Sequence record: NC_073084.1
Reading direction: 5' to 3' (one strand)
Length of the DNA stretch: 44,612 nucleotides
Source: Escherichia phage vb_EcoS_bov22_1
Positions 1 to 44,612 of the stretch are shown in pieces. Positions within the stretch are counted from its first letter, which is position 1, and every line of letters starts with the position of its first letter. A program made the translations under genes and the position numbers. The notes beneath the pieces were generated by a model, which saw only the letters and a list, made by a program, of their open reading frames with translations, had not been told where the DNA came from and ran no database searches.

Positions 1-2
1 AG

Positions 3-524
3 TTCGGGCAGCAGTCCGCAGCTATCGAGCAGAAGATGACGTCTTCGTTTAACCACGCTGGTGGTAGCGCCACTTACAGCCTTAAGGCTGGCGTGACGTA
101 TAACGGGACTTACTATGATGCGGGTATGCAGCTTTCCGTTGTGACGTCTGGCAACGCAGTTAAATCGCGTATTGCGTTCAAGGCGGACCAGTTCTACATC
201 ATGCACCCATCTAATGGGTCGCTTTCGTCCGCGTTTATCGTAGACGGCGGGCAGGTGTACATCGACACGGCACGTATCAAGAACGCGTCAATCAACTTTG
301 CGCAGATCACGGACACGCTGCGGTCGAATAACTTCGTTGCGGGGTCGTCAGGGTGGAACCTGCCTAAATCTGGTAACGCGGAATTGAACAACGTAACGGT
401 ACGCGGCAACTTGTTCGCTACTACGGGGAACTTCGGATTCTCCGGCGGGTCCGTTACGATCGACTCAACGGGTGTTAACGTGCCATTACCTGGCGGGGGC
501 AGGGTGAAAGTCGGGACGTGGTAA
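3..524 (+). CDS. C-terminal part of tail-tip host-specificity protein (lambda J-like); 5' end is outside the window and appears to continue from the window end
   Basis: Frame open from base 3 with no upstream stop; stop TAA 522-524; same frame as, and 8-nt overlap (agttcggg) with, the J-like ORF running off the window at 44612. Confidence 0.6.
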   Translation, partial: FGQQSAAIEQKMTSSFNHAGGSATYSLKAGVTYNGTYYDAGMQLSVVTSGNAVKSRIAFKADQFYIMHPSNGSLSSAFIVDGGQVYIDTARIKNASINFAQITDTLRSNNFVAGSSGWNLPKSGNAELNNVTVRGNLFATTGNFGFSGGSVTIDSTGVNVPLPGGGRVKVGTW

Positions 525-530
525 ATGCGA

Positions 531-554
531 AGGGGCCATATGGCCCCTTTTTTA
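531..554 (+). terminator. rho-independent terminator
   Basis: Hairpin aggggccatatggcccct followed by T-run, directly after the stop at 524. Confidence 0.6.
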
Positions 555-1526
555 ATACATGTTAGGGATGACGAGTAACGGGGTGGGTACGGTTATGTTG
601 CGGTTAGGCATCTGGAATTGCTGCCGTGAGTAGTTACCAATCACGCGATTTCGAGCCGAGCTAACCACGTTGCCTGCCATGCGTATCCCGTTCATTCTCA
701 CGTGGTTGTATCCGCTGTTGTTCTCAATAAGCGCGCCGGTATATGAAAGCTGTACGAGGCTGTTACCGATATTCTGACCACCAGTGCCGATATTAATAAC
801 GGAATTGAGAACAAACGGCTTATTCACGGTAGAGAACGTGACCTGCCCCTGGTTGTTCGTCATGGTTATACCGGTCCCCGGTGATGGCGGCGTGTTATTG
901 AAGATAACCAAATCCAGGTCCACTTCGGCCCCTACGTCGTCGATCCCGCCATAAGACGAATTGCGGACGATGATATTACTGCCATCAAATCCTACCGACA
1001 CGTTGCCATTATCCCAGCGCGCGAACGGGATACCGCCCACAGGCAAAGGCATACTACCGTTCACGTGCACGCGCTGCGCGTAGCGGCAGGTCATTAGCCG
1101 GGACACGTTGGAAATCGCGGTGAAGTCTGTCGAGTTCGCCACCAGCAAGCCCGCATTGCGTGACCCCACCGGCAGCACTTCCATAATTATCCCCGCCCAT
1201 TGAGGGAGGCCGCTGTAGGCGTTATACGCGTCCGCGCCTCGTAGAATAATTCCGCTATCCCCGTTGCGTTGTACCGACGTCACGTAGAACGGATCTGGAA
1301 GAACCAGCGTTTGGTCGAATACCTCAATCACTTCGACAGGGCGCGTGAGCGCAACGACAAGATCCGACCCAGGTGTTAGCGGGGTGTTAATGGTCAGCGT
1401 CTTGTCTGACTGGCAGCGTTGATCAAACGTAGTGCAGTATGACGGAGCGCGTAGACCGGCAGTTATCTCCATCACCGTCCTTCCGTCGTTGTAGTCTATA
1501 AGTATTCCAGCGCCCATAATTACCAC
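552..1526 (-). CDS. hypothetical Asn/Gly/Ser/Thr-rich protein (beta-rich; possible receptor-binding or surface-interacting protein)
   Basis: 324-aa ORF; GGGAG RBS 7 nt upstream of ATG at 1526; overlaps and is co-oriented with the upstream lipoprotein gene; composition resembles fibre/receptor-binding domains. Confidence 0.6.
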   Translation of the reverse strand: MVIMGAGILIDYNDGRTVMEITAGLRAPSYCTTFDQRCQSDKTLTINTPLTPGSDLVVALTRPVEVIEVFDQTLVLPDPFYVTSVQRNGDSGIILRGADAYNAYSGLPQWAGIIMEVLPVGSRNAGLLVANSTDFTAISNVSRLMTCRYAQRVHVNGSMPLPVGGIPFARWDNGNVSVGFDGSNIIVRNSSYGGIDDVGAEVDLDLVIFNNTPPSPGTGITMTNNQGQVTFSTVNKPFVLNSVINIGTGGQNIGNSLVQLSYTGALIENNSGYNHVRMNGIRMAGNVVSSARNRVIGNYSRQQFQMPNRNITVPTPLLVIPNMY

Positions 1527-1741
1527 TCCCGAGATTTAACTGATACCGTACCAGAGAAGTTGCCGTCGCTATCCGCGGACAGGCCGGTGAAGCGCATATC
1601 CACATCTCCGGCAGGCACTTTTTGCCCATCGACGTAGCGCAACATGCAGCTACCGTAAGCTACCGTAATGCAATCGCCGTTGTTACGTTCTACCGCACAG
1701 CCGGACAGAAGAACCGAACAAATCACAATTAATGTTTTCAT
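1520..1741 (-). CDS. small lipoprotein (candidate Cor/Llp-type superinfection-exclusion protein)
   Basis: ATG at 1741 preceded by GGGAG; N-terminus MKTLIVICSVLLSGC has a signal peptide and lipobox L-S-G-C; about 73 aa; adjacent to tail-fibre genes. Confidence 0.65.
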   Translation of the reverse strand: MKTLIVICSVLLSGCAVERNNGDCITVAYGSCMLRYVDGQKVPAGDVDMRFTGLSADSDGNFSGTVSVKSREW

Positions 1742-1821
1742 GTTATCATCTCCCATATTTGGTTGAGTTTTAGTATTGCACCGCTCAATCGAGAATGCAA
1801 CCAATCTATGAGGATTTAGCT

Positions 1822-3438
1822 ATGGCAGCGGGTACTTTATCCGTAACGAATAACAGCAAGGCGGTTGTAGGGGTAGGCACAACGTTTACCGCGTTTAAAG
1901 CTGGCGACTTCTTATCGCTGGTAGTGGGGCAAGTCCCTTACACTGTCGCTATTGCATCCGTAGAAAGCGACACGTCTCTTACGCTGGTGTTACCGTTCGA
2001 CGGACCAACGGCAACCGGCCTAGCCTGGGACGGCGTTAAGCGCGATACCATGTCATTGGCAACGATGGGCGTTACCGTACAGGCACAAAAAGCATTGCGC
2101 TTGATGATTGCAGATGAAAACAACTGGCGTGCAATCTTCGGCGACGCTGAAGAAATCACAGTGACGTTACCTAACGGGCAGGTTATGCAGGGCATGTCAT
2201 GGGGCTATCTGTCGCAGCTAATGAAGCAGATCGACCCTGTGGAGATGCGCAACCTGCAACAACAAGCAGCCGCATCGGAAGCAGCCGCGCAAGGATTTCG
2301 CAATGAGGCCGAAGGATTTCGCCATGAAGCCGAAGGATTCAAGGTGCAGAGCCTGGCAATCCTCAACAGCACGCAGGAGGTCCACGACGCCACCAGCACC
2401 ATCAAGGACCAGACGAACCAGATCAAGACGGATACGCAGGCCATCAAGGACCAGACGAACCAGATCAAGACGGATACTGGCGTTATTCGAGATCAGGCCA
2501 ATACAGCGAAGACGGACGCGCAAGCCGCCCGCGATGCCGCGCAGGGGTATCGGGATGAAGCCGAAGACTTCAAAAACGCGATCGACCCTACGCAATTCAT
2601 GAAGAAGTCGCAGAACCTGGCAGACGTCGCAGATAAATCGTCGGCACGCGCTAATCTTGGTCTGGGGTCTGTAGCTACGGAGAACACCGTACCCATCGGG
2701 AAAGGCGGCACTGCGGCGACAACGGCAGCGGCAGCACGCGCTAATCTTGGCGTTGGTGATGATAGTAACGTTAAACACGCAACATTACGTCTGAATGGTG
2801 GGGAGTCATTAGTATTCGATGACGTCGAAAGAAACGGCTTAGTTCTGTCTAACGTATCGTATGGGATTGACAGTTGGGTAGGCTTCACCATGCACAAATG
2901 GTACGCCGACTGGGTGCGCGCAGGCATTGTTCGCGCTGCTAACACTCAAATGTCGGACTACCGGATTCATACGTGGAAGAACGGTGTTTCCGAGGCGCTA
3001 TTCCGCTTCCTGCCGGACGGCAGGCTGATTCAGGGTAACAGCGGCAACCCTTCCGTAAATGAGTTTCAGAAAGCAGCGCTATCGGACCGCGACCTTAAAA
3101 AAGAAATCCAATACACTGACGGCGAGGAAAGCTACAACCGCGTTCGTCAATGGCTTCCGGCAATGTTCAAGTATAAGGAGTCTGACGTACAGCGATACGG
3201 CCTTATCGCACAGGACCTGGCAAGGATTGACCCAGAATATGTGCACTTGCTGCCGGGTTATGCCATTTATGAGGATATCAAGGGGGTGGACGAGGAAGGG
3301 AACGAAGTTGTAGTCGACCGAAAGGAGATCGGGTATACAGACGATGTGCTGTCGCTTGATAGTAACGTGTTGTTAATGGATCTGTGCGCCGCCTTCGTTC
3401 ACCTGTTGCGGAAAGTGGAGAAGCTAGAAGGTAAATAA
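1822..3438 (+). CDS. tail fibre protein with C-terminal intramolecular chaperone (peptidase S74-like) domain
   Basis: ATG 1822 with GAGGA RBS (alternative ATG 1795); internal coiled/collagen-like repeats (EAEGFR, IKDQTNQIKTDT); C-terminal SDRDLKKEI Ser-Lys motif typical of autoproteolytic chaperone domains. Confidence 0.75.
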   Translation: MAAGTLSVTNNSKAVVGVGTTFTAFKAGDFLSLVVGQVPYTVAIASVESDTSLTLVLPFDGPTATGLAWDGVKRDTMSLATMGVTVQAQKALRLMIADENNWRAIFGDAEEITVTLPNGQVMQGMSWGYLSQLMKQIDPVEMRNLQQQAAASEAAAQGFRNEAEGFRHEAEGFKVQSLAILNSTQEVHDATSTIKDQTNQIKTDTQAIKDQTNQIKTDTGVIRDQANTAKTDAQAARDAAQGYRDEAEDFKNAIDPTQFMKKSQNLADVADKSSARANLGLGSVATENTVPIGKGGTAATTAAAARANLGVGDDSNVKHATLRLNGGESLVFDDVERNGLVLSNVSYGIDSWVGFTMHKWYADWVRAGIVRAANTQMSDYRIHTWKNGVSEALFRFLPDGRLIQGNSGNPSVNEFQKAALSDRDLKKEIQYTDGEESYNRVRQWLPAMFKYKESDVQRYGLIAQDLARIDPEYVHLLPGYAIYEDIKGVDEEGNEVVVDRKEIGYTDDVLSLDSNVLLMDLCAAFVHLLRKVEKLEGK

Positions 3439-3443
3439 GGCGA

Positions 3444-3466
3444 AGGGGCCGTATGGCCCCTTTTTT
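3444..3466 (+). terminator. rho-independent terminator
   Basis: Hairpin aggggccgtatggcccct plus T6, right after the tail-fibre stop; near-identical to hairpins at 531 and 29161. Confidence 0.6.
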
Positions 3467-4040
3467 AGTTTGAGTTTTCCCAGTCCATTTTGCGCCGAAC
3501 CAGCGGGCTTTCGTAATATTCCTTCCCCTCCACTTCCACTAAGGGCCAGTCGTTAACAATCACGTACGGTTCCGCAATATCCTCAATCACGCCGTGCGCG
3601 CCATGTTGTCCGAACGATACGCCCACCAGAATAACACCGGCAACGCGACGGGTCAGATATTCGCGAGCGCAACGGGCCTCGACCAGTCCCCGACGTATGC
3701 CGCTGGTGGCCTTAACCTCGTAGGTCCAGACGGCATCGATCACATGCTCGCGGAAGTCGGGGCCGGATTTAACCTTGCGCTTGCCGACCATGATAATATC
3801 GCCGCGGTCAATGGTGTTGGCGCTAAACAGGCCGGTACGCATAAGCAAACCTTGCGGGATGCAACTACGCCCGCCCGCCTGCCCCTCAAGGTACATTCCT
3901 GCAAACATTTCGCCCAACACACCGACCAGTCGGCTTTGCTTGCACGCGTCAGACTTTAAGCGCCATTGATCAAACTCGATGCTTGCTATCATTGCCGCCA
4001 GGTGGAATTGTTTACCTGATATTTCATATTCGCCGTACAT
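3465..4040 (-). CDS. hypothetical protein (possible PD-(D/E)xK-type nuclease fold)
   Basis: 191-aa ORF; GAGGA RBS 8 nt upstream of ATG 4040; GDIIMVG ... EVK pattern loosely fits a D ... ExK nuclease core. Confidence 0.5.
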   Translation of the reverse strand: MYGEYEISGKQFHLAAMIASIEFDQWRLKSDACKQSRLVGVLGEMFAGMYLEGQAGGRSCIPQGLLMRTGLFSANTIDRGDIIMVGKRKVKSGPDFREHVIDAVWTYEVKATSGIRRGLVEARCAREYLTRRVAGVILVGVSFGQHGAHGVIEDIAEPYVIVNDWPLVEVEGKEYYESPLVRRKMDWENSN

Positions 4041-4082
4041 CGTGTGGTCCTCATTGATGCGGGCCGAAGCCCGCGATTAGAA

Positions 4083-4604
4083 TTATTTCAGTGCGCTACG
4101 TACCAGTGTTTTTTCCATGTTACGGAAGTCTTCCGGCGTCATAAGGATTTTGGATCCGTCTTCGCCAGTGAGCACGACCATAGGCTGAACGTCCTGGTCT
4201 ACGACGCCGAAATTGGCGGCTTTGACTGTCATGCCCACCGATGCCGAAGGATGCCACGTCCCCGAGGTAGCGATGGGCCAACCTTTAAGGCTGTCGTATT
4301 GCGCTGCCGTTGTATCGACCTGAATCTCGTCGTGCACGGTCATGTACGACTCGCCCAGCAGGGCGGAATACGCTACCAGGTCGACGATATTGTCCTCCTG
4401 GTGCTTACGGTGCTGACGAACCAGCTTCAGGCAGATCAGGAAGGTCCAGGCTTCTTGCTCGGTAAGATCGCGCCCGGTAAGCGCGTTAAACACGGCGGCT
4501 ACCTGTTTAGCGCTGCGTTCTTCTTTCGCGTTGTCATAGCCGTTTTCTTTCCCGCGCTGTTCCATAGTGGTAGCGGCGTTTTTGCAGTATTCGTATGCTT
4601 TCAT
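4083..4604 (-). CDS. hypothetical protein with a conserved phage helical N-terminal domain
   Basis: ATG at 4604 with AAGGAAA RBS (the longer ORF start at 4730 lacks an RBS and overlaps a motif site); 173 aa. Confidence 0.55.
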   Translation of the reverse strand: MKAYEYCKNAATTMEQRGKENGYDNAKEERSAKQVAAVFNALTGRDLTEQEAWTFLICLKLVRQHRKHQEDNIVDLVAYSALLGESYMTVHDEIQVDTTAAQYDSLKGWPIATSGTWHPSASVGMTVKAANFGVVDQDVQPMVVLTGEDGSKILMTPEDFRNMEKTLVRSALK

Positions 4605-4666
4605 GATGTTTTCCTTTTTAGTGGAGGCGGTATTGCCCCCGACGTGATTAAGATACTGCAACCAAC

Positions 4667-5137
4667 CTATTGGTTGCAAGTAAATTTTGCAACGTTTATT
4701 GCGTAAATTTTCGGGACTAAATCGCTGCACGCCCGACGAATTGCCGCGATGTTCTTCGGGCAGTCTTCAATGATGACCAGTTCCGATACGTCCGCATAGC
4801 AGACCATTTTGAACACAGCGTACGCTTTAAACTCTGGCGGCGGGGTGTCGTCCAGCATGTGGCGCATGAACAACCGGCCTCTAGGGAATACTTCCAATTG
4901 CTCGGCTGTGGTGTCCCAGCATTCTCGCTGCCGGTTGGTCAGATACGCGATCTCGAAGCCTTGCTCTTTGTACATGGTCAGCAGCGGCAGCATATCCATG
5001 TTCAGATCTTCGCGTATATGCGCTTTGTGCCACTTCGCCCAAAAGGTGGATTTTGTTTTTATGCCCGGAACCAGGTCGGCACGCGCATCGCTTGAACCGT
5101 TAATAACGCCATCCAAATCGCAAATCAGTAATTTCAT
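4667..5137 (-). CDS. HAD-superfamily phosphatase (deoxyribonucleotidase or polynucleotide 3'-phosphatase-like)
   Basis: N-terminal LICDLDGV (DxDx[TV] HAD motif I); GAGGAG RBS 5 nt upstream of ATG 5137. Confidence 0.65.
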   Translation of the reverse strand: MKLLICDLDGVINGSSDARADLVPGIKTKSTFWAKWHKAHIREDLNMDMLPLLTMYKEQGFEIAYLTNRQRECWDTTAEQLEVFPRGRLFMRHMLDDTPPPEFKAYAVFKMVCYADVSELVIIEDCPKNIAAIRRACSDLVPKIYAINVAKFTCNQ

Positions 5138-5358
5138 TTCAACTCCTCGATCAGATTCATACGAACAACACGGGCCGAAAAAGCGTCACACACAAGATGA
5201 CAACTGGCGGTCATTACAAGCCAGCCGGTAAGGTGCATGCCAAGCAATTGCTCCGGGCGACTGACCCGCCGCACTTTGTTCTCCCTCGGGTTAATTTGGT
5301 AGCGTTTAACAATTTCGTCCACGACGCGCATACTGCGGTCAACGACTAAGATATTCAT
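5134..5358 (-). CDS. small hypothetical protein
   Basis: ORF with internal ATG at 5358 (track start is GTG 5367); overlaps the neighbouring genes; weak RBS. Confidence 0.35.
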   Translation of the reverse strand: MNILVVDRSMRVVDEIVKRYQINPRENKVRRVSRPEQLLGMHLTGWLVMTASCHLVCDAFSARVVRMNLIEELK

Positions 5359-5824
5359 GTAGCTCACTCTCGCTCATTATTTCAATTTGTGCGCTGCCGA
5401 TGGGTGGCGCTTCGTCAAAGATTATCAATTGCTGGCACTTGTTATTGCTCGGACCGACTTCGCCGGTGACAGCGTGAATGAATCTAATCCGCCAGTCCAG
5501 AAGAATTATCAGGTTTGCAGTCTTCCGGGCAAGCCTCGCCCACTTCGTCGACGTGTCCTGATTCAGTAGCATGACAGTCCGGCGACCGTGCGCTGCGCAT
5601 TCCACCCACGGCAGCGGGTCGGAATACGGCGGATTGCACCACTTCCACCCTTTCAACTCGGACCAGTCCACATCAAGCGCGCTGTGTTCCGCCGTGAAGT
5701 AACGCGGTAGCAGATGGTTTGCATCGCTTGCCGCCATATCGTAACGGAATCGGTACTTCCGACGAAGCGGTTTAAATAAAGCTGGCGGCGTGCGCCAGCT
5801 ATCTTTTTGCTCACTCTTCTGCAT
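5339..5824 (-). CDS. dam: DNA N6-adenine methyltransferase (phage Dam-like)
   Basis: 161 aa with WCNPPYS (NPPY catalytic motif) and short phage-type N6A-MTase architecture; ATG 5824. Confidence 0.75.
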   Translation of the reverse strand: MQKSEQKDSWRTPPALFKPLRRKYRFRYDMAASDANHLLPRYFTAEHSALDVDWSELKGWKWCNPPYSDPLPWVECAAHGRRTVMLLNQDTSTKWARLARKTANLIILLDWRIRFIHAVTGEVGPSNNKCQQLIIFDEAPPIGSAQIEIMSESELHEYLSR

Positions 5825-6269
5825 GATCTGGACCTATTGCGTACAGGGCAATTTTCTTGTCGCTGGACAGAACGCGCCGGACTCGGGCCATATCCGCCGG
5901 ACCCAGCGGTCGGCTATCGGAATAGTAGCTGCCGTTCGCACGCCACGCTATCAGCACCAGATCTTTCCGGTCGATCTTAGACTGGCGGCCCTTCGGGCGC
6001 ACGTATTCCTCGGCCCGTTTGCAATGCTCGCGCAGACCTTCGGCAGTGATGCGGTTTAGTGCAACGCTGGTTGTGTATCCGGTGCGCTGCATAATCCCCA
6101 TCAATTCGAAAAGCAGTTCGAAGCGCTCCTCTAGCTCCTGGCGCACTTTCTTCTCACCTTCATATAGCGCCTGTTTGGTGTCCGCCAGCGCGTTCGCACG
6201 TTCGGCCTGTTCGCGGGCTTCGAGGCATTGCGCGGCCCAGTATGCTTTTTCTTCTTGTAAAATTTTCAT
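5811..6269 (-). CDS. hypothetical protein
   Basis: 152-aa ORF; GGAG RBS 9 nt upstream of ATG 6269; coupled to the upstream gene (stop 6270). Confidence 0.55.
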   Translation of the reverse strand: MKILQEEKAYWAAQCLEAREQAERANALADTKQALYEGEKKVRQELEERFELLFELMGIMQRTGYTTSVALNRITAEGLREHCKRAEEYVRPKGRQSKIDRKDLVLIAWRANGSYYSDSRPLGPADMARVRRVLSSDKKIALYAIGPDHAEE

Positions 6270-6512
6270 TTATTTAATCTCCGTAGTGCGAATCTCTTTG
6301 CGTGGAATAAATTTGCCATCCATCTCCACCCAGCAGACTCCGTATCGCCATTGGGTATTACGTCCTGTTTGCTCGGCATATACGGTCTTGCATCCGTAGC
6401 GTTCCGTGTAGTAAATAGCAGCGGTAGGAACGCAAATACAAACGGCAAACATGAGGGTGAGGATCACCCAAAATCGAAGGTCGCCGTCGTAGTCGAAAAA
6501 TAATGATTTCAT
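6270..6512 (-). CDS. small membrane protein
   Basis: 80 aa with one hydrophobic helix (FWVILTLMFAVCICVPTAAIYY); GGAGA RBS upstream of ATG 6512. Confidence 0.55.
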   Translation of the reverse strand: MKSLFFDYDGDLRFWVILTLMFAVCICVPTAAIYYTERYGCKTVYAEQTGRNTQWRYGVCWVEMDGKFIPRKEIRTTEIK

Positions 6513-6530
6513 CGTGTTGTCTCCAGGTAT

Positions 6531-6557
6531 TAAAAAGGGCGTCCAAACCGGACACCC
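6531..6557 (-). terminator. terminator/attenuator hairpin (minus strand)
   Basis: On minus-strand RNA GGGUGUCC-GGUUU-GGACGCCC then UUUUUA; the stem needs a G-U pair, so it only closes on the minus-strand transcript. Confidence 0.45.
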
Positions 6558-6559
6558 TC

Positions 6560-6588
6560 AATATAATGCAACCAATATTATTATGCAA
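6560..6588 (-). promoter_or_regulatory. sigma70-like promoter (minus strand) overlapping two TTGGTTGCA motifs
   Basis: Minus strand reads TTGCAT-17 nt-TATATT; -35 lies inside the repeated motif. Confidence 0.4.
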
Positions 6589-6593
6589 CCAAT

Positions 6594-6917
6594 TTACGAA
6601 TAAAAATTTGGGTCACGTGCGACGTCTACCAGGTAAAGGTTGCTTATGCGGTTGCCGTAGTGCCCTGGTGTGCGCTGGCGGCACACAACGGCGTAGCCAG
6701 GAGGGATTGTATTTCCGGTTTCAATAATCCACGCCACACGCGCGCCCGATAGCGTCTTGCCGTTGCATTCGATACGTGTTCCGCCATCGGCAGTGTTAAG
6801 GTTGCCAATCTTGCAGCCTGTGGACTTCAGGCGGATGACGCCAGTCTTACTGTCGTAGGAAAAAAGCTGATTGGTCATTGCCACTGAAAAGTCGATGGCG
6901 TCGAATGTAGTATTCAT
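6594..6917 (-). CDS. hypothetical protein (possible degenerate HNH-type nuclease)
   Basis: 107 aa; GAGGAA RBS upstream of ATG 6917; PGHYGNRISNL loosely resembles the HNH core. Confidence 0.45.
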   Translation of the reverse strand: MNTTFDAIDFSVAMTNQLFSYDSKTGVIRLKSTGCKIGNLNTADGGTRIECNGKTLSGARVAWIIETGNTIPPGYAVVCRQRTPGHYGNRISNLYLVDVARDPNFYS

Positions 6918-7609
6918 TTTAAATTTTCCTCGTTAACCGCTATCGCGAAGCCGCGCGGAGTGAGCGAGCGGATTAATTTTGTGCGGGCTGATTTACCACC
7001 GAGGCGACTATACTGTTTCGAGTACCCTTTTTCAACGAAAACAGGTTTCTTCTCTGGCATACGGAAGCCGTTGCCGGTCCATAAGCAGGTCAGCTTCGGA
7101 TATGAATCGCGGGCGTTGATGTATTCCGGGAAGAGCGGGTGTACGTCATCCTCCGGCAGATATCCACCATACTCCCACGGATCAAACGAGTGGTCTGGCT
7201 TGCGCCACTGGGTGGAAAGCACACTGCGCGGATTCTCAATCATATATGGCACCTCGAAGAAGTCACCCAGGTAGGCGGCGATCTTCGCGGTGCGCACCGC
7301 CTTAAGCTGAAAGGCCGGGTCTTTCGCACGCTTGCGCGGGAAAGCTGGCGCGCCGCTCACTGCCAGATCCGTACACGGAGGGAACGCATAGATGATATCC
7401 GGCGTACCGAAATCGCCATTCATCGCGCGGTCTACGAAGTCCAGATCGATAAACTCATTGCGATACCGGATTCCGCGGCCATAAATCCGGTAGTCAAGGT
7501 ACGACCCGTGATCGGCTTCGGAGTAGTTAAAACAGTAGCACTTATGCCCCATCTCGGCAGCACGCTCAATCATCAAGCCGCTGCCGTCGAACAATGACCA
7601 GATTATCAT
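6914..7609 (-). CDS. DNA (cytosine-5)-methyltransferase-like protein (short form)
   Basis: FDGSG (motif I FxGxG), FPPC (motif IV catalytic Pro-Cys), ENP (motif VI); only 231 aa. Confidence 0.65.
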   Translation of the reverse strand: MIIWSLFDGSGLMIERAAEMGHKCYCFNYSEADHGSYLDYRIYGRGIRYRNEFIDLDFVDRAMNGDFGTPDIIYAFPPCTDLAVSGAPAFPRKRAKDPAFQLKAVRTAKIAAYLGDFFEVPYMIENPRSVLSTQWRKPDHSFDPWEYGGYLPEDDVHPLFPEYINARDSYPKLTCLWTGNGFRMPEKKPVFVEKGYSKQYSRLGGKSARTKLIRSLTPRGFAIAVNEENLK

Positions 7610-9030
7610 TTGCGCGCCTTTTTAGCTTTCATGTATTCCATCAAATCGTCCTGAATATCTCGCTTACTGTCACGACGCTCGGCGACCAATTCGTCCAGTG
7701 TCCCGCGCGCCTGGATAATGTAGACGAATACAGGTCTAGGGTGTCCGGCCTGCATCTGGCGAACCGGCCCGATACGTTCAACGATCTGCGAAAAGTGCTC
7801 AAAGTTCCAGGTATCAGAGAAGATTGCCAGGTGATGACCGCCGTCCTGCAAGTTAAGGCCGTGGCCCGCCGATGCCGGGTGTGCAAACATGATGGGGATC
7901 TCGCCCCTGTTCCACGCTTCCATATCCTTATTGCCCTGCTTACCCTTACCCAACGCAACGCCGTGCGGGAATTTCTTCTTGAGACGCGCCAGATCATGCT
8001 TGTACTGGTATGCGACGAGCAACGGTGCGCCGTTCAACTCCTCCACGATACTTTCCAGCGCGTCCAGTTTAGCGTCGTGAATTTTCACCCATTCATCGGT
8101 GCGCTCGCCGTCTTCGTCGACTTTATACACGGCCCCCGAAGCAAGCTGAAGGCACTTAATTGTCTTCGATGCCGCGTTCGCCGCCTCCACTGTTCCGCTT
8201 TCCAGTTCGGCAAATAGCTCGCTTTCAAACTGGTCATAAATCTTGCGCGCTTTCTTCGGCAGGTCCACGACAACCGGAGTATAGATTGGCTTGTCGCACC
8301 CGAAGTATTCAGCCGCGTCAACGGTTAGGGATACATCAGACAGGCGTTGTTGTATTTCTTTCTCAGAGTTCTTTAGCGGGGCGTGCTGCATAGTGAAGCT
8401 GCCAGGCTTAACAGGCTTGCTAATGAACCAGCGATCGGTAAACGCCTTATAGCTACTGCCGAGGCGTTCGCCACCGTCGACAAACCACGTCTGACCCCAT
8501 AAGTCTTTCAGCCCGTTTGGCGCTGGTGTGCCGGTCAGGTTAATCCAGCGCTTGACGTGCTTATGTGCGATCGCCGCCAGTGCGCGTGCGCGCTTACTAC
8601 CCTGCTTGCTTCGGTAGCCTTTCAGCTTAGTCGATTCATCGGCAACAACGACCGTAAAGGGCCATGCATCGCCGTAATAGTCAACCAGCCACTCAACCAC
8701 ATCATAGTTAACACAAACCACGTTAGCGTCGCTCTCAAGCGCTGCGATACGGTCCTTCTCCGGCCCAGTGCCGTCTACGACCAGTAGGGATGAGAACCGC
8801 CATTTCTCCTGCTCCGGGGGCCATGTACCTGACGCGACACGCAGCGGGGCCAGCACCAGTACGCGGTCCTCATGATGGGACAGGACGCCAGTCTGGAACA
8901 TTTTATTCAGCGCCCACATTGTCGCGCCGGTTTTACCGGATCCCATTGTCGCCCAGATATTACATCGCTTATGCTTGAGGATGAACGCGGTTATCAACTT
9001 CTGATATTCGCGGCGTCGGAATCGTGCCAT
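7606..9030 (-). CDS. SNF2/DEAD-like DNA helicase
   Basis: Walker A MGSGKTGA, Walker B/DEAD-like VVADESTK, LTGTP, helicase motif VI-like AGHGLNLQ; start chosen at ATG 9030 (MARFRR), immediately after the upstream stop. Confidence 0.8.
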   Translation of the reverse strand: MARFRRREYQKLITAFILKHKRCNIWATMGSGKTGATMWALNKMFQTGVLSHHEDRVLVLAPLRVASGTWPPEQEKWRFSSLLVVDGTGPEKDRIAALESDANVVCVNYDVVEWLVDYYGDAWPFTVVVADESTKLKGYRSKQGSKRARALAAIAHKHVKRWINLTGTPAPNGLKDLWGQTWFVDGGERLGSSYKAFTDRWFISKPVKPGSFTMQHAPLKNSEKEIQQRLSDVSLTVDAAEYFGCDKPIYTPVVVDLPKKARKIYDQFESELFAELESGTVEAANAASKTIKCLQLASGAVYKVDEDGERTDEWVKIHDAKLDALESIVEELNGAPLLVAYQYKHDLARLKKKFPHGVALGKGKQGNKDMEAWNRGEIPIMFAHPASAGHGLNLQDGGHHLAIFSDTWNFEHFSQIVERIGPVRQMQAGHPRPVFVYIIQARGTLDELVAERRDSKRDIQDDLMEYMKAKKARK

Positions 9031-9034
9031 TTCT

Positions 9035-9253
9035 TTATTCCGCCTTTTTCCAGACTTCGGTTTCACTGTTCCAGTTCCTTTTTGTAGCGTCGTAGTTGGT
9101 GGCGTGTCCGATGTGCACACCGGTAGCCCGGAAGCTCTTAAATTTTTGCCAGCACACCGTCAACGGCAGCGGATCATTCATGCCCGCAATAAACCATACG
9201 CGATCGCCCGGTTTACATTCGCCCAGCTTGGTGAGTCGGTAATGTTCTTTCAT
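9035..9253 (-). CDS. hypothetical protein
   Basis: 72 aa from ATG 9253 with GGAG RBS; preceded by a hairpin plus U-run. Confidence 0.5.
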   Translation of the reverse strand: MKEHYRLTKLGECKPGDRVWFIAGMNDPLPLTVCWQKFKSFRATGVHIGHATNYDATKRNWNSETEVWKKAE

Positions 9254-9265
9254 CGTCATGTCTCC

Positions 9266-9289
9266 CAAAAATGGCGGGACAAGCCCGCC
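9266..9289 (-). terminator. intercistronic terminator/attenuator hairpin (minus strand)
   Basis: Minus strand GGCGGGC-UUGU-CCCGCC followed by AUUUUUG, just upstream of the next RBS. Confidence 0.4.
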
Positions 9290-9296
9290 GTATTAA

Positions 9297-9470
9297 TTAT
9301 TTTTGTTCTGCACGGTAGCGGCGCTGCCGTTCGCGCTCTTTCTTATTGCGGCACGATTTGCACTCTGCCCGATGCCCGTCTGGACTGCGCGCAGTTTTAC
9401 CGGTGTATTTGTGGAACTGGGATAGCGGCTTGACACAGCCGCAATTACTACAACGTTTTTCTTCAATCAT
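9297..9470 (-). CDS. small zinc-ribbon protein with basic C-terminus
   Basis: 57 aa from ATG 9470 (GAGGA RBS); C-x2-C ... C-x2-C; C-terminal KKERERQRRYR. Confidence 0.5.
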   Translation of the reverse strand: MIEEKRCSNCGCVKPLSQFHKYTGKTARSPDGHRAECKSCRNKKERERQRRYRAEQK

Positions 9471-9501
9471 CTCTAAAATCCTCGATATGGCTAACCGGCA
9501 C

Positions 9502-9530
9502 ACTATACCGCTATGCGACCAATTCAGCAA
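9502..9530 (-). promoter_or_regulatory. sigma70-like promoter (minus strand) overlapping motif copies
   Basis: Minus strand TTGCTG-17 nt-TATAGT upstream of the zinc-ribbon gene; embedded in the 3' end of the VRR-NUC ORF. Confidence 0.4.
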
Positions 9531-9789
9531 CCAATAAATCGCAGTCGGATATGTTGTCGATAACGCGAACGTCAGCACCGCGGCGGGCCATTCGCTCATG
9601 TTCACGTACCTGGTGCGGCTTCGGTTTTCCTCCGGGGCGCTTCACTTCGACGAACACTATTTTGCCGTTGATGATAATAATCAGGTCGGGCGCACCCGCG
9701 CGCCCCTCCCATGCCAGTTTTCGGCAGAATCCGCCGACCTCTTTCACCCGTTTCATCAGGTGACTTTGAATCTTGCCTTCCGGTGTCAT
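9511..9789 (-). CDS. VRR-NUC domain nuclease
   Basis: DLIIIINGKIVFVEVKRPGGK (D ... E-V-K core); start at ATG 9789 (MTPEGK), overlapping the polymerase stop; the longer track ORF would overlap the polymerase gene. Confidence 0.7.
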   Translation of the reverse strand: MTPEGKIQSHLMKRVKEVGGFCRKLAWEGRAGAPDLIIIINGKIVFVEVKRPGGKPKPHQVREHERMARRGADVRVIDNISDCDLLVAELVA

Positions 9790-12080
9790 CACTTCCTGTA
9801 CCTGTACATGATGTCGCCTTCGGCGGCAAGTGGGAAGCCTTTCGCCCAAACAGGCAGGTCGCACATCAGCGCGCACAACTCCTCGGTTGTGTAGTCGTCA
9901 GTATCCGGCACTTCGGTTATCAGTTCATCGTGTACGGACAGTACGATCTCATATCCCGCAGCTTCAACGCCAGGCATGGACCATGCGAGGATATCGCGAC
10001 ACAGCGCCTGTACGATGTTTTCCGTGAGTTTGCCGCCGTAGGTGTACTGGAAGCCCCACTGGCGCGTCGTCTGATTCTCACCCTGATATTTAATGCGGGT
10101 GCTGGTGCGCTTCTTGCCGGTGTCTTCGTCAATCTCGGTCGTGACAGACAGCCCGATGCCTGGGTAGCTCATGATGCGCCCCGACGGCAACTCAATTTTC
10201 AACCACCACCCCGCGGCGTTCGGGTCGTCGCGCTCCTCGTCGAAGGTTGGGTCGTGCTTCGCCTTCGTGCGCACAATCTTGAGCGCTTTCCTACCGTCCG
10301 GGCGAACGTTAGCGCCCGCCCAGTATGCTTTGCCCGGATTGCGGATTGCGCACAACACCGCGTCCTCAAGCTCGGCCCAAAAGGCTACCGTCTTCGGGTG
10401 AGCCTCACGCCACATACGTTTGATCGCGTCACAGGTAAGCCATACGTTTTTCGGCAGTATGTAGGTTGGGCGCTCATCCTTCTTGCCAGGCTTCGGCGGG
10501 CGCTTAGCTTCGTTAATGCGGGCGTACTCATAACCGCGTTTCGCCGCCGCCCAAATGTGATCCGGGAATGTACCCTTCATCACGTCCGCCATAGTGTAAA
10601 GGTCGAGGCCCAGGTTTTTAGCGAACTGCAAGAACGCCGCGACGCCGCCACCATAGCCCAGTCCCAATTCACACGCCTTTCCGATCTGGCGTAAGTCTTT
10701 GCGGTTGGCTTTGATGTAATCCGGGTCAAGGCCGAACATCTTACCGGCAGTCTCGCAGTAAATATCGCGGCCCGCCTTAAACACCATGAGCGCTGTTTTC
10801 TCGCCCGCGATCCAGGCAAGTCCACGCCCTTCCACGTTGGAGTAGTCCGCTACGACAAACTTCTTGCCCTTAGCCGGGATAATGCACCCGCGAACGGTCG
10901 AGGCTGTTAGCTTAGATATGTCATACGCCCAGTGCGCGGTCCCGCGTAACAGGGAATTGATGCCGTTGGTGAGCATGTGCGACCGGACCCAAAAAGCAAC
11001 GTCGCTCTCGCCTTCGCGGCGCTTAATCTTCCCTTCGTGATCGTCGCTATACTCGCCGCGTGCCAGGTTTTGAGGCTGGAAGCCTTTACCCGCCCAGCGC
11101 AGCGTGCGCTTTGCGCCACCATACTGAAGACACCCACGGCGGCGACCGTCGGCAGACAGGCCATTAACGAGCGGATTGTACTTAGTCGATGCCGTTGATG
11201 ACGCGCCGAGGCGCATTTCGATAAGCGCTTTGCCTTCGTCGGGGAAGTCCGGGTCTTCAAGCAGGTCGTTAAGTGTGGATTTCTGCGCGTTGTGGATTGT
11301 GAACGCCGGGGCGATATCACGCAGGATTGGCAGGAAGTCATTGCCTGTCAGTTTACCACCAAATCGCTCCCAGGCTTCCTCCTTCAATTCTTCCTTATGC
11401 GCCTGCACCGCTTTGATCGCGGCGTTCGCCAGGTCAACGTCCACATAGAAGCCGCGGTCGTTGATCAACTGGTCGATAAGCAGGATTTCATCTTCCTTCG
11501 GGGTATTACCCCAGTCCGGTATGCGCCAGTAGACCTCCCGCATCGCGATAATATCCAGCGCGGCATATCGCAGAAATTTGGCCCATTCTTCAGGGTGAGT
11601 CTCGCGAGTGTAGCGGCGTATTTTGTAGGTCTTAGGGGTAGGCTTACAGAATCGTTTGATCAGCGCCTTGCCTGCCTTATCCTTCGCGTGCTCTGCGTCA
11701 ACGCCCAGCACCTGACACTGCATATCGAGGCTACCCGGCAGCGCGTGCCGAAAGGCCATAATCATGGTATCTTCGATCTGGCTTACCGGCAGGTCGATTC
11801 CCCACTTCTCACGGATAACCAGGCGGTCAAACAGGAGGCCGTTAGCCATCACGATTTTTGCTTTCTTGCGGGATACCTGACGGAGCGCCTTGCGCAGTTC
11901 ACGCGGCATTGTTGGGGATTCAGTGGCATCCCATGTCTGCACGCGGCCTTCGTCGATGGCGTAGGTGCAAATCATAATCTCGGTGGTTGGGTGCTCTGCG
12001 TAGGCGTACGCCCCTACTTTCTTCAGGTCAACCCCGCTGAATGTCTCGGTGTCGAGAAACAAGCGTTCGAAGTCTTTCAT
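9789..12080 (-). CDS. family A DNA polymerase with 3'-5' exonuclease domain
   Basis: Exo I LFLDTETFS; pol motif A DYSNVEGR, motif B RQIGKACELGLGYGGG, motif C VHDE; GAGGA RBS before ATG 12080. Confidence 0.9.
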   Translation of the reverse strand: MKDFERLFLDTETFSGVDLKKVGAYAYAEHPTTEIMICTYAIDEGRVQTWDATESPTMPRELRKALRQVSRKKAKIVMANGLLFDRLVIREKWGIDLPVSQIEDTMIMAFRHALPGSLDMQCQVLGVDAEHAKDKAGKALIKRFCKPTPKTYKIRRYTRETHPEEWAKFLRYAALDIIAMREVYWRIPDWGNTPKEDEILLIDQLINDRGFYVDVDLANAAIKAVQAHKEELKEEAWERFGGKLTGNDFLPILRDIAPAFTIHNAQKSTLNDLLEDPDFPDEGKALIEMRLGASSTASTKYNPLVNGLSADGRRRGCLQYGGAKRTLRWAGKGFQPQNLARGEYSDDHEGKIKRREGESDVAFWVRSHMLTNGINSLLRGTAHWAYDISKLTASTVRGCIIPAKGKKFVVADYSNVEGRGLAWIAGEKTALMVFKAGRDIYCETAGKMFGLDPDYIKANRKDLRQIGKACELGLGYGGGVAAFLQFAKNLGLDLYTMADVMKGTFPDHIWAAAKRGYEYARINEAKRPPKPGKKDERPTYILPKNVWLTCDAIKRMWREAHPKTVAFWAELEDAVLCAIRNPGKAYWAGANVRPDGRKALKIVRTKAKHDPTFDEERDDPNAAGWWLKIELPSGRIMSYPGIGLSVTTEIDEDTGKKRTSTRIKYQGENQTTRQWGFQYTYGGKLTENIVQALCRDILAWSMPGVEAAGYEIVLSVHDELITEVPDTDDYTTEELCALMCDLPVWAKGFPLAAEGDIMYRYRK

Positions 12081-12247
12081 TGCTTTATCCTCACTACGGC
12101 GTCAGCGCTGCCGATCATGGAGAAGATGCCGTCGGACAGGGCGATCTCTTCTCCATTGTTGCGAATCTCGGCAACTGTGAAATACTCGCCCAGCAATTTG
12201 GACCATACCTGCATTCCGACTTTTACTTCGCTGGCTTTAATACGCAT
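12077..12247 (-). CDS. small hypothetical protein, coupled to the polymerase gene
   Basis: ORF of about 55 aa (below the track size cut-off); AGGA RBS; its TGA overlaps the polymerase ATG. Confidence 0.35.
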   Translation of the reverse strand: MRIKASEVKVGMQVWSKLLGEYFTVAEIRNNGEEIALSDGIFSMIGSADAVVRIKQ

Positions 12248-12260
12248 TTTTCATTGTCCT

Positions 12261-12287
12261 ATTAAAAAGCCCGCATTAAGCGGGCTT
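12261..12287 (-). terminator. rho-independent terminator (minus strand)
   Basis: Minus strand AAGCCCGC-UUAAU-GCGGGCUU followed by U-rich tract, after the SSB stop. Confidence 0.5.
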
Positions 12288-12305
12288 GAATAGTGGGCTT
12301 TGCCC

Positions 12306-13088
12306 TTAACGGCGGCGACGTTTACGTGGCGCTTCGTCTTCGTCGTCGTCCTCATCTTCGTCATCGCGTGGCTTACGACGTTTGCGAGGTTTTTCATCTT
12401 CCTCATCGTCGTCGTCATCGCGGCGCTTGGATTTCTTGGACTTGCGCGGCTTGTCATCTTCATCATCGTCATCACGACGTTTTGACTTTTTGGACTTGCG
12501 CGGTGCTTCGTCTTCGTCGTCGTTGTCCAGGTCTTCGTCGGAACATGAAGACCCGCCACCTCCGAAGGCTTCGCCGTCTTCACGGAATCGCAGACCCAGC
12601 AAGCCAGCCCCGAGACCCTTGCCGTTGGTATTGTTCCACGCCCAGATATCAAGGGACACGTTGCAATAACAACCGGAGTAGATCTCCTGGCCGTCAATCT
12701 CGTCGCCGTCGATGGTCAGACCTTGTTCGGTCTGCTTCTCGCCGAGTGACGTTTGAATGATAGGCTGTTTGAACGATTTGGCGTTGATATACAACATGCC
12801 TTCGAATTCTTCGGTCACTTCGTCACGCTCGTCACCGTCGCGGACTGCGCATTCCTTAGAATCCTGGGCGTAGTGGCGGTCCATCCACTTATCGGCATTC
12901 TTCTCGGATTTCAGCTTGTCGGTGAGCACTGCGCGCGCTGCCGCTTCCACTTTGTCCACCTGCGGATCTTCTTTATCCAGAAGAATCACGGCACGGTATG
13001 CCGGTTTTTGTCCATCCTGTTTAGGGGTATCACGTTCCCAGATTTTCAGGAAGCATACGCGCACATTTTTCAGGTTGACTTTAGCCAT
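12306..13088 (-). CDS. single-strand DNA-binding protein (phage type) with long acidic/basic repeat tail
   Basis: ATG 13088 (MAKVNLKN) with GAGGAA RBS; OB-fold-like body ending in DGEAFGGG; C-terminal repeats DDDDEDDKPRKSKKSKRR; usual partner of the RecB-like nuclease and polymerase A in phage replication modules. Confidence 0.6.
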   Translation of the reverse strand: MAKVNLKNVRVCFLKIWERDTPKQDGQKPAYRAVILLDKEDPQVDKVEAAARAVLTDKLKSEKNADKWMDRHYAQDSKECAVRDGDERDEVTEEFEGMLYINAKSFKQPIIQTSLGEKQTEQGLTIDGDEIDGQEIYSGCYCNVSLDIWAWNNTNGKGLGAGLLGLRFREDGEAFGGGGSSCSDEDLDNDDEDEAPRKSKKSKRRDDDDEDDKPRKSKKSKRRDDDDDEEDEKPRKRRKPRDDEDEDDDEDEAPRKRRRR

Positions 13089-13178
13089 TTTCCAATTCCT
13101 CATTTTCACATGTATCGGGGTTATTGGAAGCCACCCCGTTCGGCTTGGTTGCCAATTTACTTGGTTGCGCCTGAGCGG

Positions 13179-13421
13179 TCAAGCATTTTCATTAAAAAGA
13201 TTTCTGGTCACGTAGTTGGTCGCGTTCTCGATCCAGCTTAACGGCGGGCGGTTGATGTTCTTCTCCACCCAATCGACGGCAGCTTCGCTATAGCCGTCAT
13301 CCAGCCAGCGGGTCGGATGTCGAATCATCCACGCCACCATTAACACGCCTTGCACGCAATGCAGGATAAAGCCCAGCGCGCCGAGCAAAAACATCAATAA
13401 GATTGCGAATACTTTATTCAT
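13179..13421 (-). CDS. small membrane protein
   Basis: 80 aa with two hydrophobic segments; GAGGA RBS; overlaps the 3' end of the nuclease gene. Confidence 0.5.
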   Translation of the reverse strand: MNKVFAILLMFLLGALGFILHCVQGVLMVAWMIRHPTRWLDDGYSEAAVDWVEKNINRPPLSWIENATNYVTRNLFNENA

Positions 13422-14844
13422 TACTTAAGTCCTCGTCGGTAGCTTCAGACCACGCAGGGCGCGGGTCGTCGATTGGTGCTAATACCGGTTTTGCCGGTGC
13501 GCGCGTGATTTTATCACACAACTTCGCCCACACTTTCGGCTTCTCGTCCTTCAATACCTTCTCGGCATCAGTAGGGCTGAGTAATGTTTCTTTGTACATA
13601 ACATCGCGCTTGATCCGGGCCTTCGTGAAGATCTCAATCACTTCGCTCTCGTCCGCCCACTTGCGGATTCCTTCCTTACCGGCAACCATCTTGAGGCCCA
13701 GCGATTCGCCATCACCCGCCATTACGGCCTTGAACACCGCGGACTCGATAGCCTTGATGTGCTGGCGCATTGCGTCAAGACCTTCATATGCCTTGCGCAG
13801 TTCCGCCGCGCTCATAGCGCCGGGGGCCGCTTCTTTCTTGCCACGCTTCGCACGTCGTGCCGCTTTGCGGGCTTCGCGGGCCATATTGCGGTCGTGATTG
13901 GCGCATTCTTCCTCTGTCGCAATACTCACGTCGTCGCCCAGGTCTTCGTCTGTTGCCGTTGGTTGGGTCATCGTGTCGATTGCGGCCTTAGCGCGGGCGC
14001 TACACTGATCCGCAAATCGGCACCACTGGCACGCATCAACGCTCGGTCGGAAGTCGGCACGGGTGAGTCCCTTTTTGCCGCGGGCGTACGCCTCCAGGGC
14101 GGCGATAGCACGCTTGGACGCAAACTTCGCGAATATCTCCAGGGCTTCTACCGAAATATCCCACTCCGACGCCCCGCCGCAATACGGCTGGAAGATAACC
14201 AGGCGCACGGTCGTGATGTCGTACATGGATTGCAGCTTGCGCAGCAGGCCGAGCGCATACAGCATAAGCTGTTTGTTTTCTTTCGCCTCGACCTTATGCC
14301 GCCCCGTCTTCAGGTCGCCAACAATCAGCATGTACGTGCCGTCGGTCTTCTTCATGACCATGACCATATCGGCAGTACCGAACGTCTTAACCCGGTTGCC
14401 GTCGATCTCGAAGCCAGAGTGTAGGACGCGGGTCAGATCGGTGCGCATCTCAAGCTGGACAAACTCCGCCACTTCGAGGAGCGGTCGCCAGTGGTCGACG
14501 TATGCGTCGCACTGTTTCACCATATCGTCGTTGACCAGTACGCCGCCTTTCGGCGCTTTCGGGTGTGCCTTTACCGGTCCCTTTCCTTCGTTCTCGACGT
14601 AGCACCCTTTGTACGTCTTCGCGGTTATCAGCTTCTCACCGGCGATAATGCGGTTTAGCACCACCTCAGATACGGTGTGCATACTCGTACCGTTAATCGC
14701 GGCTTGCCCGGATTCGTTCGGGATATCTTTTTCCACCACCAGGGCGGCTGGGCAACCCATCCATTTTTTAGCTCCGGATGGGCCGAGTAAAGAGTGTTCC
14801 GTGTTGCTACCGGATTGCGTTTTACGTTTTGGTTTAATCGTCAT
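13414..14844 (-). CDS. RecB-family PD-(D/E)xK nuclease, Cas4-like with Cys cluster
   Basis: IVGDLKTG (hhhD-x-K), QLMLYALGL (QxxxY), C-x2-C-x5-C (CQWCRFADQC); 476 aa. Confidence 0.8.
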   Translation of the reverse strand: MTIKPKRKTQSGSNTEHSLLGPSGAKKWMGCPAALVVEKDIPNESGQAAINGTSMHTVSEVVLNRIIAGEKLITAKTYKGCYVENEGKGPVKAHPKAPKGGVLVNDDMVKQCDAYVDHWRPLLEVAEFVQLEMRTDLTRVLHSGFEIDGNRVKTFGTADMVMVMKKTDGTYMLIVGDLKTGRHKVEAKENKQLMLYALGLLRKLQSMYDITTVRLVIFQPYCGGASEWDISVEALEIFAKFASKRAIAALEAYARGKKGLTRADFRPSVDACQWCRFADQCSARAKAAIDTMTQPTATDEDLGDDVSIATEEECANHDRNMAREARKAARRAKRGKKEAAPGAMSAAELRKAYEGLDAMRQHIKAIESAVFKAVMAGDGESLGLKMVAGKEGIRKWADESEVIEIFTKARIKRDVMYKETLLSPTDAEKVLKDEKPKVWAKLCDKITRAPAKPVLAPIDDPRPAWSEATDEDLSNE

Positions 14845-15032
14845 TATTCCACCCTTGAAAATTGAGCAATGTAATAGTCGTGTTTAACATTGGCCCGCTT
14901 CGCGGCTTCGTTCATGGTCGATGCCAGTTCTCGGGCTTGCGTCCAGCAGCAATTCCAGTTTTGATTCATAACAATTTCTGGTTGCTCGTCGCCGGTGATA
15001 CGGCAACGAAATAAAACAAAGAATATAGCCAT
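14844..15032 (-). CDS. small hypothetical protein
   Basis: 62 aa; GGGAGA RBS; coupled on both sides. Confidence 0.45.
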   Translation of the reverse strand: MAIFFVLFRCRITGDEQPEIVMNQNWNCCWTQARELASTMNEAAKRANVKHDYYIAQFSRVE

Positions 15033-15284
15033 TTATTTCGTCTCCCAGCGGTCGATTGTTTTTGCTTCGGATGCAACTGCGAAGCGAACATATTCCAGAT
15101 TGGAATCCGCCCAAATATAAAAGTCGGGGTTAGTAAAGGTGGTGCGCTTAATTTGCGCGGGGGTATTGCGGCGTTTATCTATTACGGCAACGCGTGACTG
15201 AAAGCTGCCGATGCGTTCGAATAGCCAATAGTACGGGCGCTGGTCGCGGGAGTCCACCGCCTCGATTAGCGTGAAGCGTGCCAT
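15033..15284 (-). CDS. hypothetical protein
   Basis: 83 aa; GAGGA RBS before ATG 15284. Confidence 0.5.
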   Translation of the reverse strand: MARFTLIEAVDSRDQRPYYWLFERIGSFQSRVAVIDKRRNTPAQIKRTTFTNPDFYIWADSNLEYVRFAVASEAKTIDRWETK

Positions 15285-15295
15285 TGTCTCGTCCT

Positions 15296-15324
15296 CTAAA
15301 AAGAGGCCCGCAGATTAGCGGGCC
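15296..15324 (-). terminator. intercistronic terminator/attenuator (minus strand)
   Basis: Minus strand GGCCCGC-UAAUCU-GCGGGCC followed by UCUUUUUA. Confidence 0.5.
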
Positions 15325-15332
15325 GGAATATA

Positions 15333-15851
15333 TTAATCTTCCAGTTCGAAATAGGTTTCGACGATTTCTTTTAACTCTGTGTGGAAGTCTTCGACGTCGT
15401 CATCTTCCAGCTTGGCGATTGATTTGATCTCGAACGATTCCAGCAGGTCGTCGAATTCGTCGTTCGCGTCGTCGTCATCACCCCCGGCAATAATAGCGGC
15501 ATACTGTTTGATCTCGTCGCGCATCTCTGCCAGCGGATCGGCATCTTTCTTACCTTTGCCTTTCGCCGGGGCTTTTTTACCCTTCGCAGGTTTTTCGTCT
15601 TCGGCTTCTTCATCGTCGTCATCTTCTACGACTTCTTTTTTGGACTTACCTTTCGCCGGGGCTTTTTTAGATTTAGCCGGTTTTTCGTCTTCGGCTTCAT
15701 CGTCGCCATCTTCGACAACTTCTTTTTTCGCCTTAGACGGCTTCTTGTCTTCCTGTTTACCAACGGCAGCGCCAACGGTTTCATAATGCTTTGCAATGGT
15801 TTCCAGTGCTACTACGCCGCGAGTGATCAGGTTTACGATTTGCTCAAACAT
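15333..15851 (-). CDS. highly acidic protein with Lys-rich tandem repeats; first gene of the leftward early operon (candidate host-takeover or DNA-mimic protein)
   Basis: ATG 15851 with GGAGATATACC RBS (upstream part of the track ORF has no RBS); two ~30-aa repeats KKEVVEDxDDEAEDEKPAKxKKAPAKGKxKK; acidic C-terminus. Confidence 0.65.
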   Translation of the reverse strand: MFEQIVNLITRGVVALETIAKHYETVGAAVGKQEDKKPSKAKKEVVEDGDDEAEDEKPAKSKKAPAKGKSKKEVVEDDDDEEAEDEKPAKGKKAPAKGKGKKDADPLAEMRDEIKQYAAIIAGGDDDDANDEFDDLLESFEIKSIAKLEDDDVEDFHTELKEIVETYFELED

Positions 15852-16088
15852 GGTATATCTCCGATTGGTTAAGTTTAGGTGTCGGCAGTTAACTTCGTCG
15901 GTGGCCTTAACATATTGCCAGGTTACGCGTTCTCCCGTTCGGGTAGTGGACCTGGTTATATAATCACGGTTGGGAATCCTGACACTTCGATCCGGCCCCT
16001 GCGTTGCCCCTCTCCAGTTTGCGTCCTGCATCCTGTCGACGGGGTGAATAATAGATTGGTTGCAGGATGGGTGTCAACAACTAATTTC

Positions 16089-16124
16089 AAAAAAAAAAGC
16101 GCCGAGGCAAAATGCGACGGCGCT
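16089..16124 (-). terminator. rho-independent terminator (minus strand) within the divergent control region
   Basis: Minus strand AGCGCCG-13 nt loop-CGGCGCU followed by U10. Confidence 0.4.
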
Positions 16125-16194
16125 AACCAATAAGAGACAATGAGACGGGAATTATTATTACACGCGTGCGCGCCCGTTTCAATATCCAAAGGAT

Positions 16195-16223
16195 TTGACA
16201 CCGTGCAGTTTTGGGTGTAGTTT
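16195..16223 (+). promoter_or_regulatory. sigma70-like promoter for the rightward genes
   Basis: TTGACA-17 nt-TAGTTT about 30 nt upstream of the 16255 start. Confidence 0.45.
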
Positions 16224-16254
16224 CGTTGGTCATTAACCAACTGAGGGCAGAGCA

Positions 16255-16584
16255 ATGAATGTAAACGACGCAATCGAAATGTTAACGAAGACTGTTTGCA
16301 GTGAGACAAGCCGGTCATGGGCATACACCGATGCCGTAGGGGCTGTGTTATTTGAAATCGAACGACTGCGCAGTATCGAAAAAGAATTGCGCGCCAGGCT
16401 GGAACTACTCAACGGTACAGCAGCAAGCAAGCTGCAAAAACACAATGAAGAAATGGAAGAATACAAAAAGCAGGTTATCCGTTTGCGCGCCGAGGGCAAA
16501 TCCTGGGCGATGATTGCTGAGTTGACCGGAATTAATCAGAGCACAGTTCGCTCCTGGGTACGCAATAATAAAACTTCTAAGTAA
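16255..16584 (+). CDS. helix-turn-helix DNA-binding protein (putative transcriptional regulator)
   Basis: 109 aa; C-terminal SWAMIAELTGINQSTVRSWV HTH; N-terminal coiled coil; first gene of the rightward block. Confidence 0.65.
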   Translation: MNVNDAIEMLTKTVCSETSRSWAYTDAVGAVLFEIERLRSIEKELRARLELLNGTAASKLQKHNEEMEEYKKQVIRLRAEGKSWAMIAELTGINQSTVRSWVRNNKTSK

Positions 16585-16594
16585 GGCCGCGGCA

Positions 16595-18859
16595 ATGAGC
16601 TTAATTAAATTCGCTGTAACAAAACCCGCTAAAAAAGGCGAAAAAGCCAGGGCGGAAAACTTCCAGATGACGACCGATGAGTTTTTCGAATTTATCAAAG
16701 ATGCGAAAGAAATATCCTCGGTGCATATCAACAAGACGGAAGATAAAGCCGAGTATGCGCGCCGCAAGCGTAAGGCCGATGGCATCGTGGCGTATACCAG
16801 TGACGGATTGCGTCGTAAGACCAGTGCGGTGGACCGCTCGATCCTGTTCTTTGATATTGACCGCACCGACACCCGCACCCTGCGCCGCTGCCGTAAGGCG
16901 TTCATCGACGCGGGTCTGGAACACGTATTTCACACCACCACCGGCGACCGCCACCCGCTGAAGGGCGGCACGCGTTGCGCCCGTTTCCTGGTGCTCACTG
17001 ACAAGCCTGTACCGGCTGAAGACCTGGGCCGCGTACAATATGCACTATTACACCAACTGGGTCTGTCAGATGTGGACTTCGACGATTGCACGAAAGACAC
17101 AAACCGCCTGATGTACCTGCCACACCAGCAGTCTGTTATTAAGTGCCACTATGGCAAGCGCGCCAATGTGCGTCGTCTACTCCGTCGGGCGGACAAGCTG
17201 GGGGTGGAAAAAGAGGAAGTACGCCGCGAGCTTACCCAGGGCGACGACGCAGTGGCAGACGGCATTCTGGACTGGTGCTTCCAGGCCGGATTCGAGGAGT
17301 TATCTTCTGGTCGTGGTTATGAAGTGCCGTGTCCTAACGAACATCTGCACAGCGGCGAAGGGTCGACGGCTATCATGGTCAAGGATGGTGAGATCCGTTT
17401 CAAGTGTATGCACACTGGCAACGAGTGTTGCTCGGAACTGAACAGACACCAGCACCTGGCGCTACGTCTTATCGGGATCCCGGACCACCTGAACGTCGAA
17501 CCGCACAACATGTCACGTAAGCAAATCGCCGCCATCCTCCCAGGACTGGACGACGAGGAAGTGGAATCATGCTATGCGCATATCGTTGATGCGGTCGGAG
17601 ACGGCGACGAGTACGGCGTATGTACCGACGCTGACCTGGATAACGAACCGGTCGCACTGTTCAGTAAGCACGACCCTATCATCGAGGGGTTGATTAACTT
17701 TAAATCGACCTGGTATATGGCTGGCGAGTCTAACATCGGTAAATCGTTCTACGTGCTGGGCCAAATGGGCGCTGTTGCCGCGGGTATTCCGTTCGGCGGT
17801 GCGAAGGTCGTCCAGTCTCATTGCTTCTATTTCGACGCGGAAGGTGGCGAAGCCTCCAACCAGCGTAAGGAAGCATTGCAGATCAAATATGAGCACGACC
17901 TGGACAAGCTGCACATTATCGATCTGCAATCACGCGGCTGGGATATCACCAGCAAGTCCGGCTTGCGTGAAGTTATCAGCTTCATCAACCGCACCGCTAA
18001 CGGCGAACCGGTTGGCCTGGTGGCGTTCGACTCACTCAACCAGACGGTTGCGTTGCGGTCCGCCGATGCCAAACCGTTCGACGAGAACAACGCCAGCGAT
18101 ATGGGCGAAGTGGTCAAAGCGCTGAAGGCCATCGCGGAAAATACAGGCGGCAGCGCGGGCGTCATCCACCACCCGGCGAAGGGTGCAAACGGCAGCAGAT
18201 CTCCCCGTGGGTCCGGTGCGCTGCATGGTGCTGTCGATTCTGCGTTCTTCCTGGAGCAACCAGACGACAACCAGCCCGGACAACTGAACCTGTATCACGA
18301 GAAGGCACGTAACGGCATCAAGCAAGCGCCGCGCGGCTTCGTCCTGCTCAAGTGCAAGGTGAAGGTGGATCTCCGCAAGTCCGAGGCGTTCGAGGCACAC
18401 CAGTCCACCAGCACAGGGCCGGACTTCGGCGATGTAGTTGCCGGTTGGGACGTCAAGCCAATTGCATCCACGCCACGCGACGAGACTCTTTACCTCGTAC
18501 CGGTCGCCCTGGCACCGTTCGCCATCGAACAGGCGAAGGCCGCGGGCAAGGCCGCAGTTAAGGAGGAGAACGCCGCAGGACCGCGCAACGAAAAAGAGAA
18601 AGTGCTTTATGCGGCACTGGAAAAACTGATGGAAGATAACCCGGACCATACCGGATTCAGTAAATCGGCAATTGTACGCCAGGCGGGATTGGCAAAAGGC
18701 GGCACATCGACGAAGGCAATCGACGATATGGTCGAGCGCGGCGTGCTCGGTTTTTATACAGATCCGCACACCGGGGCCATCTATGGGTCGTCAAATATCG
18801 TCATCAAAACGAATATACCCATCACGCTTTCGGCGACCGATGACGACCTGAAAGATTAA
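16595..18859 (+). CDS. primase-helicase (N-terminal primase-like domain with Cys/His cluster, C-terminal RecA-like ATPase)
   Basis: 754 aa; Walker A GESNIGKS and RepA/DnaB-like ATPase region; CPNEHLH ... CMHTGNECC zinc-binding-like cluster. Confidence 0.75.
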   Translation: MSLIKFAVTKPAKKGEKARAENFQMTTDEFFEFIKDAKEISSVHINKTEDKAEYARRKRKADGIVAYTSDGLRRKTSAVDRSILFFDIDRTDTRTLRRCRKAFIDAGLEHVFHTTTGDRHPLKGGTRCARFLVLTDKPVPAEDLGRVQYALLHQLGLSDVDFDDCTKDTNRLMYLPHQQSVIKCHYGKRANVRRLLRRADKLGVEKEEVRRELTQGDDAVADGILDWCFQAGFEELSSGRGYEVPCPNEHLHSGEGSTAIMVKDGEIRFKCMHTGNECCSELNRHQHLALRLIGIPDHLNVEPHNMSRKQIAAILPGLDDEEVESCYAHIVDAVGDGDEYGVCTDADLDNEPVALFSKHDPIIEGLINFKSTWYMAGESNIGKSFYVLGQMGAVAAGIPFGGAKVVQSHCFYFDAEGGEASNQRKEALQIKYEHDLDKLHIIDLQSRGWDITSKSGLREVISFINRTANGEPVGLVAFDSLNQTVALRSADAKPFDENNASDMGEVVKALKAIAENTGGSAGVIHHPAKGANGSRSPRGSGALHGAVDSAFFLEQPDDNQPGQLNLYHEKARNGIKQAPRGFVLLKCKVKVDLRKSEAFEAHQSTSTGPDFGDVVAGWDVKPIASTPRDETLYLVPVALAPFAIEQAKAAGKAAVKEENAAGPRNEKEKVLYAALEKLMEDNPDHTGFSKSAIVRQAGLAKGGTSTKAIDDMVERGVLGFYTDPHTGAIYGSSNIVIKTNIPITLSATDDDLKD

Positions 18860-18904
18860 AATTTGCGCGCATTGGTTGCCGTTTTAAGTGTTTTTATCTG
18901 GTCG

Positions 18905-18933
18905 TATTGGTTGCCGTGTAGTGTAGATATAAT
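18905..18933 (+). promoter_or_regulatory. candidate promoter reading into the iteron/hairpin element
   Basis: Perfect -10 TATAAT at 18928-18933 with TTGGTT/ATTGGT 15-17 nt upstream. Confidence 0.35.
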
Positions 18934-18954
18934 GAATAGTTATGCATTGAAACT

Positions 18955-19126
18955 GCATAAACTAAGCGGGACAAAAAGCGGGACAAACAAGGGGCGGGAC
19001 AAAGCGGGACAGCACCCCCGTCCCGCCCCGGATGACGCGGCTTCCAGAGGAGCGGGACAGCGGGACAGCACCCCAGTCTTTCAGACTAGACGGGGGTCAA
19101 CGGCCCCCCTCGTCTGAGACTGAATA
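18955..19126 (+). repeat. structured repeat element, copy A: GCGGGACA iterons plus GC-rich hairpins
   Basis: Six direct GCGGGACA-like copies and one inverted; 10-bp stem GGGGCGGGAC/GTCCCGCCCC; second hairpin AGACGGGGG ... CCCCCCTCGTCT; nearly identical to 36128-36301. Confidence 0.7.
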
Positions 19127-19282
19127 AAATCCGGGGATTGCAAAACACACGGCAGCATGATGCGAAGTGCGGTCGCGGATGAACTAGGCAACCAATGCTA
19201 GTAGCATTATGCTGAGTGAAAAATGCGGTTTGCAGTTGCAGCAGATAGCGATCAACTTTTTCATGCGCGTTATTAATATTGG

Positions 19283-19311
19283 TTGCATCCGCCCAGGCAC
19301 CCTGCTATATT
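19283..19311 (+). promoter_or_regulatory. sigma70-like promoter with paired TTGGTTGCA motifs
   Basis: TTGCAT-17 nt-TATATT, then GGTTGCACACCAACAGGAGG and ATG 19339; the 22-mer TATATTGGTTGCACACCAACAG recurs on the minus strand at 30323-30344. Confidence 0.45.
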
Positions 19312-19338
19312 GGTTGCACACCAACAGGAGGGCGGAAC

Positions 19339-19518
19339 ATGAAAACCGAAATGGTTAATAAGCGCGAAATCAAGATCGGCGATACGGTAGTCCACAACGG
19401 GGAGCTTCGCACTGTGTGCAAGCGAGCGTTTAGCATCGATGGATTTATGGGCCTGCTACTTTGGGGCGACAGCTATCGTTTAGGGCATAAACTGGTTGAG
19501 AGGGTTACGGAACTATGA
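19339..19518 (+). CDS. small hypothetical protein
   Basis: 59 aa from ATG 19339 with AGGAGG RBS. Confidence 0.55.
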   Translation: MKTEMVNKREIKIGDTVVHNGELRTVCKRAFSIDGFMGLLLWGDSYRLGHKLVERVTEL

Positions 19519-19841
19519 AATCGATTATCTGGAATTACGCAATGGCTATGGCGGCGGCACAAGAAGCGGCGGAGTTCGCCGGTGAAGGAGCGGAAGCGGT
19601 CGAAAGACTAGCGGCAGCGTGGTCCGTTGTTCGCGTAACGCAGCAGGCCATCGCCTGTATGCTTGAGCGCCGCTTCGACACGATGGCGGAGATCCAGCCG
19701 TTGGCGAACGCTATCCAGGACTACGCGCTTGCATTTGCCCGTGAGCGCCTGGCTTATCGCTTCGGGATCGGTGAGACGGCAGCGACAAACGTTGCCCGGA
19801 TTAAAGCCCAGCGCGAACTATTCGCCCAGCTTGCGAAATAA
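19515..19841 (+). CDS. hypothetical protein
   Basis: 108 aa; GAGGG RBS; ATGA overlap with the upstream gene. Confidence 0.6.
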   Translation: MKSIIWNYAMAMAAAQEAAEFAGEGAEAVERLAAAWSVVRVTQQAIACMLERRFDTMAEIQPLANAIQDYALAFARERLAYRFGIGETAATNVARIKAQRELFAQLAK

Positions 19842-19850
19842 GGGGCCAAA

Positions 19851-20120
19851 ATGAGCCGTAGACGAGCCAAACAGCTTTCGTGGCATATTCCCCTGCATTG
19901 CATACGAATATGGGCTAAGAATGCGACTGAGGGCGATTCTGTATTATGGTGTTATCGCGATGACGTTAAGCCGTTAACGCAGACTCGCTACTTGCACCAG
20001 TTCGCAGCACAACACGATTTCAGGGTGCGGACTTCCTTGCAACCAATGGGAATACGTATTACATTACGCCGAAAGCCAGCCATTGAGCGGGTAGGCAAAC
20101 ACTGGAGACTGAGCAAATGA
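19851..20120 (+). CDS. hypothetical basic protein
   Basis: 89 aa; AAGGGG RBS. Confidence 0.55.
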   Translation: MSRRRAKQLSWHIPLHCIRIWAKNATEGDSVLWCYRDDVKPLTQTRYLHQFAAQHDFRVRTSLQPMGIRITLRRKPAIERVGKHWRLSK

Positions 20121-20269
20121 CACCAATGCAAATAACGCTAATGGCAGGGTATTCGCAGCAATTCGTAGACCTGTTATCTTGCATAGCGGACTATGAGATG
20201 GACGGCATCGCTACGGTGTGCGATGGCGACACGAAGACTGTCGACGAGATTGAGGAGACTGAGCAATGA
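20117..20269 (+). CDS. small acidic hypothetical protein
   Basis: 50-aa ORF (below track cut-off); GGAGA RBS; ATGA overlaps at both ends. Confidence 0.4.
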   Translation: MTPMQITLMAGYSQQFVDLLSCIADYEMDGIATVCDGDTKTVDEIEETEQ

Positions 20270-20820
20270 AATTACTATTCCGCCGTAAGCACGATGGCCG
20301 CATCCTGAAGCCGATCCAGACCCTTGAGGCGCACGTCCGTTTGCACCACGAAGCAAGCGATCGCGTCTGGTGGGCGAAGAAAGACAAGCTGCCGGAAAAC
20401 TTCGACGTACTCACACACGATATTGCGCGCGGCGATGTGCTGCGTGACCTTCGCGACGGGCAATTGTGGGTTGTGGAGCACACCTCCCAGCTCGGCTTGC
20501 GGTTGAAGTCCGGTATCTTGTTGAAGGGGATGACGTACTTCGGCCTCGTAAATTACGAGCGAGTGGGTCGCAAATACAGCCTTCGGGACCGCCAGCCTCA
20601 TGAGCGCGTGGAGTTCCGCAAGTCGCAGCCCGCGTATGCCACTTACGACGCGAGCAAAGTGATGGAGCCGATCCGCCAGGCCACGCGTGAGAGAGTCAAT
20701 CGCTTTGATGCCGTGACGAATGCACAGCGCCATGCGCAGGAATACGGCGTTGGATTCATCCGTGTCGAACCAGACGGCAGCATGAAGGCCATCGACCCGC
20801 GCTCGGTGATTCTGAAATGA
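20266..20820 (+). CDS. hypothetical protein
   Basis: 184 aa; ATG overlaps the upstream stop. Confidence 0.6.
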   Translation: MKLLFRRKHDGRILKPIQTLEAHVRLHHEASDRVWWAKKDKLPENFDVLTHDIARGDVLRDLRDGQLWVVEHTSQLGLRLKSGILLKGMTYFGLVNYERVGRKYSLRDRQPHERVEFRKSQPAYATYDASKVMEPIRQATRERVNRFDAVTNAQRHAQEYGVGFIRVEPDGSMKAIDPRSVILK

Positions 20821-20957
20821 GTGCGACTATCCGTGATATGCTGATGCACAACCGCTTTGAGATAGGCGGTCGGGTGTTTCGCAATTACTTCGTGGCGCGT
20901 GCCTGGGCGCGCCATATTGGCAAACCAGAGGGGGCAATACGATGCTACACGATTTGA
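20817..20957 (+). CDS. small hypothetical protein
   Basis: 46-aa ORF bridging two genes with ATGA coupling; weak support. Confidence 0.3.
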   Translation: MSATIRDMLMHNRFEIGGRVFRNYFVARAWARHIGKPEGAIRCYTI

Positions 20958-21229
20958 TTTATTGGTTTGGTATGGCCAGCATGTTATGCCTGATCACGGC
21001 AGGGCTTGGCGCGATATGGGTATTCCTGGTATGGCCCGCGGTGGAAGCTGCCAGTATTACCCGCATGACGTTCCAGATATACAAGCGCCGTGGCATCACG
21101 GAGCACCCGACCAGGTTGCGCATGTGGTGGCTATGGTATCGGGATATGATAGGGGGCCGGATGTTCGAGGCCGTCCGATCGGAAGGGTGGGAGTGGAAAG
21201 GCGTCGGCAAGTGGTCCATTTTCGATTAA
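20942..21229 (+). CDS. small membrane protein
   Basis: 95 aa; GAGGGGG RBS; N-terminal transmembrane helix. Confidence 0.5.
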   Translation: MLHDLIYWFGMASMLCLITAGLGAIWVFLVWPAVEAASITRMTFQIYKRRGITEHPTRLRMWWLWYRDMIGGRMFEAVRSEGWEWKGVGKWSIFD

Positions 21230-21247
21230 TTATGCAAGCGTGATATA

Positions 21248-21282
21248 GTCCCAGTGAGCTAAAACTTACTGGGACTTTTTTT
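21248..21282 (+). terminator. terminator-like hairpin with T-run
   Basis: gtcccagt ... actgggac stem followed by T7, ending at the ATG of the next gene. Confidence 0.45.
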
Positions 21283-21573
21283 ATGGATAAGCTAAACGAG
21301 TGGTTATTTGCCATCGCATGTCTGGCTGGCGGCTTCGTAGGCGCACGCATTCATGGTGAGGCTACGAAGGGGCCGCTAAACTTTGTTTTGTATGTTGTAG
21401 TTGGCTTCCTGTGTGCCATATTTGGCGCACCGGCTATCGCTGAGTGGGCTGGTTTGTCGGGTGAGCGCACTGTCGCCGGTTTAGGCTTCGTAACCGCGAT
21501 CTTCTGGATGCCAATCGCCGACCGGATCAGGGAGACTATTGCGTCGTTCCGACTTCCGGGGGGTGCAAAATGA
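21283..21573 (+). CDS. holin-like membrane protein (three predicted TM helices)
   Basis: 96 aa, three hydrophobic helices; upstream of the endolysin; no recognisable SD. Confidence 0.55.
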   Translation: MDKLNEWLFAIACLAGGFVGARIHGEATKGPLNFVLYVVVGFLCAIFGAPAIAEWAGLSGERTVAGLGFVTAIFWMPIADRIRETIASFRLPGGAK

Positions 21574-21815
21574 TTATCTCCGTCCTGTTGTTTGTTATCA
21601 TCGGGGCTTCGTCCCTGTTTAACGTGTATGCGCCGTCCGTCCGGGATGGCATTTTCGGTCGGGTGCTGTATCTGTTAACGGCAATGGTCTGTGTTATCGG
21701 ATTGTTGCAAACAGGAGACGTATCTGATACCACCTGGACCGCGTTAATCTGGCTGTTTGCATTGCGCACGCTGCGTAATGCTGTTTTGAATGGGGTAAAA
21801 CATGCGATTCAGTGA
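21570..21815 (+). CDS. second holin/antiholin-like membrane protein (two TM helices)
   Basis: 81 aa; GGGGTG RBS; ATGA coupling. Confidence 0.5.
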   Translation: MIISVLLFVIIGASSLFNVYAPSVRDGIFGRVLYLLTAMVCVIGLLQTGDVSDTTWTALIWLFALRTLRNAVLNGVKHAIQ

Positions 21816-22293
21816 CAACGGTCTGAGATTTACGGCAGCATGGGAGCAATTCAGCCCAGTGCCGTATTTCGCGACTAAGAAAGAGCAGGCCCGCGGCCTG
21901 TATACCTGGGGCTATGGTCACACCGGCACTAATCCGCCGCGGAGCATTACCCGTGCGGAGGCACTGGAGCTACTCAAGCGCGATGTGGTGTATGCCGAGA
22001 ACTGGGTGAACAAGTACGCGCATAAGAGCATTAACCAGGCGCAATTCGACGCGCTGGTGGACCTGGTTATCAATGCAGGTCAAGGTCCGATCGTACCGGA
22101 TGACGTCGCGAATGATTTCGATGATGCGGTCCGCCTGGGCGACTGGGCTAAGGTACGTGCTACTCTGCCGCAGTTCCGCAAGCAAGGTGGCGAAGTGCTT
22201 AAGGGTCTGGTGCGCCGTGCAATCGGCAGACAGGCGTTGTTTGATGGTAAGCAGTGGGACGTTGCCGAGAAAATCGGGCGTAACGCAGCATAA
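21802..22293 (+). CDS. endolysin (lysozyme, glycoside hydrolase family 24-like)
   Basis: AAWEQF ... GLYTWGYGHTG region resembles the T4-lysozyme-type catalytic core; directly follows the holin-like genes. Confidence 0.75.
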   Translation: MRFSDNGLRFTAAWEQFSPVPYFATKKEQARGLYTWGYGHTGTNPPRSITRAEALELLKRDVVYAENWVNKYAHKSINQAQFDALVDLVINAGQGPIVPDDVANDFDDAVRLGDWAKVRATLPQFRKQGGEVLKGLVRRAIGRQALFDGKQWDVAEKIGRNAA

Positions 22294-22308
22294 TACGAGG
22301 AACACAGT

Positions 22309-22476
22309 ATGTTAAAAAGCATTCTTGATCATAACGCTGACGCGCTCGCAGCGCTGGCTAAAACCGAAGACCCTGGCGCACGCGCTATCATCGCGGACAC
22401 TATCAGCCATGCAGGCGTCTTTGACGCGAAGCTGCCTAGCCCGCCGCCACAGGAAGAATCTGGCCCAGTGACGTAA
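22309..22476 (+). CDS. small hypothetical protein
   Basis: 55-aa ORF with GAGGAA RBS, ends at a terminator. Confidence 0.4.
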   Translation: MLKSILDHNADALAALAKTEDPGARAIIADTISHAGVFDAKLPSPPPQEESGPVT

Positions 22477-22483
22477 ACAATCA

Positions 22484-22510
22484 AGCCCGGTTAATTCCGG
22501 GCTTTTTATT
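22484..22510 (+). terminator. rho-independent terminator
   Basis: agcccgg-ttaatt-ccgggct followed by T5. Confidence 0.6.
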
Positions 22511-22571
22511 GCTTGACTCGCAACCAACACAGGGGCCATACTGCAACCAATCAACTGGAGGAGTAATCAAG

Positions 22572-22652
22572 ATGGCACGTAAAGATATTTGGGTATTAGC
22601 GATCTGGACCACCGCGGCTTTTATCGGCATGGTTATTTGCGAATTGATATAG
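22572..22652 (+). CDS. 26-aa hydrophobic micropeptide (candidate)
   Basis: Strong GGAGGAG RBS 7 nt upstream of ATG; MARKDIWVLAIWTTAAFIGMVICELI is a single TM-like helix; a promoter-like TTGACT precedes it. Confidence 0.3.
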   Translation: MARKDIWVLAIWTTAAFIGMVICELI

Positions 22653-22713
22653 CCCGCCGCCATACGGACCGTGGTATATTGTCCACGGTCCACTAATCAG
22701 GAATTAATTAAAT

Positions 22714-23856
22714 ATGCACCCGCAAACTAAAATTACCGATGAGCAATTGATCGCAGAAATTCAGGCAGGGACTACGGTTAAAGATATTGCGAAGAAATAC
22801 GGGATTGCCCTACGCAATGTTTATATGCGGAAAGCCCGCCTGTCGAAAAAAGGCATTGGACACGGTAACGATGCCGTAATACGCAAGCGCGTTGCCGATG
22901 GGTTTGGGGTTAAGCGCGTATCGGCCCTGGTGCGCGGCAATGGCGAAGAGGTCATGTCGTGGGTCATCACTGAGCAGGACAAAGAGCGCCAACTCGAAGC
23001 CATGCGCGCTGTTGTCGAGGGTATGAACAGCGAAATCACACCGGCAGCGCCAGTAAAAGCCCCGCCAGTACCGATCCAGGCGCTCGACTTGCTCAACCTG
23101 TACACCGTGTCCGACTTCCACCTGGGCATGTTGGCATGGGGCGAGGAGACTGGCGAAGACTGGGATATGGCGATTGCCGAAGACCTGTTCTACCGCTGGT
23201 TTGTCGAAGCCTTCGCACGCGCACCAGACGCAGGCACTGCCGTAATCAATATCCTCGGTGATATGGCGCACTTTGATAGCCTCGATGCCGTCACTCCCGC
23301 CAGCGGGCACGTACTGGACGCGGATACCCGCTACCAGAAGCTGGTCCGCTACATGATTCGCATGGTGCGTAACGTGGTGGAACTGGCGCTGCAAAAACAC
23401 CACAAAGTCAAACTGCTAATCGTCCAGGGGAATCATGACGAGTCTGGCATGATTTGGCTGGCTGAAATGTTCAATACCCTGTACGAGAACGAGCCGCGCG
23501 TCGATGTGGATACGTCCCCGGACGTCTACAAAATGGTGCAGCACGGTAAGACCACACTATTTTTCCACCACGGGCACAAAGCGCGATTCGATGTTATCGA
23601 GCAGGTTATGATCGCTAAATTCAGACAGGCGTTCGGGTCGAGCGAATACAGCTACGCGCACGTAGGCCATTTGCATCACCAGAAGATTGTTGAATCCCGC
23701 AACATGATTGTTGAACAGCACAGGACGCTCGCAGCGAAAGACGCCTACGCCAGTCGTGGCGGTTGGATGTCAGGTCGCAGCGCAAACGTCATCACCTATA
23801 GCGCCAACTACGGCGAAGTAGCGCGCTTAACCATTAGCCCGGAAATGTTGAAATGA
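22714..23856 (+). CDS. fusion of an N-terminal helix-turn-helix domain with an Mre11/SbcD-type calcineurin-like metallophosphoesterase
   Basis: N-terminal TTVKDIAKKYGIALRNVYMRKARL HTH; phosphoesterase motifs DFHLG, GDMAHFD, GNHDE, HHGH, GHLHH in canonical order. Confidence 0.7.
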   Translation: MHPQTKITDEQLIAEIQAGTTVKDIAKKYGIALRNVYMRKARLSKKGIGHGNDAVIRKRVADGFGVKRVSALVRGNGEEVMSWVITEQDKERQLEAMRAVVEGMNSEITPAAPVKAPPVPIQALDLLNLYTVSDFHLGMLAWGEETGEDWDMAIAEDLFYRWFVEAFARAPDAGTAVINILGDMAHFDSLDAVTPASGHVLDADTRYQKLVRYMIRMVRNVVELALQKHHKVKLLIVQGNHDESGMIWLAEMFNTLYENEPRVDVDTSPDVYKMVQHGKTTLFFHHGHKARFDVIEQVMIAKFRQAFGSSEYSYAHVGHLHHQKIVESRNMIVEQHRTLAAKDAYASRGGWMSGRSANVITYSANYGEVARLTISPEMLK

Positions 23857-24065
23857 TCAGACAAGTATTCATGAGCACGCAGGCCACCCGCCTGAAAGAA
23901 CTACGCAAGCAACTCGAAGGCTTGCGCCGATTTGAACGAACGGCAGCGGCAGTAGGAATGTCGATGGACGAGAGGATCGAAATACTGTCGCAAATACGCT
24001 ACACAGAAGGCGCGATAAGAGAAGTACAAAGCATGTTAACCCGATACTACGGGCGCGACGTTTAA
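23853..24065 (+). CDS. small hypothetical protein
   Basis: 70 aa; ATGA overlap with the upstream gene. Confidence 0.45.
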   Translation: MIRQVFMSTQATRLKELRKQLEGLRRFERTAAAVGMSMDERIEILSQIRYTEGAIREVQSMLTRYYGRDV

Positions 24066-24182
24066 ACCGCATAGCCTGCCGATTTGGTGGGCTTTTTTGT
24101 GCCTGTTATAATCCCCCTTAGATGGCAGGGCCGTCTCCTATGTTGCCGATGGTCGGCGCATATGAACAAAAGGGCTTATATC

Positions 24183-24734
24183 ATGGCAGAAATCAAAGTT
24201 AAGGGCCGACGCGCCAAACTGGACGGACGAGTAGCAGTAACCCCGCGCCGTAAACCAGGCGAGCAAACCGAGCATACCAATCTCGGACCTGAAATCGAGT
24301 ACGGAAAGCGCCGTAAAGGCGGCAAATGTGGACGCCCTACTGACTACCGATCCGTTTACTGCGACCAGCTTCGCCGCTATTTTGCCGACGCCGACGCCTG
24401 GCAGGTAAACTACTCCGATAAAGGCGCTGCGCAAGTAATCCCCCGCAACAAAATGCCAACCTTCGGTCGATTTGCCGCGGAAATCGGCGTGGGCGTAGCT
24501 TGCCTGTATCGCTGGGCGCGTGCGCATGAGGAGTTCGCCGAGGCGATGGCTGACGCTATGGAGCTACAAAAAACCTTCCTGATGGAAGCTGGCGGCGTAA
24601 CCATCGCGGCGGGCTTCGCTACGTTCCTGCTTAAAGCAAACCACGGCGTCCGCGACGATGTACCGCTGGATGACGACGAAGATGATAACGGCGACGTAGT
24701 TGTCGAACCTTCCGGCAAAGGTCAGGGTGAATAA
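24183..24734 (+). CDS. terS: terminase small subunit
   Basis: MPTFGRFAAEIGVGVACLYRWARAHEEFAEA HTH typical of small terminase subunits; acidic C-terminus; start at ATG 24183 (AAGGG RBS) not the track start 24084. Confidence 0.7.
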   Translation: MAEIKVKGRRAKLDGRVAVTPRRKPGEQTEHTNLGPEIEYGKRRKGGKCGRPTDYRSVYCDQLRRYFADADAWQVNYSDKGAAQVIPRNKMPTFGRFAAEIGVGVACLYRWARAHEEFAEAMADAMELQKTFLMEAGGVTIAAGFATFLLKANHGVRDDVPLDDDEDDNGDVVVEPSGKGQGE

Positions 24735-26119
24735 TGCGTAACTATGCGGCAGAACACCGCGCACTGGAACGCGCGATCGCAAAGCGTAACCTACCGCCAC
24801 GCCCGACACGCGTTGCGCAGGCCGTCCGCCTTTACCAGCCAGATTGCCTTCCGCACCAGGTCGAACTGCTGCGTGACACGAAGACTAAAATCCTCGGCCT
24901 GTGTTCCGGCTTCGGTGGTGGGAAGTCATGGGTCGCAGCCCGTAAGGTAATCCAGCTTTTAACACTGAACCCTGGTCATGATGGCATCGTAACAGAACCG
25001 ACTATTCCACTCCTGGTTAAAATCATGTACCCGGAATTGGAAAAGGCATTCGACGAGGCGGGCTTCAGGTGGAAGTTCAATAAGCAGGACAAGATCTATA
25101 ACGTGCTTGTGAAAGGCAAATGGACCCGCGTTATTTGCGAGTCAATGGAGAACTACACACGTCTTATCGGTGTTAACGCCGCGTGGATTGTTGCCGACGA
25201 GTTCGACACCACGAAGCAAGACGTTGCAATGGCGGCGTATCACAAATTGCTCGGTCGTCTGCGTGCGGGCTTGGTACGCCAGTTCGTCATCGTGTCCACC
25301 CCGGAAGGCTACCGGGCGATGTACCAGATTTTCGAAGTGGAGAAGGACAGCCAGAAACGTTTGATCCGGGCGAAGACCACGGACAACCACCATTTACCGG
25401 CGGACTTTATAGACACGCTGCGCAGTCAGTACCCAGCTAACCTGATCGACGCGTACCTGAACGGCCTGTTTGTTAACCTTACGTCGGGCGCGGTGTACAA
25501 GATGTTCAACCGCGAGGAGAACGCCAGCACCGAAGAAGTGCAGCCGGACGACACACTGATTATCGGTATGGACTTTAACGTCACGAAAATGGCGGCGGTT
25601 GTGTATGTCAGACGGCAGCGCGTCACCGAAAACAAGGAGTTCCGCGACGAGATTCACGCGGTGGATGAATTTGTGGACCTGTTTGACACCCCGGCTATGA
25701 TTGAGGCGATCGAGGAGCGCTACCCGGAACATTGTGCCGCCGGTAGGGTCGTCGTTTACCCGGATAGCAGCGGCAAATCCCGCAAGACGGTCAACGCGTC
25801 GTCGTCCGATATCGCACAACTGGAAGACGCTGGCTTCGAGGTGGAGTATGACAGCGTTAACCCGCCTGTGAAAGACCGACTGATCGCGATGAATACGATG
25901 ATGTGCAACTCGAAGGGCGTGCGCCAGTATTTTGTCAACCTGGATAAATGCCCTACACTAGCGAAATGTCTGGAACAGCAGGTGTACGACCTGAAGAAAG
26001 GCGAACCGGATAAAACGGCCGGGGTGGACCACATGAATGATGCAGCGGGCTATCCAATTGCGCACCTGTTCCCAGTGATTCGTCCGATCGCCGTTGTTCC
26101 AACTGTAGACTTCTACTAA
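24734..26119 (+). CDS. terL: terminase large subunit
   Basis: Walker A GFGGGKS, Walker B IVADEFD; 461 aa; directly follows terS. Confidence 0.85.
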   Translation: MRNYAAEHRALERAIAKRNLPPRPTRVAQAVRLYQPDCLPHQVELLRDTKTKILGLCSGFGGGKSWVAARKVIQLLTLNPGHDGIVTEPTIPLLVKIMYPELEKAFDEAGFRWKFNKQDKIYNVLVKGKWTRVICESMENYTRLIGVNAAWIVADEFDTTKQDVAMAAYHKLLGRLRAGLVRQFVIVSTPEGYRAMYQIFEVEKDSQKRLIRAKTTDNHHLPADFIDTLRSQYPANLIDAYLNGLFVNLTSGAVYKMFNREENASTEEVQPDDTLIIGMDFNVTKMAAVVYVRRQRVTENKEFRDEIHAVDEFVDLFDTPAMIEAIEERYPEHCAAGRVVVYPDSSGKSRKTVNASSSDIAQLEDAGFEVEYDSVNPPVKDRLIAMNTMMCNSKGVRQYFVNLDKCPTLAKCLEQQVYDLKKGEPDKTAGVDHMNDAAGYPIAHLFPVIRPIAVVPTVDFY

Positions 26120-26129
26120 GGAAACGACC

Positions 26130-27650
26130 ATGACCGTTAACGTTGACAACCAGCACCCGCTCTATGCGCGCATTGCGCCAGAGTGGAAGATGATCCGCGA
26201 TTGTGTAGCAGGGGAGCGCGCCGTGAAGGCGTGCGGCCCTTTGTACCTGCCTCATCCCGCCAGTGGCGACAATACTGACCCGAAAGCACGGGCGCGGTAT
26301 AAGGCGTACAAGCAACGCGCGGTATTCCTGAACGCCACCGCCCGCACACTAAACGCGCTGTTAGGCGTCGCCTTTGCAAAACCTGTAAGTCTGGACCTTT
26401 CCGGGGTGATGGCTGACCTGATTGACGACGTAGACGGCAGCGGTATGCCATTGCCGCAACTTCTGCGCGGTGCTATGTCGGAAGTTCTGCAATCGGGACG
26501 CGCGGGCTTTATGGTGGACTACGACCGCCAGGCTAACTTTGATGAACTGGGTAACGTAGTGCCACAGACAGCCGCCGAGATGGCGGCACACCGACCGCTT
26601 ATCCGCCTGTATACGGCAGAGCAGATCATCAACTGGCGGCAGACCCACGGCGTCGATACGCTAATTGTGCTGAAGGAAACGGACGAAATCAGCACCGAAG
26701 ACCCTGACGATTTCGCAAACCACGAAGTAACAATCTGGACCGAGCTTCGCATGATTGACGGCAAGGCACACGCCCGCCGCTGGTTTTACAACGCGGACAC
26801 GTCCGAAGTGAAGATGGACTTGCCGCGAGGCTTCACCAGAACCGATCTTGTGCCGTTGGTGGATGCTTCCGGTAATGCGCTTACGCAACTACCGTTTTGC
26901 TGGTGCGGTGCGGTGGACAACAACGCAACGCCTGACGCCGCTCCGCTGGCGGATATCGCATCCATCAACATTAAGCACTACAACGCCGAAGCGGACGTCG
27001 CCGAGATCGCGCACATCGTGGGTCAGCCTACCCTGGTTGCGACGGGCTTGACTCAATCATGGGCTGACAAGAACCTGAAGGGAGGCATTGCCCTCGGTGC
27101 GACTAAGGGCGTTATCCTGGGCCAGAACATGGACGCTAAACTGATCCAGGCGGAGGAGCGCAACTTGTCGGTTGCACTGTGTGAGCGTCGCGAATTGCAA
27201 ATGGCTAAACTTGGCGCGGCCCTGGTCGAGAAGGGGACCGCACCTAAGACGGCAACCGAGGCGGCCTACGATGCGCAGACTGATAACAGTATCCTGTCGC
27301 TTATTGCCGGTAACGTTGAGAAGGCTTTCAACCGTGCGCTGCAAATCGTCCAACTCTTCACCGGTGACACCGCCGACCAGCGTGTGACGCTGAATAAGTT
27401 CTACACCGAGATCACGGTTGATGCGCAGCTTATGACCGCGATGATGTCGGGTGTGCAGACGGGTACGGTCCGCCTGGCTGATTTCATCAAGTGGATGATG
27501 GCGCAGGGTGTCATCGACGACTCGCAAACCGTCGAGCAGGTTGAAGACGAATTGCGGAATCAGAATCCATTGCCTCAAATGTCCCCTGATGCGGTAGAAT
27601 CTACCGAAGAAGACCCGGACAAGGTAGCGGACAATGGCGAAGACAATTAA
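26130..27650 (+). CDS. portal protein
   Basis: 506 aa immediately after terL, AAGGAAA RBS; acidic C-terminus; call rests on position and size. Confidence 0.7.
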   Translation: MTVNVDNQHPLYARIAPEWKMIRDCVAGERAVKACGPLYLPHPASGDNTDPKARARYKAYKQRAVFLNATARTLNALLGVAFAKPVSLDLSGVMADLIDDVDGSGMPLPQLLRGAMSEVLQSGRAGFMVDYDRQANFDELGNVVPQTAAEMAAHRPLIRLYTAEQIINWRQTHGVDTLIVLKETDEISTEDPDDFANHEVTIWTELRMIDGKAHARRWFYNADTSEVKMDLPRGFTRTDLVPLVDASGNALTQLPFCWCGAVDNNATPDAAPLADIASINIKHYNAEADVAEIAHIVGQPTLVATGLTQSWADKNLKGGIALGATKGVILGQNMDAKLIQAEERNLSVALCERRELQMAKLGAALVEKGTAPKTATEAAYDAQTDNSILSLIAGNVEKAFNRALQIVQLFTGDTADQRVTLNKFYTEITVDAQLMTAMMSGVQTGTVRLADFIKWMMAQGVIDDSQTVEQVEDELRNQNPLPQMSPDAVESTEEDPDKVADNGEDN

Positions 27651-28737
27651 TCAACATTTGGCGGATCGAATGATTCGCCGTCACATCTTCACCCAGCGCC
27701 TGAGCAATGATCAGGCGCGGAGGGTGCTGGCTATGTGGGAGAAGTTCCGGCCCACTTTACTTGGTAAGCTGACCGAGTTACTTGATGGCAAAAAGTCCAT
27801 GAGCAACAAGGCACTTACCACACTGTTAACTCAACTCGACAAGACCGTCAAAACGGAACTACGCGCCGAGTTTAAAGTGCTGGCGGAGAGCCTTCAGGAG
27901 TTCGCCGACGCCGAGGCTAATTATCTAGCAGACACACTAACGGCAGCGATCCAGCCCGCTGTCGCCGTACCGGCTGTTGAAGTAGTTGGCGTTGTTACCG
28001 GCGCGCAGATTGCAGCGACGGCAATGAAAAACCCGTTCCAGGGTAATACTATGATGCAATGGCCTGATTCCCTTTCCGAGTGGACCAGGACGCAGATCGG
28101 CAATCAGGTGCGCGCCGGATTCATCCAGGGAAAGCCAACGATGGAAATTATCGCGGACGTGAGGCGCGCGCTAGGCGGTCGTAGTGCGCAAGCCATCTCA
28201 AGCGTTGTTAAGTCCGCAGTCAACCACTATGCGGCGACCGCCCGCGAACTAATGGTAAAAGCAAATGACGATATTCTCGAAGGTCGCCAATGGTTATCTA
28301 CATTGGACACGCATACTTCTCCCATGTGCCAGCTACGCGATCGCCTGTTTTATCCGGTTGATGTTACTCCCGATACGAAAGGGAAGCGCGGCGGGAAAGT
28401 GGTGGCTGGATCACAATATGGCGCTGGTCCGGGCAAGCTACATTATTGCTGCCGTTCGACGGAGACGTGGAAAGTCAAAGGTATGGAAGATTGGCCCAGT
28501 GGTAAGCGTCCGGCACTGAAGGCTGACGCAGGCAGATTGCTGAGTGAGCAGGTAGACGCGCAGACTGATTTCTTCTCATGGGTGCAGCGCCAGCCGCGCC
28601 ATATCCTGGAAGAATTATATGGAGTGCAACGCGCCGACCAGATTATGCGCGGCGTGAAAGTGCCGAAGATGTTCACCGATTCTGGTGAACTGATGACTAT
28701 TGCACAGCTTAAAAACCGGGGGTTATGGCGTGATTAA
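27634..28737 (+). CDS. head morphogenesis protein (Mu F / SPP1 gp7-like minor head protein)
   Basis: LDTHTSPMCQ ... HYCCRS Cys motifs typical of the family; position after portal. Confidence 0.7.
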   Translation: MAKTINQHLADRMIRRHIFTQRLSNDQARRVLAMWEKFRPTLLGKLTELLDGKKSMSNKALTTLLTQLDKTVKTELRAEFKVLAESLQEFADAEANYLADTLTAAIQPAVAVPAVEVVGVVTGAQIAATAMKNPFQGNTMMQWPDSLSEWTRTQIGNQVRAGFIQGKPTMEIIADVRRALGGRSAQAISSVVKSAVNHYAATARELMVKANDDILEGRQWLSTLDTHTSPMCQLRDRLFYPVDVTPDTKGKRGGKVVAGSQYGAGPGKLHYCCRSTETWKVKGMEDWPSGKRPALKADAGRLLSEQVDAQTDFFSWVQRQPRHILEELYGVQRADQIMRGVKVPKMFTDSGELMTIAQLKNRGLWRD

Positions 28738-29059
28738 ATATGCAGCGATTGGGCTGGTTATCGGTCTGGCGGTAGGATTCTGGCTAGGTGACTCCTATCG
28801 CGCGGGCGTAGTGGCGGAGGCAGCGCAAGAAGCGCAAGCCCAAGCCCAACGGCAGCAAACTAAAGTTGTTGAGCGCTCCGTGCAGGCAGAACAAGCCCGC
28901 GACGTAGAATACCGGACTATCACGAAAGAGGTTGTTAAATATGTTACGCGCCCTAACCGCCCTGATTGTAGTTTTGATGCTGAGCGCGTGCGGATCAAGC
29001 AACGCGCCGTTGATGCCGCTAACGGAGTCGGCGCTGCGACCGCCGTGCAAGTTCGATAA
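28730..29059 (+). CDS. i-spanin (Rz-like)
   Basis: GTG start 28730; N-terminal TM helix IKYAAIGLVIGLAVGFW, Ala/Gln-rich periplasmic coiled region, C-terminal Cys; contains the overlapping lipoprotein gene in another frame. Confidence 0.55.
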   Translation: MIKYAAIGLVIGLAVGFWLGDSYRAGVVAEAAQEAQAQAQRQQTKVVERSVQAEQARDVEYRTITKEVVKYVTRPNRPDCSFDAERVRIKQRAVDAANGVGAATAVQVR

Positions 29060-29171
29060 CCCGTCCGCGGACCCCGACGAAGATTTGATGATTGACGTGA
29101 AAAATATGGAATGCGGGGCGAAGCTAAGGGCGCAGGTGCTGGAGTTGCAGCAAATAATTAAGGGGCCGTAA
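28941..29171 (+). CDS. o-spanin (Rz1-like lipoprotein)
   Basis: ATG 28941 with AAGAGG RBS; lipobox LMLSAC; Pro-rich mature region; embedded in the 3' part of the i-spanin gene. Confidence 0.6.
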   Translation: MLRALTALIVVLMLSACGSSNAPLMPLTESALRPPCKFDNPSADPDEDLMIDVKNMECGAKLRAQVLELQQIIKGP

Positions 29172-29184
29172 TGGCCCCTTTTTC
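29161..29184. terminator. bidirectional rho-independent terminator
   Basis: aggggccgtaatggcccct plus T-run, lying between convergent genes (ends 29171 and 29186). Confidence 0.6.
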
Positions 29185-29185
29185 G

Positions 29186-29950
29186 TTAGCGCGGAATGCC
29201 GCAAATCTCGTTAAGTGTCTTCACATCCAGCGCCACTGCCGTGGATTTTGGCTTGTCCGGGTACGGGATGAATTGCTCGACTTCAGGCCATGCCTTAATC
29301 AGCTTCTTGTCAGTATTGTGCAGGTCCAGCACACCGGTAACGGTCAACTTGAATGCGTCATACTTCGCACGCAATTCGCGGCGGGCCTGGTCGTTACGGT
29401 CCAGGCGCTTACAGAAGTCATGGTCCGCAGGGTAATCTGCGCGACCGCGAGGGAGATATATCGGCAGCGCTTTCCCGTCCTCGTCCACTTCGCACACTGA
29501 CGCGAGCATAACTGTCTCGAACCCCGGAACGATATCGCCGAGATCAGGCGCGAGCTTATTCATATATTTCTCTTCCCAGTATCCGCGATGTACGCGGTAT
29601 CGGCGACCGTCACCGCTCAAGGACAAGGTGCGAACATTTCCGCCTGCGTTGATTTCGAAAGTGGCGTCGTAAACGCTGCCGATACCTTTCGGGCGGTCGG
29701 TGTTATAACTATATGTCGCCTTGTTGGTGTATACACAGACGCCGTACATCTGCGACTGGTCGTCGCGAATTGCCTTGATATGCTCGCGGAGCGCTGCGAA
29801 CGTGCGAATGCCTTCCGGCATACAGTCCAGCGTTATTGCGTACGCCAGATCGCGTGAGTCCATCATGATTTGTTTGGCTTCGGTTGCGATTTCGTGGTCG
29901 CGCAGGATGTTAGATAGGATCTGATTTTTAATGTCTTTTGTCAGTCTCAT
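29186..29950 (-). CDS. hypothetical protein, reverse-oriented cassette gene 2
   Basis: 254 aa; GAGGA RBS 8 nt upstream of ATG 29950; no recognisable motifs. Confidence 0.6.
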   Translation of the reverse strand: MRLTKDIKNQILSNILRDHEIATEAKQIMMDSRDLAYAITLDCMPEGIRTFAALREHIKAIRDDQSQMYGVCVYTNKATYSYNTDRPKGIGSVYDATFEINAGGNVRTLSLSGDGRRYRVHRGYWEEKYMNKLAPDLGDIVPGFETVMLASVCEVDEDGKALPIYLPRGRADYPADHDFCKRLDRNDQARRELRAKYDAFKLTVTGVLDLHNTDKKLIKAWPEVEQFIPYPDKPKSTAVALDVKTLNEICGIPR

Positions 29951-29989
29951 TTTTGTGTCCTCATTATTGGGGCTTTCGCCCCGATTGGT

Positions 29990-30304
29990 TTAGTTAAATT
30001 TGATGTTGCCGCCGGTTGAGGTTAAGCGAGCACATACAGATTCAACGGCATCGACGCACATGAAATCGTTAAAGGCTTCGACCAGGGCGTTTATGAAAGA
30101 TGCCGGAACCAGGCCGCAAGCCGGATTATCGAATGTCGCGGAGTTGACCGCCGCTTTTGCCGCTTCAGAAGCATTCATGCTCTGGCACAGATTCAGCGCT
30201 TCCGCGTTACGCATTGCGTGAAAGGTAAAGGTATTCGCTACGGTAGCTTTATTGAAACGGGCCATTGCGGCGTCTACTGGAGTTGCTACGGTCATGTTAG
30301 TCAT
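29990..30304 (-). CDS. hypothetical protein, reverse-oriented cassette gene 1
   Basis: 104 aa from ATG 30304 with AAGGAAAA RBS (the track ORF extends to 30364 without an RBS). Confidence 0.55.
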   Translation of the reverse strand: MTNMTVATPVDAAMARFNKATVANTFTFHAMRNAEALNLCQSMNASEAAKAAVNSATFDNPACGLVPASFINALVEAFNDFMCVDAVESVCARLTSTGGNIKFN

Positions 30305-30339
30305 TTTGTTTTCCTTCATATCTCTGTTGGTGTGCAACC

Positions 30340-30369
30340 AATATACTGCAACCAACATCCGCAATGCAA
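30340..30369 (-). promoter_or_regulatory. sigma70-like promoter (minus strand) for the reverse cassette
   Basis: Minus strand TTGCAT-18 nt-TATATTGGTTGCACACCAACAG, matching the promoter at 19283. Confidence 0.4.
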
Positions 30370-30376
30370 GCGAATT

Positions 30377-30404
30377 TTGCGATTATTTTTATCGCTGATA
30401 ATAT
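30377..30404 (+). promoter_or_regulatory. candidate divergent promoter for the scaffold/capsid genes
   Basis: TTGCGA-16 nt-TAATAT; followed by hairpin agcgggtggcccgctt in the leader. Confidence 0.3.
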
Positions 30405-30458
30405 TAAGGCGTGAAGTCAAGCGGGTGGCCCGCTTTGCCACAATCCCAGGGGGATAGC

Positions 30459-31160
30459 ATGAAACTTACTAAAGCAGAATATGACGCGTTGCCAGACGGT
30501 ATGAAGGCGCTTTTTGTTGCCGATGGCGACGGGTATAAATCAACTTTCATGACCGCAGAAGAAGTACAGGCGGAAATTAAGGGTCTGAAAGACAATAACG
30601 CGAAGCTGGTGATCGAGAAGAAAGCAGAAGCTGAACGCCGCGCCGAAGCCGAGTGCCTTGCGAAAGAGAAAGAGGAAGCCGCCGCGCGCAAGAATGGCGA
30701 CCTCGAAGCGATCGATAAGTCCTGGAAGGATAAGTTTGCGAAACACGAAGCAGACACATCGGGAAAAATCGAAGCCTACCGCAAGCAGATCCACGACCTA
30801 ACCATCGGCAGCGCTGCCAAAGACCTGGCGTCGAAGCTGTTCGGTAAGAATGCGGGCATCATGCAACGCCACGTAATGGATCGCCTGACGCTGGAAGACG
30901 GCGAAGACGGCAGCTTGAAAGTGCGTGTCTTGCAGGATGGCAAACCGTCCGCGCTGACTATGGAAGAGCTTGAAAAAGAGTTCCGTAATAACGCCGATTT
31001 CGCATCCGTCCTGGCTGGCACGCCAGCAGGCGGCGCTCCTAGCAAACCGACGCAGGTTGTCGAAGATGTGAAGTCTAAAATTACGATGGGCCATAGCTTC
31101 GGTATCACCGATCTCACCAAACAGGCCGGGGATATCATCGCTAAAATGGGCGACGAGTAA
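30459..31160 (+). CDS. head scaffolding protein
   Basis: ATG 30459 with AGGGGGA RBS; Ala/Glu/Lys-rich coiled-coil composition; immediately upstream of the major capsid gene. Confidence 0.6.
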   Translation: MKLTKAEYDALPDGMKALFVADGDGYKSTFMTAEEVQAEIKGLKDNNAKLVIEKKAEAERRAEAECLAKEKEEAAARKNGDLEAIDKSWKDKFAKHEADTSGKIEAYRKQIHDLTIGSAAKDLASKLFGKNAGIMQRHVMDRLTLEDGEDGSLKVRVLQDGKPSALTMEELEKEFRNNADFASVLAGTPAGGAPSKPTQVVEDVKSKITMGHSFGITDLTKQAGDIIAKMGDE

Positions 31161-31257
31161 GCGGATTGCCCGCGAAAGCGGGCAATTTTGCGAGCGCGTA
31201 AAACTAAGGTAACATTAATGCCACTGGGCGAATGCTCACAACTCAAAGGATTTCGAT

Positions 31258-32358
31258 ATGTCTTTAACAGTGTTCCAGCGTAAACTCGTTACCGCGGTTA
31301 CGCAAATGATCCCCGACAACCTGAACGTTTTCAACGCCGCCGCCAATGGCGCTGTTGTTCTCGGTACTGGTGAAGTGCTGAAGGACGTTATTGAGAAAAT
31401 GTCCGTAGGCTTGATCGCTAACCTCGTTACCGACCGTAACGCCTACGCCCCCGTCGGCACTCCGGCGACCGCGAAAGTGCTGGCGCGTATGCTAACCAAC
31501 TCGGTTAACCTTTCTGCAAAAGTGGGTCCGGTAGCAATCACTAAGGCTATGATGGCTAAGATCGAAACCAACGTTAACAGCGTTGCGGCTGAGATTGCGG
31601 CACAGGCTACTCAAGCGATTATGCTGCACTACCTGAAAGCTGGTATCGGCGCAAGTAAAGCGGCGATCGAAAGCAACGCAGCGGCAAAATACACCCAACC
31701 GGCGCGCGTTGACGGCGTTGGCGGTCGTACCTTCCCGACCCTGGCAGACTTCCCGCTGGCGGCTTCTAAGTTCGGCGATCAGGCGTCTTTGATTAAGTCT
31801 TGGTTTATGGACGGCGTTACCTGGGCAAACTTCATTGCGTACCAGGCACTCCCTTCCGCTGAACAGGTATTCGCAATTGGCGATCTCCAGGTAATGGGTG
31901 ATGGCCTGGGCCGTCGCTTCATTATCTCCGATGCCGCTGCCGATGCTATTGGCGCTGGTAACATGCTGGGTCTGGTCCCTGGCGCGGTTGCAGTTACGAC
32001 CAACGGCCTCGACATGCTGGCGCAGGAAAAAGGCGGCAACGAGAACATTGAGCGCTGGTGGCAGGGTGAGTTCGACTTCAACGTGGCTGTTAAAGGCTAC
32101 CGTCTGAAGGCGTCCGCTCGTACCCCGATCGAAGGTGTACGCTCGTTCAAACTGGACGATATCACCACTTCCGATAACTGGGAACTGGATCAGGGCCAGG
32201 TAGACAACGCACCGGCAACCGTGCAGGATGTTGGCGCTGTGGGCGATGGCGATACTAAAGGCCGTCGTAAGACCCAGGCCGCACAGGCAGTGCCTACCCG
32301 CCACATCAAGGAAACCGCTGGCGTACTGGTTACGCTGACTGCGACTACCGCGTCTTAA
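31258..32358 (+). CDS. major capsid protein
   Basis: 366 aa, AAAGGA RBS, followed by a strong terminator; position after the scaffold gene. Confidence 0.75.
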   Translation: MSLTVFQRKLVTAVTQMIPDNLNVFNAAANGAVVLGTGEVLKDVIEKMSVGLIANLVTDRNAYAPVGTPATAKVLARMLTNSVNLSAKVGPVAITKAMMAKIETNVNSVAAEIAAQATQAIMLHYLKAGIGASKAAIESNAAAKYTQPARVDGVGGRTFPTLADFPLAASKFGDQASLIKSWFMDGVTWANFIAYQALPSAEQVFAIGDLQVMGDGLGRRFIISDAAADAIGAGNMLGLVPGAVAVTTNGLDMLAQEKGGNENIERWWQGEFDFNVAVKGYRLKASARTPIEGVRSFKLDDITTSDNWELDQGQVDNAPATVQDVGAVGDGDTKGRRKTQAAQAVPTRHIKETAGVLVTLTATTAS

Positions 32359-32376
32359 CGGGCGCACATCCCAAAT

Positions 32377-32402
32377 GGGCGGGCTTATGCCCGCCTTTTT
32401 TA
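32377..32402 (+). terminator. rho-independent terminator
   Basis: gggcgggcttatgcccgcc followed by T6. Confidence 0.7.
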
Positions 32403-32416
32403 TAGGAGTGCATACA

Positions 32417-32917
32417 ATGTATGGCGACCCGCAAACCTTTGTTATTTATGCCGCTGCGCGAGGCGTTGAAATTACGCCGAGCGACGCAACGCGACACCTT
32501 ACTATCGTTAATGACTTCCTTAACGGCATAGACTGGATCGGCGAACAAGCAGACCCGACCGGAATTGACGCATGGCCCCGCGTCAACTACCCGTCAGACG
32601 GTAAGCCGGTGCGAAACACGCTTACTGAAGATTTGGCAGTAGTTCCCGCGGGGCAGATTGTAGACTTCGCATCAATCCCTGTCGCCGTTGAGCAAGCCGT
32701 TTACCGGCTGGCAATGTTGGTGGCTGACGAGGTCGATATTTCTCCTGTTGGCAGTGGTAAGGAGACTATCCGCGAGACTGTTGGCCCGATCACGATGGAA
32801 TATGACCCCGCGACGATTGGTAGCGGCGTCTCGTTCCCGTGGTGGGATGGCTTGCTGGGCCACTGGGTGAACGTAGACGGCAACGCAGCGGGTAATTTTG
32901 ACGTATTCCGGGGGTGA
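32417..32917 (+). CDS. head completion / head-tail connector protein (putative)
   Basis: 166 aa from ATG 32417 with TAGGAG RBS; call by position only. Confidence 0.45.
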   Translation: MYGDPQTFVIYAAARGVEITPSDATRHLTIVNDFLNGIDWIGEQADPTGIDAWPRVNYPSDGKPVRNTLTEDLAVVPAGQIVDFASIPVAVEQAVYRLAMLVADEVDISPVGSGKETIRETVGPITMEYDPATIGSGVSFPWWDGLLGHWVNVDGNAAGNFDVFRG

Positions 32918-32918
32918 T

Positions 32919-33089
32919 ATGAATCCTGCATTACTGGCGGCTATTATCGCCGCAAATACTAAGCACCAACCAGAACCAGAGCCGGAACCAGAACCAGAGC
33001 CGGAACCAGAGCCGGAACCAGAACCAGAGCCGGAACCAGAACCAGAGCCGGAGCCACCGGTACAGGAGGATGCTAATGGCGGGCTTTAA
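32919..33089 (+). CDS. small protein with (Pro-Glu)n dipeptide repeat
   Basis: ATG 32919 with GGGGGTGA RBS; MNPALLAAIIAANTKHQ followed by about 17 PE repeats; overlaps the next gene start. Confidence 0.45.
   Translation: MNPALLAAIIAANTKHQPEPEPEPEPEPEPEPEPEPEPEPEPEPEPPVQEDANGGL
32968..33056 (+). repeat. tandem hexanucleotide-type repeat (ccagaa/ccagag/ccggaa units) encoding the PE tract
   Basis: Direct reading: gaaccagagccggaaccagaaccagagccg repeated. Confidence 0.7.
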
Positions 33090-33429
33090 TTACGCAGGAT
33101 TAAAGCGGAAAGTGAATCCGCTGATTAAAAAATTCGGCATGACCGTTACGGTTACGCGTCCGGGATCGGTTGACCGCGTAGATGGCGAAGAAGTGGTCAT
33201 CCCGCCGACCTCGTTTGACGTCATCGGTCTTCGCGAGGAGTACAAGCCTAGCGAGATCGACGGAACGCGTATCGTTGCCGGTGATGTGAAGTTTTTATGT
33301 CGGGCGGTTGAGCAATTGCGGGTGGGCGACCTGGTTAACCTGAACGGCACTGACTACCGGGTCATCAACCCTAACCCACTGCAACCGGCGGGAACTACCA
33401 TGCTGTTTCAACTACAGCTAAGGGGCTAA
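33076..33429 (+). CDS. head-tail joining protein (putative)
   Basis: 118 aa; strong AGGAGG RBS; call by position. Confidence 0.5.
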   Translation: MAGFNYAGLKRKVNPLIKKFGMTVTVTRPGSVDRVDGEEVVIPPTSFDVIGLREEYKPSEIDGTRIVAGDVKFLCRAVEQLRVGDLVNLNGTDYRVINPNPLQPAGTTMLFQLQLRG

Positions 33430-33430
33430 C

Positions 33431-34024
33431 GTGGCTGAAGTCTACTCATTCGCCGCCACTATTGCTACGTGGGTGGATAAGACGAAGGAGAACAACGATA
33501 AGGCGGTGCGGGCGTACGGGATGCAAATACTCGGACGCCTTATTGAGATCTCCCCGGTGGGCGACCCTCGCCGGTGGAAAATTAACAGGGCTTACGCGCT
33601 GGCCCGCCAGCACGCGAACAAGGTGAACGCCGCGCAGCGCCGCAAGAATGGCGGCAAACTGAAGCGCGGGCAGAAGAAGCACGCCAGCGTGCTGGTATCA
33701 TTCAAAACTAAAAACGGCAACGTCACGTTCCGCCAGCGTGGCTGGGCTGCGAAGAATTACACCGGCGGACGCTTCCGGGGAAACTGGCAGGTTACGTTCG
33801 ACCGACCGGCGGTTGGCGCTATAGACCGCGTGGACAAGGCCGGAACGGCAACATTAGCCGCTGGGCGTGAAGTGCTGGCGCATTACGATTCCAGTGAATA
33901 CGGGTCGATCTGGTTTACTAACAACGTGCCATACGCGCAGCGACTTGAGTATGGCTGGAGTAAACAAGCGCCCGCGGGGATTGTTCGCGTCGTAGCGGCA
34001 GAAATTAATTCGAAGGTGAAATAA
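33431..34024 (+). CDS. neck / tail completion protein (putative)
   Basis: 197 aa; GTG start with AAGGGG RBS; call by position. Confidence 0.45.
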   Translation: MAEVYSFAATIATWVDKTKENNDKAVRAYGMQILGRLIEISPVGDPRRWKINRAYALARQHANKVNAAQRRKNGGKLKRGQKKHASVLVSFKTKNGNVTFRQRGWAAKNYTGGRFRGNWQVTFDRPAVGAIDRVDKAGTATLAAGREVLAHYDSSEYGSIWFTNNVPYAQRLEYGWSKQAPAGIVRVVAAEINSKVK

Positions 34025-34446
34025 TGAGCAATACCGCAATCCGCAAAGCGCTTAACAGCGTGGTTGAAGAGTTATCGGCAAGCCTGAGCACAAGCCAGCG
34101 TCCGATTAGGGTTAACTGGGAGAACGTGAGCGGCGACCACGCAAACGGCAGCGGTGTCTACCTGGAGCCGTACCTGCTACCGGCCCCGACCCAGTTTGTG
34201 GGCTTACAGCAGAAGGGTCGGATCTATGCTGGCGTATATCAGGTTGCCGTGGTGTTTCCCGCAGGAACTGGAACACAGTACGCGAGCGAACTGGCGGACG
34301 CCATCGCTACGTCTGATAAGTGGCTGGCGGTGAAGATTTCCGGTGCGTCATTTCAGCTTCAGGACGCGCCATACACCAGTTCAGTGATTGAAGACGTTGA
34401 TCGCGCCCGCATCGTGGTTACAGTACCCTACACCTGTTGCGCCTGA
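34024..34446 (+). CDS. tail terminator protein (putative)
   Basis: 140 aa; coupled to the upstream gene; immediately precedes the major tail gene. Confidence 0.45.
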   Translation: MSNTAIRKALNSVVEELSASLSTSQRPIRVNWENVSGDHANGSGVYLEPYLLPAPTQFVGLQQKGRIYAGVYQVAVVFPAGTGTQYASELADAIATSDKWLAVKISGASFQLQDAPYTSSVIEDVDRARIVVTVPYTCCA

Positions 34447-34507
34447 TTTGGCGCTATTCTGCGCGTGCTGTATCATTAAACCGTATATCTAAACAGGAGC
34501 GTTCATT

Positions 34508-35233
34508 ATGGGTTATCAACTTCCTAACGGGTCTAGCGTCCAGATTGGGTCCGTACTGGGTAGCGGCATCGCTGTTACGGCAGCCACCAACGCCGCCGCG
34601 TCTATCTCCGACCTTACGCAAGGTTGCGTAATTACCTGTGCGTCTTCGCATGGTCTGGTTGTTGGCGACGTTGTTATGTTCACTAAAACCCCGTGGGTCC
34701 GAGCGCTTAACCGCGCATTCATCGTGGGTAAAGTGGACACCAACGACGTTACGCTGGCGCGCTTCGACACCGAAGACGTTACCAAGTATCCTACCGGAGC
34801 GTTTGGTGTAGGCACTCCGGGCGAAGTGGTGAAAGTGTCGAGCTTTATCGACTTCCCGTTTATCACTAACGTTGCCGTGTCGGGTGGTGACCAGCAGACT
34901 ACTACCTTCCAGCCGTTGCAGGTGAACACCGCAATCAGTCTTAACACCACGAAAAACCCGTTGGTACAGACTTACACCTTCACCCACGACGAAGAAGACC
35001 CGATCCGCCCAATCCTGGAAGACCTGGACGACACACAGAAAACCACTGTGATTAAGTTTACGAACCCAGCGGCAGCAAGCGGCAAAGGTGAAATTCGTAT
35101 TTACCCGGCTAAGGTATCTTTCCAGAAGATTCCGTCCGCTGAAGTAAACAACGTGGAAACGGTACAATCCACTCTGACCATGCAGTCAGATATGGTTATC
35201 TACCGCAAGGATCTGGTCGAGGCATTGTCTTGA
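34508..35233 (+). CDS. major tail protein
   Basis: 241 aa, AGGAG RBS, followed by a terminator and the G/G-T chaperone and tape-measure genes. Confidence 0.7.
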   Translation: MGYQLPNGSSVQIGSVLGSGIAVTAATNAAASISDLTQGCVITCASSHGLVVGDVVMFTKTPWVRALNRAFIVGKVDTNDVTLARFDTEDVTKYPTGAFGVGTPGEVVKVSSFIDFPFITNVAVSGGDQQTTTFQPLQVNTAISLNTTKNPLVQTYTFTHDEEDPIRPILEDLDDTQKTTVIKFTNPAAASGKGEIRIYPAKVSFQKIPSAEVNNVETVQSTLTMQSDMVIYRKDLVEALS

Positions 35234-35263
35234 TTTGGTCGCTTAAATAGCGAGTGATAATAT

Positions 35264-35287
35264 GGGGCCAGCACGGCCCCTTTTTTA
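35264..35287 (+). terminator. rho-independent terminator
   Basis: ggggccagcacggcccc followed by T6. Confidence 0.65.
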
Positions 35288-35302
35288 TTGGAGAATACTA
35301 CA

Positions 35303-35665
35303 ATGGCTAAAGCACCACTCTTTACACTTGACCCTAAGCCGACCTTTAAGCTGCCGATTGAGATCCCGCGCCCTGGAGAGAACGAACCCGGCAAGATGAC
35401 GTTTACCGTACGCCACCGCCCGATCGACGAATTTTCGCAAACCATGCAGGACACCGAACGAAAGCTATCGGAATATGACGACAATGACCCGGACGGCTTT
35501 AACGTTATGGTCGAGGCCATCATGCACGTCGCGGAAGGCTGGAATCTGCCAGACGAATTTAACGCGGAGAACGTCCGCCGCCTGGTGGTCAACTACCCAC
35601 GCGCGTTCGGTGTGTTCCACACGTCGTACTATCTCGAACTGATGGGATTGCGTGAAAAAAACTAA
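35303..35665 (+). CDS. tail assembly chaperone (gpG-like)
   Basis: ATG 35303 with GGAG RBS; position between major tail and tape-measure genes; ends just after a slippery heptamer. Confidence 0.65.
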   Translation: MAKAPLFTLDPKPTFKLPIEIPRPGENEPGKMTFTVRHRPIDEFSQTMQDTERKLSEYDDNDPDGFNVMVEAIMHVAEGWNLPDEFNAENVRRLVVNYPRAFGVFHTSYYLELMGLREKN

Positions 35666-35979
35666 TTGAGGCGGCGCGACGCTTTTATGGCCCGCCGCCA
35701 CCCTCCGAAGATTTAGCCGCAAGTTTATGGGGCGCGGCCCCCGAAGATGTTTGTCCGCCTGTTGCGCTATGGCCTGACAACGCGAAGATAGTCGCGGTCT
35801 TCACAGATTGCGCCACGCAATGGCGCACCGGATTTGGTGGCGCATACGGCATCGACTACGGCGTGCTGGAGTGGTTATTTAAGATGCACGGTATCGAAAA
35901 CGAACAGCGCGCGTTTAAAGATATCAAGCTAATGGAACGAATCGCGCTTGATGAGATGGCGCAGCAGAACCCCGCATAA
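35303..35979 (+). CDS. tail assembly chaperone frameshift product (gpG-T-like) via -1 programmed frameshift
   Basis: Slippery A AAA AAC at 35656-35662; the -1 frame is open from there to TAA 35977-35979 with no plausible start of its own. Confidence 0.5.
35656..35662 (+). promoter_or_regulatory. -1 ribosomal frameshift slippery heptamer A AAA AAC
   Basis: X XXY YYZ pattern in the zero frame, two codons before the chaperone stop. Confidence 0.5.
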
Positions 35980-35982
35980 TGA

Positions 35983-36120
35983 AGCGGGACAAAACGGGAT
36001 GTCCCGTTTTGTCCCACCCCACAAATGTGCATATCTAATCACTTCCATTGCATAATCTAAAAGCGGGACAATCGGGACGTCCCGTTTTGTCCCACCCCAC
36101 AAATGTGCATACCTATTCGG
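35983..36120 (+). repeat. two tandem ~79-bp units, each with a 30-bp GGGAC-based palindrome next to a promoter-like TTGTCC-17 nt-TATCTA/TACCTA
   Basis: Perfect inverted repeat gggacaaaacggga-tg-tcccgttttgtccc at 35986-36015; degenerate copy 36065-36093; each followed by accccacaaatgtgcata. Confidence 0.6.
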
Positions 36121-36127
36121 ATTTCGT

Positions 36128-36301
36128 GCATAAACTAAGCGGGACAAAAAGCGGGACAAACAAGGTGCGGGACAAAGCGGGACAGCACCCCCGTCCCAGC
36201 CAGTGCTGCCGCGGTTTTTAGCCGATCGGGACAGGCGGGACAAACCCCAGTCTTTCAGACTAGACGGGGGTCAATGGCCCCCCTCGTCTGAGACTGCATA
36301 A
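36128..36301 (+). repeat. structured repeat element, copy B (GCGGGACA iterons plus hairpins)
   Basis: About 70 nt then about 60 nt near-identical to 18955-19126, with a divergent central segment; in the second hairpin the single C/T difference falls in the loop. Confidence 0.7.
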
Positions 36302-36364
36302 GGTTTGTTTTAAATTCGCTGATACAATATCAATCGGCAACTGCATAAAAAAGGGGACTGCATA

Positions 36365-39007
36365 ATGGCAGATCAAGCAGCAGGCATCACGCTAAAGGTC
36401 GATGCCACACAAGTCAGAACGGCAAATACGGCGCTGGACTCGTTCGCACAGAAGTCCGAGACTACGGAATGGAAAGCTAAGAAATTAAACGACACACTCG
36501 GCAACACGAAAAAGGTGACGGGTGACGCCGCGGGCGGAATGGGGAAGCTGGCGAACGAATCGCAGCGCGCCGCCGATGGCATGACGAAACAAGAGCGACT
36601 TGCCAACCGGTTAGGCATGTCGACCAAAAACCTGGGCTTTGCCTCGCGTAACGCCGCATTCCAGTTACAGGATATTGCGGTAACGCTTGAGATGGGTATG
36701 CCTGTTCACCGCGTCATGCTTCAGCAGTTACCGCAGCTAACTGGGGCGTTCGGTGGACTGGGTAACACGCTGCGTTTTGTTGCGGGCTTCCTCGGCCCAG
36801 TGGGGATCGGCCTTGCTGCCTTGACGGCAACGTTAGGCGTAGGGGTGGCAATTACGTCCCGCGCAGAAAACCAGGTCGCAGCGCTTAACAAGACGCTGGC
36901 GCTGTCAGGTAACATTTCCGGCCTAACTGCAAACCAGATCCTGGTGCTATCCGAGAACGCCGAGCGCATGGGCGGGTCGTTCCGCAAGACGCGTGACACA
37001 ATCCAGGCGCTGGCGGCGGCGGGTGTGAAAGCGGGTGGTGACTTCGGCGCACTGGCGAAGGTAGTGAATGACTTCGCGAAGGTGTCCAGCCAGCCGATCG
37101 AGGATGTGGTCGCGGCGGTGGCTAAGCTGTCTACCGACCCGGTAGGTGGCTTGCGAGCATTGGCGGATAAGTATCACGTCGTAAACGAAGCGCAGATCCA
37201 GCAGGTACAATCCCTGGTGGATATGGGTCGTGAGACTGAAGCGGTGGCGCTGGCTAATAAAACAGCCGCGGCGTCGTTCACCACCATGACCAACGATATT
37301 AAGTCCAACATGGGAACGCTCGAGCGGTCGATGAACATCGTCACATCGGCAGCGAAATCTATGTGGGATGCAATCCTGGATGTTGGACGCGCGCAGTCCT
37401 CGAATGAGTCCGAGATGAAAGCGCGTGAGTCATTGCAGCGACTGACCACGGCTTACTATGCCGAGATGAAAGCGGTAAACGCTGCCGGTGGGGTGATGAC
37501 CGAAGCGCAGAAAGCGCGTATTAACATGCTTTACAGCGAACTGGTAGCCCAGGAAAAAGTAGTGGCGTCGCTAACCCTGCGTAACCGTGCCGAGCGAGAC
37601 AACGCCAGCGCCGCGGAACAATCAGCGAAGGCGAACGAGGAGGCCAACCGCACCGCCCGCGACCGCGCCGCGTTCGAGAAGGAGTACGCGACCAACGCGA
37701 AGCGGCGCGCCGACGAGATCGCCCGCCTCAATTTGCTGAATAAGCGCGGCGTGATTGATGAGAAAGAACTTGCCGAGGCGGTGAAGCAGGTCAACGAGCG
37801 TTACAAAGACCCCGCCCCGAAGAAGGCCGCCGCTGTTCGAGTCGATGCAGGGATGAAAATGCTGGAAGTAGCACGGAGCGAACTGGCACAGCTTCGTGAG
37901 TCTGGAAAGCAGATCGAAGCCAACGCATCGACGCAGACCCGCACGCAACGCGCGCAAGCGGCCTTAAACAAGCTGATCGCGGATAATGAGCAGTTAATTG
38001 CTGCGAGCAAAGAAAGAGCGCTAACGGCAGCCGAAAAGCAGCAGATGGTAGAATTCGGACGCGTGAAGGAAGTGCGCGAGCAGATCGTCGAAGAAGCCAA
38101 ATTGCTGGACGCGAAAGAGAAGCAGGTCAAGGCGCACGCGCAGATCGACGCCTTCGTTAAGAACCAGAACGCCGAGCTAAAAGCCACCGCGGCGGGCTAT
38201 GCGCTTTCCACTCGCGAAGCGGCTAACCTGCGCGAAGAATTGCAGCTAATTGATCGCCTTAAGCGGGTTGGCGCTAGTGATACCGATATTGATCTGGCGG
38301 TGTCTAAGCTGCGCGAAGTGCAGGAAGCACAGACAGGGGCTAACGCCTCGCTATGGGATGGCTTCAGCCGCGGGCTTAAGGATAGCGTGGATGATATGGG
38401 TAACGGATATACGCAGATGGCGTCACTCACAAAATTCACGTTCGGCGCTATGCAGGACACGATGAACAAGTTTTTCGAGACTGGCAAGCTGAACGCAAAG
38501 GATATGGTTAAATCCATCCTTAGCGAATTAATCAAGCTGGCTACATCGCAGGCATTCAAGTCCATCGTTAGCGCTTTCGGTGGCGACGGCGGCAAAAACG
38601 GATTGTTCGGCGCTATCTTCTCGGGCCTAACTAAGAATGCGGACGGAGGAGCGTACGCAGGGGGCAATCTCGCGGCCTATTCGGGGAAAGTGGTAAGCCA
38701 GCCAACCTTTTTCAGTTATGGCGTCCAGGCGTTCGCTAAGGGCGCAGGATTGATGGGGGAGGCTGGACCCGAGGCTATCATGCCGCTTAAGCGCGGCCCG
38801 GACGGAAAACTGGGCGTTGCCGCTGCCGGTGTAGGCGGAGGGATGATTGTAACAACCAACGTTAACATGGGGACCGGTAAGACGGATACCAGTGTTAGCG
38901 GACCAGACCCGCGCACAGCGCAGGCGTTCGGAAAGCAAATCACCGAGTCGGTCAAGGCCGAGATCGTGAAGGCGACGAAACCGGGTGGTGTACTTTACAA
39001 ACGATGA
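36365..39007 (+). CDS. tail tape measure protein
   Basis: 880 aa, largely Ala/Gln/Lys/Glu-rich with Gly-rich segments; follows the G/G-T chaperone; AAGGGGA RBS. Confidence 0.8.
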   Translation: MADQAAGITLKVDATQVRTANTALDSFAQKSETTEWKAKKLNDTLGNTKKVTGDAAGGMGKLANESQRAADGMTKQERLANRLGMSTKNLGFASRNAAFQLQDIAVTLEMGMPVHRVMLQQLPQLTGAFGGLGNTLRFVAGFLGPVGIGLAALTATLGVGVAITSRAENQVAALNKTLALSGNISGLTANQILVLSENAERMGGSFRKTRDTIQALAAAGVKAGGDFGALAKVVNDFAKVSSQPIEDVVAAVAKLSTDPVGGLRALADKYHVVNEAQIQQVQSLVDMGRETEAVALANKTAAASFTTMTNDIKSNMGTLERSMNIVTSAAKSMWDAILDVGRAQSSNESEMKARESLQRLTTAYYAEMKAVNAAGGVMTEAQKARINMLYSELVAQEKVVASLTLRNRAERDNASAAEQSAKANEEANRTARDRAAFEKEYATNAKRRADEIARLNLLNKRGVIDEKELAEAVKQVNERYKDPAPKKAAAVRVDAGMKMLEVARSELAQLRESGKQIEANASTQTRTQRAQAALNKLIADNEQLIAASKERALTAAEKQQMVEFGRVKEVREQIVEEAKLLDAKEKQVKAHAQIDAFVKNQNAELKATAAGYALSTREAANLREELQLIDRLKRVGASDTDIDLAVSKLREVQEAQTGANASLWDGFSRGLKDSVDDMGNGYTQMASLTKFTFGAMQDTMNKFFETGKLNAKDMVKSILSELIKLATSQAFKSIVSAFGGDGGKNGLFGAIFSGLTKNADGGAYAGGNLAAYSGKVVSQPTFFSYGVQAFAKGAGLMGEAGPEAIMPLKRGPDGKLGVAAAGVGGGMIVTTNVNMGTGKTDTSVSGPDPRTAQAFGKQITESVKAEIVKATKPGGVLYKR

Positions 39008-39009
39008 TA

Positions 39010-39045
39010 AAATGGCCCTCACTACAACGTGGGGGCTTTTTTTTT
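39010..39045 (+). terminator. weak terminator-like hairpin with T9
   Basis: gccc ... gggc short stem followed by nine T; may only attenuate. Confidence 0.3.
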
Positions 39046-39645
39046 ATGTCACAAGGTACAATCATACTAGCGACGGGGCGTAGGACCGTATTAGGCACGG
39101 GAACCGCGTTCTTGAGCGAGATCGGTAAGGTCTGCGTATTTGCCCGCATCGACGGCAACGACTACGCACAAAAAATTGAGAAGTTCAACCATAACGAGTC
39201 CATCACCCTAGTGGACCCGTGGGCCGGTCCAAATTATACCGGCGAGGCTTATGAGCTACTCGAAGCATACGACCCGAGGACCAACGAATGGCCATATTAC
39301 TGGCACATGCAATTGCAAGGTGGCGGAGACGTGCAGTTGGCCTTCCGGTCAGAGGAATTGCAATTTGGTAACGGTTACGGTCAAAACATTGCGGATGGCC
39401 CGAACGCCGAAACGAAACAGTTCCCCATGCAATTCATCGGACTGACTACTGACAAGTGGTGCAATCCTAAACTGGTGTACAACTTCCTTCGCGGGCACTT
39501 CGTAAAGCCGTTTGTTGCCACCGCGCCAGATGGCGAAAAAGGTTTATTCGTGGTAGAGCGTTCGAGCTTGTCGTACACTGACAACGGACACCGCACGGCA
39601 ACGGTATCCGCCACCCTCAAGACCGCTATTGGATTCGTAAGATGA
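39046..39645 (+). CDS. minor tail protein (lambda gpM position)
   Basis: 200 aa from ATG 39046; alternative coupled ATG at 39004 overlaps the tape-measure stop; call by gene order. Confidence 0.55.
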   Translation: MSQGTIILATGRRTVLGTGTAFLSEIGKVCVFARIDGNDYAQKIEKFNHNESITLVDPWAGPNYTGEAYELLEAYDPRTNEWPYYWHMQLQGGGDVQLAFRSEELQFGNGYGQNIADGPNAETKQFPMQFIGLTTDKWCNPKLVYNFLRGHFVKPFVATAPDGEKGLFVVERSSLSYTDNGHRTATVSATLKTAIGFVR

Positions 39646-40430
39646 ATAAACTTTATCGCGAGGCGACACGCTTCGACCCATCGGGCCGCGTTCGCCTGAT
39701 TCACATTGACGCGCAGGACGTGGAACCGGGCGACGGCGCGATCGGCGCGGGTCATCACTATTTTCACTATTGCTTTATTCCGCACACTGCCGAGGATATC
39801 GCCGCAGCAGGCGGAGACGAGGACAAGCTAAAGCCCAAGTCTATCTTCTTCGGCGGGCAGGAATTCGAATTTTGGCCCTTCGATCTGTCTGGCCTTAACT
39901 TCTCTACATCAACGGCAGCAGAACCGCAGCTAACCCTCGTTGATATTGGCGGCATTATAACCCGGCTGTCGCTGAATCATGACCAGCTACTGGGCGCGAA
40001 GGTTGAGATCATTGATACGTTCGCGAAGTTCCTGGATAACGGATCGGACCCGGACCCGACGCAAAAACGTGTCCAGGAGTATTACATCGACTCACAGGTC
40101 GGGCGCAATCCGGGCAAGCAGATCACCTTCGCGCTATCCTCCCCCGCGGATATGGAGGGGCAAGTAGTACCCCGCCGCCAGATCATGAACATGTGCGAAT
40201 GGGCGCTCAATGGGAAGTACGCCAGCGGGGATGGTTGCACATGGAACCTTGCACAGCCGGGCATCAAATATTACGACGAGCGCGGAAACGAAGTTATCGC
40301 GATGAATATGGACCGATGCGGCGGCTGTTTGTCCGACTGTTATCTTCGTTTTGGGCAAGGTCTGGCGGACCCTAAAGCGGCGGTGCTGGACTTCGGCGGT
40401 TTTCCAGGGTCCAAATTAATTAAGGGGTAG
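39642..40430 (+). CDS. minor tail protein L-like (tail tip, Cys cluster)
   Basis: 262 aa; C-terminal CGGCLSDC cluster as in lambda gpL; ATGA coupling. Confidence 0.7.
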   Translation: MNKLYREATRFDPSGRVRLIHIDAQDVEPGDGAIGAGHHYFHYCFIPHTAEDIAAAGGDEDKLKPKSIFFGGQEFEFWPFDLSGLNFSTSTAAEPQLTLVDIGGIITRLSLNHDQLLGAKVEIIDTFAKFLDNGSDPDPTQKRVQEYYIDSQVGRNPGKQITFALSSPADMEGQVVPRRQIMNMCEWALNGKYASGDGCTWNLAQPGIKYYDERGNEVIAMNMDRCGGCLSDCYLRFGQGLADPKAAVLDFGGFPGSKLIKG

Positions 40431-40432
40431 TC

Positions 40433-41173
40433 ATGCTAACGAAGAAGGTTAAACGCGATATTGCCGCACACGTTGCGGCATGTCTGCCGGAAGAAGCCTG
40501 CGGGCTGGTCGTCATGGTGGGCCGTAAGCAAGTATTCGTCCCGTGCCTGAACGTCTTCGAAGACCCCACCGGCGCGCGCTCTCGAAAAGATGCGTTTACA
40601 ATTAGTGATATGGCCTGGATGGATGCCGAGGATATGGGCGACGTTGTGCGCGTAGTACACTCGCACCCAGGTCAGCGCGAGTTAACCCCGTCATTGGGCG
40701 ACGTTAATGGATGCAACGGCAGCGGCGTCGTCTGGACCATCACTAACGAATATGGCGACTTTATCGAGATCGACCCGGAAGACCCGCCGCTGGTAGGCCG
40801 CCGATTTGTTCTCGGGGTTACGGACTGCTACGGCCTCGTCATGGCATGGCATAAAAAGCAGGGCGTAAACCTGCCAGACTTCCGCGTACCGTATAACTGG
40901 TGGGAGACAGGCGAAAACCTGTATATGGACAATTGGTATGGCGCGGGCTTCCGGGAGTGTGAGGAGAATACGCCGGGGGCAATGGTCATCATGCAGATCA
41001 GCGCGCCAGTGCCAAACCATGCCGGAATCTACCTTCCAGGCAACCAACTACTGCACCATATCTACGGCAGCCTGTCGAGCGTCATTCCCTTCCGGGCAGG
41101 ATTTTTCCGGGACAATGTGGTTAAATGGGTACGTCATAAAGACCTACCGGGGAATATCACAGAATGGCAATGA
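40433..41173 (+). CDS. tail assembly protein K-like (MPN/JAMM plus NlpC/P60-like domains)
   Basis: EACGLV ... VHSHPGQ ... D (JAMM-like) and TDCYGLV ... H (NlpC/P60-like Cys-His); AAGGGG RBS. Confidence 0.7.
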   Translation: MLTKKVKRDIAAHVAACLPEEACGLVVMVGRKQVFVPCLNVFEDPTGARSRKDAFTISDMAWMDAEDMGDVVRVVHSHPGQRELTPSLGDVNGCNGSGVVWTITNEYGDFIEIDPEDPPLVGRRFVLGVTDCYGLVMAWHKKQGVNLPDFRVPYNWWETGENLYMDNWYGAGFRECEENTPGAMVIMQISAPVPNHAGIYLPGNQLLHHIYGSLSSVIPFRAGFFRDNVVKWVRHKDLPGNITEWQ

Positions 41174-41781
41174 CCACATTTAAATTATACGGCGTTTTAG
41201 GACGTCGATTCGGTAAAGTGCACAAGCTGGACTGCTTTACACCGGGCGAGGGTATCACCGGCCTGTGCGTGAAGTTACCGGGCTTACAGGACTTTCTAAT
41301 GTCGGCACACCTGGACAACATGATGTTCAAAGTGCGCAAGGGCAATCACACTATGACCGGCTACGACGAGTTGGGTGAGTTCCACGGCGACCGCGTAGTG
41401 ACCATCGCGCCGGTTATGACTGGCGCAAAAAGCGGACTGGGCCAATTGCTGGCGGGTGTCGCAATCGTGGTGGCGTCGTTTTATACCGGCGGGCTTGCGA
41501 CTGCCGCTTTCGGAGCTTCAGCGGCGACCGCGGCCGCTATCGGCGCCGCGACGTTTTCGTTTGGGATGTCGATGGCGCTGGGCGGCGTTATGCAATTGCT
41601 GTCCCCGCAACCGAAAGGATTGCAGACAAGGCAGGATGTGGATAATAAGGCGTCTTATGCGTTCGGCGGCCCAGTAAACACGACCGCGCAAGGCACGGCA
41701 CTTGGGGTATTATGGGGAGAGCGTGAGATCGGCGGCGCTATTATTTCAGCCGGAATCGTAACCGAGGATTTGAACGAATGA
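41164..41781 (+). CDS. tail assembly protein I-like
   Basis: 205 aa with Gly/Ala-rich hydrophobic C-terminal half; position between K-like and J-like genes. Confidence 0.65.
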   Translation: MAMTTFKLYGVLGRRFGKVHKLDCFTPGEGITGLCVKLPGLQDFLMSAHLDNMMFKVRKGNHTMTGYDELGEFHGDRVVTIAPVMTGAKSGLGQLLAGVAIVVASFYTGGLATAAFGASAATAAAIGAATFSFGMSMALGGVMQLLSPQPKGLQTRQDVDNKASYAFGGPVNTTAQGTALGVLWGEREIGGAIISAGIVTEDLNE

Positions 41782-44612
41782 CGATTGTCTATGATGTCAC
41801 AGGCCATAAAGGCGGCGGTGGCAAACAGCACACCCCACAGGAGACACCAGATAGCCTGCATTCGCTGGCTAAAATCCGCATCTTGCTTGCGCTGGGAGAA
41901 GGGGAGTTCGAAGGTATTCCAGACCCTAACGAATTACGGCGGCGCGTATATCTGGACGGAACACCGATCCAGAATGCAGACCTGTCTGAAAACTTCCCAG
42001 GCGCGCGTGTGGAGTTCCGCCCCGGAACACAGCACCAGGATGTGATCCACGGATTTTCAGCGGTGGAAAGTGAGCAATCTGTCGGCGTAAAACTGGAAAA
42101 CGGCACGCCGTGGGTGCGCCAGATTAACGACACCAGTTTGGACGCCGTGCGCATTCGCATCGGCATTCCGGCCCTGTACACAAACGAAGATAATGGCGAC
42201 CTGGTGGGCGGGCGCATCGACTATAAGATCGTTGTGTATACGGATAACGCGGACCCGCGTGAGTTCAGATTCGCCGCCGTTGGTAAAACAATGTCGCTGT
42301 ATGAGCGCGACCACCGCATCGAATTACCTCCGAACGTTAACACCGGCTGGCGCGTGGAGGTGCACCGCATAACGGCAGACTCCACATCGGCGAAAGTGGT
42401 TAATGATATCCGGGTGCAGTCCATCACTGAGATTATTGACGCCCGCCTGCGTTACCCGCTAACCGCGCTGTTGTTTGTGGAGTTCGACGCCAAAGCGTTC
42501 CAGAACATCCCGCGCGTGTCCATCAAGTGCAAAGGCCGCAAAGTTCTAATACCGAACAACTACGATCCGATTAATCATACCTATTCCGGGGACTGGGACG
42601 GCACGTTTAAACGCGCATGGACGGATAACCCTGCGTGGCACTGGTACGATATTTGTATTACTGAGCGCTTCGGCCTCGGTCGGCGTATCAAACCGCAAAT
42701 GTTAAACCGGTACGCGCTCTACCAGATTGCGCAGCGCTGCGATCAGTTGGTCAGCGACGGCAACGGCGGTAGAGAAATCCGCTTTAAGAACGATATGTAC
42801 ATCCAGTCGCAGACAGACGCCTGGACCGTGCTTAAGGATTTAGCAGCTATCTTTGCCGGTATGACCTGGTGGGGAAACCAGATGTTGAATATCGTAAGTG
42901 ACCAGCCGGTCGCAGCGGTATCGCACACTATCACCAACGCCTCGGTTATTGATGGCAGATTCGACTACGCGTCCGGTAGCCAGAAAACTCGGTATTCCAC
43001 ATTCGCGGTAGCATACGGCAACCCGAAGAACCACTATGAAGATGCCATTGCTACGGGTCAGCGTGTCGAACTGGTACGCCGCCATAAGATTAACCGTCTG
43101 GATATAACGGCGATCGGCTGTACGCGTGAGTCAGAAGCGCAACGACGTGGGCACTGGGCGCTAATCTCCAACCAGCTTGACCAGCAAGTTAGCTTTAAGG
43201 TTGGCATGGAGGGACTTTTCTTTATTCCGGGTAGCGTAGTCGCGATCGCCGATACAAACATTTCTGGCGGCTTCGAGACACGCGGCGGTCGCCTGTTGTC
43301 GGACCCTGGCACGCGGACGGTGCTGAACACAGACAGCGAAATCACGTTCCGCCCCGGTGATAAATTCCTGGTGCGCACCGATAGCGGAAATGTGGAGACT
43401 CGCGAGATTGCCAGCGTCAACGGCAACAAGGTTACGCTAAAAACCGCACTGGATGCCGACCCGATCCCAGATCAACCGTTTTGCGTGGATGGCAACGATA
43501 TCCAGTTGCAGAAATTCCGCATCACCGACCTGGAATATGACGACTCTACCAGCACTTTCTCGGTGCGCGGGATCGAGTACAACGATAGTAAATACGATGC
43601 CGTTGATAATGGCGCTCGCCTTGATCCGGGCATCTTCACGCAAGTTCCTGATGGCGTAATGAAGGGGCCGGAATCCGTGACCATCACTCCGTCGCAGATT
43701 TCATCGCAAGGCCAGCTAATCACCAACGTGGATATTGTATTCCCGCCGGTGAAGGACGCCGTTGTGTATGAAATCCAGTGGCGACGCACCAGCTTGCAGA
43801 ATATGGAAATCCAGTGGGGTAACGACTGGGTGAATATTCCGCGCACGGCGTCGAATGGCGCGCATATCCCAAACGTGTTTTCCGGTAACTATCAGGCACG
43901 CGTTCGCGCGATCGGTATGGGCGAGATTTCATCACCGTGGGTGTCGTCCGCTATCACGCCGGTGGAAGGTCGTCTCGGAGGTCTTAACGCACCTATCATC
44001 ACCAACGCGATTTCGGGCCTTCATCAAATTTTGTGGAAGTGGAACCACAACAACGCCGCGACGGATATCTCTTACACCGAGCTTGAAGTGCGCAAGACTG
44101 GTGAAACGGAATGGAAGTTTCTTACAAACGTCCCATATCCGGGGGCGGAGTATGCCCAAACGTCGCTGGAGTTCGGGATCTATCAGCAGTTGCGCACCCG
44201 CGTAGCGGATAAAATCGGCAACCTGTCGGACTGGTCTGCCCCATTTGAAGGCCAGGTGAGTGACAAAGTTGACGAGTACATGAAGGGGCTTGACGACGAG
44301 TTCTTGACTTCTGAGGATGGTAAACGCTTCCAGGAAGCGATCGACACCATTCCGCAAGGCATTTATGAAGCCATGCTCACCGACGCACAGCAATTGTTTA
44401 ACGCCCGCACCGAGTACAAGGGTATTTATGCGGAAATCTCGGTCGCGTATAACGTGGCGGCGGACGCCCACAAGGCGGTCGCTCAACTGGAGACGTTGAT
44501 CGGCACGAGACTGGACGATGCTGAAGCGGCGATCCACACGCTGCAGACGGCGCAGAGTACGCACGAACAAGCGTTCGCCCAGTACCAACAAACTGTTGCC
44601 GCTAAGTTCGGG
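41778..44612 (+). CDS. tail-tip host-specificity protein J-like (3' end beyond window, apparently continuing at base 3)
   Basis: ATG 41778 overlapping the upstream TGA; open frame of 945 codons to the window end with no stop; the six-frame track omitted it because it has no stop inside the window. Confidence 0.8.
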   Translation, partial: MTIVYDVTGHKGGGGKQHTPQETPDSLHSLAKIRILLALGEGEFEGIPDPNELRRRVYLDGTPIQNADLSENFPGARVEFRPGTQHQDVIHGFSAVESEQSVGVKLENGTPWVRQINDTSLDAVRIRIGIPALYTNEDNGDLVGGRIDYKIVVYTDNADPREFRFAAVGKTMSLYERDHRIELPPNVNTGWRVEVHRITADSTSAKVVNDIRVQSITEIIDARLRYPLTALLFVEFDAKAFQNIPRVSIKCKGRKVLIPNNYDPINHTYSGDWDGTFKRAWTDNPAWHWYDICITERFGLGRRIKPQMLNRYALYQIAQRCDQLVSDGNGGREIRFKNDMYIQSQTDAWTVLKDLAAIFAGMTWWGNQMLNIVSDQPVAAVSHTITNASVIDGRFDYASGSQKTRYSTFAVAYGNPKNHYEDAIATGQRVELVRRHKINRLDITAIGCTRESEAQRRGHWALISNQLDQQVSFKVGMEGLFFIPGSVVAIADTNISGGFETRGGRLLSDPGTRTVLNTDSEITFRPGDKFLVRTDSGNVETREIASVNGNKVTLKTALDADPIPDQPFCVDGNDIQLQKFRITDLEYDDSTSTFSVRGIEYNDSKYDAVDNGARLDPGIFTQVPDGVMKGPESVTITPSQISSQGQLITNVDIVFPPVKDAVVYEIQWRRTSLQNMEIQWGNDWVNIPRTASNGAHIPNVFSGNYQARVRAIGMGEISSPWVSSAITPVEGRLGGLNAPIITNAISGLHQILWKWNHNNAATDISYTELEVRKTGETEWKFLTNVPYPGAEYAQTSLEFGIYQQLRTRVADKIGNLSDWSAPFEGQVSDKVDEYMKGLDDEFLTSEDGKRFQEAIDTIPQGIYEAMLTDAQQLFNARTEYKGIYAEISVAYNVAADAHKAVAQLETLIGTRLDDAEAAIHTLQTAQSTHEQAFAQYQQTVAAKFG

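Follow-up and report, generated by a model that had tools for sequence, protein, structure and literature searches.

The closest known relatives of Escherichia phage vb_EcoS_bov22_1 are other phages of the genus Dhillonvirus (HK578-like), for one of which the J-like tail tip protein gp24, the counterpart of lambda gpJ, has been solved (PDB 23gd; 1148 aa, two repeat units). Headful packaging was reported by PhageTerm for the Dhillonvirus Opt-212 and for UDS3lw, in the latter case with a pac site; for vb_EcoS_bov22_1 itself the PhageTerm result was 'circular permutated' (PMC8407724). The Dhillonvirus isolates of the cattle study from which this phage comes were described as differing by 'a gap of 30 or 89 bp' (PMC8407724), and its own genome (GenBank MT884014, 44,612 nt) was called "partial" by the authors (PMC8407724). 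The bov22 stock was a mixed lysate that had not been plaque-purified and also contained an rV5-like phage; the libraries of the study were prepared with Nextera XT and PCR-amplified, and the genomes were assembled with SPAdes 3.10.1 (PMC8407724).

We analysed the sequence record NC_073084.1 over its whole length of 44,612 nt (the window). A first-pass annotation, made from the letters of the record alone, had taken the window for a probable complete circular or permuted genome linearised inside gene J. Here we compare its ends with those of related genomes and of simulated and independent assemblies.

The ends of the window and the frame of J

The features at the two ends of the window are as follows.

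1 to 8, + strand: AGTTCGGG, the contig's first bases and 3' end of J repeat unit 2 (MT884012.2 20595-20602)
3 to 524, + strand: the last 173 codons of gene J and its TAA (3' part), with the Phage_Tail_Tip domain
41164 to 41781, + strand: tail tip assembly protein I (identical to QNR53727.1); no complete CDS follows it before the contig ends
41778 to 44612, + strand: codons 1-945 of gene J (central tail fibre / tip attachment protein), its 5' part, running open off the end of the contig
44517 to 44612, + strand: J repeat unit 1, 96 nt, encoding DAEAAIHTLQTAQSTHEQAFAQYQQTVAAKFG
44605 to 44612, + strand: AGTTCGGG, the contig's last bases and 3' end of J repeat unit 1 (MT884012.2 20499-20506)

The identity of bases 1-8 with bases 44605-44612, which had been the starting point for a circular reading, was confirmed; both are AGTTCGGG, and comparison of the window ends showed this to be their sole exact overlap. 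A search of the ends for an exact or approximate overlap longer than 8 nt found none. The bases flanking the two copies are unlike on both sides (A versus C on the left, G versus C on the right), and the maximal repeat is therefore exactly 8 nt. Given the base composition of the window, an 8-nt end identity would arise by chance with a probability of 1.6e-5, and we therefore conclude that it is not a chance identity. The reading of J across the ends was equally accurate: the ORF beginning at ATG 41778 has 945 stop-free codons up to base 44612, and the same frame resumes at base 3 and runs to TAA at 522-524. When base 44612 was joined to base 9, so that the 8-mer was collapsed, a clean ORF of 1116 aa resulted, the length that had been proposed for the joined tail-tip protein; abutting base 44612 to base 1 broke the J frame.

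The joined protein contains the J domain set, FNIII-A_GpJ at residues 96-222, Phage-tail_3 at 344-496 and Phage_Tail_Tip at 950-1086 (E-values, in that order, 6e-40, 2e-17 and 7e-38, all past the Pfam cut-offs). J matched PDB 23gd over the full 1148 aa of that protein, and lambda gpJ (PDB 8iyk, 1132 aa) over residues 13-713 with E = 2e-88. Upstream of J lie genes for TMP_2, Phage_min_tail, Phage_tail_L, Prok-JAB/NLPC_P60 and I. Domain order, homology to a solved J and position at the end of the tail module thus all place the protein among the lambda gpJ-like proteins. The ends behaved differently when they were judged as those of a circular assembly: the terminal repeat, which should be redundant sequence as long as the assembler's k-mer or no shorter than 20 nt, is 8 nt only, and the join, which should be lossless and colinear with close relatives, lacks 88 nt relative to the siblings described below.

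The missing 88 nt and the tandem repeat in J

When the window was compared by megablast with 50,697 phage records, MT884014 not among them, four Dhillonvirus records from one Hungarian cattle study, MT884012.2, MT884013.2, MT884015.2 and MT951623.2 (bov11C2 / bov16_1 / bov25_1D / bov15_1), matched the J-region ends of the window at 100%. In all four records, as in every relative listed, 88 bases separate the window's last base from its first; in MT884012.2 these two bases are 20506 and 20595. The full-length comparison was made with MT884012.2 (44,700 bp), and the window proved to be this record rotated and without positions 20507-20594, with 7 mismatches (44,700 - 88 = 44,612), an identity and synteny that place it in the genus Dhillonvirus. 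The proposal of a whole genome linearised inside J was therefore right as far as colinearity goes, but the ends are not a circular overlap, since 88 nt of J are absent between the window end and the window start. One position at which the window differs from MT884012.2 is a SNP at 41041, where the window's state is common to three Logan runs and so does not single out one of them as its source. The J region has about 93% nucleotide identity to SO-1 and the BASEL Dhillonviruses, and the repeat region about 90% to HK578. A search for a prophage origin gave no junction matches in 5,426 complete E. coli genomes.

The protein accessions follow the same pattern. Protein I of the window, QNR53727.1, is the last accession of the bov22_1 block, and the bov25_1D block begins with QNR53728; there is no J accession for bov22_1, and among the bov records 1148-aa J accessions come from the four siblings only. 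As a separate observation, bov11C2 is also listed at 44,612 nt in Table 1 of PMC8407724, yet its J (QNR53604.1) is the full 1148 aa; QNR53604.1 is the last accession of the bov11C2 block, so that version 1 apparently already had a complete J. This points to an error in the table or to a more complicated version history.

Together with one 8-mer, the 88 missing bases form a unit of 96 nt. In relatives this unit (unit 2, encoding EQEAAIQQVQTATADVAGALAEYKTQVAAQFG) follows unit 1, and its first 88 nt are not in the window. Aligned in register, units 1 and 2 have 52% nucleotide and 47% amino acid identity, which none of 20000 shuffles equalled. Both end in AGTTCGGG, and both lie directly N-terminal of the Phage_Tail_Tip domain. 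J thus carries a 32-codon unit in two tandem copies, a duplication that is old and imperfect. The frame is kept across the window ends because the 8-mers are the in-register ends of successive 32-codon units; preservation of the frame, which had been offered in favour of the join, accordingly lends it no independent support.

One-unit and two-unit forms of J across phages

A 248-nt probe across both units showed the two-unit form to be colinear in 153 of 158 related records. The usual J is 1148 aa rather than 1116, and most listed cluster members have that length. Among the related records, a one-unit J of 1116 aa occurred only in slur05 and slur06, which have the identical protein. Their J DNA reads GTTGCCGCTA joined to AGTTCGGTCAGCAGTCC, which is the collapsed junction, here inside contiguous records. 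The joined protein of the window aligned with the slur05/06 J with 1094 identities in 1116 residues (98%) and no gaps. Alignment to J homologues, which had been suggested as a check on the joined ORF, was colinear, yet nearly all of them had 32 residues for which the joined ORF has a gap. In slur05 and slur06 the collapsed 1116-aa form is a real allele, and one-unit J proteins therefore occur in deposited phage isolates; the form may also be present as a sub-population in the bov22 sample.

One-unit (delta-96) alleles were sought with a two-unit query together with degenerate junction patterns; in a ranking of phage records by a collapsed-junction query, two-piece matches came first. In bov22_1 the delta-96 junction would read GCCGCTAAGTTCGGG joined to CAGCAGTCC, with the spanning sequence GCCGCTAAGTTCGGGCAGCAGTCC, and the two-unit junctions GCCGCTAAGTTCGGG joined to GAACAGGAAG and GCGGCGCAGTTCGGG joined to CAGCAGTCC. 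In IMG/VR the delta-96 pattern was present in one contig (43,900 nt, like slur05), compared with 12 contigs for the two-unit junction, and JGI metagenomes gave no match to the delta-96 junction. No exact copy of the joined 1116-aa protein (bov background) was present in a collection of 15 billion proteins, nor were the 945-aa and 162-aa J fragments.

Simulated and independent assemblies

De Bruijn graphs were built from circular versions of the genome with k = 55, 77 and 127. Either allele alone (k of at least 55) gave a closed cycle without ends. When the two-unit and delta-96 alleles were combined, the longest unitig at k = 55, 77 and 127 was 44,612 nt and equalled the window, starting with AGTTCGGGCAGC and ending with GCTAAGTTCGGG. 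We also considered a three-unit (duplication) allele as the cause of the break and rejected it: combined with the two-unit allele it gave 44,704-44,804 nt with other ends, lengths and ends unlike those of the window.

As a proxy for the reads we used Logan assemblies of the original runs, made with another assembler at k = 31 and reached through an exact-protein index. From SRR13132429, the run of bov22_1, contig SRR13132429_23 starts with agttcgggcagcag, at the same base as the window, and contig SRR13132429_0 ends with gccgctaagttcggg, cutting J at codon 945 as the window does. The Logan and SPAdes assemblies of this run are independent algorithms applied to the same reads. The Logan contigs of SRR13132431, SRR13132426 and SRR13132428 carry the 1148-aa J without interruption. 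Of the 44,700 possible placements of an 88-nt gap, only 11 have matching 8-nt ends. A break that is specific to one run and flush with microhomology bears the mark of a 96-nt indel bubble left unresolved. The first-pass annotation had seen in the cut inside J an effect of headful packaging, a view that does not fit a break whose two ends both coincide with the repeat and which is specific to one run.

SPAdes leaves an overlap of k-mer size on a homogeneous circular genome, and version 1 of bov25_1D, at 44,747 nt (44,670 + 77), has such an overlap of 77 nt.

Two further observations were made on the Logan contigs. SRR13132431, which was declared to hold a T4-like and an rV5-like phage only (bov10K1 / bov10K2), yielded a Dhillonvirus contig, SRR13132431_0, of 10,884 nt with a complete 1148-aa J; this contig reflects either an undeclared third phage in the stock or bleed of reads between libraries of the same run. 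In addition, the lateral tail-fibre gene is reached by three Logan k = 31 contigs, all of which stop in it at one point. That gene contains an exact 37-nt direct repeat (2399-2435 and 2441-2477, 42 nt apart), which is probably why they stop there.

Packaging genes

The genes that bear on packaging are the following.

24183 to 24734, + strand: small terminase subunit, terS
24734 to 26119, + strand: large terminase subunit, Terminase_6N / 6C
26130 to 27650, + strand: portal protein (DUF4055; phrog_145)

The terS gene, on which a headful or permuted genome had been argued, is indeed present, but a terS cannot separate pac from cos packaging. TerS gave weak matches to P22 gp3 and Sf6 TerS, below the Pfam cut-offs; TerL is a generic Terminase_6N/6C protein, and a sequence search of the PDB found no TerL relatives. 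The permuted genome itself finds support in the PhageTerm reports in the literature, but not as the cause of the break point: permuted or headful packaging would explain why the genome assembles as a circle, and does not explain the position of the cut.

Receptor locus and other repeats in the window

Downstream of J the window contains the following features.

524 to 554, no strand assigned: G+C-rich hairpin with a T-run, placed between J and the RBP gene convergent to it, with a 94%-identical copy at 3437-3467
552 to 1517, - strand: DUF6453 protein, receptor-binding protein (RBP) locus downstream of J (PF20051, E = 2e-117)
1520 to 1741, - strand: lipoprotein, probably for superinfection exclusion (annotated lipoprotein; PF24052 Phage_lipoprotein; context)
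1822 to 3438, + strand: lateral tail fibre; chaperone domain of the Peptidase_S74 type; 37-nt direct repeat at 2399-2477

The role of the DUF6453 locus is taken from the homologous Oekolampad RBP. In Dhillonvirus the RBP reads the terminal porin receptor. The two hairpin copies follow J and the lateral tail-fibre gene, each between convergent genes, and are probably bidirectional terminators around an RBP / lipoprotein / fibre cassette.

Repeats also occur elsewhere in the window. The box GCGGGACA is present in 15 copies against 2.0 expected (none of 100 shuffles reached 15), and 13 of the 15 are on the + strand in the intergenic stretches 18966-19067 and 35984-36242. Both regions share a direct repeat of about 175 nt, about 90% identical (18954-19127, 35992-36138 and 36127-36301), and the second lies directly upstream of the tape-measure gene (36365). 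These arrays look like candidate regulator binding sites or promoter elements. Positions 32950-33074 contain about six copies of a tandem 18-nt repeat, AACCAGAACCAGAGCCGG, which if translated would give a Pro/Glu-rich linker and is potentially another length-variable region; the 30-bp gap of bov25_1D relative to its siblings falls within 8,811-8,970 of that record (about 32,917-33,076 of the window) and overlaps this repeat. In minus-strand genes at 12322-12540 and 15539-15718, GTC/GTCGTC-rich repeat families are found, the latter as a 90-nt tandem pair; in two proteins of the early region they probably give rise to acidic stretches of low complexity, rich in Asp/Glu.

Discussion

We consider it very probable that the window is a SPAdes contig broken at a two-allele bubble in J, with 88 nt left out. 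This explanation brings together the missing 88 nt, the repeat structure of J, the one-unit allele found elsewhere, the run-specific break and the simulation. According to it, the bov22_1 stock (SRR13132429) would have supplied reads of two J alleles: the usual one, with two units, a J of 1148 aa and a genome of 44,700 bp; and a second with one unit, a J of 1116 aa and a genome of 44,604 bp, from which exactly 96 nt would have been lost through recombination or slippage at the 8-nt microhomology. The two alleles would form a bubble in the de Bruijn graph, and because its arms would be too unequal in length for merging, the assembler would put out the shared path only, from the second 8-mer to the first. 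Such a path would be 44,612 nt long, with an apparent overlap of 8 nt and 88 nt missing. Heterogeneity of this kind is plausible because the bov22 stock was mixed and not plaque-purified. From the topology of the graph we infer that SRR13132429 contains delta-96 reads, and we take these to be biological rather than the product of cross-library bleed. Bleed is nevertheless a possible source of the second allele, which then need not have come from the same lysate. Two observations count against the two-allele explanation: the joined 1116-aa protein was not found on the bov background, and bov11C2 is listed at 44,612 nt in spite of its full-length J.

Two other explanations are unlikely, in our judgement to the same degree. 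The first is that of a homogeneous circular or permuted genome, 44,604 bp after collapse and with a J of 1116 aa, cut at an arbitrary point. Consistent with it, the join obtained by collapse keeps the frame, contains every domain of the J set and aligns without gaps to the J of slur05 and slur06. However, the graph of a homogeneous genome is a closed cycle, on which SPAdes would leave an overlap of k-mer size, placed anywhere, rather than one of 8 nt at a repeat. The Logan contigs of SRR13132429, moreover, break at both 8-mers, the authors themselves described the assembly as "partial" (PMC8407724), and the additional 96 nt are present in four near-identical siblings and in 153 of 158 relatives.

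The second, of similarly low probability, is a pure artefact, in which only the two-unit allele existed and the break arose from PCR or library chimeras, bleed between libraries or a dropout of coverage. The Nextera XT libraries were PCR-amplified, a Dhillonvirus contig occurs in a run not declared to hold one, and no assembly has ever yielded a delta-96 protein on the bov background, all of which would fit. Chimeras formed at 8 nt, however, would be expected in all five libraries of identical sequence, whereas the three others that were checked read through J; and at 71x coverage one would hardly expect a rare chimera to come through the graph cleaning of two assemblers. A dropout would not place both ends flush with the 8-mers, which only 11 of 44,700 placements do, and the same deletion is fixed in slur05 and slur06. 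That the 8-nt identity is a feature of virion DNA, a short terminal repeat or cohesive ends, with the window ends as true genome ends, has nothing but the identity itself in its favour and is exceedingly improbable, since the ends would fall within an essential structural gene, found contiguous in over 150 relatives, PhageTerm indicates circular permutation here and headful packaging in relatives, and J would miss 88 nt.

If a bubble between two J alleles is indeed what broke the contig, the J repeat of Dhillonvirus could be a recurrent hotspot for in-frame indels, with delta-96 having arisen independently in the slur05/06 lineage and in a bov22 sub-population; we put this forward tentatively. 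Were it true, natural lysates would contain central fibres of 1148 and 1116 aa, and the two fibre lengths might affect host range or evasion of J-targeting defences (Bil ubiquitin-like conjugation). If the delta-96 allele dominates SRR13132429, the 1116-aa J would be the true consensus of the bov22_1 isolate. The phage genome was already known and published, and the finding is largely an ordinary one; what is new, to a mild degree, is the probable coexistence and recurrent origin of two length alleles of J. There is also a caution in it: a short end identity and a kept frame resembled proof of a closed circle, yet marked a gap of 88 bases, and collapsing the ends would have given a J 32 residues shorter than in nearly all relatives. 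A short direct repeat with which both ends of a contig are flush can thus be read as a sign of an indel bubble, or population heterogeneity, without raw data. A by-product of modest importance is the possible length polymorphism of the central tail fibre in a phage group considered for O157 biocontrol.

Comparison with known systems

The sibling bov records come from the same study and the same farms as the window and have the same gene order (seen in full for MT884012.2). They differ from it in holding the 88 nt, in their length of 44,670-44,700 bp and in a J annotated at 1148 aa, and they have been re-oriented to start 76 nt upstream of terS, at position 24107 of the window. The J of slur05 and slur06 (CUL02151.1 / CUL02207.1, 1116 aa) has the same one-unit form and the same microhomology, GCCGCTA followed by AGTTCGG, as the collapsed window; these phages, however, belong to a different lineage, with about 93% nucleotide identity in the region, and in them the deletion is fixed and assembled through rather than placed at contig ends. 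Lambda has the same Pfam domains in gpJ and the same M-L-K-I-J gene order, whereas the C-terminal region of lambda gpJ aligns poorly and has no counterpart of unit 2 (MAFFT); unlike in lambda, in Dhillonvirus a separate RBP, with its gene downstream of J, reads the terminal receptor. With the usual k-mer overlap of circular contigs the window shares a terminal direct repeat and a genome that assembles as a circle. The usual overlap, however, is k (55, 77 or 127) of redundancy, whereas that of the window is 8 nt around a gap; its terminal 8-mers, unlike a circular overlap, are best understood as the branch points of an indel bubble.

What the first reader, a model, noticed from the sequence alone, without database searches (positions are those of the whole stretch)
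552..1741. Early-type lipoprotein gene beside the tail-fibre genes: candidate receptor-blocking superinfection exclusion
The ORF 1520-1741 encodes an ~73-aa product with a signal peptide and lipobox (LLSGC). It is transcribed divergently from the side tail-fibre gene, from a motif-containing promoter region, and is coupled to a 324-aa Asn/Gly-rich beta-type protein (552-1526). In T5 (Llp) and phi80/T1-type phages (Cor), a small lipoprotein encoded next to receptor-binding genes inactivates the outer-membrane receptor. The arrangement here matches that logic. The 324-aa partner could be a receptor-binding or accessory protein.
Basis: partly seen in the sequence, partly recalled or inferred. Interest (0 to 1): 0.6.

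Follow-up and report, generated by a model that had tools for sequence, protein, structure and literature searches.

The report
LptD receptor-binding and exclusion-lipoprotein gene pair

Summary
The window is Escherichia phage vb_EcoS_bov11C2 (Dhillonvirus), 100% identical over 1-3500. Both ORFs are real.

- **Lipoprotein, 1520-1741(-), 73 aa.** It has a signal peptide, the lipobox LLSG|C and Ala at +2. It belongs to Pfam PF24052 (E 9e-21). It is 96% identical to the Oekolampad/Bas18 exclusion lipoprotein. It is 36-38% identical to Rtp45, whose cryo-EM complex with LptDE is solved (PDB 9RPS). The Rtp45 Cys30-Cys38 pair is conserved.
- **Partner ORF.** Its true start is ATG 1517, giving 321 aa. 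It belongs to DUF6453 and is 85% identical to the Oekolampad receptor-binding protein solved on open LptDE (9RPT, E 2e-181).
- **Transcription unit.** The two genes sit 2 nt apart, between gpJ and the lateral tail-fibre gene. A sigma-70-like promoter carrying a recurrent phage motif lies upstream, and a bidirectional terminator lies downstream.

The receptor is LptD, not FhuA. The lipoprotein does not belong to the Cor family by sequence and matched no T5 Llp family in the libraries scanned. "Early" timing is not shown.

BASEL 2021/2025 and Dunbar et al. (PNAS 2025) already describe this module. I found no in vivo exclusion assay for this family in the papers I read.

The parts
1..524 (+). 3' end of the gpJ-like central tail-fibre / tail-tip gene (cut by the window start). 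The receptor-binding protein is thought to dock on this protein.
   Evidence: PF09327 Phage_Tail_Tip E 2.6e-38 and phrog_31 'central tail fiber J'. GenBank annotates it as 'tail tip host specificity protein J'.
530..549 (.). Perfectly palindromic G+C-rich hairpin, AAGGGGCCATATGGCCCCTT. On the + strand a T-run follows it, making it the terminator for J. On the - strand it ends the lipoprotein-RBP transcript, but with a poorer T-run.
   Evidence: RNA fold gives -22.2 kcal/mol (z -4.8) on + and -16.3 kcal/mol (z -3.4) on -. The only other copy in the window is at 3443-3462. The pattern scanner did not list it.
552..1517 (-). Receptor-binding protein of the central tail fibre, 321 aa, LptD-specific type (DUF6453).
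   Evidence: PF20051 E 2e-117. PDB 9rpt_C 'Tail fiber protein' E 2e-181. 85.0% identical to Bas18 RBP, 88.5% to Bas83, 60% to Bas20 and 33% to Rtp44. The Gln299 contact residue context SRQQFQMP is identical.
1520..1741 (-). Superinfection-exclusion lipoprotein precursor, 73 aa. Signal peptide residues 1-14, lipobox LLSG|C (Cys15), Ala at +2, and a Cys24/Cys32 pair.
   Evidence: PF24052 E 8.7e-21 and phrog_4281 E 2e-32. PDB 9rps_D (Rtp45) E 4.3e-8. 95.9% identical to bas18_0026, 97.3% to Bas83 and 35.5% to Rtp45. C15, C24 and C32 are invariant.
1772..1807 (-). Putative sigma-70-type promoter of the lipoprotein-RBP operon. The motif AGATTGGTTGCA (1807-1796) ends in a -35-like TTGCAT (1800-1795). 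A 17-nt spacer ending in TGc follows, then a -10-like AATACT (1777-1772).
   Evidence: The motif occurs 9 times against 0.15 expected. Contexts at other sites show TTGCAT-N17/18-TATATT. The region is conserved in Bas18 and Bas83. The consensus scanner did not call it, so activity and timing are inferred.
1822..3438 (+). Divergently transcribed lateral (side) tail-fibre gene with a C-terminal intramolecular chaperone domain.
   Evidence: phrog_1980 E 4.8e-130 and PF13884 Peptidase_S74 E 2.8e-9. The Bas18 orthologue is annotated 'lateral tail fiber protein'.
3443..3462 (.). Second copy of the palindromic terminator hairpin (AAGGGGCCGTATGGCCCCTT). It closes the host-range block.

Best explanation
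The two genes form the LptD-type host-recognition and self-protection cassette of a Dhillonvirus.

**Expression (inferred).** One leftward transcript starts at a sigma-70-like promoter in the 80-bp spacer shared with the lateral tail-fibre gene and ends at the hairpin shared with gpJ. It encodes first the 73-aa lipoprotein and, 2 nt later, the 321-aa receptor-binding protein (RBP).

**RBP (inferred from the solved homologue).** The RBP is mounted on the tip of the J-like central fibre. [quoted passage not shown]

**Lipoprotein (inferred).** It is exported by Sec, lipidated at Cys15 and cleaved by signal peptidase II. Because residue +2 is Ala rather than Asp, Lol sends it to the inner leaflet of the outer membrane. 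By analogy with Rtp45, it binds LptD from the periplasmic side, between LptE and LptM, and pushes a hairpin up the barrel lumen. This displaces extracellular loop 4 (and 5), so the RBP of this phage and of other LptD-dependent phages can no longer dock.

**Benefit (inferred).** Secondary infection is excluded, and progeny are not wasted on receptor in lysed-cell debris.

**What is shown here.** Gene structure, lipobox, homology and synteny.
For: **Identity of the phage.** The window is 100% identical to Dhillonvirus bov11C2.

**RBP.**
- DUF6453, E 2e-117.
- E 2e-181 against PDB 9rpt_C; 85% identical in global alignment.
- That chain is the Oekolampad RBP bound to LptDE (PMC12685063).
- Oekolampad's LptD dependence was shown genetically (PMC8594841; LptD point mutants).

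**Lipoprotein.**
- PF24052, E 8.7e-21. Rtp45 and bas18_0026 hit the same family.
- PDB 9rps_D (Rtp45), E 4.3e-8.
- 96% identical to SE_Oeko. The lipid Cys and the two Cys that align with the Rtp45 Cys30-Cys38 disulphide are invariant.

**Synteny.** The order J, RBP, lipoprotein, with the same orientation and tight coupling, is shared with Bas18, Bas83 and Rtp.

**Literature.** Closely related Bas83-85 are predicted to be LptD-specific from this same locus (PMC11990801; bioRxiv 2026.04.02.716166).
Against: - In the papers I read, no family member has an in vivo exclusion phenotype reported. The evidence for Rtp45 is a co-purified cryo-EM complex.
- Expression of SE_Oeko, which is 96% identical to this protein, failed.
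- Identity to Rtp45 is only 36-38%, with a 5-residue insertion in the C-terminal half, so the lumen hairpin may differ.
- The RBP differs from RBP_Oeko at 48 of 321 positions, with clusters at 237-247 and 284-289. LptD binding by this allele is not itself shown.
- The promoter is a weak consensus match that the scanner did not call.
- Single-sequence structure models were uninformative.
Confidence: 0.88

Rival explanations
1. The lipoprotein is a Cor- or Llp-type protein that inactivates FhuA (the T1/phi80/T5 logic as literally proposed), and the phage uses FhuA.
For: Some Dhillonviruses do use FhuA (PMC10373560). phrog_1119 'Cor' gives a weak hit, E 0.004. BLASTP against T1 Cor gives E 0.01.
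Against: - The Cor hits cover essentially only the signal peptide and lipobox (residues 1-30).
- T1 Cor scores 17.7 bits on PF24052, below the 27-bit cut-off.
- The adjacent RBP is the LptD type at 85% identity to a solved LptDE complex, not a FhuA-type allele.
- The locus allele predicts the receptor 'without exception' in BASEL.
Confidence: 0.03
2. The lipoprotein is an accessory or assembly factor for the RBP (for example a chaperone or specificity co-determinant) rather than an exclusion factor. Tight coupling would then reflect a need for co-production.
For: The lipoprotein lies upstream of the RBP and 2 nt from it. [quoted passage not shown] Bas20 has the RBP but no adjacent lipoprotein, so the RBP does not always travel with one.
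Against: - A secreted, lipid-anchored periplasmic protein is in the wrong compartment to chaperone a cytoplasmically assembled tail protein.
- RBP_Oeko was expressed and bound LptDE without the lipoprotein.
- Rtp45 binds LptDE directly.
- In Kuravirus genomes the homologous lipoprotein is unlinked from the DUF6453 protein.
Confidence: 0.04
3. The lipoprotein is the outer-membrane spanin component of the lysis system.
For: It is a small phage-encoded outer-membrane lipoprotein, the same size class as o-spanins.
Against: - It lies about 20 kb from the lysin gene, which is at window 21859-22293.
- No i-spanin partner overlaps it.
- It belongs to PF24052 together with Rtp45.
- Neither Pfam nor PHROGs gave a spanin hit.
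Confidence: 0.02

Closest known systems
Oekolampad (Bas18) RBP_Oeko plus SE_Oeko (bas18_0025/0026), Dhillonvirus; PDB 9RPT/9RPW/9RQI
   Same: Same genus and same locus between gpJ and the lateral fibre, with the same orientation and 2-nt coupling. The RBP is 85% identical and the lipoprotein 96% identical. The promoter spacer with the ATTGGTTGCA motif is conserved.
   Different: There are 48 substitutions in the RBP, clustered at 237-247 and 284-289, and 3 in the lipoprotein (one of them in the mature part). The window allele belongs to a BF9 / 101114BS4 subgroup at 98% identity. No experiments exist on this phage.
Rtp44 / Rtp45 of phage Rtp (Drexlerviridae, Rtpvirus); PDB 9RPS
   Same: Same two Pfam families (PF20051, PF24052). 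The gene order is the same, lipoprotein then RBP, antisense to J. The lipobox and the Cys30-Cys38-equivalent pair are conserved.
   Different: Only 33% (RBP) and 36-38% (lipoprotein) identical. Rtp45 lacks the 5-residue DSDGN segment and has a longer signal peptide. Rtp belongs to a different phage family and the downstream neighbours differ.
T5 Llp (blocks FhuA; van den Berg et al. 2022, cited)
   Same: A small periplasm-facing outer-membrane lipoprotein, encoded beside the RBP gene, that makes the phage's own receptor unable to bind the RBP. The same dual benefit applies: exclusion and protection of progeny.
   Different: No sequence relationship was detected. The target is a TonB-dependent transporter. 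Llp acts by long-range 'reverse' allostery, whereas Rtp45 physically displaces LptD loops.
Cor of T1 / phi80 / N15 (blocks FhuA)
   Same: A lipoprotein of similar size near the tail-fibre genes, in the same functional class.
   Different: Only sub-threshold similarity, confined mainly to the signal peptide. In T1, cor lies after two other genes downstream of J and is not coupled to an RBP gene.

Membership tests
LptD-specific RBP family of small siphophages (DUF6453 / PF20051; RBP_Oeko, Rtp44) | Full-length sequence homology above the curated threshold | tested here: met
   PF20051 at 392 bits against a cut-off of 25. 9rpt_C E 2e-181. 85% identical to Bas18 and 33% to Rtp44. Rtp44 and the Bas20 RBP hit the same family.
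LptD-specific RBP family of small siphophages (DUF6453 / PF20051; RBP_Oeko, Rtp44) | Encoded in the variable locus directly downstream of the gpJ homologue | tested here: met
   J ends at 524 and the RBP occupies 552-1517 on the opposite strand, the same layout as in Bas18, Bas83, Bas20 and Rtp.
LptD-specific RBP family of small siphophages (DUF6453 / PF20051; RBP_Oeko, Rtp44) | Physical binding to LptDE, and LptD-dependent infection | not testable with these tools
   This is shown only for Oekolampad (cryo-EM, LptD mutants). The one named contact residue, Gln299, and its context are conserved here.
Rtp45-type exclusion lipoprotein (PF24052 Phage_lipoprotein) | Sequence homology above the curated threshold | tested here: met
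   74.1 bits against a cut-off of 27. Rtp45 scores 128 bits and SE_Oeko 76 bits on the same model. 9rps_D E 4.3e-8.
Rtp45-type exclusion lipoprotein (PF24052 Phage_lipoprotein) | Signal peptide with lipobox, and a +2 residue compatible with outer-membrane sorting | tested here: met
   L-S-G-C at residues 12-15, then Ala16. The sorting rule (Asp at +2 means inner-membrane retention) is established knowledge and was not tested here.
Rtp45-type exclusion lipoprotein (PF24052 Phage_lipoprotein) | Conserved cysteine pair equivalent to the Rtp45 Cys30-Cys38 disulphide | tested here: met
   C24 and C32 are invariant columns in alignment A1, aligned with Rtp45 C30 and C38. The disulphide is described.
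Rtp45-type exclusion lipoprotein (PF24052 Phage_lipoprotein) | Binds periplasmic LptDE and blocks RBP binding or infection | not testable with these tools
   There is structural evidence for Rtp45 only. SE_Oeko could not be expressed.
Cor family (T1, phi80, N15) | Sequence homology of the mature protein | tested here: not met
   phrog_1119 E 0.004, covering residues 1-30 only. BLASTP against T1 Cor gives 17 bits, E 0.01. T1 Cor falls below the PF24052 cut-off.
T5 Llp family | Sequence homology | tested here: inconclusive
   No Llp-named family appeared in Pfam at E<=1 or in PHROGs at E<=0.01. I did not compare directly with the T5 Llp sequence, and I did not check that these libraries contain an Llp model.

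The most novel reading that the evidence does not exclude
The lipoprotein may also throttle or re-gate the essential LPS translocon during infection, in addition to blocking RBP docking. Rtp45 threads a hairpin up the LptD lumen and locks EL4, and the 96%-identical SE_Oeko could not be expressed in E. coli. If so, it would be a host-takeover or envelope-weakening factor as well as an exclusion factor, and a natural peptide lead for LptD inhibition. A related reading is cross-family exclusion: the same lipoprotein family occurs in Kuravirus podophages, so this protein could exclude phages with quite different virions.
Probability: 0.12. Interest if true: 0.55.

Novelty: already known. Interest (0 to 1): 0.15.

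Why it matters
For this phage the result gives a confident in-silico receptor call (LptD). It also renames two genes deposited as 'hypothetical protein' and 'lipoprotein'. More generally, LptD is essential and conserved, so RBP/exclusion pairs aimed at it are relevant to phage-cocktail design (cross-exclusion among LptD phages) and to LptD inhibitor ideas. That case has already been made in the literature with the Oekolampad and Rtp proteins. The only untested gap that touches this locus is the in vivo exclusion phenotype of the lipoprotein and its expression timing.

Tried and rejected
- **Structure prediction.** Single-sequence AlphaFold2 gave pLDDT 29.5 for the RBP and 61.4 for the lipoprotein, with the signal peptide modelled as a strand. 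Both models are unusable, so I ran no fold search. The RBP shares 85% identity with a solved chain, which makes a model unnecessary for it.\n- **Defence and naming libraries.** PADLOC and NCBIfam gave no hits for either protein.\n- **Promoter and terminator scanner.** The consensus scanner found neither the leftward promoter nor the 530-549 hairpin. I read both by hand and supported them with folding and motif statistics.\n- **Accession guesses.** My guesses for Oekolampad returned Bas20 (useful) and Bas39 (irrelevant). I then located Oekolampad by searching with the PDB chain sequence.\n- **Rejected readings.** I considered Cor/FhuA, spanin and RBP-chaperone readings and rejected them (see rival explanations).\n- **Not run.** I did not run the large homologue searches (search for homologous proteins, the search of protein representatives), because the phage database and PDB hits already settled identity.

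Full report
**Identity of the window.** Bases 1-3500 are 100% identical to Escherichia phage vb_EcoS_bov11C2 (MT884012.2; genus Dhillonvirus; bovine faeces, Hungary) and to three sister isolates. About 160 further records match at 80-94%, nearly all of them Dhillonviruses. Window base 1 corresponds to record base 20595.

**The observation.**
- The 73-aa ORF at 1520-1741(-) reads MKTLIVICSVLLSGCAVERNN... It has Lys2, a hydrophobic core, a lipobox L-S-G-C with Cys15, and Ala at +2.
- A GGGAGA ribosome-binding site lies 7 nt before the ATG.
- The neighbouring ORF exists as a 324-aa GTG ORF (552-1526). ATG 1517 is the better start: GGGAG lies 8 nt upstream, GenBank uses it, and the solved homologue begins MGAGIL.
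- The lipoprotein's TAA (1522-1520) and that ATG are 2 nt apart.
- The 321-aa protein is 10.3% Gly, 10.3% Val and 9.7% Asn.
- The gene to the right (1822-3438 +) is the lateral tail fibre (phrog_1980 E 5e-130; Peptidase_S74 chaperone domain). It is divergent across 80 bp.
- The gene to the left is the 3' end of gpJ (PF09327).

The description is correct apart from the three extra codons.

**What the two proteins are.**

The 321-aa protein belongs to DUF6453/PF20051 (E 2e-117). It matches PDB chain 9rpt_C, 'Tail fiber protein', at E 2e-181 over its whole length. That chain is encoded 100% by phage Oekolampad/Bas18, gene bas18_0025. Dunbar et al. (PNAS 2025, PMC12685063; preprint 10.1101/2025.07.07.663478) solved it by cryo-EM. 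It is inserted about 1700 A2 deep into the extracellular side of an open state of Shigella LptDE. Global identity to the window protein is 85.0% (48 substitutions), with 88.5% to Bas83, 60% to Bas20 and 33% to Rtp44. The one contact residue named in the text I read, Gln299, sits in an identical SRQQFQMP context.

The lipoprotein belongs to PF24052 'Phage_lipoprotein' (E 8.7e-21) and phrog_4281. It matches PDB 9rps_D, 'Phage lipoprotein', at E 4.3e-8. That chain is Rtp45, solved bound to LptDE-LptM. The lipoprotein is 95.9% identical to bas18_0026 (SE_Oeko), 97.3% to the Bas83 orthologue and 35.5% to Rtp45 (39% over the mature parts). The lipid cysteine and two further cysteines (C24, C32) are invariant. 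They align with Rtp45 C20, C30 and C38, and C30-C38 is the disulphide seen in the structure. Rtp45 and SE_Oeko hit the same Pfam model, and Rtp44 and the Bas20 RBP hit DUF6453.

**Context in the literature.**
- BASEL 2021 (PMC8594841) showed that small siphoviruses, Dhillonvirus included, carry 'bona fide RBP loci' with cognate superinfection-exclusion genes directly downstream of gpJ. The locus alleles match receptor specificity without exception. Oekolampad's receptor was identified as LptD from resistant mutants.
- BASEL 2025 predicts LptD for Bas83-85 from the same locus.
- A 2026 preprint confirms the locus-receptor correlation over 255 phages.

The module in the window is therefore an orthologue of a described module.

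**Mechanism.**

Shown here:
- The gene pair, its coupling, the lipobox, the conserved cysteines, homology and synteny.

Inferred from Rtp45:
- After Sec export, lipidation and Lol sorting (Ala at +2), the lipoprotein sits in the inner leaflet of the outer membrane.
- It binds LptD near strands beta5-8, between LptE and LptM.
- It sends a hairpin up the lumen and displaces extracellular loop 4 by up to 20 A.
- The resulting conformation clashes with RBP binding. This is a steric mechanism, unlike the long-range allostery of T5 Llp on FhuA.

The likely benefits are exclusion of other LptD phages and protection of progeny from receptor in debris.

**Transcription.**

The hairpin AAGGGGCCATATGGCCCCTT (530-549) folds strongly on both strands. 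It would end both the J transcript and the leftward lipoprotein-RBP transcript.

In the spacer, the motif AGATTGGTTGCA (1807-1796 on the - strand) supplies a -35-like TTGCAT. A 17-nt spacer ending in TGc follows, then AATACT.

The motif occurs 9 times in the window, against 0.15 expected. At several other sites it sits in clear TTGCAT-N17/18-TATATT arrangements just upstream of gene starts in the same orientation. The only copy inside the structural-gene half of the genome (30333-) points to the small leftward two-gene insert there, and none is oriented to drive the rightward structural operon. The spacer is conserved in Bas18 and Bas83.

This fits early or constitutive expression but does not prove it.

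**Family membership versus analogy.** The protein works like Llp and Cor but is not a sequence member of the Cor family. The PHROG Cor hit (E 0.004) covers residues 1-30 only. BLASTP against T1 Cor gives 17 bits. T1 Cor falls below the PF24052 cut-off. No Llp family was hit, although I did not compare directly with the T5 Llp sequence.

**Caveats.**
- In the papers I could read, no in vivo exclusion assay is reported for Rtp45 or SE_Oeko, and SE_Oeko expression failed.
- The window RBP allele is 15% diverged from the solved one.
- Single-sequence structure predictions were useless.

**Verdict.** The feature is already known, so interest is low.

Noticed in passing
window 1796-1807(-), 4657-4668(-), 6567-6578(-), 6584-6595(-), 16053-16064(+), 19276-19287(+), 19307-19318(+), 22542-22553(-), 30333-30344(-): A recurrent motif AGATTGGTTGCA (core ATTGGTTGCA) has 9 copies against 0.15 expected. 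It usually points toward the next gene start and often occurs in pairs. It overlaps sigma-70-like elements: TTGCAT as the -35, and TATATT of the next copy as the -10. At 4657 two copies form a perfect palindrome, TGCAACCAAT-AG-GTTGGTTGCA, which suggests an operator for a dimeric regulator as well as a promoter element. The only copy in the structural-gene half (30333-) points to the small leftward two-gene insert; none is oriented to drive the rightward structural operon.
   Followed up: partly
window 530-549 and 3443-3462: Two near-identical palindromic terminator hairpins, AAGGGGCC(A/G)TATGGCCCCTT, are the only copies in the genome. They bracket the 2.9-kb block holding the RBP, the exclusion lipoprotein and the lateral tail fibre. 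They could serve as recombination boundaries for swapping the host-range cassette.
   Followed up: partly
L009:3968-4249 (phage SU10) and L010:2659-3690 (phage XT73): Kuravirus podophages (about 75 kb) encode both families, but unlinked. A PF24052 lipoprotein (E 2.6e-36) sits inside a run of small early-looking genes. A 343-aa DUF6453 protein (E 4e-26) lies directly after two tail-fibre genes. The one indexed paper holding both 'Kuravirus' and 'LptD' (BASEL 2025) uses LptD for Dhillonvirus, not Kuravirus. These phages may use LptD as their terminal receptor.
   Followed up: partly
L003:3590-4671 (FritzHoffmann/Bas20, Nonagvirus): This LptD-dependent phage has an RBP homologue at 60% identity. 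Only 116 bp separate it from the lateral fibre gene, and there is no lipoprotein homologue in the 15-kb stretch examined. The RBP can therefore travel without the exclusion gene.
   Followed up: partly
window 552-1741 compared with Bas18 and Bas83 (L005, L002): Within Dhillonvirus the exclusion lipoprotein is far more conserved (96-97% identity; one substitution in the mature part against Bas18) than the co-transcribed RBP (85-88%; substitutions cluster at residues 237-247 and 284-289). This fits a conserved periplasmic target face and a diversifying extracellular interface.
   Followed up: partly
phage database hits: Records labelled Campylobacter, Acinetobacter, Sodalis and Vibrio phages carry near-identical or related copies of this E. 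coli-type module. One example is 'Acinetobacter phage NJ01', with an RBP 89% identical. Some host labels may be wrong or reflect contaminants.
   Followed up: no

Follow-up and report, generated by a model that had tools for sequence, protein, structure and literature searches.

What do two methyltransferase genes located among the replication genes of a coliphage encode, and what purpose do they serve? The question arises from the window analysed here, the whole 44,612-nt stretch of Escherichia phage vb_EcoS_bov22_1 (NC_073084.1). In it, a first-pass annotation had placed a Dam-like N6-adenine methyltransferase and an unusually short, 231-aa C5-cytosine enzyme in one early operon, and had proposed self-methylation as an anti-restriction strategy. 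For the short protein it had left the choice between a minimal target-recognition region and another role altogether. We observed both ORFs where they had been annotated, at 5339-5824 and 6914-7609 on the minus strand, and found the window to be 100% identical to Escherichia phage vb_EcoS_bov11C2, a Dhillonvirus. In this Dhillonvirus coliphage, both genes are part of a leftward array of replication genes. Our analysis indicates that the region very probably encodes two orphan SAM-dependent DNA methyltransferases, one of the PF05869 Dam family and the other a minimal, phage-specific C5-cytosine enzyme.

The two genes lie within one co-directional, tightly packed array, separated by three small ORFs and a single 81-nt gap, all read from the minus strand. 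Directly upstream of the gene for the Dcm-like minimal C5-cytosine methyltransferase (6914-7609; 231 aa, phrog_757) is a SNF2-family helicase gene (7606-9120; Pfam SNF2-rel_dom, 1.8e-10). At the junction, GCAAATGATAA, the helicase stop and the Dcm-like start overlap as ATGA, which suggests that the two genes are translationally coupled. The Dcm-like stop overlaps in the same ATGA arrangement with the start of a 107-aa HNH-like ORF of the homing-endonuclease type (6594-6917; phrog_99, E=1.3e-16), for which Pfam HNH_3 reaches only E=0.05. Beyond the gap follow ORFs of 80 aa (6270-6512) and 152 aa (5811-6269), with PHROG matches to phrog_18961 (unknown function) and phrog_10530; a Pfam scan of the small ORFs gave no support for the 'DNA ligase' label of the latter. 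The Dam-like gene (5339-5824; 161 aa) comes next.

The gap itself (6513-6593) carries two direct copies of TTGGTTGCA, at 6584-6592 and 6567-6575. Across the genome this motif occurs at 24 sites with at most one mismatch, against 11.6 +/- 3.2 expected, and paired copies also lie upstream of other ORF starts; judged by sequence, the repeat is promoter-like. The copies are followed by the hairpin GGGTGTCC-GGTTT-GGACGCCC and then TTTTTAA, a terminator-like element with a centroid fold of -17.6 kcal/mol. The packed, co-directional array fits a shared operon, but the repeat, which recurs across the genome, and the terminator-like element intervene, leaving a single operon plausible and not established. 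The 'early' timing is inferred only from position, strong sigma-70-like promoters being found upstream of the genes at 16048-16182.

The Dam-like protein matched Pfam PF05869 'Dam' with E=1.9e-35 and 122.5 bits, above the gathering cut-off of 28.1, over profile positions 5-152 of 169, and phrog_111 with E=5e-55. Its translation contains DMAAS at residues 29-33 (nt 5726-5740) and NPPY at residues 64-67 (nt 5624-5635), so that the PF05869 score and the NPPY motif together bear out the assignment as a Dam-like N6-adenine methyltransferase. The protein also matched the PADLOC orphan methyltransferase model (7.5e-11); it missed the NCBIfam equivalog threshold for TIGR01712 (86.1 versus 97.05 bits) and shares 36.7% identity with Stx-phage Dam-type genes. 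GATC is the precedent target of the phage Dam family. Since identity to family members outside Dhillonvirus is only about 27-37%, we do not transfer this specificity with confidence. The PF05869 family also includes non-specific adenine methyltransferases (Hia5/Hin1523); such an activity is improbable in this phage, given that EcoRI, EcoRV and EcoP1I still cut near-identical phages. Presumably, the enzyme uses its NPPY active site to methylate adenine N6 at a defined target site.

For the Dcm-like protein, phrog_757 was matched over residues 1-229, the full length, with E=2e-82. Searches returned 2,886 homologues, 1,529 phage records and 1,944 clusters at 50% identity, the clusters being mostly of 210-260 aa. 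The curated collections gave no match to the 231-aa protein, whether Pfam (PF00145, E<=0.1), NCBIfam, PADLOC or PDB sequences. Among 55 family members, PF00145 matched two at E<0.01 (best E=0.0039), and the family profile retrieved only M.HaeIII from the PDB sequences, at E=0.38. Ten longer members of 292-453 aa, in which fusions were sought, contained zero Pfam domains. Aligned by hhalign with the single sequence of E. coli Dcm, the family profile gave a weak match (E=0.056, 127 columns, motifs I-VI); with lengths of 231 versus 472 aa and no vsr-like neighbour, identity as an E. coli Dcm orthologue was rejected. Neither a vsr-like gene nor a cognate restriction enzyme was found near the 231-aa gene among the ORFs of the window. 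The description of the protein as unusually short applies against E. coli Dcm (472 aa) and M.HaeIII (324 aa) and fails within its own family, a known and active one among phages, in which about 230 aa is usual.

Three motifs of C5-methyltransferases had been read in the protein, and translation and conservation confirmed each of them (all on the minus strand). Motif I, FDGSG (7577-7591; residues 7-11), forms the SAM-binding loop after strand beta-1 and aligns with FSGAGG of M.HaeIII and FAGIGG of E. coli Dcm. F7, G9, S10 and G11 are invariant in alignment A1, which holds 41 closer homologues; in 55 diverse homologues (mean column identity 36%), the first Gly of the motif varies among the more distant members. 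Motif IV, PPC (7373-7381; residues 77-79), supplies the catalytic nucleophile Cys79, which is invariant in 55/55 sequences and aligns with PPCQ/FPCQ of M.HaeIII and Dcm. Motif VI, ENP (7229-7237; residues 125-127), contains Glu125, which corresponds to the glutamate of ENV; all 55 homologues keep E125 and P127, and E125-N126-P127 aligns with LENV of E. coli Dcm. Conservation of N126, R136 and K172 is at least 90% in the same set. Motifs I-IV align with M.HaeIII; with E. coli Dcm, the aligned motifs are I, IV and VI. Because the catalytic residues are conserved across the 55-homologue alignment, FDGSG, PPC and ENP are not chance motifs. The canonical signatures QxRxR (motif VIII) and GNAV (motif X) are absent as such from the 231-aa protein.

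Structure prediction pointed in the same direction. The AlphaFold (AF2) model of the protein has a pLDDT of 87.9 and a pTM of 0.87, and its best Foldseek match in the PDB is to the catalytic domains of DNMT3A/3B (E=4.3e-6, prob 1.00, TM about 0.5). There were 57 PDB matches at E<=1e-3; among the 50 listed, 49 are DNMT3A/3B/3C chains and one is 3g7u, the methyltransferase of prophage CP-933R, all of them C5-methyltransferases. Viral canonical C5-methyltransferases matched the model at E 1e-4 to 1e-5. On this model, the fold of the 231-aa protein is truly that of a C5-cytosine methyltransferase and includes the catalytic Cys and Glu, which makes 'another role' for it unlikely.

Only about 75 residues separate the putative motif VIII from the C-terminal helix. 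A compact module at residues 136-220 (6950-7204, minus strand) sits where a canonical TRD and motif IX would be, and includes Arg136 (in WRKP), the basic segment LGGKSARTKLIRSLTPRG and the conserved residues P144, D168, Y170, K172, T174, W177 and P185. Its pLDDT is mostly above 90 over residues 140-200. In alignment A2, mean top-residue frequency is 0.60-0.65 at residues 143-180 and 203-224 versus 0.23 at residues 30-69, so that conservation of the module across the family equals that of the catalytic motifs. The option of a minimal target-recognition region is supported in this way, a conserved module of ~75 residues replacing the large variable TRD. The module may give recognition unlike that of E. 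coli Dcm: its specificity could be different or relaxed, it could read DNA as a dimer in the manner of DNMT3, or it could favour DNA that is replicating or folded as a hairpin; we advance this tentatively and hold it to be rather doubtful. If true, it would explain why msDNA is methylated by a phage enzyme but not by host Dcm in MG1655, and Dcm-like proteins of ~230 aa would be the smallest self-sufficient C5-DNA methyltransferases.

An active relative has been described. The 231-aa protein is 54% identical over its full length (E=1e-86) to the 236-aa Dcm of KarlJaspers (Bas06; bas06_0055, 711 bp), and the dcm gene of K42, a KarlJaspers-like phage, likewise has 711 bp (bioRxiv 10.1101/2023.08.16.553469, later Cell Rep 2024;43:114857). 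K42 Dcm places 5mC on the msDNA of retron Ec86, as detected by LC-MS, and when expressed alone from a plasmid it methylates msDNA and triggers Ec86/Eco1 abortive infection (bioRxiv 10.1101/2023.08.16.553469). A C82A/E128A/K175A/K176A mutant is inactive and 5mC is abolished; in these assays, done in dcm+ MG1655, msDNA had little 5mC without the phage enzyme (bioRxiv 10.1101/2023.08.16.553469). The CCWGG specificity of K42 Dcm was assumed from its name and is supported by msDNA CCTGG mutants only (bioRxiv 10.1101/2023.08.16.553469). C82, E128 and K175 of K42 Dcm align with C79, E125 and K172 of the 231-aa protein. Three points weigh against reading C5 activity into the latter: the tested homologue is only 54% identical, K176 is replaced by Leu173, and the curated models are silent.

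Two alternatives concern the identity of the short protein. It might be one subunit of a split C5-methyltransferase, like M.AquI or M.EcoHK31I, that needs a recognition partner such as the 107-aa ORF; the protein has no canonical TRD, and the ATGA overlap of that ORF with the Dcm-like stop suggests translational coupling. However, this ORF is HNH-homing-endonuclease-like and is missing beside the homologues in five other lineages (RB49, Jerseyvirus, Webervirus, Vequintavirus and Hanrivervirus). Across six phage lineages no neighbour gene of the Dcm-like gene is conserved, so the enzyme stands alone, and the pairing with the adjacent ORF was rejected. Furthermore, plasmid-expressed K42 Dcm needs no partner to methylate msDNA and trigger the retron, and the model shows one complete, confidently predicted domain that includes a C-terminal motif-X-like helix, all of which makes a split enzyme very improbable. 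Alternatively, the protein might not be a DNA cytosine methyltransferase at all, and instead act as an RNA/tRNA m5C enzyme (Dnmt2-like), transfer another group or bind DNA as a dead enzyme, as the silence of the curated C5-methyltransferase models and the missing motif VIII and X signatures could be taken to mean. Against this, conservation is strict at the catalytic Cys, at the Glu of ENP and in the SAM loop, the top structural matches are DNA C5-methyltransferases, and the homologue K42 Dcm makes 5mC in DNA while its catalytic mutant does not. We give this alternative scarcely any credence.

The 231-aa protein keeps a Rossmann-type catalytic core with the SAM loop FDGSG, the nucleophile Cys79, Glu125 and Arg136. 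By analogy with all C5-methyltransferases, the target cytosine would be flipped and attacked at C6 by Cys79, the methyl group of SAM would move to C5, and beta-elimination would then free the enzyme. Methylation of replicating phage DNA would probably shield it against a few restriction enzymes (for example EcoRII-type CCWGG or GATC-type cutters), at the price of exposure on hosts with methylation-sensing defences.

No RM system tested in BASEL recognises CCWGG or GATC. The window has 179 GATC sites (observed/expected 0.83) and 141 CCWGG sites (0.87); with no signal of avoidance of either site in the genome, the counts are silent on enzyme specificity. PaulFeyerabend, a BASEL Dhillonvirus whose Dcm-like and Dam-like genes are 99.1% and 96% identical to those of the window, still plates at only ~2e-4 on EcoRI and ~1e-5 on type III systems, and on EcoRV it forms no plaques at all. 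An anti-restriction benefit of the proposed self-methylation is not visible against the six BASEL RM systems. A literature search for methylome data on Dhillonvirus, Drexlerviridae or the Dcm-like family gave only the retron study and BASEL.

These data leave two readings of what the enzymes are for. On our analysis, the most likely is that phage DNA is methylated as it replicates and so gains protection from a small group of restriction enzymes; the BASEL data are compatible with it, since the systems tested recognise neither of the two candidate sites. On the other reading, both enzymes are active and their main selected function is something other than classical restriction evasion, such as co-replicative marking for replication, packaging or gene timing, or the countering of other defences; the short enzyme may then prefer hairpin or single-stranded DNA or replication forks, unlike E. 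coli Dcm. This is consistent with the high sensitivity of near-identical BASEL Dhillonviruses to EcoRI, EcoRV, EcoCFT_II and EcoP1I, and with the BASEL study having seen no simple link or pattern between methyltransferase genes and restriction resistance. It also fits the position of the Dcm-like gene, which adjoins helicase or primase genes in Dhillonvirus, Jerseyvirus, Vequintavirus and Webervirus, and a structural relative (27% identity) that lies inside a 1,397-aa protein annotated as a helicase in an uncultured phage. Finally, the K42 homologue is known to act on an msDNA stem-loop left mostly unmethylated by the Dcm of the MG1655 host. However, the sites absent from the BASEL panel leave narrow anti-restriction possible, orphan phage methyltransferases that guard against cognate restriction enzymes are the established precedent, and a regulatory function has no direct support here. 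We consider a main role outside restriction quite unlikely.

In conclusion, both genes fall into large phage families that already carry annotations, and the observation, though real, is ordinary and already known: the genome is in GenBank, sibling phages routinely have both families annotated, and for the short family an activity and a role in triggering a retron have been published. In the GenBank entry for this phage, the 231-aa gene is labelled 'hypothetical protein', which could be re-annotated, and Pfam PF00145, NCBIfam and PADLOC overlook a family that is very abundant in phages. Carrying the gene also predicts a possible sensitivity of Dhillonviruses to methylation-sensing defences of the retron Eco1 type.

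Compared with known systems, the Dam-like protein resembles the PF05869/TIGR01712 proteins of phages (T1 Dam, Stx-phage 933W/VT2 Dam) in its full-length PF05869 match, its size class (161 aa, where the model has 169 positions), its DxAA and NPPY motifs and its setting as an orphan gene in a phage replication region, and differs in falling below the TIGR01712 equivalog cut-off. The 231-aa protein has in common with canonical C5-methyltransferases (E. coli Dcm, M.HaeIII, M.HhaI, DNMT3A/B) the fold (Foldseek prob 1.00), the order of motifs I (FxGxG-like), IV (PC) and VI (ENx) and, presumably, covalent catalysis. It is about half as long as E. coli Dcm and about 30% shorter than M.HaeIII, and whereas the canonical enzymes have a large variable TRD, it has a short region as conserved as the active site. 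From the Dcm of K42/KarlJaspers, which comes from a Drexlerviridae phage (Hanrivervirus) and not a Dhillonvirus, it differs in having Leu173 in place of K176 and in residues 190-202, which include a 2-residue indel in the KarlJaspers comparison. It shares with that enzyme the phrog_757 family, the architecture (231 versus 236 aa) and the organization as a stand-alone gene within a small siphovirus's replication region.

The first-pass annotation had described a 231-aa ORF with C5-methyltransferase motifs I, IV and VI, and translation of 6914-7609 (-) confirmed FDGSG at residues 7-11, PPC at 77-79 and ENP at 125-127. The protein had no Pfam match at E<=0.1 and no NCBIfam, PADLOC or PDB sequence match; phrog_757 ('DNA methyltransferase') matched it over its full length (E=2e-82). 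Weak sequence-profile alignments brought motifs I-IV onto M.HaeIII and motifs I, IV and VI onto E. coli Dcm, correctly placed. We found 2,886 homologues in a large protein collection and 1,529 phage records that carry the gene, and a profile search with the family returned 1,944 clusters (50% identity), almost all of 210-260 aa. Cys79, Glu125 and Pro127 do not vary in any of 55 diverse aligned members, whose mean column identity is 36%, while Asn126, Arg136 and Lys172 are conserved in at least 90%. An AlphaFold2 model (pLDDT 87.9, pTM 0.87) gave 57 Foldseek matches in the PDB at E<=1e-3 (best E=4.3e-6, probability 1.00). The best 50 of these 57 are all C5-methyltransferases, comprising 49 DNMT3A/3B/3C catalytic-domain chains and the CP-933R prophage methyltransferase 3g7u; canonical viral C5-methyltransferases came next in the structural search (E 1e-4 to 1e-5). 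Four lines of evidence (phrog_757, family size, conservation and fold) agree, and the assignment as a C5-methyltransferase is essentially right.

The family is already known in the literature and in databases, and both methyltransferase genes are ordinary for this phage genus. The 4.6 kb around them is 100% identical in Escherichia phage vb_EcoS_bov11C2 and three sibling isolates, and 90-94% identical in ~150 further coliphages of the genus Dhillonvirus (HK578-like). The full GenBank record shows the window to be circularly permuted relative to the 44.7-kb vb_EcoS_bov11C2 genome. Sibling Dhillonviruses have the 231-aa gene annotated as 'Dcm-like C5 cytosine methyltransferase'. Unlike these, the phage's own GenBank record, MT884012.2, labels it 'hypothetical protein' (27508-28203, equal to window 6914-7609).

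As had been noted, the protein is shorter than typical C5-methyltransferases: E. coli Dcm has 472 aa and M.HaeIII 324 aa, and DNMT3 catalytic constructs have ~270-290 aa. In the model, the catalytic core occupies residues 1-142 and a motif-X-like helix residues 219-229. Where canonical enzymes carry motif IX and a large variable target-recognition domain, the 231-aa protein has ~75 residues. This stretch matches the active-site motifs in conservation, an unusual trait, with a mean top-residue frequency of 0.60-0.65 for residues 143-180 and 203-224, compared to 0.23 for the variable residues 30-69. It is also modelled at high confidence, and we infer that it forms a compact recognition module common to the whole family, implying one specificity or one DNA-binding mode throughout. 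A split C5-methyltransferase is very unlikely, because the homologues have other neighbours in each lineage examined (Dhillonvirus, Hanrivervirus, Krischvirus RB49, Jerseyvirus, Webervirus and Vequintavirus) and because the enzyme of the KarlJaspers-like phage K42 functions alone (bioRxiv 10.1101/2023.08.16.553469; going by a reference list, later Cell Rep 2024;43:114857). The sole recurring theme around the Dcm-like gene is the proximity of helicase/primase genes in unrelated lineages, at one Jerseyvirus (L004), one Webervirus (L005) and one Vequintavirus (L006) locus and in the window, where an SNF2-type helicase gene lies at 7606-9120 (-). A helicase-annotated protein of 1,397 aa from an uncultured phage, A0A6J5SE15, contains a structural relative (27% identity).

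Both methyltransferase genes lie within a co-directional minus-strand array running from ~16031 to 3465. Strong sigma-70-like promoters precede it at 16077-16048 (11/12 matches) and 16182-16154, and terminator-like hairpins occur at 15324-15305 and 9289-9273, with a bidirectional one at 3442-3463. From 9268 to 3465 there is little space between genes, the helicase and Dcm-like genes and the Dcm-like and HNH-like genes each overlapping by ATGA, and the sole real gap (6513-6593, 81 nt) falls between the two methyltransferase genes. It holds paired direct TTGGTTGCA copies, then a GC-rich hairpin and a T-run. This terminator-like hairpin, GGGTGTCC-GGTTT-GGACGCCC followed by TTTTTAA (6527-6554 (-); centroid fold -17.6 kcal/mol), is absent from the list of the consensus terminator scan. 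Given this layout, 'same operon' and 'early' are only reasonable guesses. TTGGTTGCA is over-represented in the genome, with 24 sites at <=1 mismatch (12 exact, 12 one-mismatch) against 11.6 +/- 3.2 expected, and 0/100 shuffles reached 24. Most sites are paired, 13-31 nt apart, in gaps between genes and a short way before an ORF start; many read TAT(A)TTGGTTGCA. Sites lie at 6567-6592, 4657-4678, 9514-9534, 13145-13169, 18872-18915, 19279-19318, 22519-22550 and 30333-30355, with isolated ones at 1796, 16056 and 20038. TTGGTTGCA probably serves the phage as a promoter or operator element.

The 107-aa ORF next downstream of the Dcm-like gene (6594-6917 (-)) carries the annotation HNH or homing endonuclease in relatives; its phrog_99 match (1.3e-16) spans only positions 108-198 of 383 of the profile, and Pfam HNH_3 is reached only at E=0.05. 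It may represent a homing endonuclease that is truncated or degenerate. A 152-aa ORF (5811-6269 (-)) is called 'DNA ligase' by phrog_10530 and in some relatives; it lacks Pfam support, its size is far below that of a ligase, and the label is probably a propagated mis-annotation. One record itself carries the note 'Possible DNA ligase but no evidence'. The Dam-like gene is followed downstream by two more genes (4083-5137 (-)), encoding a 156-aa HAD-type phosphatase or polynucleotide-kinase-like protein (phrog_415; Pfam Acid_phosphat_B under the cut-off) and a 215-aa DUF6378 protein, for which the PHROG label 'phosphofructokinase' looks doubtful.

The annotated Dam-like N6-adenine methyltransferase was also borne out: the 161-aa ORF at 5339-5824 (-) carries DMAAS at residues 29-33 and NPPY at 64-67, and matches phrog_111 and PADLOC orphan-methyltransferase models, falling slightly under the TIGR01712 equivalog cut-off (86.1 vs 97.05 bits). 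BASEL phage PaulFeyerabend carries a Dcm-like gene 99.1% and a Dam-like gene 96% identical to those in the window. In the BASEL plating data it is restricted by EcoRI (~1.5e-4 to 2.8e-4), EcoRV (no plaques), EcoCFT_II (~4e-6 to 1e-5) and EcoP1I (~5e-6 to 1.7e-4). We conclude from this that the Dam-like enzyme is probably not a non-specific adenine methylase. The BASEL authors saw no straightforward relationship between carrying methyltransferase genes and resisting restriction. In the whole window, GATC (179 sites, observed/expected 0.83) and CCWGG (141 sites, 0.87) are near expectation, compatible with protection but no proof of it. CTGCAG (PstI site) is strongly depleted, with 1 observed and 10.5 expected, and GGCC (167 vs 239 expected), CTAG (21 vs 54) and TATA (69 vs 115) are also low. 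An anti-restriction role of both enzymes is plausible; by analogy with PaulFeyerabend, any protection would have to be confined to targets like GATC or CCWGG, outside the BASEL-tested set.

E. coli MG1655 is a dcm+ and McrBC+ strain. It was the host for the K42 Dcm experiments of the retron Ec86 study, in which K42 escape mutants all disrupted a 711-bp dcm gene (bioRxiv 10.1101/2023.08.16.553469). This gene alone was toxic only with the retron present, and LC-MS found msDNA 5mC high with wild-type K42 Dcm and not with a C82A/E128A/K175A/K176A mutant. The first-pass alternative of another role for the short protein is unlikely, because its family, as represented by the 5mC-forming K42 homologue, is experimentally active. 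Altering the CCTGG motif in the msDNA stem-loop abolished defence, and CCWGG specificity was assigned from the enzyme's name and these msDNA mutants. Without the phage enzyme, msDNA 5mC was low and the retron silent. Since this was so in a dcm+ host, the assumed CCWGG specificity of the short family is not established: either host Dcm is poor on msDNA, or the phage enzyme has another specificity or prefers other substrates. That K42 Dcm is non-toxic in retron-free, McrBC+ cells argues against R-5mC products. KarlJaspers bas06_0055 is exactly 711 bp, and its product is 54% identical to the 231-aa protein over the full length (E=1e-86). In the alignment, C82, E128 and K175 of K42 Dcm correspond to C79, E125 and K172, whereas K176 is replaced by Leu173.

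Follow-up and report, generated by a model that had tools for sequence, protein, structure and literature searches.

The SSB encoded in this stretch of DNA ends in a long tail in which acidic and basic blocks alternate. This tail is a conserved, undescribed variant of the short acidic SSB tail and carries the same net charge. In the literature accessible for the analysis, neither alternating-charge SSB tails nor the DL motif that this SSB has in common with other replication proteins was found described. The window, the whole stretch of 44,612 nt that was analysed, is classified as a Dhillonvirus (HK578-like E. coli siphophage). Replication, repair and recombination are organised through SSB tails, which act as hubs and have been studied almost solely as short acidic peptides. 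Here the tail is lengthened with compensating positive blocks at a fixed net charge, and a candidate docking peptide is shifted to the tail start and repeated on the exonuclease and the helicase. The initial annotation missed how common the tail is across the clade, the conservation of its net charge and the conserved docking-type motif that opens it. The case is a natural one, is abundant among E. coli phages in the BASEL and SECphi collections and is open to experiment. It lends itself to tests of how ssDNA/dsDNA discrimination, cooperativity and annealing depend on the charge balance and patterning of a disordered tail, of which subunit of the replisome recognises the common peptide, and of whether fitness is tuned by the number of repeats. 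The tail is relevant, too, to recombineering with gp2.5-type annealases and to the way in which Dhillonvirus phages are perceived by SSB-sensing defence systems.

The gene, of T7/Enc34 type, occupies 12306..13088 on the minus strand and encodes 260 aa followed by a stop codon. The ORF finder extends the frame to 12306..13109(-), beginning at a GTG at 13109. This GTG is probably not the start; the protein almost certainly begins at the ATG at 13088 (MAKVNL...), since a ribosome-binding site, GAGGAA (13096..13101, minus strand), lies 8 nt upstream of it and the MAKVNL start is common to all homologues examined. The product matches PF10991 (Enc34_ssDNA-bd / DUF2815) with 110 bits (cut-off 26; E = 1.3e-31), the alignment covering profile positions 2-173 of 176, and PHROG 112, the ‘Gp2.5-like SSB/annealing protein’ (E = 1.5e-57). 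The gene is 100% identical at the DNA level in phage vb_EcoS_bov16_1, and the SSB of SECphi4 (QJI52528) is an orthologue. Directly 3′ of the stop codon, an intrinsic-terminator-like hairpin with a U-run (12263..12292, minus strand) reaches -24.6 kcal/mol in direct RNA folding (z = -4.6; 0/200 shuffles equally stable). A ‘Terminator’ is annotated within the 601-bp match in three related GenBank records, and the list from a consensus terminator scan does not contain this hairpin. The surrounding replication module comprises a DUF2800 exonuclease at 13414-14844(-), PolA at 9789-12080(-) and a primase-helicase at 16595-18859(+), in a gene order that is unchanged in the related loci L017-L024.

The OB-fold ssDNA-binding core (aa 1-179; 12552..13088, minus strand) ends in an FGGGG hinge. 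In the AF2 model, pLDDT is 90-98 over residues 1-170, and Foldseek aligns the core with Enc34 ORF6 (5odl_A; E = 1.3e-11, TM 0.76), 4klk (E = 2e-12) and T7 gp2.5 (1je5; E = 1.5e-6), with further matches to 5odj and 4jg2. A sequence search of the PDB likewise returns 4klk, 4jg2 and 5odj. Profile match, model and structural neighbours thus bear out the earlier description of the body as OB-fold-like. In the Enc34 protein, Trp150 (Tyr158 in T7) stacks on the 5′ bases of the DNA and Asn154 lies at the backbone kink; W149 and N153 of the present SSB align with these two residues in the HMMER alignment to 5odj. The position of Enc34 Tyr156 is occupied by Asn, and the second stack is not conserved. 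From the modelled fold, the protein is best read as a replicative and recombinational SSB of the T7 gp2.5 / Enc34 ORF6 type, with predicted binding to ssDNA. A canonical bacterial SSB (PF00436, DDDIPF tip) was rejected, there being no PF00436 match and the protein ending in RRRR; against E. coli and mitochondrial SSBs, Foldseek gives only E values above 0.5.

The tail, which follows ...EAFGGGG, has the sequence SSCSDEDLDNDDEDE-APRKSKKSKRR-DDDDEDD-KPRKSKKSKRR-DDDDDEEDE-KPRKRRKPR-DDEDEDDDEDE-APRKRRRR*. It consists of a proximal motif, S-D-E-D-L (aa 183-187; 12528..12542, minus strand), an alternating array with four basic blocks that is predicted to be disordered (aa 188-260; 12309..12527, minus strand) and, at the end of the array, the oligo-arginine tip A-P-R-K-R-R-R-R (12309..12332, minus strand), which forms the C-terminus of the protein. 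The initial annotation had described a repeat tail of about 90 aa. Its alternating acidic and basic repeats are present, and the length is 81 aa, with 36 D/E and 28 K/R residues in four acidic and four basic blocks. Tail pLDDT falls between 45 and 61, and the sole tail helix, at 184-187, sits exactly on DEDL. An unstructured acidic C-terminal segment is a trait of PF10991; the present tail is predicted to be disordered with a net charge of -8, but 28 of its 81 residues are K/R and it ends in RRRR. The charges are strongly segregated: the local statistic lies 10 SD above 5000 residue shuffles, 0 of which reach the observed value, kappa is ~0.61 and the fraction of charged residues is 0.79. SCD, a score of long-range charge patterning, is like that of the shuffles (z = -1), because the alternating blocks cancel; the informative measure of charge patterning in this tail is the local blockiness statistic only. 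The tandem DNA repeats proposed to encode the tail are real but degenerate (TRF at 12398-12523: period 54, 2.3 copies, 73% matches), the peptide repeat being better preserved than the DNA. A nuclear-localisation-like reading of KPRKRRKPR was rejected as meaningless in a bacterium.

A repetitive coding region of this kind might be an assembly or annotation error, or might hide real coding in another frame, either the antisense poly-Ser ORF (12382..12669, plus strand) or the open +1 frame. Two database entries, P0005 (phage 22664B1) and P0008, do show a different, frameshifted tail, and an alternative frame is open across the entire tail. This explanation is scarcely credible against the conservation of the D/E-K/R frame in about 150 independent genomes, where every complete tail examined stops at the same RRRR. 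In a GenBank megablast, the tail stretch is matched by 149 phage records, of which 141 cover 80% or more of its length, and the length differences among these records are nearly all multiples of 3. The tail is likewise in frame in 11/12 independent IMG/VR contigs among the matches listed, the twelfth (L011) ending at a contig edge. With some 150 sequenced relatives keeping the tail in frame, the check on related assemblies that had been suggested gives a clear answer: the tail is not an assembly artefact. The antisense ORF had been called spurious, and a compositional by-product is what it appears to be, since (GAC)n on the opposite strand reads TCG, that is, Ser; for the +1 frame, codons with A or G in first position account for its being open. 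In the tail, dS equals that of the core, so there is no sign of a second coding frame, and an overlapping or antisense gene was rejected on these grounds. Programmed frameshifting was rejected for the tails of P0005 and P0008, which most likely result from an indel error; the intact tail of 22664B1 lies in the other frame, which points to such an error in that record.

At the residue level, the tail is under purifying selection. Its dN/dS is 0.03-0.07, against 0.03-0.10 in the core, values that come from three pairs and are noisy for the tail, whose sequence is of low complexity and offers few synonymous sites. An identical 14-aa stretch, PRKSKKSKRRDDDD, is common to repeat units 1 and 2 and carries 7 synonymous DNA differences, and over the whole 18-aa units 9 of ~10.3 synonymous sites differ. 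Variation in repeat number among related phages, which had been anticipated, is found: tails have 2-4 basic blocks among phages whose SSBs are 88-99% identical, the frame being kept in all complete tails. Each complete Dhillonvirus tail that was examined has SDEDL at its start and APRKRRRR at its end without change, and an xPRRRRR-type tip is retained in lineages with 45-60% core identity.

The setting of this tail within its family was surveyed by a core-only, tail-blind search, which yielded 141 family representatives among the best 150 of ~2000 PF10991 representatives. Plain acidic tails are found in 124 of these 141, and a basic block of any kind in 11, in keeping with the earlier view that the tail is atypical for SSBs. 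The alternating tail is thus common inside its own clade and rare in the family sample. Plain tails (n = 124, from the same best 150 of ~2000) have a median length of 23 aa and a net charge of -8, and alternating tails (n = 109) a median of 54 aa and a net charge of -9; the latter were drawn from a search with a tail-containing query, so that the set is enriched for similar tails. The counts of acidic and basic residues in tails are closely correlated (r = 0.92). Net charge is therefore conserved between the two tail types. Both K-rich and R-rich versions occur, which indicates that charge, not residue identity, is preserved. A tail-only search (78 aa against 5.8 billion proteins) brought up no other families with the module, 0 of 8000 word candidates passing the scoring because of the low-complexity correction.

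These data bear on how much of the array is functional. Its length could be a near-neutral low-complexity expansion, generated by slippage or unequal recombination of the terminal acid-plus-base unit, in which the array only preserves charge and the proximal motif, unit duplications being tolerated because they hardly alter the net charge. The 2-4 units among near-identical phages, the net charge near -8 at any tail length, the almost complete loss of a similar array from natural variants of another protein of the phage (phrog_3127) and the apparent origin of alternating tails several times in the family all agree with such an expansion. It is nevertheless appreciably less likely than not to be the whole explanation, roughly a one-in-four view in our estimation, since the units change in amino acids as seldom as the folded core does, the old duplicates keep their identical stretch though their synonymous sites are near saturation, every natural Dhillonvirus variant examined has at least two basic blocks and the oligo-Arg tip, and the pattern is retained across lineages down to ~45% core identity. 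The variation between near-identical phages implies that any role of the array is tolerant of dosage and that part of its length is possibly near-neutral.

The motif that opens the tail recurs in the replication module. In the exonuclease, D-E-D-L stands at the extreme C-terminus (...WSEATDEDLSNE*; 13426..13437, minus strand), and a second, internal motif, TATDEDLGDD, is followed by a basic stretch (REARKAARRAKRGKK; 13939..13950, minus strand). In the primase-helicase, D-D-D-L stands at the extreme C-terminus (...LSATDDDLKD*; 18839..18850, plus strand). Across 89,220 six-frame codons, D[DE]DL occurs 5 times, of which 4 are in the SSB, exonuclease and primase-helicase; for the strict form [ST]D[DE]DL, 0.06 occurrences are expected in the six-frame translation and 4 are seen, all in these three replication proteins. 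Both exonuclease motifs, C-terminal and internal, are present in 12/12 Dhillonvirus loci among those listed. The C-terminal one extends to L017, L018 and L022, and in a relaxed form to L023 and L024; the internal one is absent from the L017 and L018 exonucleases. C-termini ending in [DE]DLx(1-4)* are found in 10/12 exonucleases and primase-helicases of six lineages versus 4/1022 other ORFs (Fisher p = 2e-19), and the motif at the start of the SSB tail is retained in six divergent lineages. Two further occurrences were put down to chance: the fifth D[DE]DL, which lies in an o-spanin-like lipoprotein ORF (28932-29171), and TEDLNE, with which tail assembly protein I (41164-41781) ends. In T7, gp2.5 and gp4 each use an acidic C-terminal tail to dock on the polymerase. 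The contacts of the gp2.5 tail and its competition with ssDNA are cited in PMC5686142. By analogy, the [ST]D[DE]DL of the present SSB may be a docking or auto-inhibitory peptide.

Comparison with known systems places the tail between familiar designs. Enc34 ORF6, from an Enterobacter/Hafnia phage (5odj/5odk/5odl), belongs to the same PF10991 family and has the same fold, stacking Trp and kink Asn, an FGxG hinge followed by an acidic disordered C-terminus, and DUF2800 nuclease and PolA neighbours. Its tail is, however, essentially without basic residues and ends ...WDEDEV, whereas the present tail has 81 aa, four K/R blocks and an oligo-Arg end. T7 gp2.5, also an annealing protein, is similar in its OB fold and in its FGGG hinge followed by an acidic/hydrophobic motif (EDDW versus SDEDL), and its acidic C-terminal peptide is common to SSB and helicase-primase for polymerase docking, a likeness that for the present phage consists in motif sharing only. 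The gp2.5 tail, FGGG-EDDWADEVEE...KASKPR...DEESWDEDDEE...DGDF, is a rudimentary acid/base/acid arrangement with one K/P/R spacer. As a protein, gp2.5 differs in having ~12% identity, a single weak basic patch in place of repeated blocks and an essential terminal Phe in place of RRRR; in the present phage, the exonuclease also carries the shared motif. T4 gp32 combines a basic N-terminal LAST motif for cooperativity with an acidic C-terminal module for partner binding and kinetic regulation. It is a functional analogue in joining basic and acidic modules, but its fold is unrelated, and its two modules are set apart at the two ends of the protein, not interleaved as in the present tail. In E. 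coli SSB, a disordered linker and the DDDIPF tip control cooperativity, partner recruitment and condensation. There too a disordered tail bears an acidic-hydrophobic peptide as a docking site, a functional analogy to the candidate peptide here; however, that protein is of PF00436, its linker is G/Q/P-rich and uncharged, and its docking peptide is at the extreme C-terminus, not at the tail start. Removal of the last 21 residues of Enc34 ORF6 abolishes its discrimination against dsDNA (PMC5686142).

Taken as a functional element, the tail would be a disordered, charge-balanced and multivalent elaboration of the short acidic tail of the family, a reading that we give about an even chance. The proximal [ST]D[DE]DL would, by analogy with T7, probably be directed at a basic patch of the DNA polymerase, at the SSB’s own DNA-binding cleft, or at both. 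The slippage-prone acid-plus-base array would make the tail two- to four-fold longer while holding the net charge near the -8 of plain tails. Acidic blocks may supply extra DNA-mimic or partner-binding sites, and basic blocks may contact DNA or the acidic blocks of adjacent tails. Multivalent electrostatic cross-links of this kind would promote cooperative coating and strand annealing, with exposure of the tail dependent on DNA binding. The oligo-arginine tip would stand where a hydrophobic last residue is usual.

The small acidic protein at 15333..15851 (minus strand; 172 aa, phrog_3127) has a central charged array at ~15543-15758, which TRF resolves as period 90 with 2 copies. The initial annotation took the two proteins to have a common charged-tail module. 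The style of the arrays (acidic run, x-K-P, basic run) does agree; demonstrable homology, or a common position and role, is not seen. In a Smith-Waterman comparison, tail and array score no more than z = 2.9 over within-block shuffles, and they have no common DNA word longer than 11 nt. In the AF2 model, the protein has an N-terminal helix (2-27), a disordered segment (23-101) and a three-helix C-terminal domain (106-167), so that the array is a central linker between helical parts and not a tail. Among 166 homologues (99-239 aa), the array is nearly absent from some natural variants; a same-style array is present in all seven lineages examined, and the L021 version has a near-identical acid/base tail. 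A test for co-variation of tail and array within genomes gives p ~0.15 for 1-mers, 0.065 for 2-mers and 0.023 for 3-mers (114/5040) over 5040 permutations.

The tail could also act as a condensate scaffold, a polyampholyte that self-associates by complex coacervation and, with phrog_3127, builds a replication/recombination compartment recruiting the DL-motif proteins. E. coli SSB phase-separates through its disordered linker. The high charged fraction, the high kappa and the strongly segregated blocks of the present tail are compatible with such a scaffold, as are the same-style array of phrog_3127 in the same gene module in all seven lineages and the weak 3-mer hint of similarity within genomes. 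We consider it unlikely nonetheless: the argument proceeds from composition alone, neither 1-mers nor 2-mers give a significant similarity within genomes, and the phrog_3127 array is dispensable in some natural variants. An equally speculative extension of the multivalent-tail reading is that the tail, phrog_3127 and the shared [ST]D[DE]DL form an electrostatic system for replisome and recombination assembly. The SSB tail would serve in it as a scaffold that self-associates and responds to DNA, perhaps as a condensate; on binding of ssDNA, the docking peptide would become exposed, and the polymerase would thereby be passed among SSB, exonuclease and primase-helicase. If this were true, T7-type SSBs would in general be designed to a net charge of ~-8, and the number of blocks would be a tunable valency.

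The SSBs of SECphi4 and SECphi18 are direct Dhillonvirus orthologues with the same tail design (3 and 4 basic blocks), differing only in copy number and a few substitutions. Both trigger Retron-Eco8, which is reported to sense the binding of SSB to msDNA. A role of the tail in counter-defence, by changing recognition by SSB-sensing immunity (Retron-Eco8, Hachiman, ShosTA and others) or by denying host factors a canonical tip, would suit this trigger activity, the loss of the family-typical hydrophobic tip and the fast evolution of copy number. It is very improbable all the same. The SECphi4 SSB, tail included, still activates the system, and the T7 tail is dispensable as a trigger. [quoted passage not shown] With these escape mutations outside the tail and the T7 tail dispensable, the sole in-vivo phenotype known for this SSB does not involve the tail, on which residue-level selection is purifying, not diversifying.

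The SSB of the phage consists of an OB-fold core (residues 1-179) and a C-terminal tail of 81 aa in which acidic and basic blocks alternate. The ORF finder calls the gene at 12306..13109(-), 267 aa; since a GAGGAA site lies 8 nt upstream of the ATG at 13088 and MAKVNL forms the N-terminus in all homologues, the gene spans 12306-13088(-) and the protein 260 aa. It matches Pfam PF10991 (Enc34_ssDNA-bd, formerly DUF2815; 110 bits, cut-off 26), PHROG 112, the 'Gp2.5-like ssDNA binding and annealing protein', and the PDB sequences 4klk, 4jg2 and Enc34 ORF6 (5odj), with E values of ~1e-11. In the AF2 model, built on a 142-sequence alignment, residues 1-170 reach pLDDT 90-98, as against 45-61 in the tail, whose sole helix coincides exactly with D184-L187. 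Foldseek retrieves 4klk, 5odl (TM 0.76), 5odj, 4jg2 and T7 gp2.5 (1je5, E = 1.5e-6). W149 and N153 align with the DNA-stacking Trp150 and the kink residue Asn154 of Enc34 ORF6, whereas Tyr156 is not conserved. The gene is flanked by those for PolA, a 56-aa ORF, a DUF2800 PD-(D/E)XK exonuclease and a primase-helicase. The surrounding 1.8 kb shares 100% identity with Escherichia phage vb_EcoS_bov16_1 and 90-98% with ~150 Dhillonvirus (HK578-like) siphophages of E. coli, SECphi4, SECphi18 and several BASEL phages among them. The protein's family, its fold and the gene context were known beforehand, and orthologues have been annotated as SSBs before.

Following ...EAFGGGG, the tail runs through SSCSDEDLDNDDEDE, APRKSKKSKRR, DDDDEDD, KPRKSKKSKRR, DDDDDEEDE, KPRKRRKPR, DDEDEDDDEDE and a terminal APRKRRRR. 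It contains 36 D/E and 28 K/R (charged fraction 0.79, net charge -8), with local charge segregation 10 SD over 5000 shuffles and a kappa of ~0.61. The initial annotation, which described an SSB-like protein with a charged repeat tail and a spurious antisense poly-Ser ORF, is correct on both points, the ORF called at 12382..12669(+) being a by-product of (GAC/GAT)n on the opposite strand. The underlying DNA repeat is degenerate (12398-12523, period 54, 2.3 copies, 73% matches). Relatives were checked for the repeat-number variation and assembly artefact that the same annotation had raised. Among the 149 GenBank records matching this stretch, length differences are nearly all multiples of three (-108, -60, -57, -48, -12 ... 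+12). The tail is in frame, with two to four basic blocks, in 11 of 12 independent IMG/VR contigs, in SECphi4 and in Kente; in the twelfth contig it is interrupted by the contig end. Complete tails in this set start with SDEDL(G/D)(D/N)DDED and end with APRKRRRR or KPRKRRRR at the stop. In-frame tails and length steps of three rule out an artefact, and the equal dS of tail and core in three equal-length orthologue pairs indicates that no second reading frame is concealed there, so that both explanations are rejected as having a negligible chance of being right. The tail is genuine.

Two database entries, P0005 (phage 22664B1) and P0008, show a different SSB tail. In GenBank MZ234008 (vB_EcoS-22664B1, locus L015; SSB at 1002-1811), the annotated tail is frameshifted (MTKMKHRARLRSPNVV...); since an intact D/E-K/R tail ending in APRKRRRR is found in another reading frame, the record probably contains an indel error close to the run that codes for GGGG. 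At the end of the interrupted contig (L011, IMGVR_UViG_3300045988_003101), the SSB frame continues into ...AVSYTHLRAHET, which looks like a translated Nextera adapter, that is, adapter read-through kept in the assembly.

A whole-protein search yields 120 homologues, nearly all with alternating tails, but is seeded by shared words and thus biased toward similar tails. In a tail-blind search, the 179-aa core was compared with 1.84 billion cluster representatives, giving 2065 matches, and tails were typed in the 141 best-ranked representatives whose core is complete. Plain acidic tails occur in 124 of these 141 (median 23 aa, at most 2 K/R, mostly a hydrophobic last residue) and a basic block in only 11, consistent family-wide with the earlier view that the tail is atypical for an SSB. 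The tail of Enc34 ORF6, for example, is purely acidic and ends in WDEDEV, in contrast to APRKRRRR. In a neighbour-joining tree built from the cores, basic blocks are present in the query and in each of its six nearest representatives; the remaining cases are scattered, suggesting several origins. The alternating tail is therefore atypical for the family, yet the rule within one enterobacterial-phage clade.

In the three orthologue pairs, dN/dS is 0.03-0.07 for the tail and 0.03-0.10 for the core. A 14-aa stretch, PRKSKKSKRRDDDD, is identical in repeat units 1 and 2 and contains 7 synonymous differences, and the whole 18-aa units differ at 9 of ~10.3 synonymous sites. Between lineages the tail sequence drifts, with both K-rich and R-rich versions. 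What persists is the block pattern, the acid-x-Pro-base junction and, in the majority of lineages, a basic tip. Plain tails have a median net charge of -8 (interquartile range -10 to -7) and alternating tails (n = 109, median 54 aa) one of -9 (-10 to -6); the number of acidic residues correlates with that of basic ones (r = 0.92), and Dhillonvirus tails of 44-91 aa stay within -1 to -13. The near-equal net charges, together with this correlation, show that the extension is charge-compensated. A nearly neutral array, constrained by net charge alone, would be consistent with the copy-number variation; residue-level conservation is at odds with it, and we consider it doubtful. No earlier description of the charge-balanced alternating tail or of its conserved oligo-Arg tip was found in the papers searched.

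The start of the tail carries a DL motif that recurs in its gene neighbours. Across all six frames of the window, D[DE]DL occurs 5 times (0.44 expected) and the strict form [ST]D[DE]DL 4 times (0.06 expected): at the SSB tail start, in an internal linker of the exonuclease, at the exonuclease C-terminus (...WSEATDEDLSNE) and at the primase-helicase C-terminus (...LSATDDDLKD). Both exonuclease sites are conserved in 12/12 Dhillonvirus loci. In five further lineages, with SSB cores 45-60% identical to that of the window, tails start with ANDDDLDDD, ATDNDLDDD, ATDDDLEDE, ATDDDLSDD and ASADDLDDN; exonucleases end in ASDDDLE, ATDDDLEN, ATDEDLE, (VDSSDLED) and VSTDDLS, and primase-helicases in ASDEDLNS, EDDDLSD, ASDEDLE, (EDCDLSDSD) and NAEDLE. 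[DE]DL followed by one to four residues and the stop is present in 10/12 exonuclease and primase-helicase C-termini, against 4/1022 among the remaining ORFs (60 aa or longer; Fisher p = 2e-19). In two related lineages, a small ORF located between the genes for SSB and polymerase and ending in ...TATDEDLE or ...ALDEDLE (L017 10807-10995, L022 10940-11143) is a fourth carrier; its 56-aa counterpart in the window is without the motif. Plain-tailed family members possess a related proximal motif, xDEFEDL, and T7 gp2.5 has FGGG-EDDW, then KASKPR, then a distal acidic run. No earlier description of a DL motif common to SSB, exonuclease and primase-helicase was found in the papers searched. The sole D[DE]DL match outside the replication genes lies in a lipoprotein-like ORF (28932-29171(+), LSACGSS lipobox), which shares part of its sequence, in another frame, with the 3' end of a larger ORF (28700-29059(+)); the two look like an overlapping Rz/Rz1-type spanin pair.

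The internal exonuclease site, TATDEDLGDD, is followed by a basic stretch, REARKAARRAKRGKK (13939-13994(-)), and the single acid/base unit so formed resembles the SSB tail. Among the exonucleases checked, it is found only in those of Dhillonvirus.

The acidic tails of T7 gp2.5 and gp4 both bind basic patches on the polymerase; the gp2.5 tail, in addition, occupies the DNA cleft of its own protein. In the favoured reading, by analogy, the DL motif would be a docking or auto-inhibitory peptide, with the polymerase, itself without the motif, as the most plausible hub. The array would supply acidic blocks, as additional sites for partners or DNA mimicry, and basic blocks in equal measure, the latter contacting DNA or neighbouring tails. 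Net charge, and with it the balance between tail and DNA, would be preserved while unit number shifts by slippage, with 2-4 units tolerated. In Enc34, the tail of this PF10991 family governs ssDNA/dsDNA discrimination (PMC5686142).

The initial annotation also proposed a charged-tail module common to the SSB and the small protein at 15333-15851(-) (phrog_3127; no Pfam match). The style is common to both, but a shared module is not established: the similarity of the two arrays exceeds within-block shuffles by only z = 2.9, shared words reach 11 nt, and the likeness is compositional. The protein has 166 homologues of 99-239 aa. Its AF2 model has a helix at the N-terminus, then a charged array that is disordered (residues 23-101) and, at the C-terminus, a confidently modelled three-helix domain, which is acidic and contains an invariant F133-D135-L136-L137 core in a (D/E)EFDDLLE motif. 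A homologous small gene lies upstream of the exonuclease in 7/7 lineages examined, with a different K/A/P/E-rich array in each. Array copy number varies, the array being nearly absent in homologues P0366 and P0351; in locus L021 it forms a C-terminal acid/base tail much like that of the L021 SSB. A condensate scaffold built by the SSB tail together with this protein is attractive in composition, though we regard it as unlikely.

The SECphi4 orthologue, of 241 aa and with three basic blocks, was defined genetically as the trigger of Retron-Eco8 by Stokar-Avihail et al., who displayed only its residues 1-186. In the supplementary table, SECphi4 and SECphi18 escape through T56P in the core or through mutations upstream of the gene. 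A counter-defence role of the tail is disfavoured as very improbable, since the core is where escape maps and the protein, tail included, still triggers the retron. The 56-aa ORF (phrog_10102, 12077-12247(-)), located between the genes for SSB and PolA, has the same sequence as the '56aa protein of unknown function' of SECphi18 and SECphi6. The same supplementary table (Stokar-Avihail et al.) gives, among defence-escape mutants, an E21 frameshift in this gene (SECphi18, SECphi6) beside DNA-polymerase mutants, and for SECphi4 mutations upstream of it. Directly 3' of the SSB stop, a strong hairpin with a U-run (12263-12292(-), dG -24.6 kcal/mol, z = -4.6) is present; the SSB gene is probably the last in a strongly expressed transcription unit, from which read-through would reach the 56-aa ORF and the polymerase gene.

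Elsewhere in the window, the iteron-like motif GCGGGACAAA has 14 matches with at most 1 mismatch (4.5 expected), clustered at 18966-19003, just after the primase-helicase stop codon, and at 35984-36244, in both orientations. The clusters may mark an origin or an array of binding sites for a regulator. A further tandem repeat, with a period of 12/18/30 (AACCAGAACCAGAGCCGG), is located at 32968-33056.

Follow-up and report, generated by a model that had tools for sequence, protein, structure and literature searches.

What does the very acidic protein at the head of the leftward operon do in Escherichia phage vb_EcoS_bov22_1? A preliminary description of this DNA, made from its letters, likened the gene to the first-injected genes of virulent phages and read its product as a candidate anti-restriction DNA mimic of the T7 Ocr type. 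The window, which is the whole stretch of 44,612 nucleotides analysed here, is a complete genome in permuted order, and a record coordinate minus 20594 gives the window coordinate. It is 100% identical to Dhillonvirus phage vb_EcoS_bov11C2, and 174 phage records match it, nearly all of them Dhillonvirus. In the deposited record the gene occupies 35927-36445, about 36 kb in and within the replication module; thus its position gives no support to the analogy with first-injected genes. The gene and its signals are as follows.

15333..15851, minus strand: coding sequence, with its stop codon, of the 172-aa acidic protein (PHROG 3127).
15297..15324, minus strand: intrinsic terminator or attenuator 3' of the acidic-protein gene and before the rest of the operon, with 7 G-C pairs followed by TCTTTTT at 15324..15305.
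15858..15862, minus strand: Shine-Dalgarno sequence GGAGA with the ATG 7 nt downstream, read from the sequence and kept in relatives.
15873..16047, minus strand: structured 5' leader RNA with a core of about 150 nt, from the transcription start to near the ribosome binding site (covariance model R1).
16048..16077, minus strand: sigma-70-like promoter of the leftward operon, TTGACA-18-TATTAT, with 11 of 12 matches, kept in all aligned Dhillonvirus copies.

Is this a real gene, and where does it begin? That it is a coding ORF, for a small, very acidic, half-disordered protein, is confirmed. The reading frame, the strong ribosome binding site and the terminator behind the gene that the preliminary description reported are all present, and the gene is indeed the first cistron of the operon. 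A further upstream ATG at 16031 lies in the same open frame and would give 232 aa; such a long form is annotated in some GenBank records (bas15_0048, 229 aa). The 172-aa start is the correct one, because the upstream extension overlaps the structured non-coding leader RNA and because the N-terminus of the family begins at the internal ATG. The over-long ORF annotation in several GenBank records is thereby corrected. At the ribosome binding site stands GGAGATATAC, which also forms the core of the ribosome binding site of T7 gene 10, a very efficient one. The terminator gives a weak match resembling a Trp-leader terminator, and an equivalent terminator is present in the annotation of PTXU06. With a consensus-like promoter, a strong ribosome binding site and a terminator of its own, the gene is plausibly expressed at a high level, which fits a stoichiometric binder; a literature search for transcriptomic data on these phages found none. 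The operon extends over about 12 kb, and the acidic-protein gene is followed by two small ORFs, a DUF2800/PD-(D/E)XK nuclease, an Enc34/DUF2815-type SSB, DNA polymerase I (PolA) and a SNF2-type helicase. An HTH protein and a primase-helicase are encoded divergently from it.

The protein carries 52 Asp/Glu and 29 Lys/Arg residues, with a pI of 4.45, and it falls into three parts.

15765..15851, minus strand: residues 1-29, conserved amphipathic N-terminal helix (alignments; AlphaFold2 helix 2-29, pLDDT about 61-65).
15540..15764, minus strand: residues 30-104, polyampholyte spacer holding both repeat units, probably disordered (Tandem Repeats Finder, AlphaFold2, charge blocks).
15336..15539, minus strand: residues 105-172, conserved acidic three-helix domain, the signature of the family (alignments and AlphaFold2).

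The strongly acidic C-terminus noted earlier is borne out, with 26 acidic against 5 basic residues in the last 69 aa and 24 against 5 within the 63-aa C-terminal domain. So are the two repeats of about 30 aa with alternating charge blocks. Tandem Repeats Finder reports at 15559..15735 a 90-nt unit in 2.0 copies with 85% matches, which corresponds to two units of 29-30 aa. Same-sign charge runs in this linker have a mean length of 5.6 residues, compared with 1.95 +/- 0.28 after shuffling, and none of 2000 shuffles reaches 5.6; the charge-block pattern is thus far beyond chance. Does the repeat then form the functional core? It does not form a DNA-like scaffold. AlphaFold2 gives a pLDDT below 50 for residues 23-101, and the spacer, with 22 basic residues in an otherwise acidic protein, has a net charge of about 0. 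Across the family the spacer keeps its composition (Lys/Arg roughly equal to Asp/Glu, plus Pro and Ala) and not its sequence or its length, which varies from 28 to 100 aa; in homologues P0083, from a contig of about 44 kb, and P0098 the two repeats are cut to about 15-20 residues, and relatives on contigs of about 44 kb have almost lost the spacer. The two ends of the protein behave differently. In the N-terminal helix M1, L8, R11, V13, A15, E17 and A20 are nearly invariant, and most lineages share the motif L-L-E-R-F-V-V-A-H-E-L-I-A in the alignments. The C-terminal domain (the last 62-69 aa) has about 20 acidic and 8 basic residues across the family, with many invariant positions including acidic ones, and it is duplicated in P0122, P0123 and P0128. 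On an alignment of 44 sequences AlphaFold2 predicts this domain confidently, with mean pLDDT of 86-93 for blocks in 111-160 and helices at 106-123, 127-139 and 153-168, while a run on 21 sequences gave a pLDDT of 46.8 and was unusable. With a spacer that is variable or nearly absent in relatives and of low pLDDT, set against a conserved C-terminal domain, the tandem repeat is real but belongs to a dispensable spacer rather than to the functional core.

How widely is the protein distributed? It matches the HMM of PHROG 3127 over its full length (E = 2e-53, residues 1-172 on profile positions 1-178). That family is annotated as "unknown function", so membership in it, catalogued though it is, is silent on mechanism. 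A search of 5.8 billion proteins gave 166 homologue clusters, and an exhaustive search of 1.84 billion representatives with a profile of the C-terminal domain gave only 40 clusters at 50% identity. Full-length members have about 115-212 aa, and the acidic domain is always C-terminal. Among 90 Dhillonvirus-type clusters there are 32 different total lengths, and the C-terminal domain stays in frame in all of them. Within the phage collection searched, only phages of Enterobacterales carry the family, whereas DUF2800 modules have a much broader distribution (1,144 records). Scans of the protein against Pfam, NCBIfam and PADLOC returned nothing meaningful, the only Pfam match being a sub-threshold, low-complexity one to BUD22, and a sequence search of the PDB with the protein and with the C-terminal domain profile returned noise only. 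Two existing names should be noted. A Jersey-like homologue in phage MB78 bears the database name "13.88 kDa late protein", which counts against the replication role proposed below and the basis of which could not be traced in the literature, and the label "prohead core protein" of one record is without support.

Is the gene then an accessory, gained and lost in an arms race with the host, or a part of the core? In every context read, a short contig with homologue P0155 among them, the DUF2800 nuclease follows 0-4 genes downstream of it. Wherever the upstream flank is present, i.e. in loci L004, L005 and L008 and in phages Serratia Otaku and Klebsiella VLCpiS11a, it heads an operon divergent from the primase-helicase, and wherever a contig extends far enough an Enc34-type SSB and PolA are found downstream. 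Between the window and the distant locus L004 six proteins of the region are still detectable, and the acidic protein is among them: its identity is 38% overall and 57-59% over the C-terminal domain; PolA has 64% and the primase-helicase 43%. This detectability, together with the kept place at the head of the replication module, indicates a core gene and not an arms-race accessory. As judged from sequence, the acidic protein is a conserved part of the DNA-replication gene set.

What might it bind there? The proposed partner is encoded in the same operon.

12309..12542, minus strand: C-terminal tail of the Enc34/DUF2815-type SSB (CDS 12306..13088), with four alternating acidic/basic blocks and the end RKRRRR.

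The tail reads ...DDEDEAPRKSKKSKRRDDDDEDDKPRKSKKSKRR...APRKRRRR and is itself a tandem repeat, with a 54-nt unit. Aligned with it, the linker of the acidic protein scores 115, compared with 70.6 +/- 7.8 for shuffled tails, and none of 1000 shuffles reaches 115. Tails of alternating acidic and basic blocks occur on the SSBs of all six lineages that carry the family (the window, L004, L005, L008, Serratia Otaku and Klebsiella VLCpiS11a), and plain acidic tips on those of all three lineages that lack it (Chi-like FSL SP-124, Yersinia YeP4 and Achromobacter kuwaak); since the six are interrelated (Dhillonvirus plus Guernseyvirinae-like), this co-occurrence amounts to only one or two independent contrasts. 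The tip is Arg-rich in four of the six; it is acidic in L008, and in L005 the gene is cut by the contig end. What is found, then, is an acidic element on a probably disordered linker that is genetically coupled to an SSB by a common operon, by matching charge-block regions and by co-occurrence.

A physical interaction with the SSB is what we infer from the architecture, conservation and synteny of the protein and from the SSB tail, which co-occurs with the family. Our leading reading, held tentatively and at less than even chances, is that the acidic protein is an SSB-coupled adaptor in the replication/recombination module of the phage. It would be an abundant accessory factor of this module, built of two interaction modules, the N-terminal amphipathic helix and the C-terminal acidic three-helix bundle, joined by a freely variable spacer. 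The acidic C-terminal domain, with the acidic blocks of the spacer, would attach electrostatically to the SSB tail, at its Arg/Lys-rich blocks and its Arg-rich tip. Note that canonical SSBs recruit their partners through an acidic tip on a disordered linker. In these phages a charge-block tail would replace the usual acidic tip, and the element that recruits partners, which ordinary SSBs have in cis, would be provided in trans by the acidic protein. The N-terminal helix may oligomerise or bind a second component of the replisome, so that the protein would tether or chaperone the SSB at the fork, and the multivalent charge blocks may permit condensate-like assemblies. As canonical SSBs recruit by an acidic tip, while here basic blocks sit on the SSB and the acidity on a separate protein, we propose a split SSB system of inverted polarity. 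In its full form the proposal is a two-component, polarity-inverted SSB-tail system that would organise the replisome of Dhillonvirus and Guernseyvirinae-like phages as a multivalent electrostatic scaffold, possibly as a condensate; this is more speculative, and we consider it rather unlikely as a whole. There are other accounts of parts of the evidence. Similar charge-block repeats in both genes could arise from slippage-prone, purine-rich DNA without any functional coupling, and a family found in Enterobacterales phages only, as against the widespread DUF2800 module, would also fit a host-specific target.

Before the alternatives are weighed, the RNA between promoter and gene should be considered. 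The leader between promoter and ribosome binding site is about 190 nt long, and most of it is occupied by the structured RNA described by model R1, which was derived by hand and refined by covariance-model realignment. The model finds exactly one copy per genome, at 31 loci, right after a sigma-70-type promoter, with 7-30 nt to the first predicted start codon in most copies. Within the alignment, which was fitted to the covariance model and so favours the structure, 15-17 of 25 pairs have changed on both sides, and 89-92% of cells are paired compared with 20-45% when the partners are slid. On four of five measures no more than 4 of 500 shuffles attain the observed value; for the fifth, the count of further pair types, 103 of 500 do so in the second alignment. 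Compensatory swaps are also visible in the raw MAFFT alignment (for example CCAGG/CCTGG, CCTGG/CCAGG and CCCGG/CCGGG), in which RNAalifold missed the covarying stems because the variable helices are misaligned. The RNA is common to unrelated siphoviruses, including Hanrivervirus slyngel (Drexlerviridae), Jilinvirus Arya, HeidiAbel_Bas97 and metagenomic phages, where it heads diverse small early genes. Loci L004 and L008 have the acidic family without the RNA; thus RNA and protein occur independently. No Rfam family matches the RNA, and no copy was found in 5,426 E. coli genomes. It was also compared with the put-type antiterminator RNA of HK022, and the best score that model R1 reached in the HK022 early region, with filters off, was 5.1 bits (E 0.34), so that this identity was rejected. 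Then what might such a leader do? Strong terminators stand inside the operon at 15324, 9289 and 5800, and there is no strong promoter between 15324 and the genes for the nuclease, the SSB and PolA. It is therefore reasonable to guess that the leader acts in the reading through of terminators or at the 5' end of the mRNA. Upstream of the operon promoter there is also a conserved candidate small RNA, with a promoter at 16182..16154, a transcript at about 16147..16088 and a strong terminator. The idea that it masks the ribosome binding site was dropped as weak: the duplex has -20.5 kcal/mol compared with -13.5 +/- 2.8 kcal/mol for shuffled sequences, 2.35% of shuffles reach that value, and many genomic windows pair better.

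There is a further question of concern, whether the acidity could serve a purpose other than binding the SSB. That the acidic domain acts by binding some DNA-binding protein is plausible in itself. The alternative proposed at the outset is a mimic of the Ocr/ArdA type that blocks type I restriction-modification (and BREX) right after DNA entry. It has in its favour the overall acidity of the protein and the place of the gene as the first after an early-type promoter; its place in the middle of the replication module speaks the other way. Neither the protein nor the 44 family members match the Ocr, ArdA or Gam families of Pfam (E <= 0.01), the predicted fold is unlike that of known DNA mimics, and half of the chain is the low-confidence, net-neutral spacer with its many basic residues. 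Further evidence, though indirect, comes from relatives in the BASEL collection. Bas15 (PaulFeyerabend) carries a close homologue of 169 aa, with about ten differing positions and three deleted residues. It has one EcoCFT_I site and one EcoKI site (PMC8594841, S1 Data/S5 Table), and through its single EcoCFT_I site it is still restricted about 100-fold by EcoCFT_I, with an efficiency of plating (EOP) of 0.006-0.014, and to 10^-3 or lower by type II and III systems (PMC8594841). Type I sites number only 0-2 in the Dhillonviruses Bas14-17, a scarcity more suggestive of site avoidance than of an inhibitor. The Dhillonvirus protein that counters Tmn is a different gene, ORF35, whose product contains beta-sheet. 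Thus the descriptive part of the earlier interpretation stands, i.e. a promoter-proximal, well-translated, very acidic protein with charge-block repeats, while its Ocr-type reading does not: we regard such a mimic as very improbable, and the acidic protein as more likely a partner of the SSB. An attractive but unsupported anti-restriction label is thereby removed. Scarcely probable at all is a regulator like lambda N, which would recognise with its basic blocks the leader RNA on its own mRNA and modify RNA polymerase so that it passes the terminator. The order of promoter, structured leader, first gene, strong terminator and long operon does resemble PL-nutL-N-tL1, and the spacer is Lys-rich and probably disordered. 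However, the RNA also heads operons with unrelated first genes (Drexlerviridae, Jilinvirus-like phages and others) and is missing from two loci that have the protein, as described above; the basic blocks are dispensable in natural variants, and what is conserved in the protein is acidic or hydrophobic.

The main rival, ranked after the SSB adaptor, is inhibition of host RecBCD. The protein would then be a functional analogue of lambda Gam and T7 gp5.9, with the acidic helical domain occupying the DNA site of RecBCD and protecting linear phage DNA and rolling-circle intermediates. A small, acidic, helical and promoter-proximal protein would suit this role. Its gene lies just upstream of a phage exonuclease and SSB; gam adjoins exo/bet, and gene 5.9 adjoins gene 6. 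No other recognisable anti-RecBCD gene is present in the stretches examined; some records put the label "nuclease inhibitor Gamma" on the 109-aa HTH protein, whose matches are to HTH families only. The restriction of the family to Enterobacterales phages is also in accordance with a host target. On the other side, the structures of Gam and gp5.9 are in the PDB, and the searches of solved structures with the protein and the C-terminal domain profile gave no sequence match; nor is there a Pfam match to Gam or a fold match to a known DNA mimic. Evidence from the guard system P2 OLD, which is triggered by RecBCD inhibition, points both ways. OLD is reported to protect robustly against Dhillonvirus (2026 preprint 10.64898/2026.07.10.737580), an effect that the preprint assigns to no particular trigger; origin hairpins can also trigger OLD, and in the BASEL study of 2021 Old hardly affected Bas14-16, if at all, with an EOP of about 0.07-1.3 (PMC8594841). 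What is more, RecBCD inhibition leaves the co-occurrence with the unusual SSB tail unexplained. On balance we doubt this explanation while giving it some weight. If it holds, a gap recognised for these phages would be filled and the likely trigger of guard systems such as OLD named. Somewhat less probable again is a host-takeover factor in which the acidic C-terminal domain is a local DNA mimic directed against some other DNA-binding protein of the host, for instance RNA polymerase, HU, H-NS or a defence nuclease outside type I restriction-modification. A promoter-proximal and probably highly expressed gene, the marked excess of acidic residues in the C-terminal domain with its invariant acidic positions, and the host range of the family would all agree with it. 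Against it speak the strict synteny between the gene and the replication module, its conservation like that of a core gene, the absence of a match in PADLOC or to known anti-defence folds, and the absence of any result pointing to a specific target; we consider it unlikely.

Why does the SSB reading matter? If the acidic protein is the trans-acting partner of a basic-tailed SSB, it would represent a new wiring of the communication between SSB and its partners, and it would offer a simple natural model of charge-block disordered proteins in DNA replication. Whichever reading is right, the protein is a conserved, probably abundant early product of several hundred genomes without an assigned function. 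Dhillonvirus and Guernseyvirinae are among the most often isolated coliphages and Salmonella phages, and several of them appear in therapy and biocontrol studies.

How does the protein compare with known systems? It resembles T7 Ocr (gp0.3) and ArdA in being small and very acidic and in having its gene beside an early promoter in a virulent coliphage, but neither in sequence nor in fold is it similar to them. Ocr forms a compact dimer that is structured throughout and nearly free of basic residues, whereas the acidic protein is structured and acidic in a 63-aa domain only, the rest being largely net-neutral, low-confidence spacer. With lambda Gam and T7 gp5.9 it shares small size, helical structure, acidity, early expression and a place beside exonuclease and annealing or SSB genes; there is no detectable homology, and the acidic protein has an arrangement of helix, disordered spacer and three-helix bundle. 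Alike in position are the analogues in Chi-like FSL SP-124 (SP124_00340), Yersinia YeP4 and Achromobacter kuwaak, which are the first or among the first genes of the DUF2800-nuclease operon and divergent from the primase where the flank is annotated. They have the same layout of N-terminal helix, low-complexity linker and small C-terminal helical domain, but their linkers are Thr/Lys-rich and not charge-blocked, and their SSBs keep acidic tips. Homology of these analogues to the acidic family could not be demonstrated by hhalign (probability 3.6%, E 0.012, N-terminal helix only), which counts against the adaptor reading, and the UniRef name "RecT protein" of SP124_00340 has no Pfam support. 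A further comparison is that with the acidic tails of SSBs. The tails of E. coli SSB-Ct, T7 gp2.5 and T4 gp32 recruit or regulate partners of the replisome electrostatically, and the acidic protein likewise presents an acidic element on a flexible linker, from a gene in the SSB operon. It differs in being a separate polypeptide with a folded acidic domain instead of a short tail, and the SSB of these phages, unlike E. coli SSB, gp2.5 and gp32, carries a tail of acidic and basic blocks with an Arg-rich tip in most lineages read.

The acidic gene at the head of the leftward replication operon is preceded by a structured leader RNA, some 150 nt long. Four or more of its helices show covariation, and GNRA-type loops cap one of these. 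The features of this region are as follows.

15873..16047, minus strand: structured leader RNA, in the acidic gene's 5' leader
15852..16031, minus strand: upstream frame of the acidic gene, open up to an ATG at 16031
L031:5922-6611, a compared locus: long-form annotation of the acidic gene in a public record

Copies of the leader RNA were found in the compared loci L009:1471-1641, L010:1483-1655 and L011:1483-1656 and in about 25 more, and they come from several groups of siphoviruses that are not related to one another (Dhillonvirus, Drexlerviridae, Jilinvirus-like phages and HeidiAbel_Bas97). Their placement is in early operons, immediately 3' of a sigma-70-type promoter and shortly 5' of the first RBS. 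Rfam holds no family for this RNA, the E. coli genomes searched contain zero copies, and comparison with HK022 put showed no similarity. The leader RNA is put forward as a candidate for a new family of phage leader RNAs. In several public records the acidic gene is annotated in a long form, with 229 aa in bas15_0048 (the Bas15 homologue), 231 aa in Opt212 and 207-239 aa in others. Because the N-terminal extension of the long form overlies the non-coding structured leader, these annotations are probably too long.

What might the leader RNA do? One guess is that it acts in terminator read-through. An intrinsic terminator (15324..15305, minus strand) directly follows the acidic gene, and further intrinsic-terminator-like hairpins lie within and at the end of the operon.

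9273..9289, minus strand: terminator-like hairpin
5780..5800, minus strand: terminator-like hairpin
3443..3462, minus strand: terminator-like hairpin

Since no strong internal promoter was found ahead of the polymerase gene in the leftward operon, expression of the replication genes seems to require read-through at 15324..15305.

A candidate small RNA and a possible regulator gene are located where the two operons diverge.

16088..16182, minus strand: candidate small RNA region between the divergent operons
16182..16154, minus strand: its promoter-like site, TTGAAA-17-AATAAT with TG upstream
16098-16109 and 16113-16124, minus strand: stem arms of its strong terminator, with a T run after the stem
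16195..16200, plus strand: TTGACA, followed after 17 nt by TAGTTT, candidate promoter of the 109-aa protein gene
16255..16584, plus strand: 109-aa protein, first of the rightward operon, with HTH-family matches

The small RNA would be about 55-60 nt long. It is nearly invariant within Dhillonvirus, and the compared locus L005 has an equivalent of different sequence. A 14-nt complementarity between the small RNA and the acidic-gene RBS is not significant, being reached by 2.35% of shuffles. The TTGACA-17-TAGTTT site lies next to the small-RNA promoter and faces away from it. This site was identified by eye, is absent from the promoter-scan listing, and could be the promoter of the 109-aa protein gene. 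The records label this protein variously as "DNA recombination nuclease inhibitor Gamma", "resolvase" or "transposase". Because it matches helix-turn-helix families only (HTH_23 and Sigma70_r4_2), a small DNA-binding regulator is the likelier identity.

A further feature of the leftward operon is the tail of its SSB, which is of the Enc34/DUF2815 type.

12309..12542, minus strand: SSB C-terminal tail, end of the SSB-like CDS 12306..13088

The tail is encoded by a 54-nt tandem repeat and consists of four blocks, acidic and Arg/Lys in alternation; its tip is basic (APRKRRRR) where SSBs usually have an acidic one. Tails of similar kind occur in all six lineages with the acidic protein family, but the three lineages that lack the family do not have them.

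Proteins with the same layout as the acidic protein are encoded by Chi-like phages, Yersinia phage YeP4 and one Achromobacter phage, where they come first or nearly first in the corresponding replication operon.

L033:2652-3062, L032:2755-3489 and L034:254-1045, compared loci: positional analogues of the acidic protein

Homology between these analogues and the acidic protein family could not be demonstrated. Like the acidic protein, they consist of an N-terminal helix, a low-complexity linker and a small C-terminal helical domain.

Follow-up and report, generated by a model that had tools for sequence, protein, structure and literature searches.

A candidate small RNA gene between the divergent early operons of Escherichia phage vb_EcoS_bov22_1 and its Dhillonvirus relatives

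The divergent control region of Escherichia phage vb_EcoS_bov22_1 carries, on the minus strand, a predicted promoter (P_s) followed closely by a predicted intrinsic terminator. As sequence elements, the promoter, the terminator and the conserved terminator stem are a real feature of this region, and a discrete short RNA is probably made from P_s, judging by these sequence elements. With slightly less than even confidence, we read P_s and the terminator as a small RNA gene, the RNA of which would pair with the start regions of both flanking genes, while the terminator would also shield the leftward early promoter P_L. A regulatory function, in which the RNA lowers or times the translation of both flanking first genes, is proposed a shade more cautiously. 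The predicted RNA is best read as a previously undescribed phage RNA of a known kind.

Dhillonvirus comprises the HK578-like virulent siphophages of E. coli; these coliphages are common and serve both in therapy and in defence-system screens. To our knowledge, few regulatory RNAs are known in virulent phages. Literature searches by genus, phage name and sequence strings returned no description of the small RNA or of the neighbouring leader RNA; one transcriptome study used an identical phage and analysed the host cells alone.

Promoters and neighbouring elements of the control region

The window, i.e., the whole stretch of 44,612 nt that was analysed (NC_073084.1), contains the sole large divergent intergenic region of the vb_EcoS_bov22_1 genome at 15852-16254. 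The leftward (minus strand) operon of 12 kb begins at ATG 15851 and includes nuclease, SSB, DNA polymerase and helicase genes; its first gene, starting at this ATG, encodes a 172-aa acidic protein. In the rightward (plus strand) operon, genes for a 109-aa HTH protein (16255) and a primase-helicase (16595) are followed by small early, lysis and structural genes; the HTH protein matches the HTH_23/HTH_28 families and is sigma-70 region 4-like. No tRNA or tmRNA was found in the 44.6-kb window. The stretch 15300-16700 is 100% identical to that of Escherichia phage vb_EcoS_bov11C2 and three sister isolates, and 95-97% identical to that of many other Dhillonvirus members. The following features are referred to below:

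16195-16223, plus strand: P_R, predicted rightward promoter, TTGACA-17-TAGTTT, read from sequence
16154-16182, minus strand: P_s, -35 TTGAAA (16182..16177), 17-nt GC-rich spacer, TGn-extended -10 AATAAT (16159..16154)
16089-16147, minus strand: predicted small RNA of ~53-59 nt, start predicted at 16146-16148, 3' end inside the U-run
16123-16147, minus strand: predicted single-stranded 5' seed, CGUCUCAUUGUCUCUUAUUGGUUAG
16089-16124, minus strand: intrinsic terminator, stem AGCGCCG/CGGCGCT plus inner 3-bp stem, U10
16048-16077, minus strand: P_L, leftward early promoter, TTGACA-18-TATTAT, 11/12
16233-16271, plus strand: predicted target 1 (right start region), UAACCAA-C-UGAGGG..GCAAUGA, ATG 16255
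15849-15871, minus strand: predicted target 2 (left start region), UAACCAAU-C-GGAGAUAUACCAUG, ATG 15851

The preliminary description, made from the sequence, had pointed to a promoter-like TTGAAA-16-TAATAA on the minus strand. This site is real, and TTGAAA-17-AATAAT is the same site shifted by one base, scoring 10/12 in a sigma-70 consensus scan, with a TG at 16162..16161. P_s has both sigma-70 hexamers at a spacing within 16-18 bp, and its RNA would start at ~16147, assuming the usual 7-nt spacing after the -10. Matches of at least 10/12 occurred just three times in the whole window on both strands (89 kb), and two of the three are P_s and P_L, which are 105 bp apart. P_L is located directly downstream of the terminator, with 11 bp between the terminator end and the P_L -35. 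P_s and P_R stand back-to-back with their -35 hexamers 12 bp apart; the P_R -10 scores 3/6, under the -10 threshold of the scan. Among 20 distinct Dhillonvirus sequences, the P_s -35 and -10 were essentially invariant and the P_s spacer nearly so (two variable positions), whereas P_L and P_R showed conserved hexamers and far more variable spacers. All three promoters are marked by consensus in the HK578 GenBank record.

Several additional elements were observed at these promoters. The P_s spacer contains a 14-nt, perfectly alternating purine-pyrimidine tract (16160-16173; ACACGCGTGCGCGC on the plus strand), which is GC-rich, includes MluI- and BssHII-type palindromes and hardly varies within the genus; lying between the back-to-back promoters, it could serve as a protein site or as a supercoil-sensitive element. 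A 10-nt inverted repeat (90%; 16024-16033 and 16058-16067, TCCTGCATCC and GGTTGCAGGA) flanks the P_L -10 and start site and could be an operator; the promoter spacer holds one of its arms and the first leader RNA hairpin the other. The T-tract of the terminator plus GAAATTAG, located at -38 to -58 of P_L, may be UP-element-like for this promoter. In HK578 (L003, 1560-2032) and CHD5UKE2 (L048, 890-1374), the 109-aa HTH gene is replaced by a different first rightward gene of 142-149 aa, which starts MSTNETLNRWNH; the -35 is shared, but the -10 and 5'UTR are different, and the arrangement is, by sequence comparison, a module swap right at the promoter.

The P_L transcript would begin with a structured leader RNA of ~150 nt (15886-16047, minus strand; core ~16036..15895). 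Copies at 77-94% identity were found in T1-like phages (Motto and swan01), Murrayvirus Lumpael, Sortsnevirus IME279, Alux-21 and metagenome phage contigs. They nearly always start a few bases past a -10-like box, and a start codon follows 20-60 nt downstream of them; the genes downstream are unrelated small early genes. In the leader covariance model R1 (40 copies, 152-183 bits), 13 of 39 pairs were changed on both sides, 88% of cells were paired versus 26-47% in slid controls, and long unpaired stretches were invariant. The leader was not found in Rfam 15, and 185,579 bacterial and archaeal species genomes gave one match, in a 42.7-kb contig labelled MAG. A relationship with the HK022 put RNA was considered and rejected, the covariance model having no match in HK022. 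On these comparisons, the leader looks like a new RNA family and could be a cis-acting leader. Within Dhillonvirus, it is a ~140-bp presence/absence difference (~15880-16021), being missing in Envy and YD-2008.s-type genomes (L005, L007 and L008), and Ioannina/L017 has unrelated sequence in the leader slot. All of these genomes, Ioannina/L017 included, retain P_s, the terminator and P_L, as well as the left-hand ribosome-binding motif.

The annotated reading frames also extend into this region. A 232-aa version of the first leftward gene (15333-16031, minus strand; bas16_0048 of GeorgBuechner) crosses the leader RNA, and the extended leftward ORF of Ioannina reaches further, over P_L and the candidate small RNA gene. 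The true start of this gene is likely ATG 15851, which has a GGAGA 8 nt upstream. Public records over-call ORFs in the control region, and those called in several records are probably not genes, which corrects the existing annotation. Another strong intrinsic terminator (15298-15342, minus strand; GGCCCGC-loop-GCGGGCC followed by UCUUUUU, -20 kcal/mol) directly follows the first leftward gene, leaving only ~20 nt to the next one, and its 6-nt loop is inverted (reverse-complemented) in some strains. Because this terminator lies between leftward genes, the downstream replication genes would depend on read-through.

The terminator and the predicted RNA

Read on the minus strand from 16124, the terminator is AGCGCCG-UC-GCA-UUU-UGC-CU-CGGCGCU followed by nine U to 16089, that is, a GC-rich stem-loop with a U-tract, as in intrinsic terminators. 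The outer stem and the inner 3-bp stem span 16124..16098 (7+3 bp), and T10 covers 16098..16089, its first T doubling as the last base of the outer stem. Thus, the strong hairpin plus U10 noticed earlier at 16089-16124 was confirmed in both its stem and its T10, and the latter is the longest T-run among all hairpin-plus-T sites of the window. The hairpin at 16124..16098 was skipped by an automatic terminator scan (loop limit 8) for loop size alone; the terminator is annotated in the CS16 and WF5505 records. Since the plus strand has no T-run after the hairpin, the terminator is one-directional.

The 59-nt RNA had a predicted fold of -16.7 kcal/mol (z = -3.7), and none of 200 shuffled sequences folded as well; the terminator fold energies ranged from -14.8 to -16.7 kcal/mol. 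The 5' 23 nt of the predicted RNA were unpaired. The hairpin is therefore placed ~23 nt after the predicted start, a correction of the ~50 nt downstream of the promoter given for it before, and the transcript, counted from the predicted start at 16146-16148, would measure ~53-59 nt and not 60-80 nt. A free seed, a terminator hairpin and a 3' U-tail of at least 6 nt, the layout of Hfq-type small RNAs, are all present in the predicted RNA.

The unit was found in all 153 matching phage records at a coverage of at least 80%, and 146 of them showed at least 95% identity. Among 20 aligned sequences, the first 22 transcribed nt (16146..16125) were invariant, except for a 1-nt deletion in two; in addition, strain Opt212 has a 5-nt duplication in the transcribed 5' part. 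All nine counted stem pairs were kept in 20 of 20 sequences, and slid controls were 28-58% paired. Two stem pairs were changed on both sides (GC to UA and GC to CG), both in the Ioannina/L017 lineage, and the length of the T-run varied from 8 to 13 across the strains (20 sequences). The structure is evolutionarily maintained, as expected of an intrinsic terminator.

Searching Rfam 15 at permissive thresholds with 3 kb and then 361 nt identified no family at the gathering threshold for the small RNA. The best sub-threshold matches, ncS54 (18.1; threshold 43) and STnc480 (20.9; threshold 72), were alignments of the terminator only. A BLAST search against 5,426 complete E. coli genomes gave no match to the unit, and therefore neither a homologue nor a long complement is present in these host genomes.

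Complementarity to the flanking start regions

The seed and the right start region (HTH gene, 16233-16271) were predicted to form a duplex of -21.6 kcal/mol, which ranked first among 61 annotated translation-initiation regions and in the top 0.2% of 12,732 genome windows. The duplex with the left start region, UAACCAAU-C-GGAGA (15871..15858), was -18.5 kcal/mol and ranked fifth of 61; moreover, a repeat finder independently returned this left site and 16124-16137 as a 14-nt inverted repeat (86%). The combined energy of -40.1 was reached by none of 3000 shuffled seeds (shuffle mean -23.7, sd 4.0). By computation, the seed complementarity is thus beyond chance, as expected of a trans-acting small RNA. 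In a coarse 45-nt window scan of the genome, scattered unrelated coding windows were found at -23 to -25.7 kcal/mol, and the flanking start regions stood out only after all annotated starts were ranked; their duplex energies are good without being unique.

The motif TAACCAAY occurs in four copies in 44.6 kb, and three of them are inside the 403-bp region, each oriented as the pairing predicts. The 14-mer pattern TAACCAAYNRRRGR matches exactly three sites, namely, the RNA gene and both flanking start regions. The left motif copy is still present in strains without the leader RNA. Pairing was predicted in every lineage tested despite Shine-Dalgarno variation in the right target: the seed is nearly invariant, whereas the targets vary in their Shine-Dalgarno part yet stay paired, and no two-sided seed-target change was seen. 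Specifically, one A-to-G target change in L010 gives a G-U pair. In HK578 and CHD5UKE2, which have a different right-hand gene, the start region GAGACA..CAAUGAG pairs with CUCAUUGUCUC of the predicted RNA.

The plus strand of the RNA gene (TAACCAAUAAGAGACAAUGAG) resembles a start region, which suggests that the RNA gene may have arisen by start-region duplication. The TAACCAA motif with its three copies could just as well be a DNA operator or the remnant of a duplicated ribosome-binding region.

If P_s and the terminator form a small RNA gene, host sigma-70 RNA polymerase would start at ~16147 on the minus strand early in infection and stop in the U-run at 16098..16089. The released RNA would comprise an unpaired 5' segment of ~23 nt, then a single GC hairpin and finally a long U tail, and these three parts would give it an Hfq-type layout. 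Its unpaired 5'-CUCAUUGUCUCUUAUUGGUUA would pair with the Shine-Dalgarno/AUG regions of the HTH gene and the 172-aa protein gene, so that the seed would mask the Shine-Dalgarno sequence and AUG of both, the predicted 5'UTR of the HTH gene being only ~25 nt. The terminator would halt P_s transcription 11 bp before the P_L -35, and P_L transcripts would therefore start cleanly. We infer promoter activity, the start site, RNA accumulation, Hfq use and the direction of regulation from the sequence. The full proposal combines one ~57-nt RNA, copied in reverse from a ribosome-binding region, that pairs with the first genes of both early operons at once and occupies the same slot as an OOP-like antisense RNA in related genera; as a whole, we regard it as possible but doubtful.

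Relatives, known systems and alternative explanations

A search with the primase-helicase identified ten contigs of another group (L020-L029; 37-46% identity), near Salmonella phages such as FSL SP-049 and vB_SenTO17. All ten contain a minus-strand hairpin with T6-10, located 75-125 nt upstream of the primase ATG and immediately following the stop codon of a small HTH gene of the XRE type; the unit (locus coordinates ~2370-2490) sits inside the HTH-primase intergenic spacer. In nine of the ten, a promoter-like site on the same strand is found 30-45 nt upstream of the hairpin, and the predicted RNAs of ~70-85 nt consist of a 5' hairpin, a CU-rich linker and the terminator. The hairpin sequences are wholly different between subgroups, and the position and orientation are kept. 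Within the 7-kb loci, the RNAs of these relatives had no trans match to a start region and a cis complement only, and in these phages they would act solely in cis, which speaks against the trans-pairing reading. Because the unit recurs in Dhillonvirus and in these distant relatives, the replication module has, as a conserved feature, a predicted short RNA unit that is directed away from the replication gene.

The lambda OOP RNA is 77 nt in length. Its unit, pO-oop-tO, lies between cII and O (PMC5869508; PMC3985674). Host polymerase transcribes OOP, which is short and non-coding, from a promoter dedicated to it up to a hairpin terminator of its own (PMC5869508; PMC3985674), and the same is predicted for the Dhillonvirus RNA. 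In addition, the Dhillonvirus unit, like OOP, is opposite to and immediately upstream of replication genes (PMC5869508; PMC3985674). In the relatives, the unit is placed exactly as oop, between a small HTH gene and the replication gene and convergent with rightward transcription. Unlike OOP, which overlaps the 3' end of cII by 52 bases as a cis-antisense RNA, the Dhillonvirus unit overlaps no gene and lies upstream of P_R, and its predicted targets are matched partially and in trans; sequence similarity between the two is absent. A short antisense transcript had been suggested for this locus, and a discrete short non-coding unit is supported by the promoter, the terminator, the 153 records, the compensatory changes and the units of the relatives, but the word antisense is not literally right because P_R lies to the right of the unit and P_L to its left. 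In Dhillonvirus, 16089-16147 has no gene or predicted transcript on the opposite (plus) strand.

P22 Sar and prophage small RNAs such as DicF are phage-encoded, ~50-70 nt long and block translation by base-pairing at the ribosome-binding region of the target mRNA. The predicted RNA resembles DicF in its free seed, terminator hairpin and U tail; DicF targets host mRNAs, whereas the predicted targets here are two flanking phage start regions in a virulent phage. It differs from Sar, which is encoded opposite its target and hence has a full complement.

In the strongest alternative, which we consider rather unlikely, P_s matters only as a DNA site, as a divergent partner or competitor of P_R or as a platform for a regulator, while the transcript is waste, the terminator only protects P_L, and the TAACCAAY copies are operators, e.g., for the HTH protein. 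An insulating terminator was the second option of the preliminary description; the layout is compatible with insulation (11 bp to the P_L -35), which is probably also true, but the invariant 22-nt 5' segment and the three-copy TAACCAAY motif are left unexplained by it. The hairpin plus T-run ends before the next -35 as in insulating terminator-promoter junctions, and a terminator directly upstream of the promoter also precedes the leader RNA in other, unrelated phages. The terminator there ends an upstream protein-coding operon, whereas the Dhillonvirus terminator ends only a ~59-nt unit with its own strong promoter. The nearly invariant P_s spacer, compared with the variable P_L and P_R spacers, suggests a protein site; P_s and P_R are back-to-back with 12 bp between the -35 hexamers; the product of the first rightward gene is HTH_23/sigma-70 region 4-like; and each TAACCAAY copy is downstream of one of the three predicted start sites. 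However, TAACCAAY has no dyad symmetry, and in most strains the left copy is found ~175 bp past the P_L start, which is odd for an operator. Moreover, the similarity runs past the 8-mer into the Shine-Dalgarno sequence and AUG, fitting RNA pairing or start-region duplication and not an operator, and, were the transcript useless, 153 genomes would more simply have lost P_s than retained a strong promoter along with a strong terminator.

Lambda 6S (pR'-tR') and StxS of Shiga-toxin phage are short, abundant RNAs made upstream of a long operon from a strong constitutive promoter with a close intrinsic terminator. The Dhillonvirus unit similarly has a strong predicted promoter closely upstream of an intrinsic terminator before a long operon. 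As an attenuator of this type, which we judge distinctly improbable, P_s would constantly produce the short terminated RNA, and a phage antiterminator loading at P_s would later give read-through here and at terminators in the 12-kb leftward operon. The nearly invariant P_s spacer could hold a loading site, and the coding strand of the leftward operon has at least four more hairpin-plus-T sites (15342..15298, 12308..12264, 9311..9267 and 6576..6532). On the other hand, the separate 11/12 promoter P_L immediately downstream can serve the operon, and the leftward genes are replication genes and not late genes, whereas lambda 6S and StxS feed a Q-antiterminated late operon. Neither a Q-like nor another antiterminator family was found in the HTH protein or in nine small early rightward proteins; when the early proteins were searched against Pfam and PHROGs, all matches other than those of the HTH protein and two holins were to families of unknown function.

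Less probable still is a replication-linked role, as debated for lambda pO/oop, in which P_s transcription would activate or modulate a nearby origin or supply a primer, with the RNA sequence being of little matter. The unit lies upstream of the primase-helicase gene in Dhillonvirus and in the ten distant relatives, and an A10 tract and the GC-rich alternating purine-pyrimidine tract are present. Lambda pO, located next to gene O, is a precedent in that it modulates the initiation of replication (PMC3985674). The region showed no iterons or other origin features, and such a role leaves the conserved seed and its two start-region matches unexplained. GAGAC-N3-GAGAC was examined as an iteron and rejected, its single occurrence being no more than chance gives.

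We give very little weight to the terminator belonging to a small protein gene or to a chance arrangement: the 36-aa ORF (16233..16123, minus strand; annotated in GeorgBuechner and called a hypothetical protein in some records) begins upstream of P_s, covers P_R and, in at least 12 of 21 distinct sequences, is either missing or interrupted by an internal frameshift, unlike the conserved frame of a small protein gene. Chance, in turn, is excluded by three observations: the unit is conserved, its stem covaries and promoter matches of this quality are rare. The earlier statement that the transcript has no ORF holds in the face of this ORF, given its upstream start and a frame that many lineages do not keep. 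A 26-aa plus-strand ORF (ATG 16141) was likewise rejected; it has no promoter, its Shine-Dalgarno-like site is just 2 nt from the ATG, and lineage-specific 1-2-nt insertions or deletions occur within its span.

If P_s and the terminator are a small RNA gene as we tentatively propose, the early programme of these phages would become accessible through a conserved RNA that controls the first gene of each early operon. A single RNA would set the dose or timing of both the early regulator and the leftward lead gene, and the replication module would have an old, conserved RNA control point. The unit would also be a test case for antisense regulators arising from duplicated ribosome-binding regions. 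If the ordinary part alone holds, the genus would still have a well-conserved insulating terminator before its leftward early promoter.
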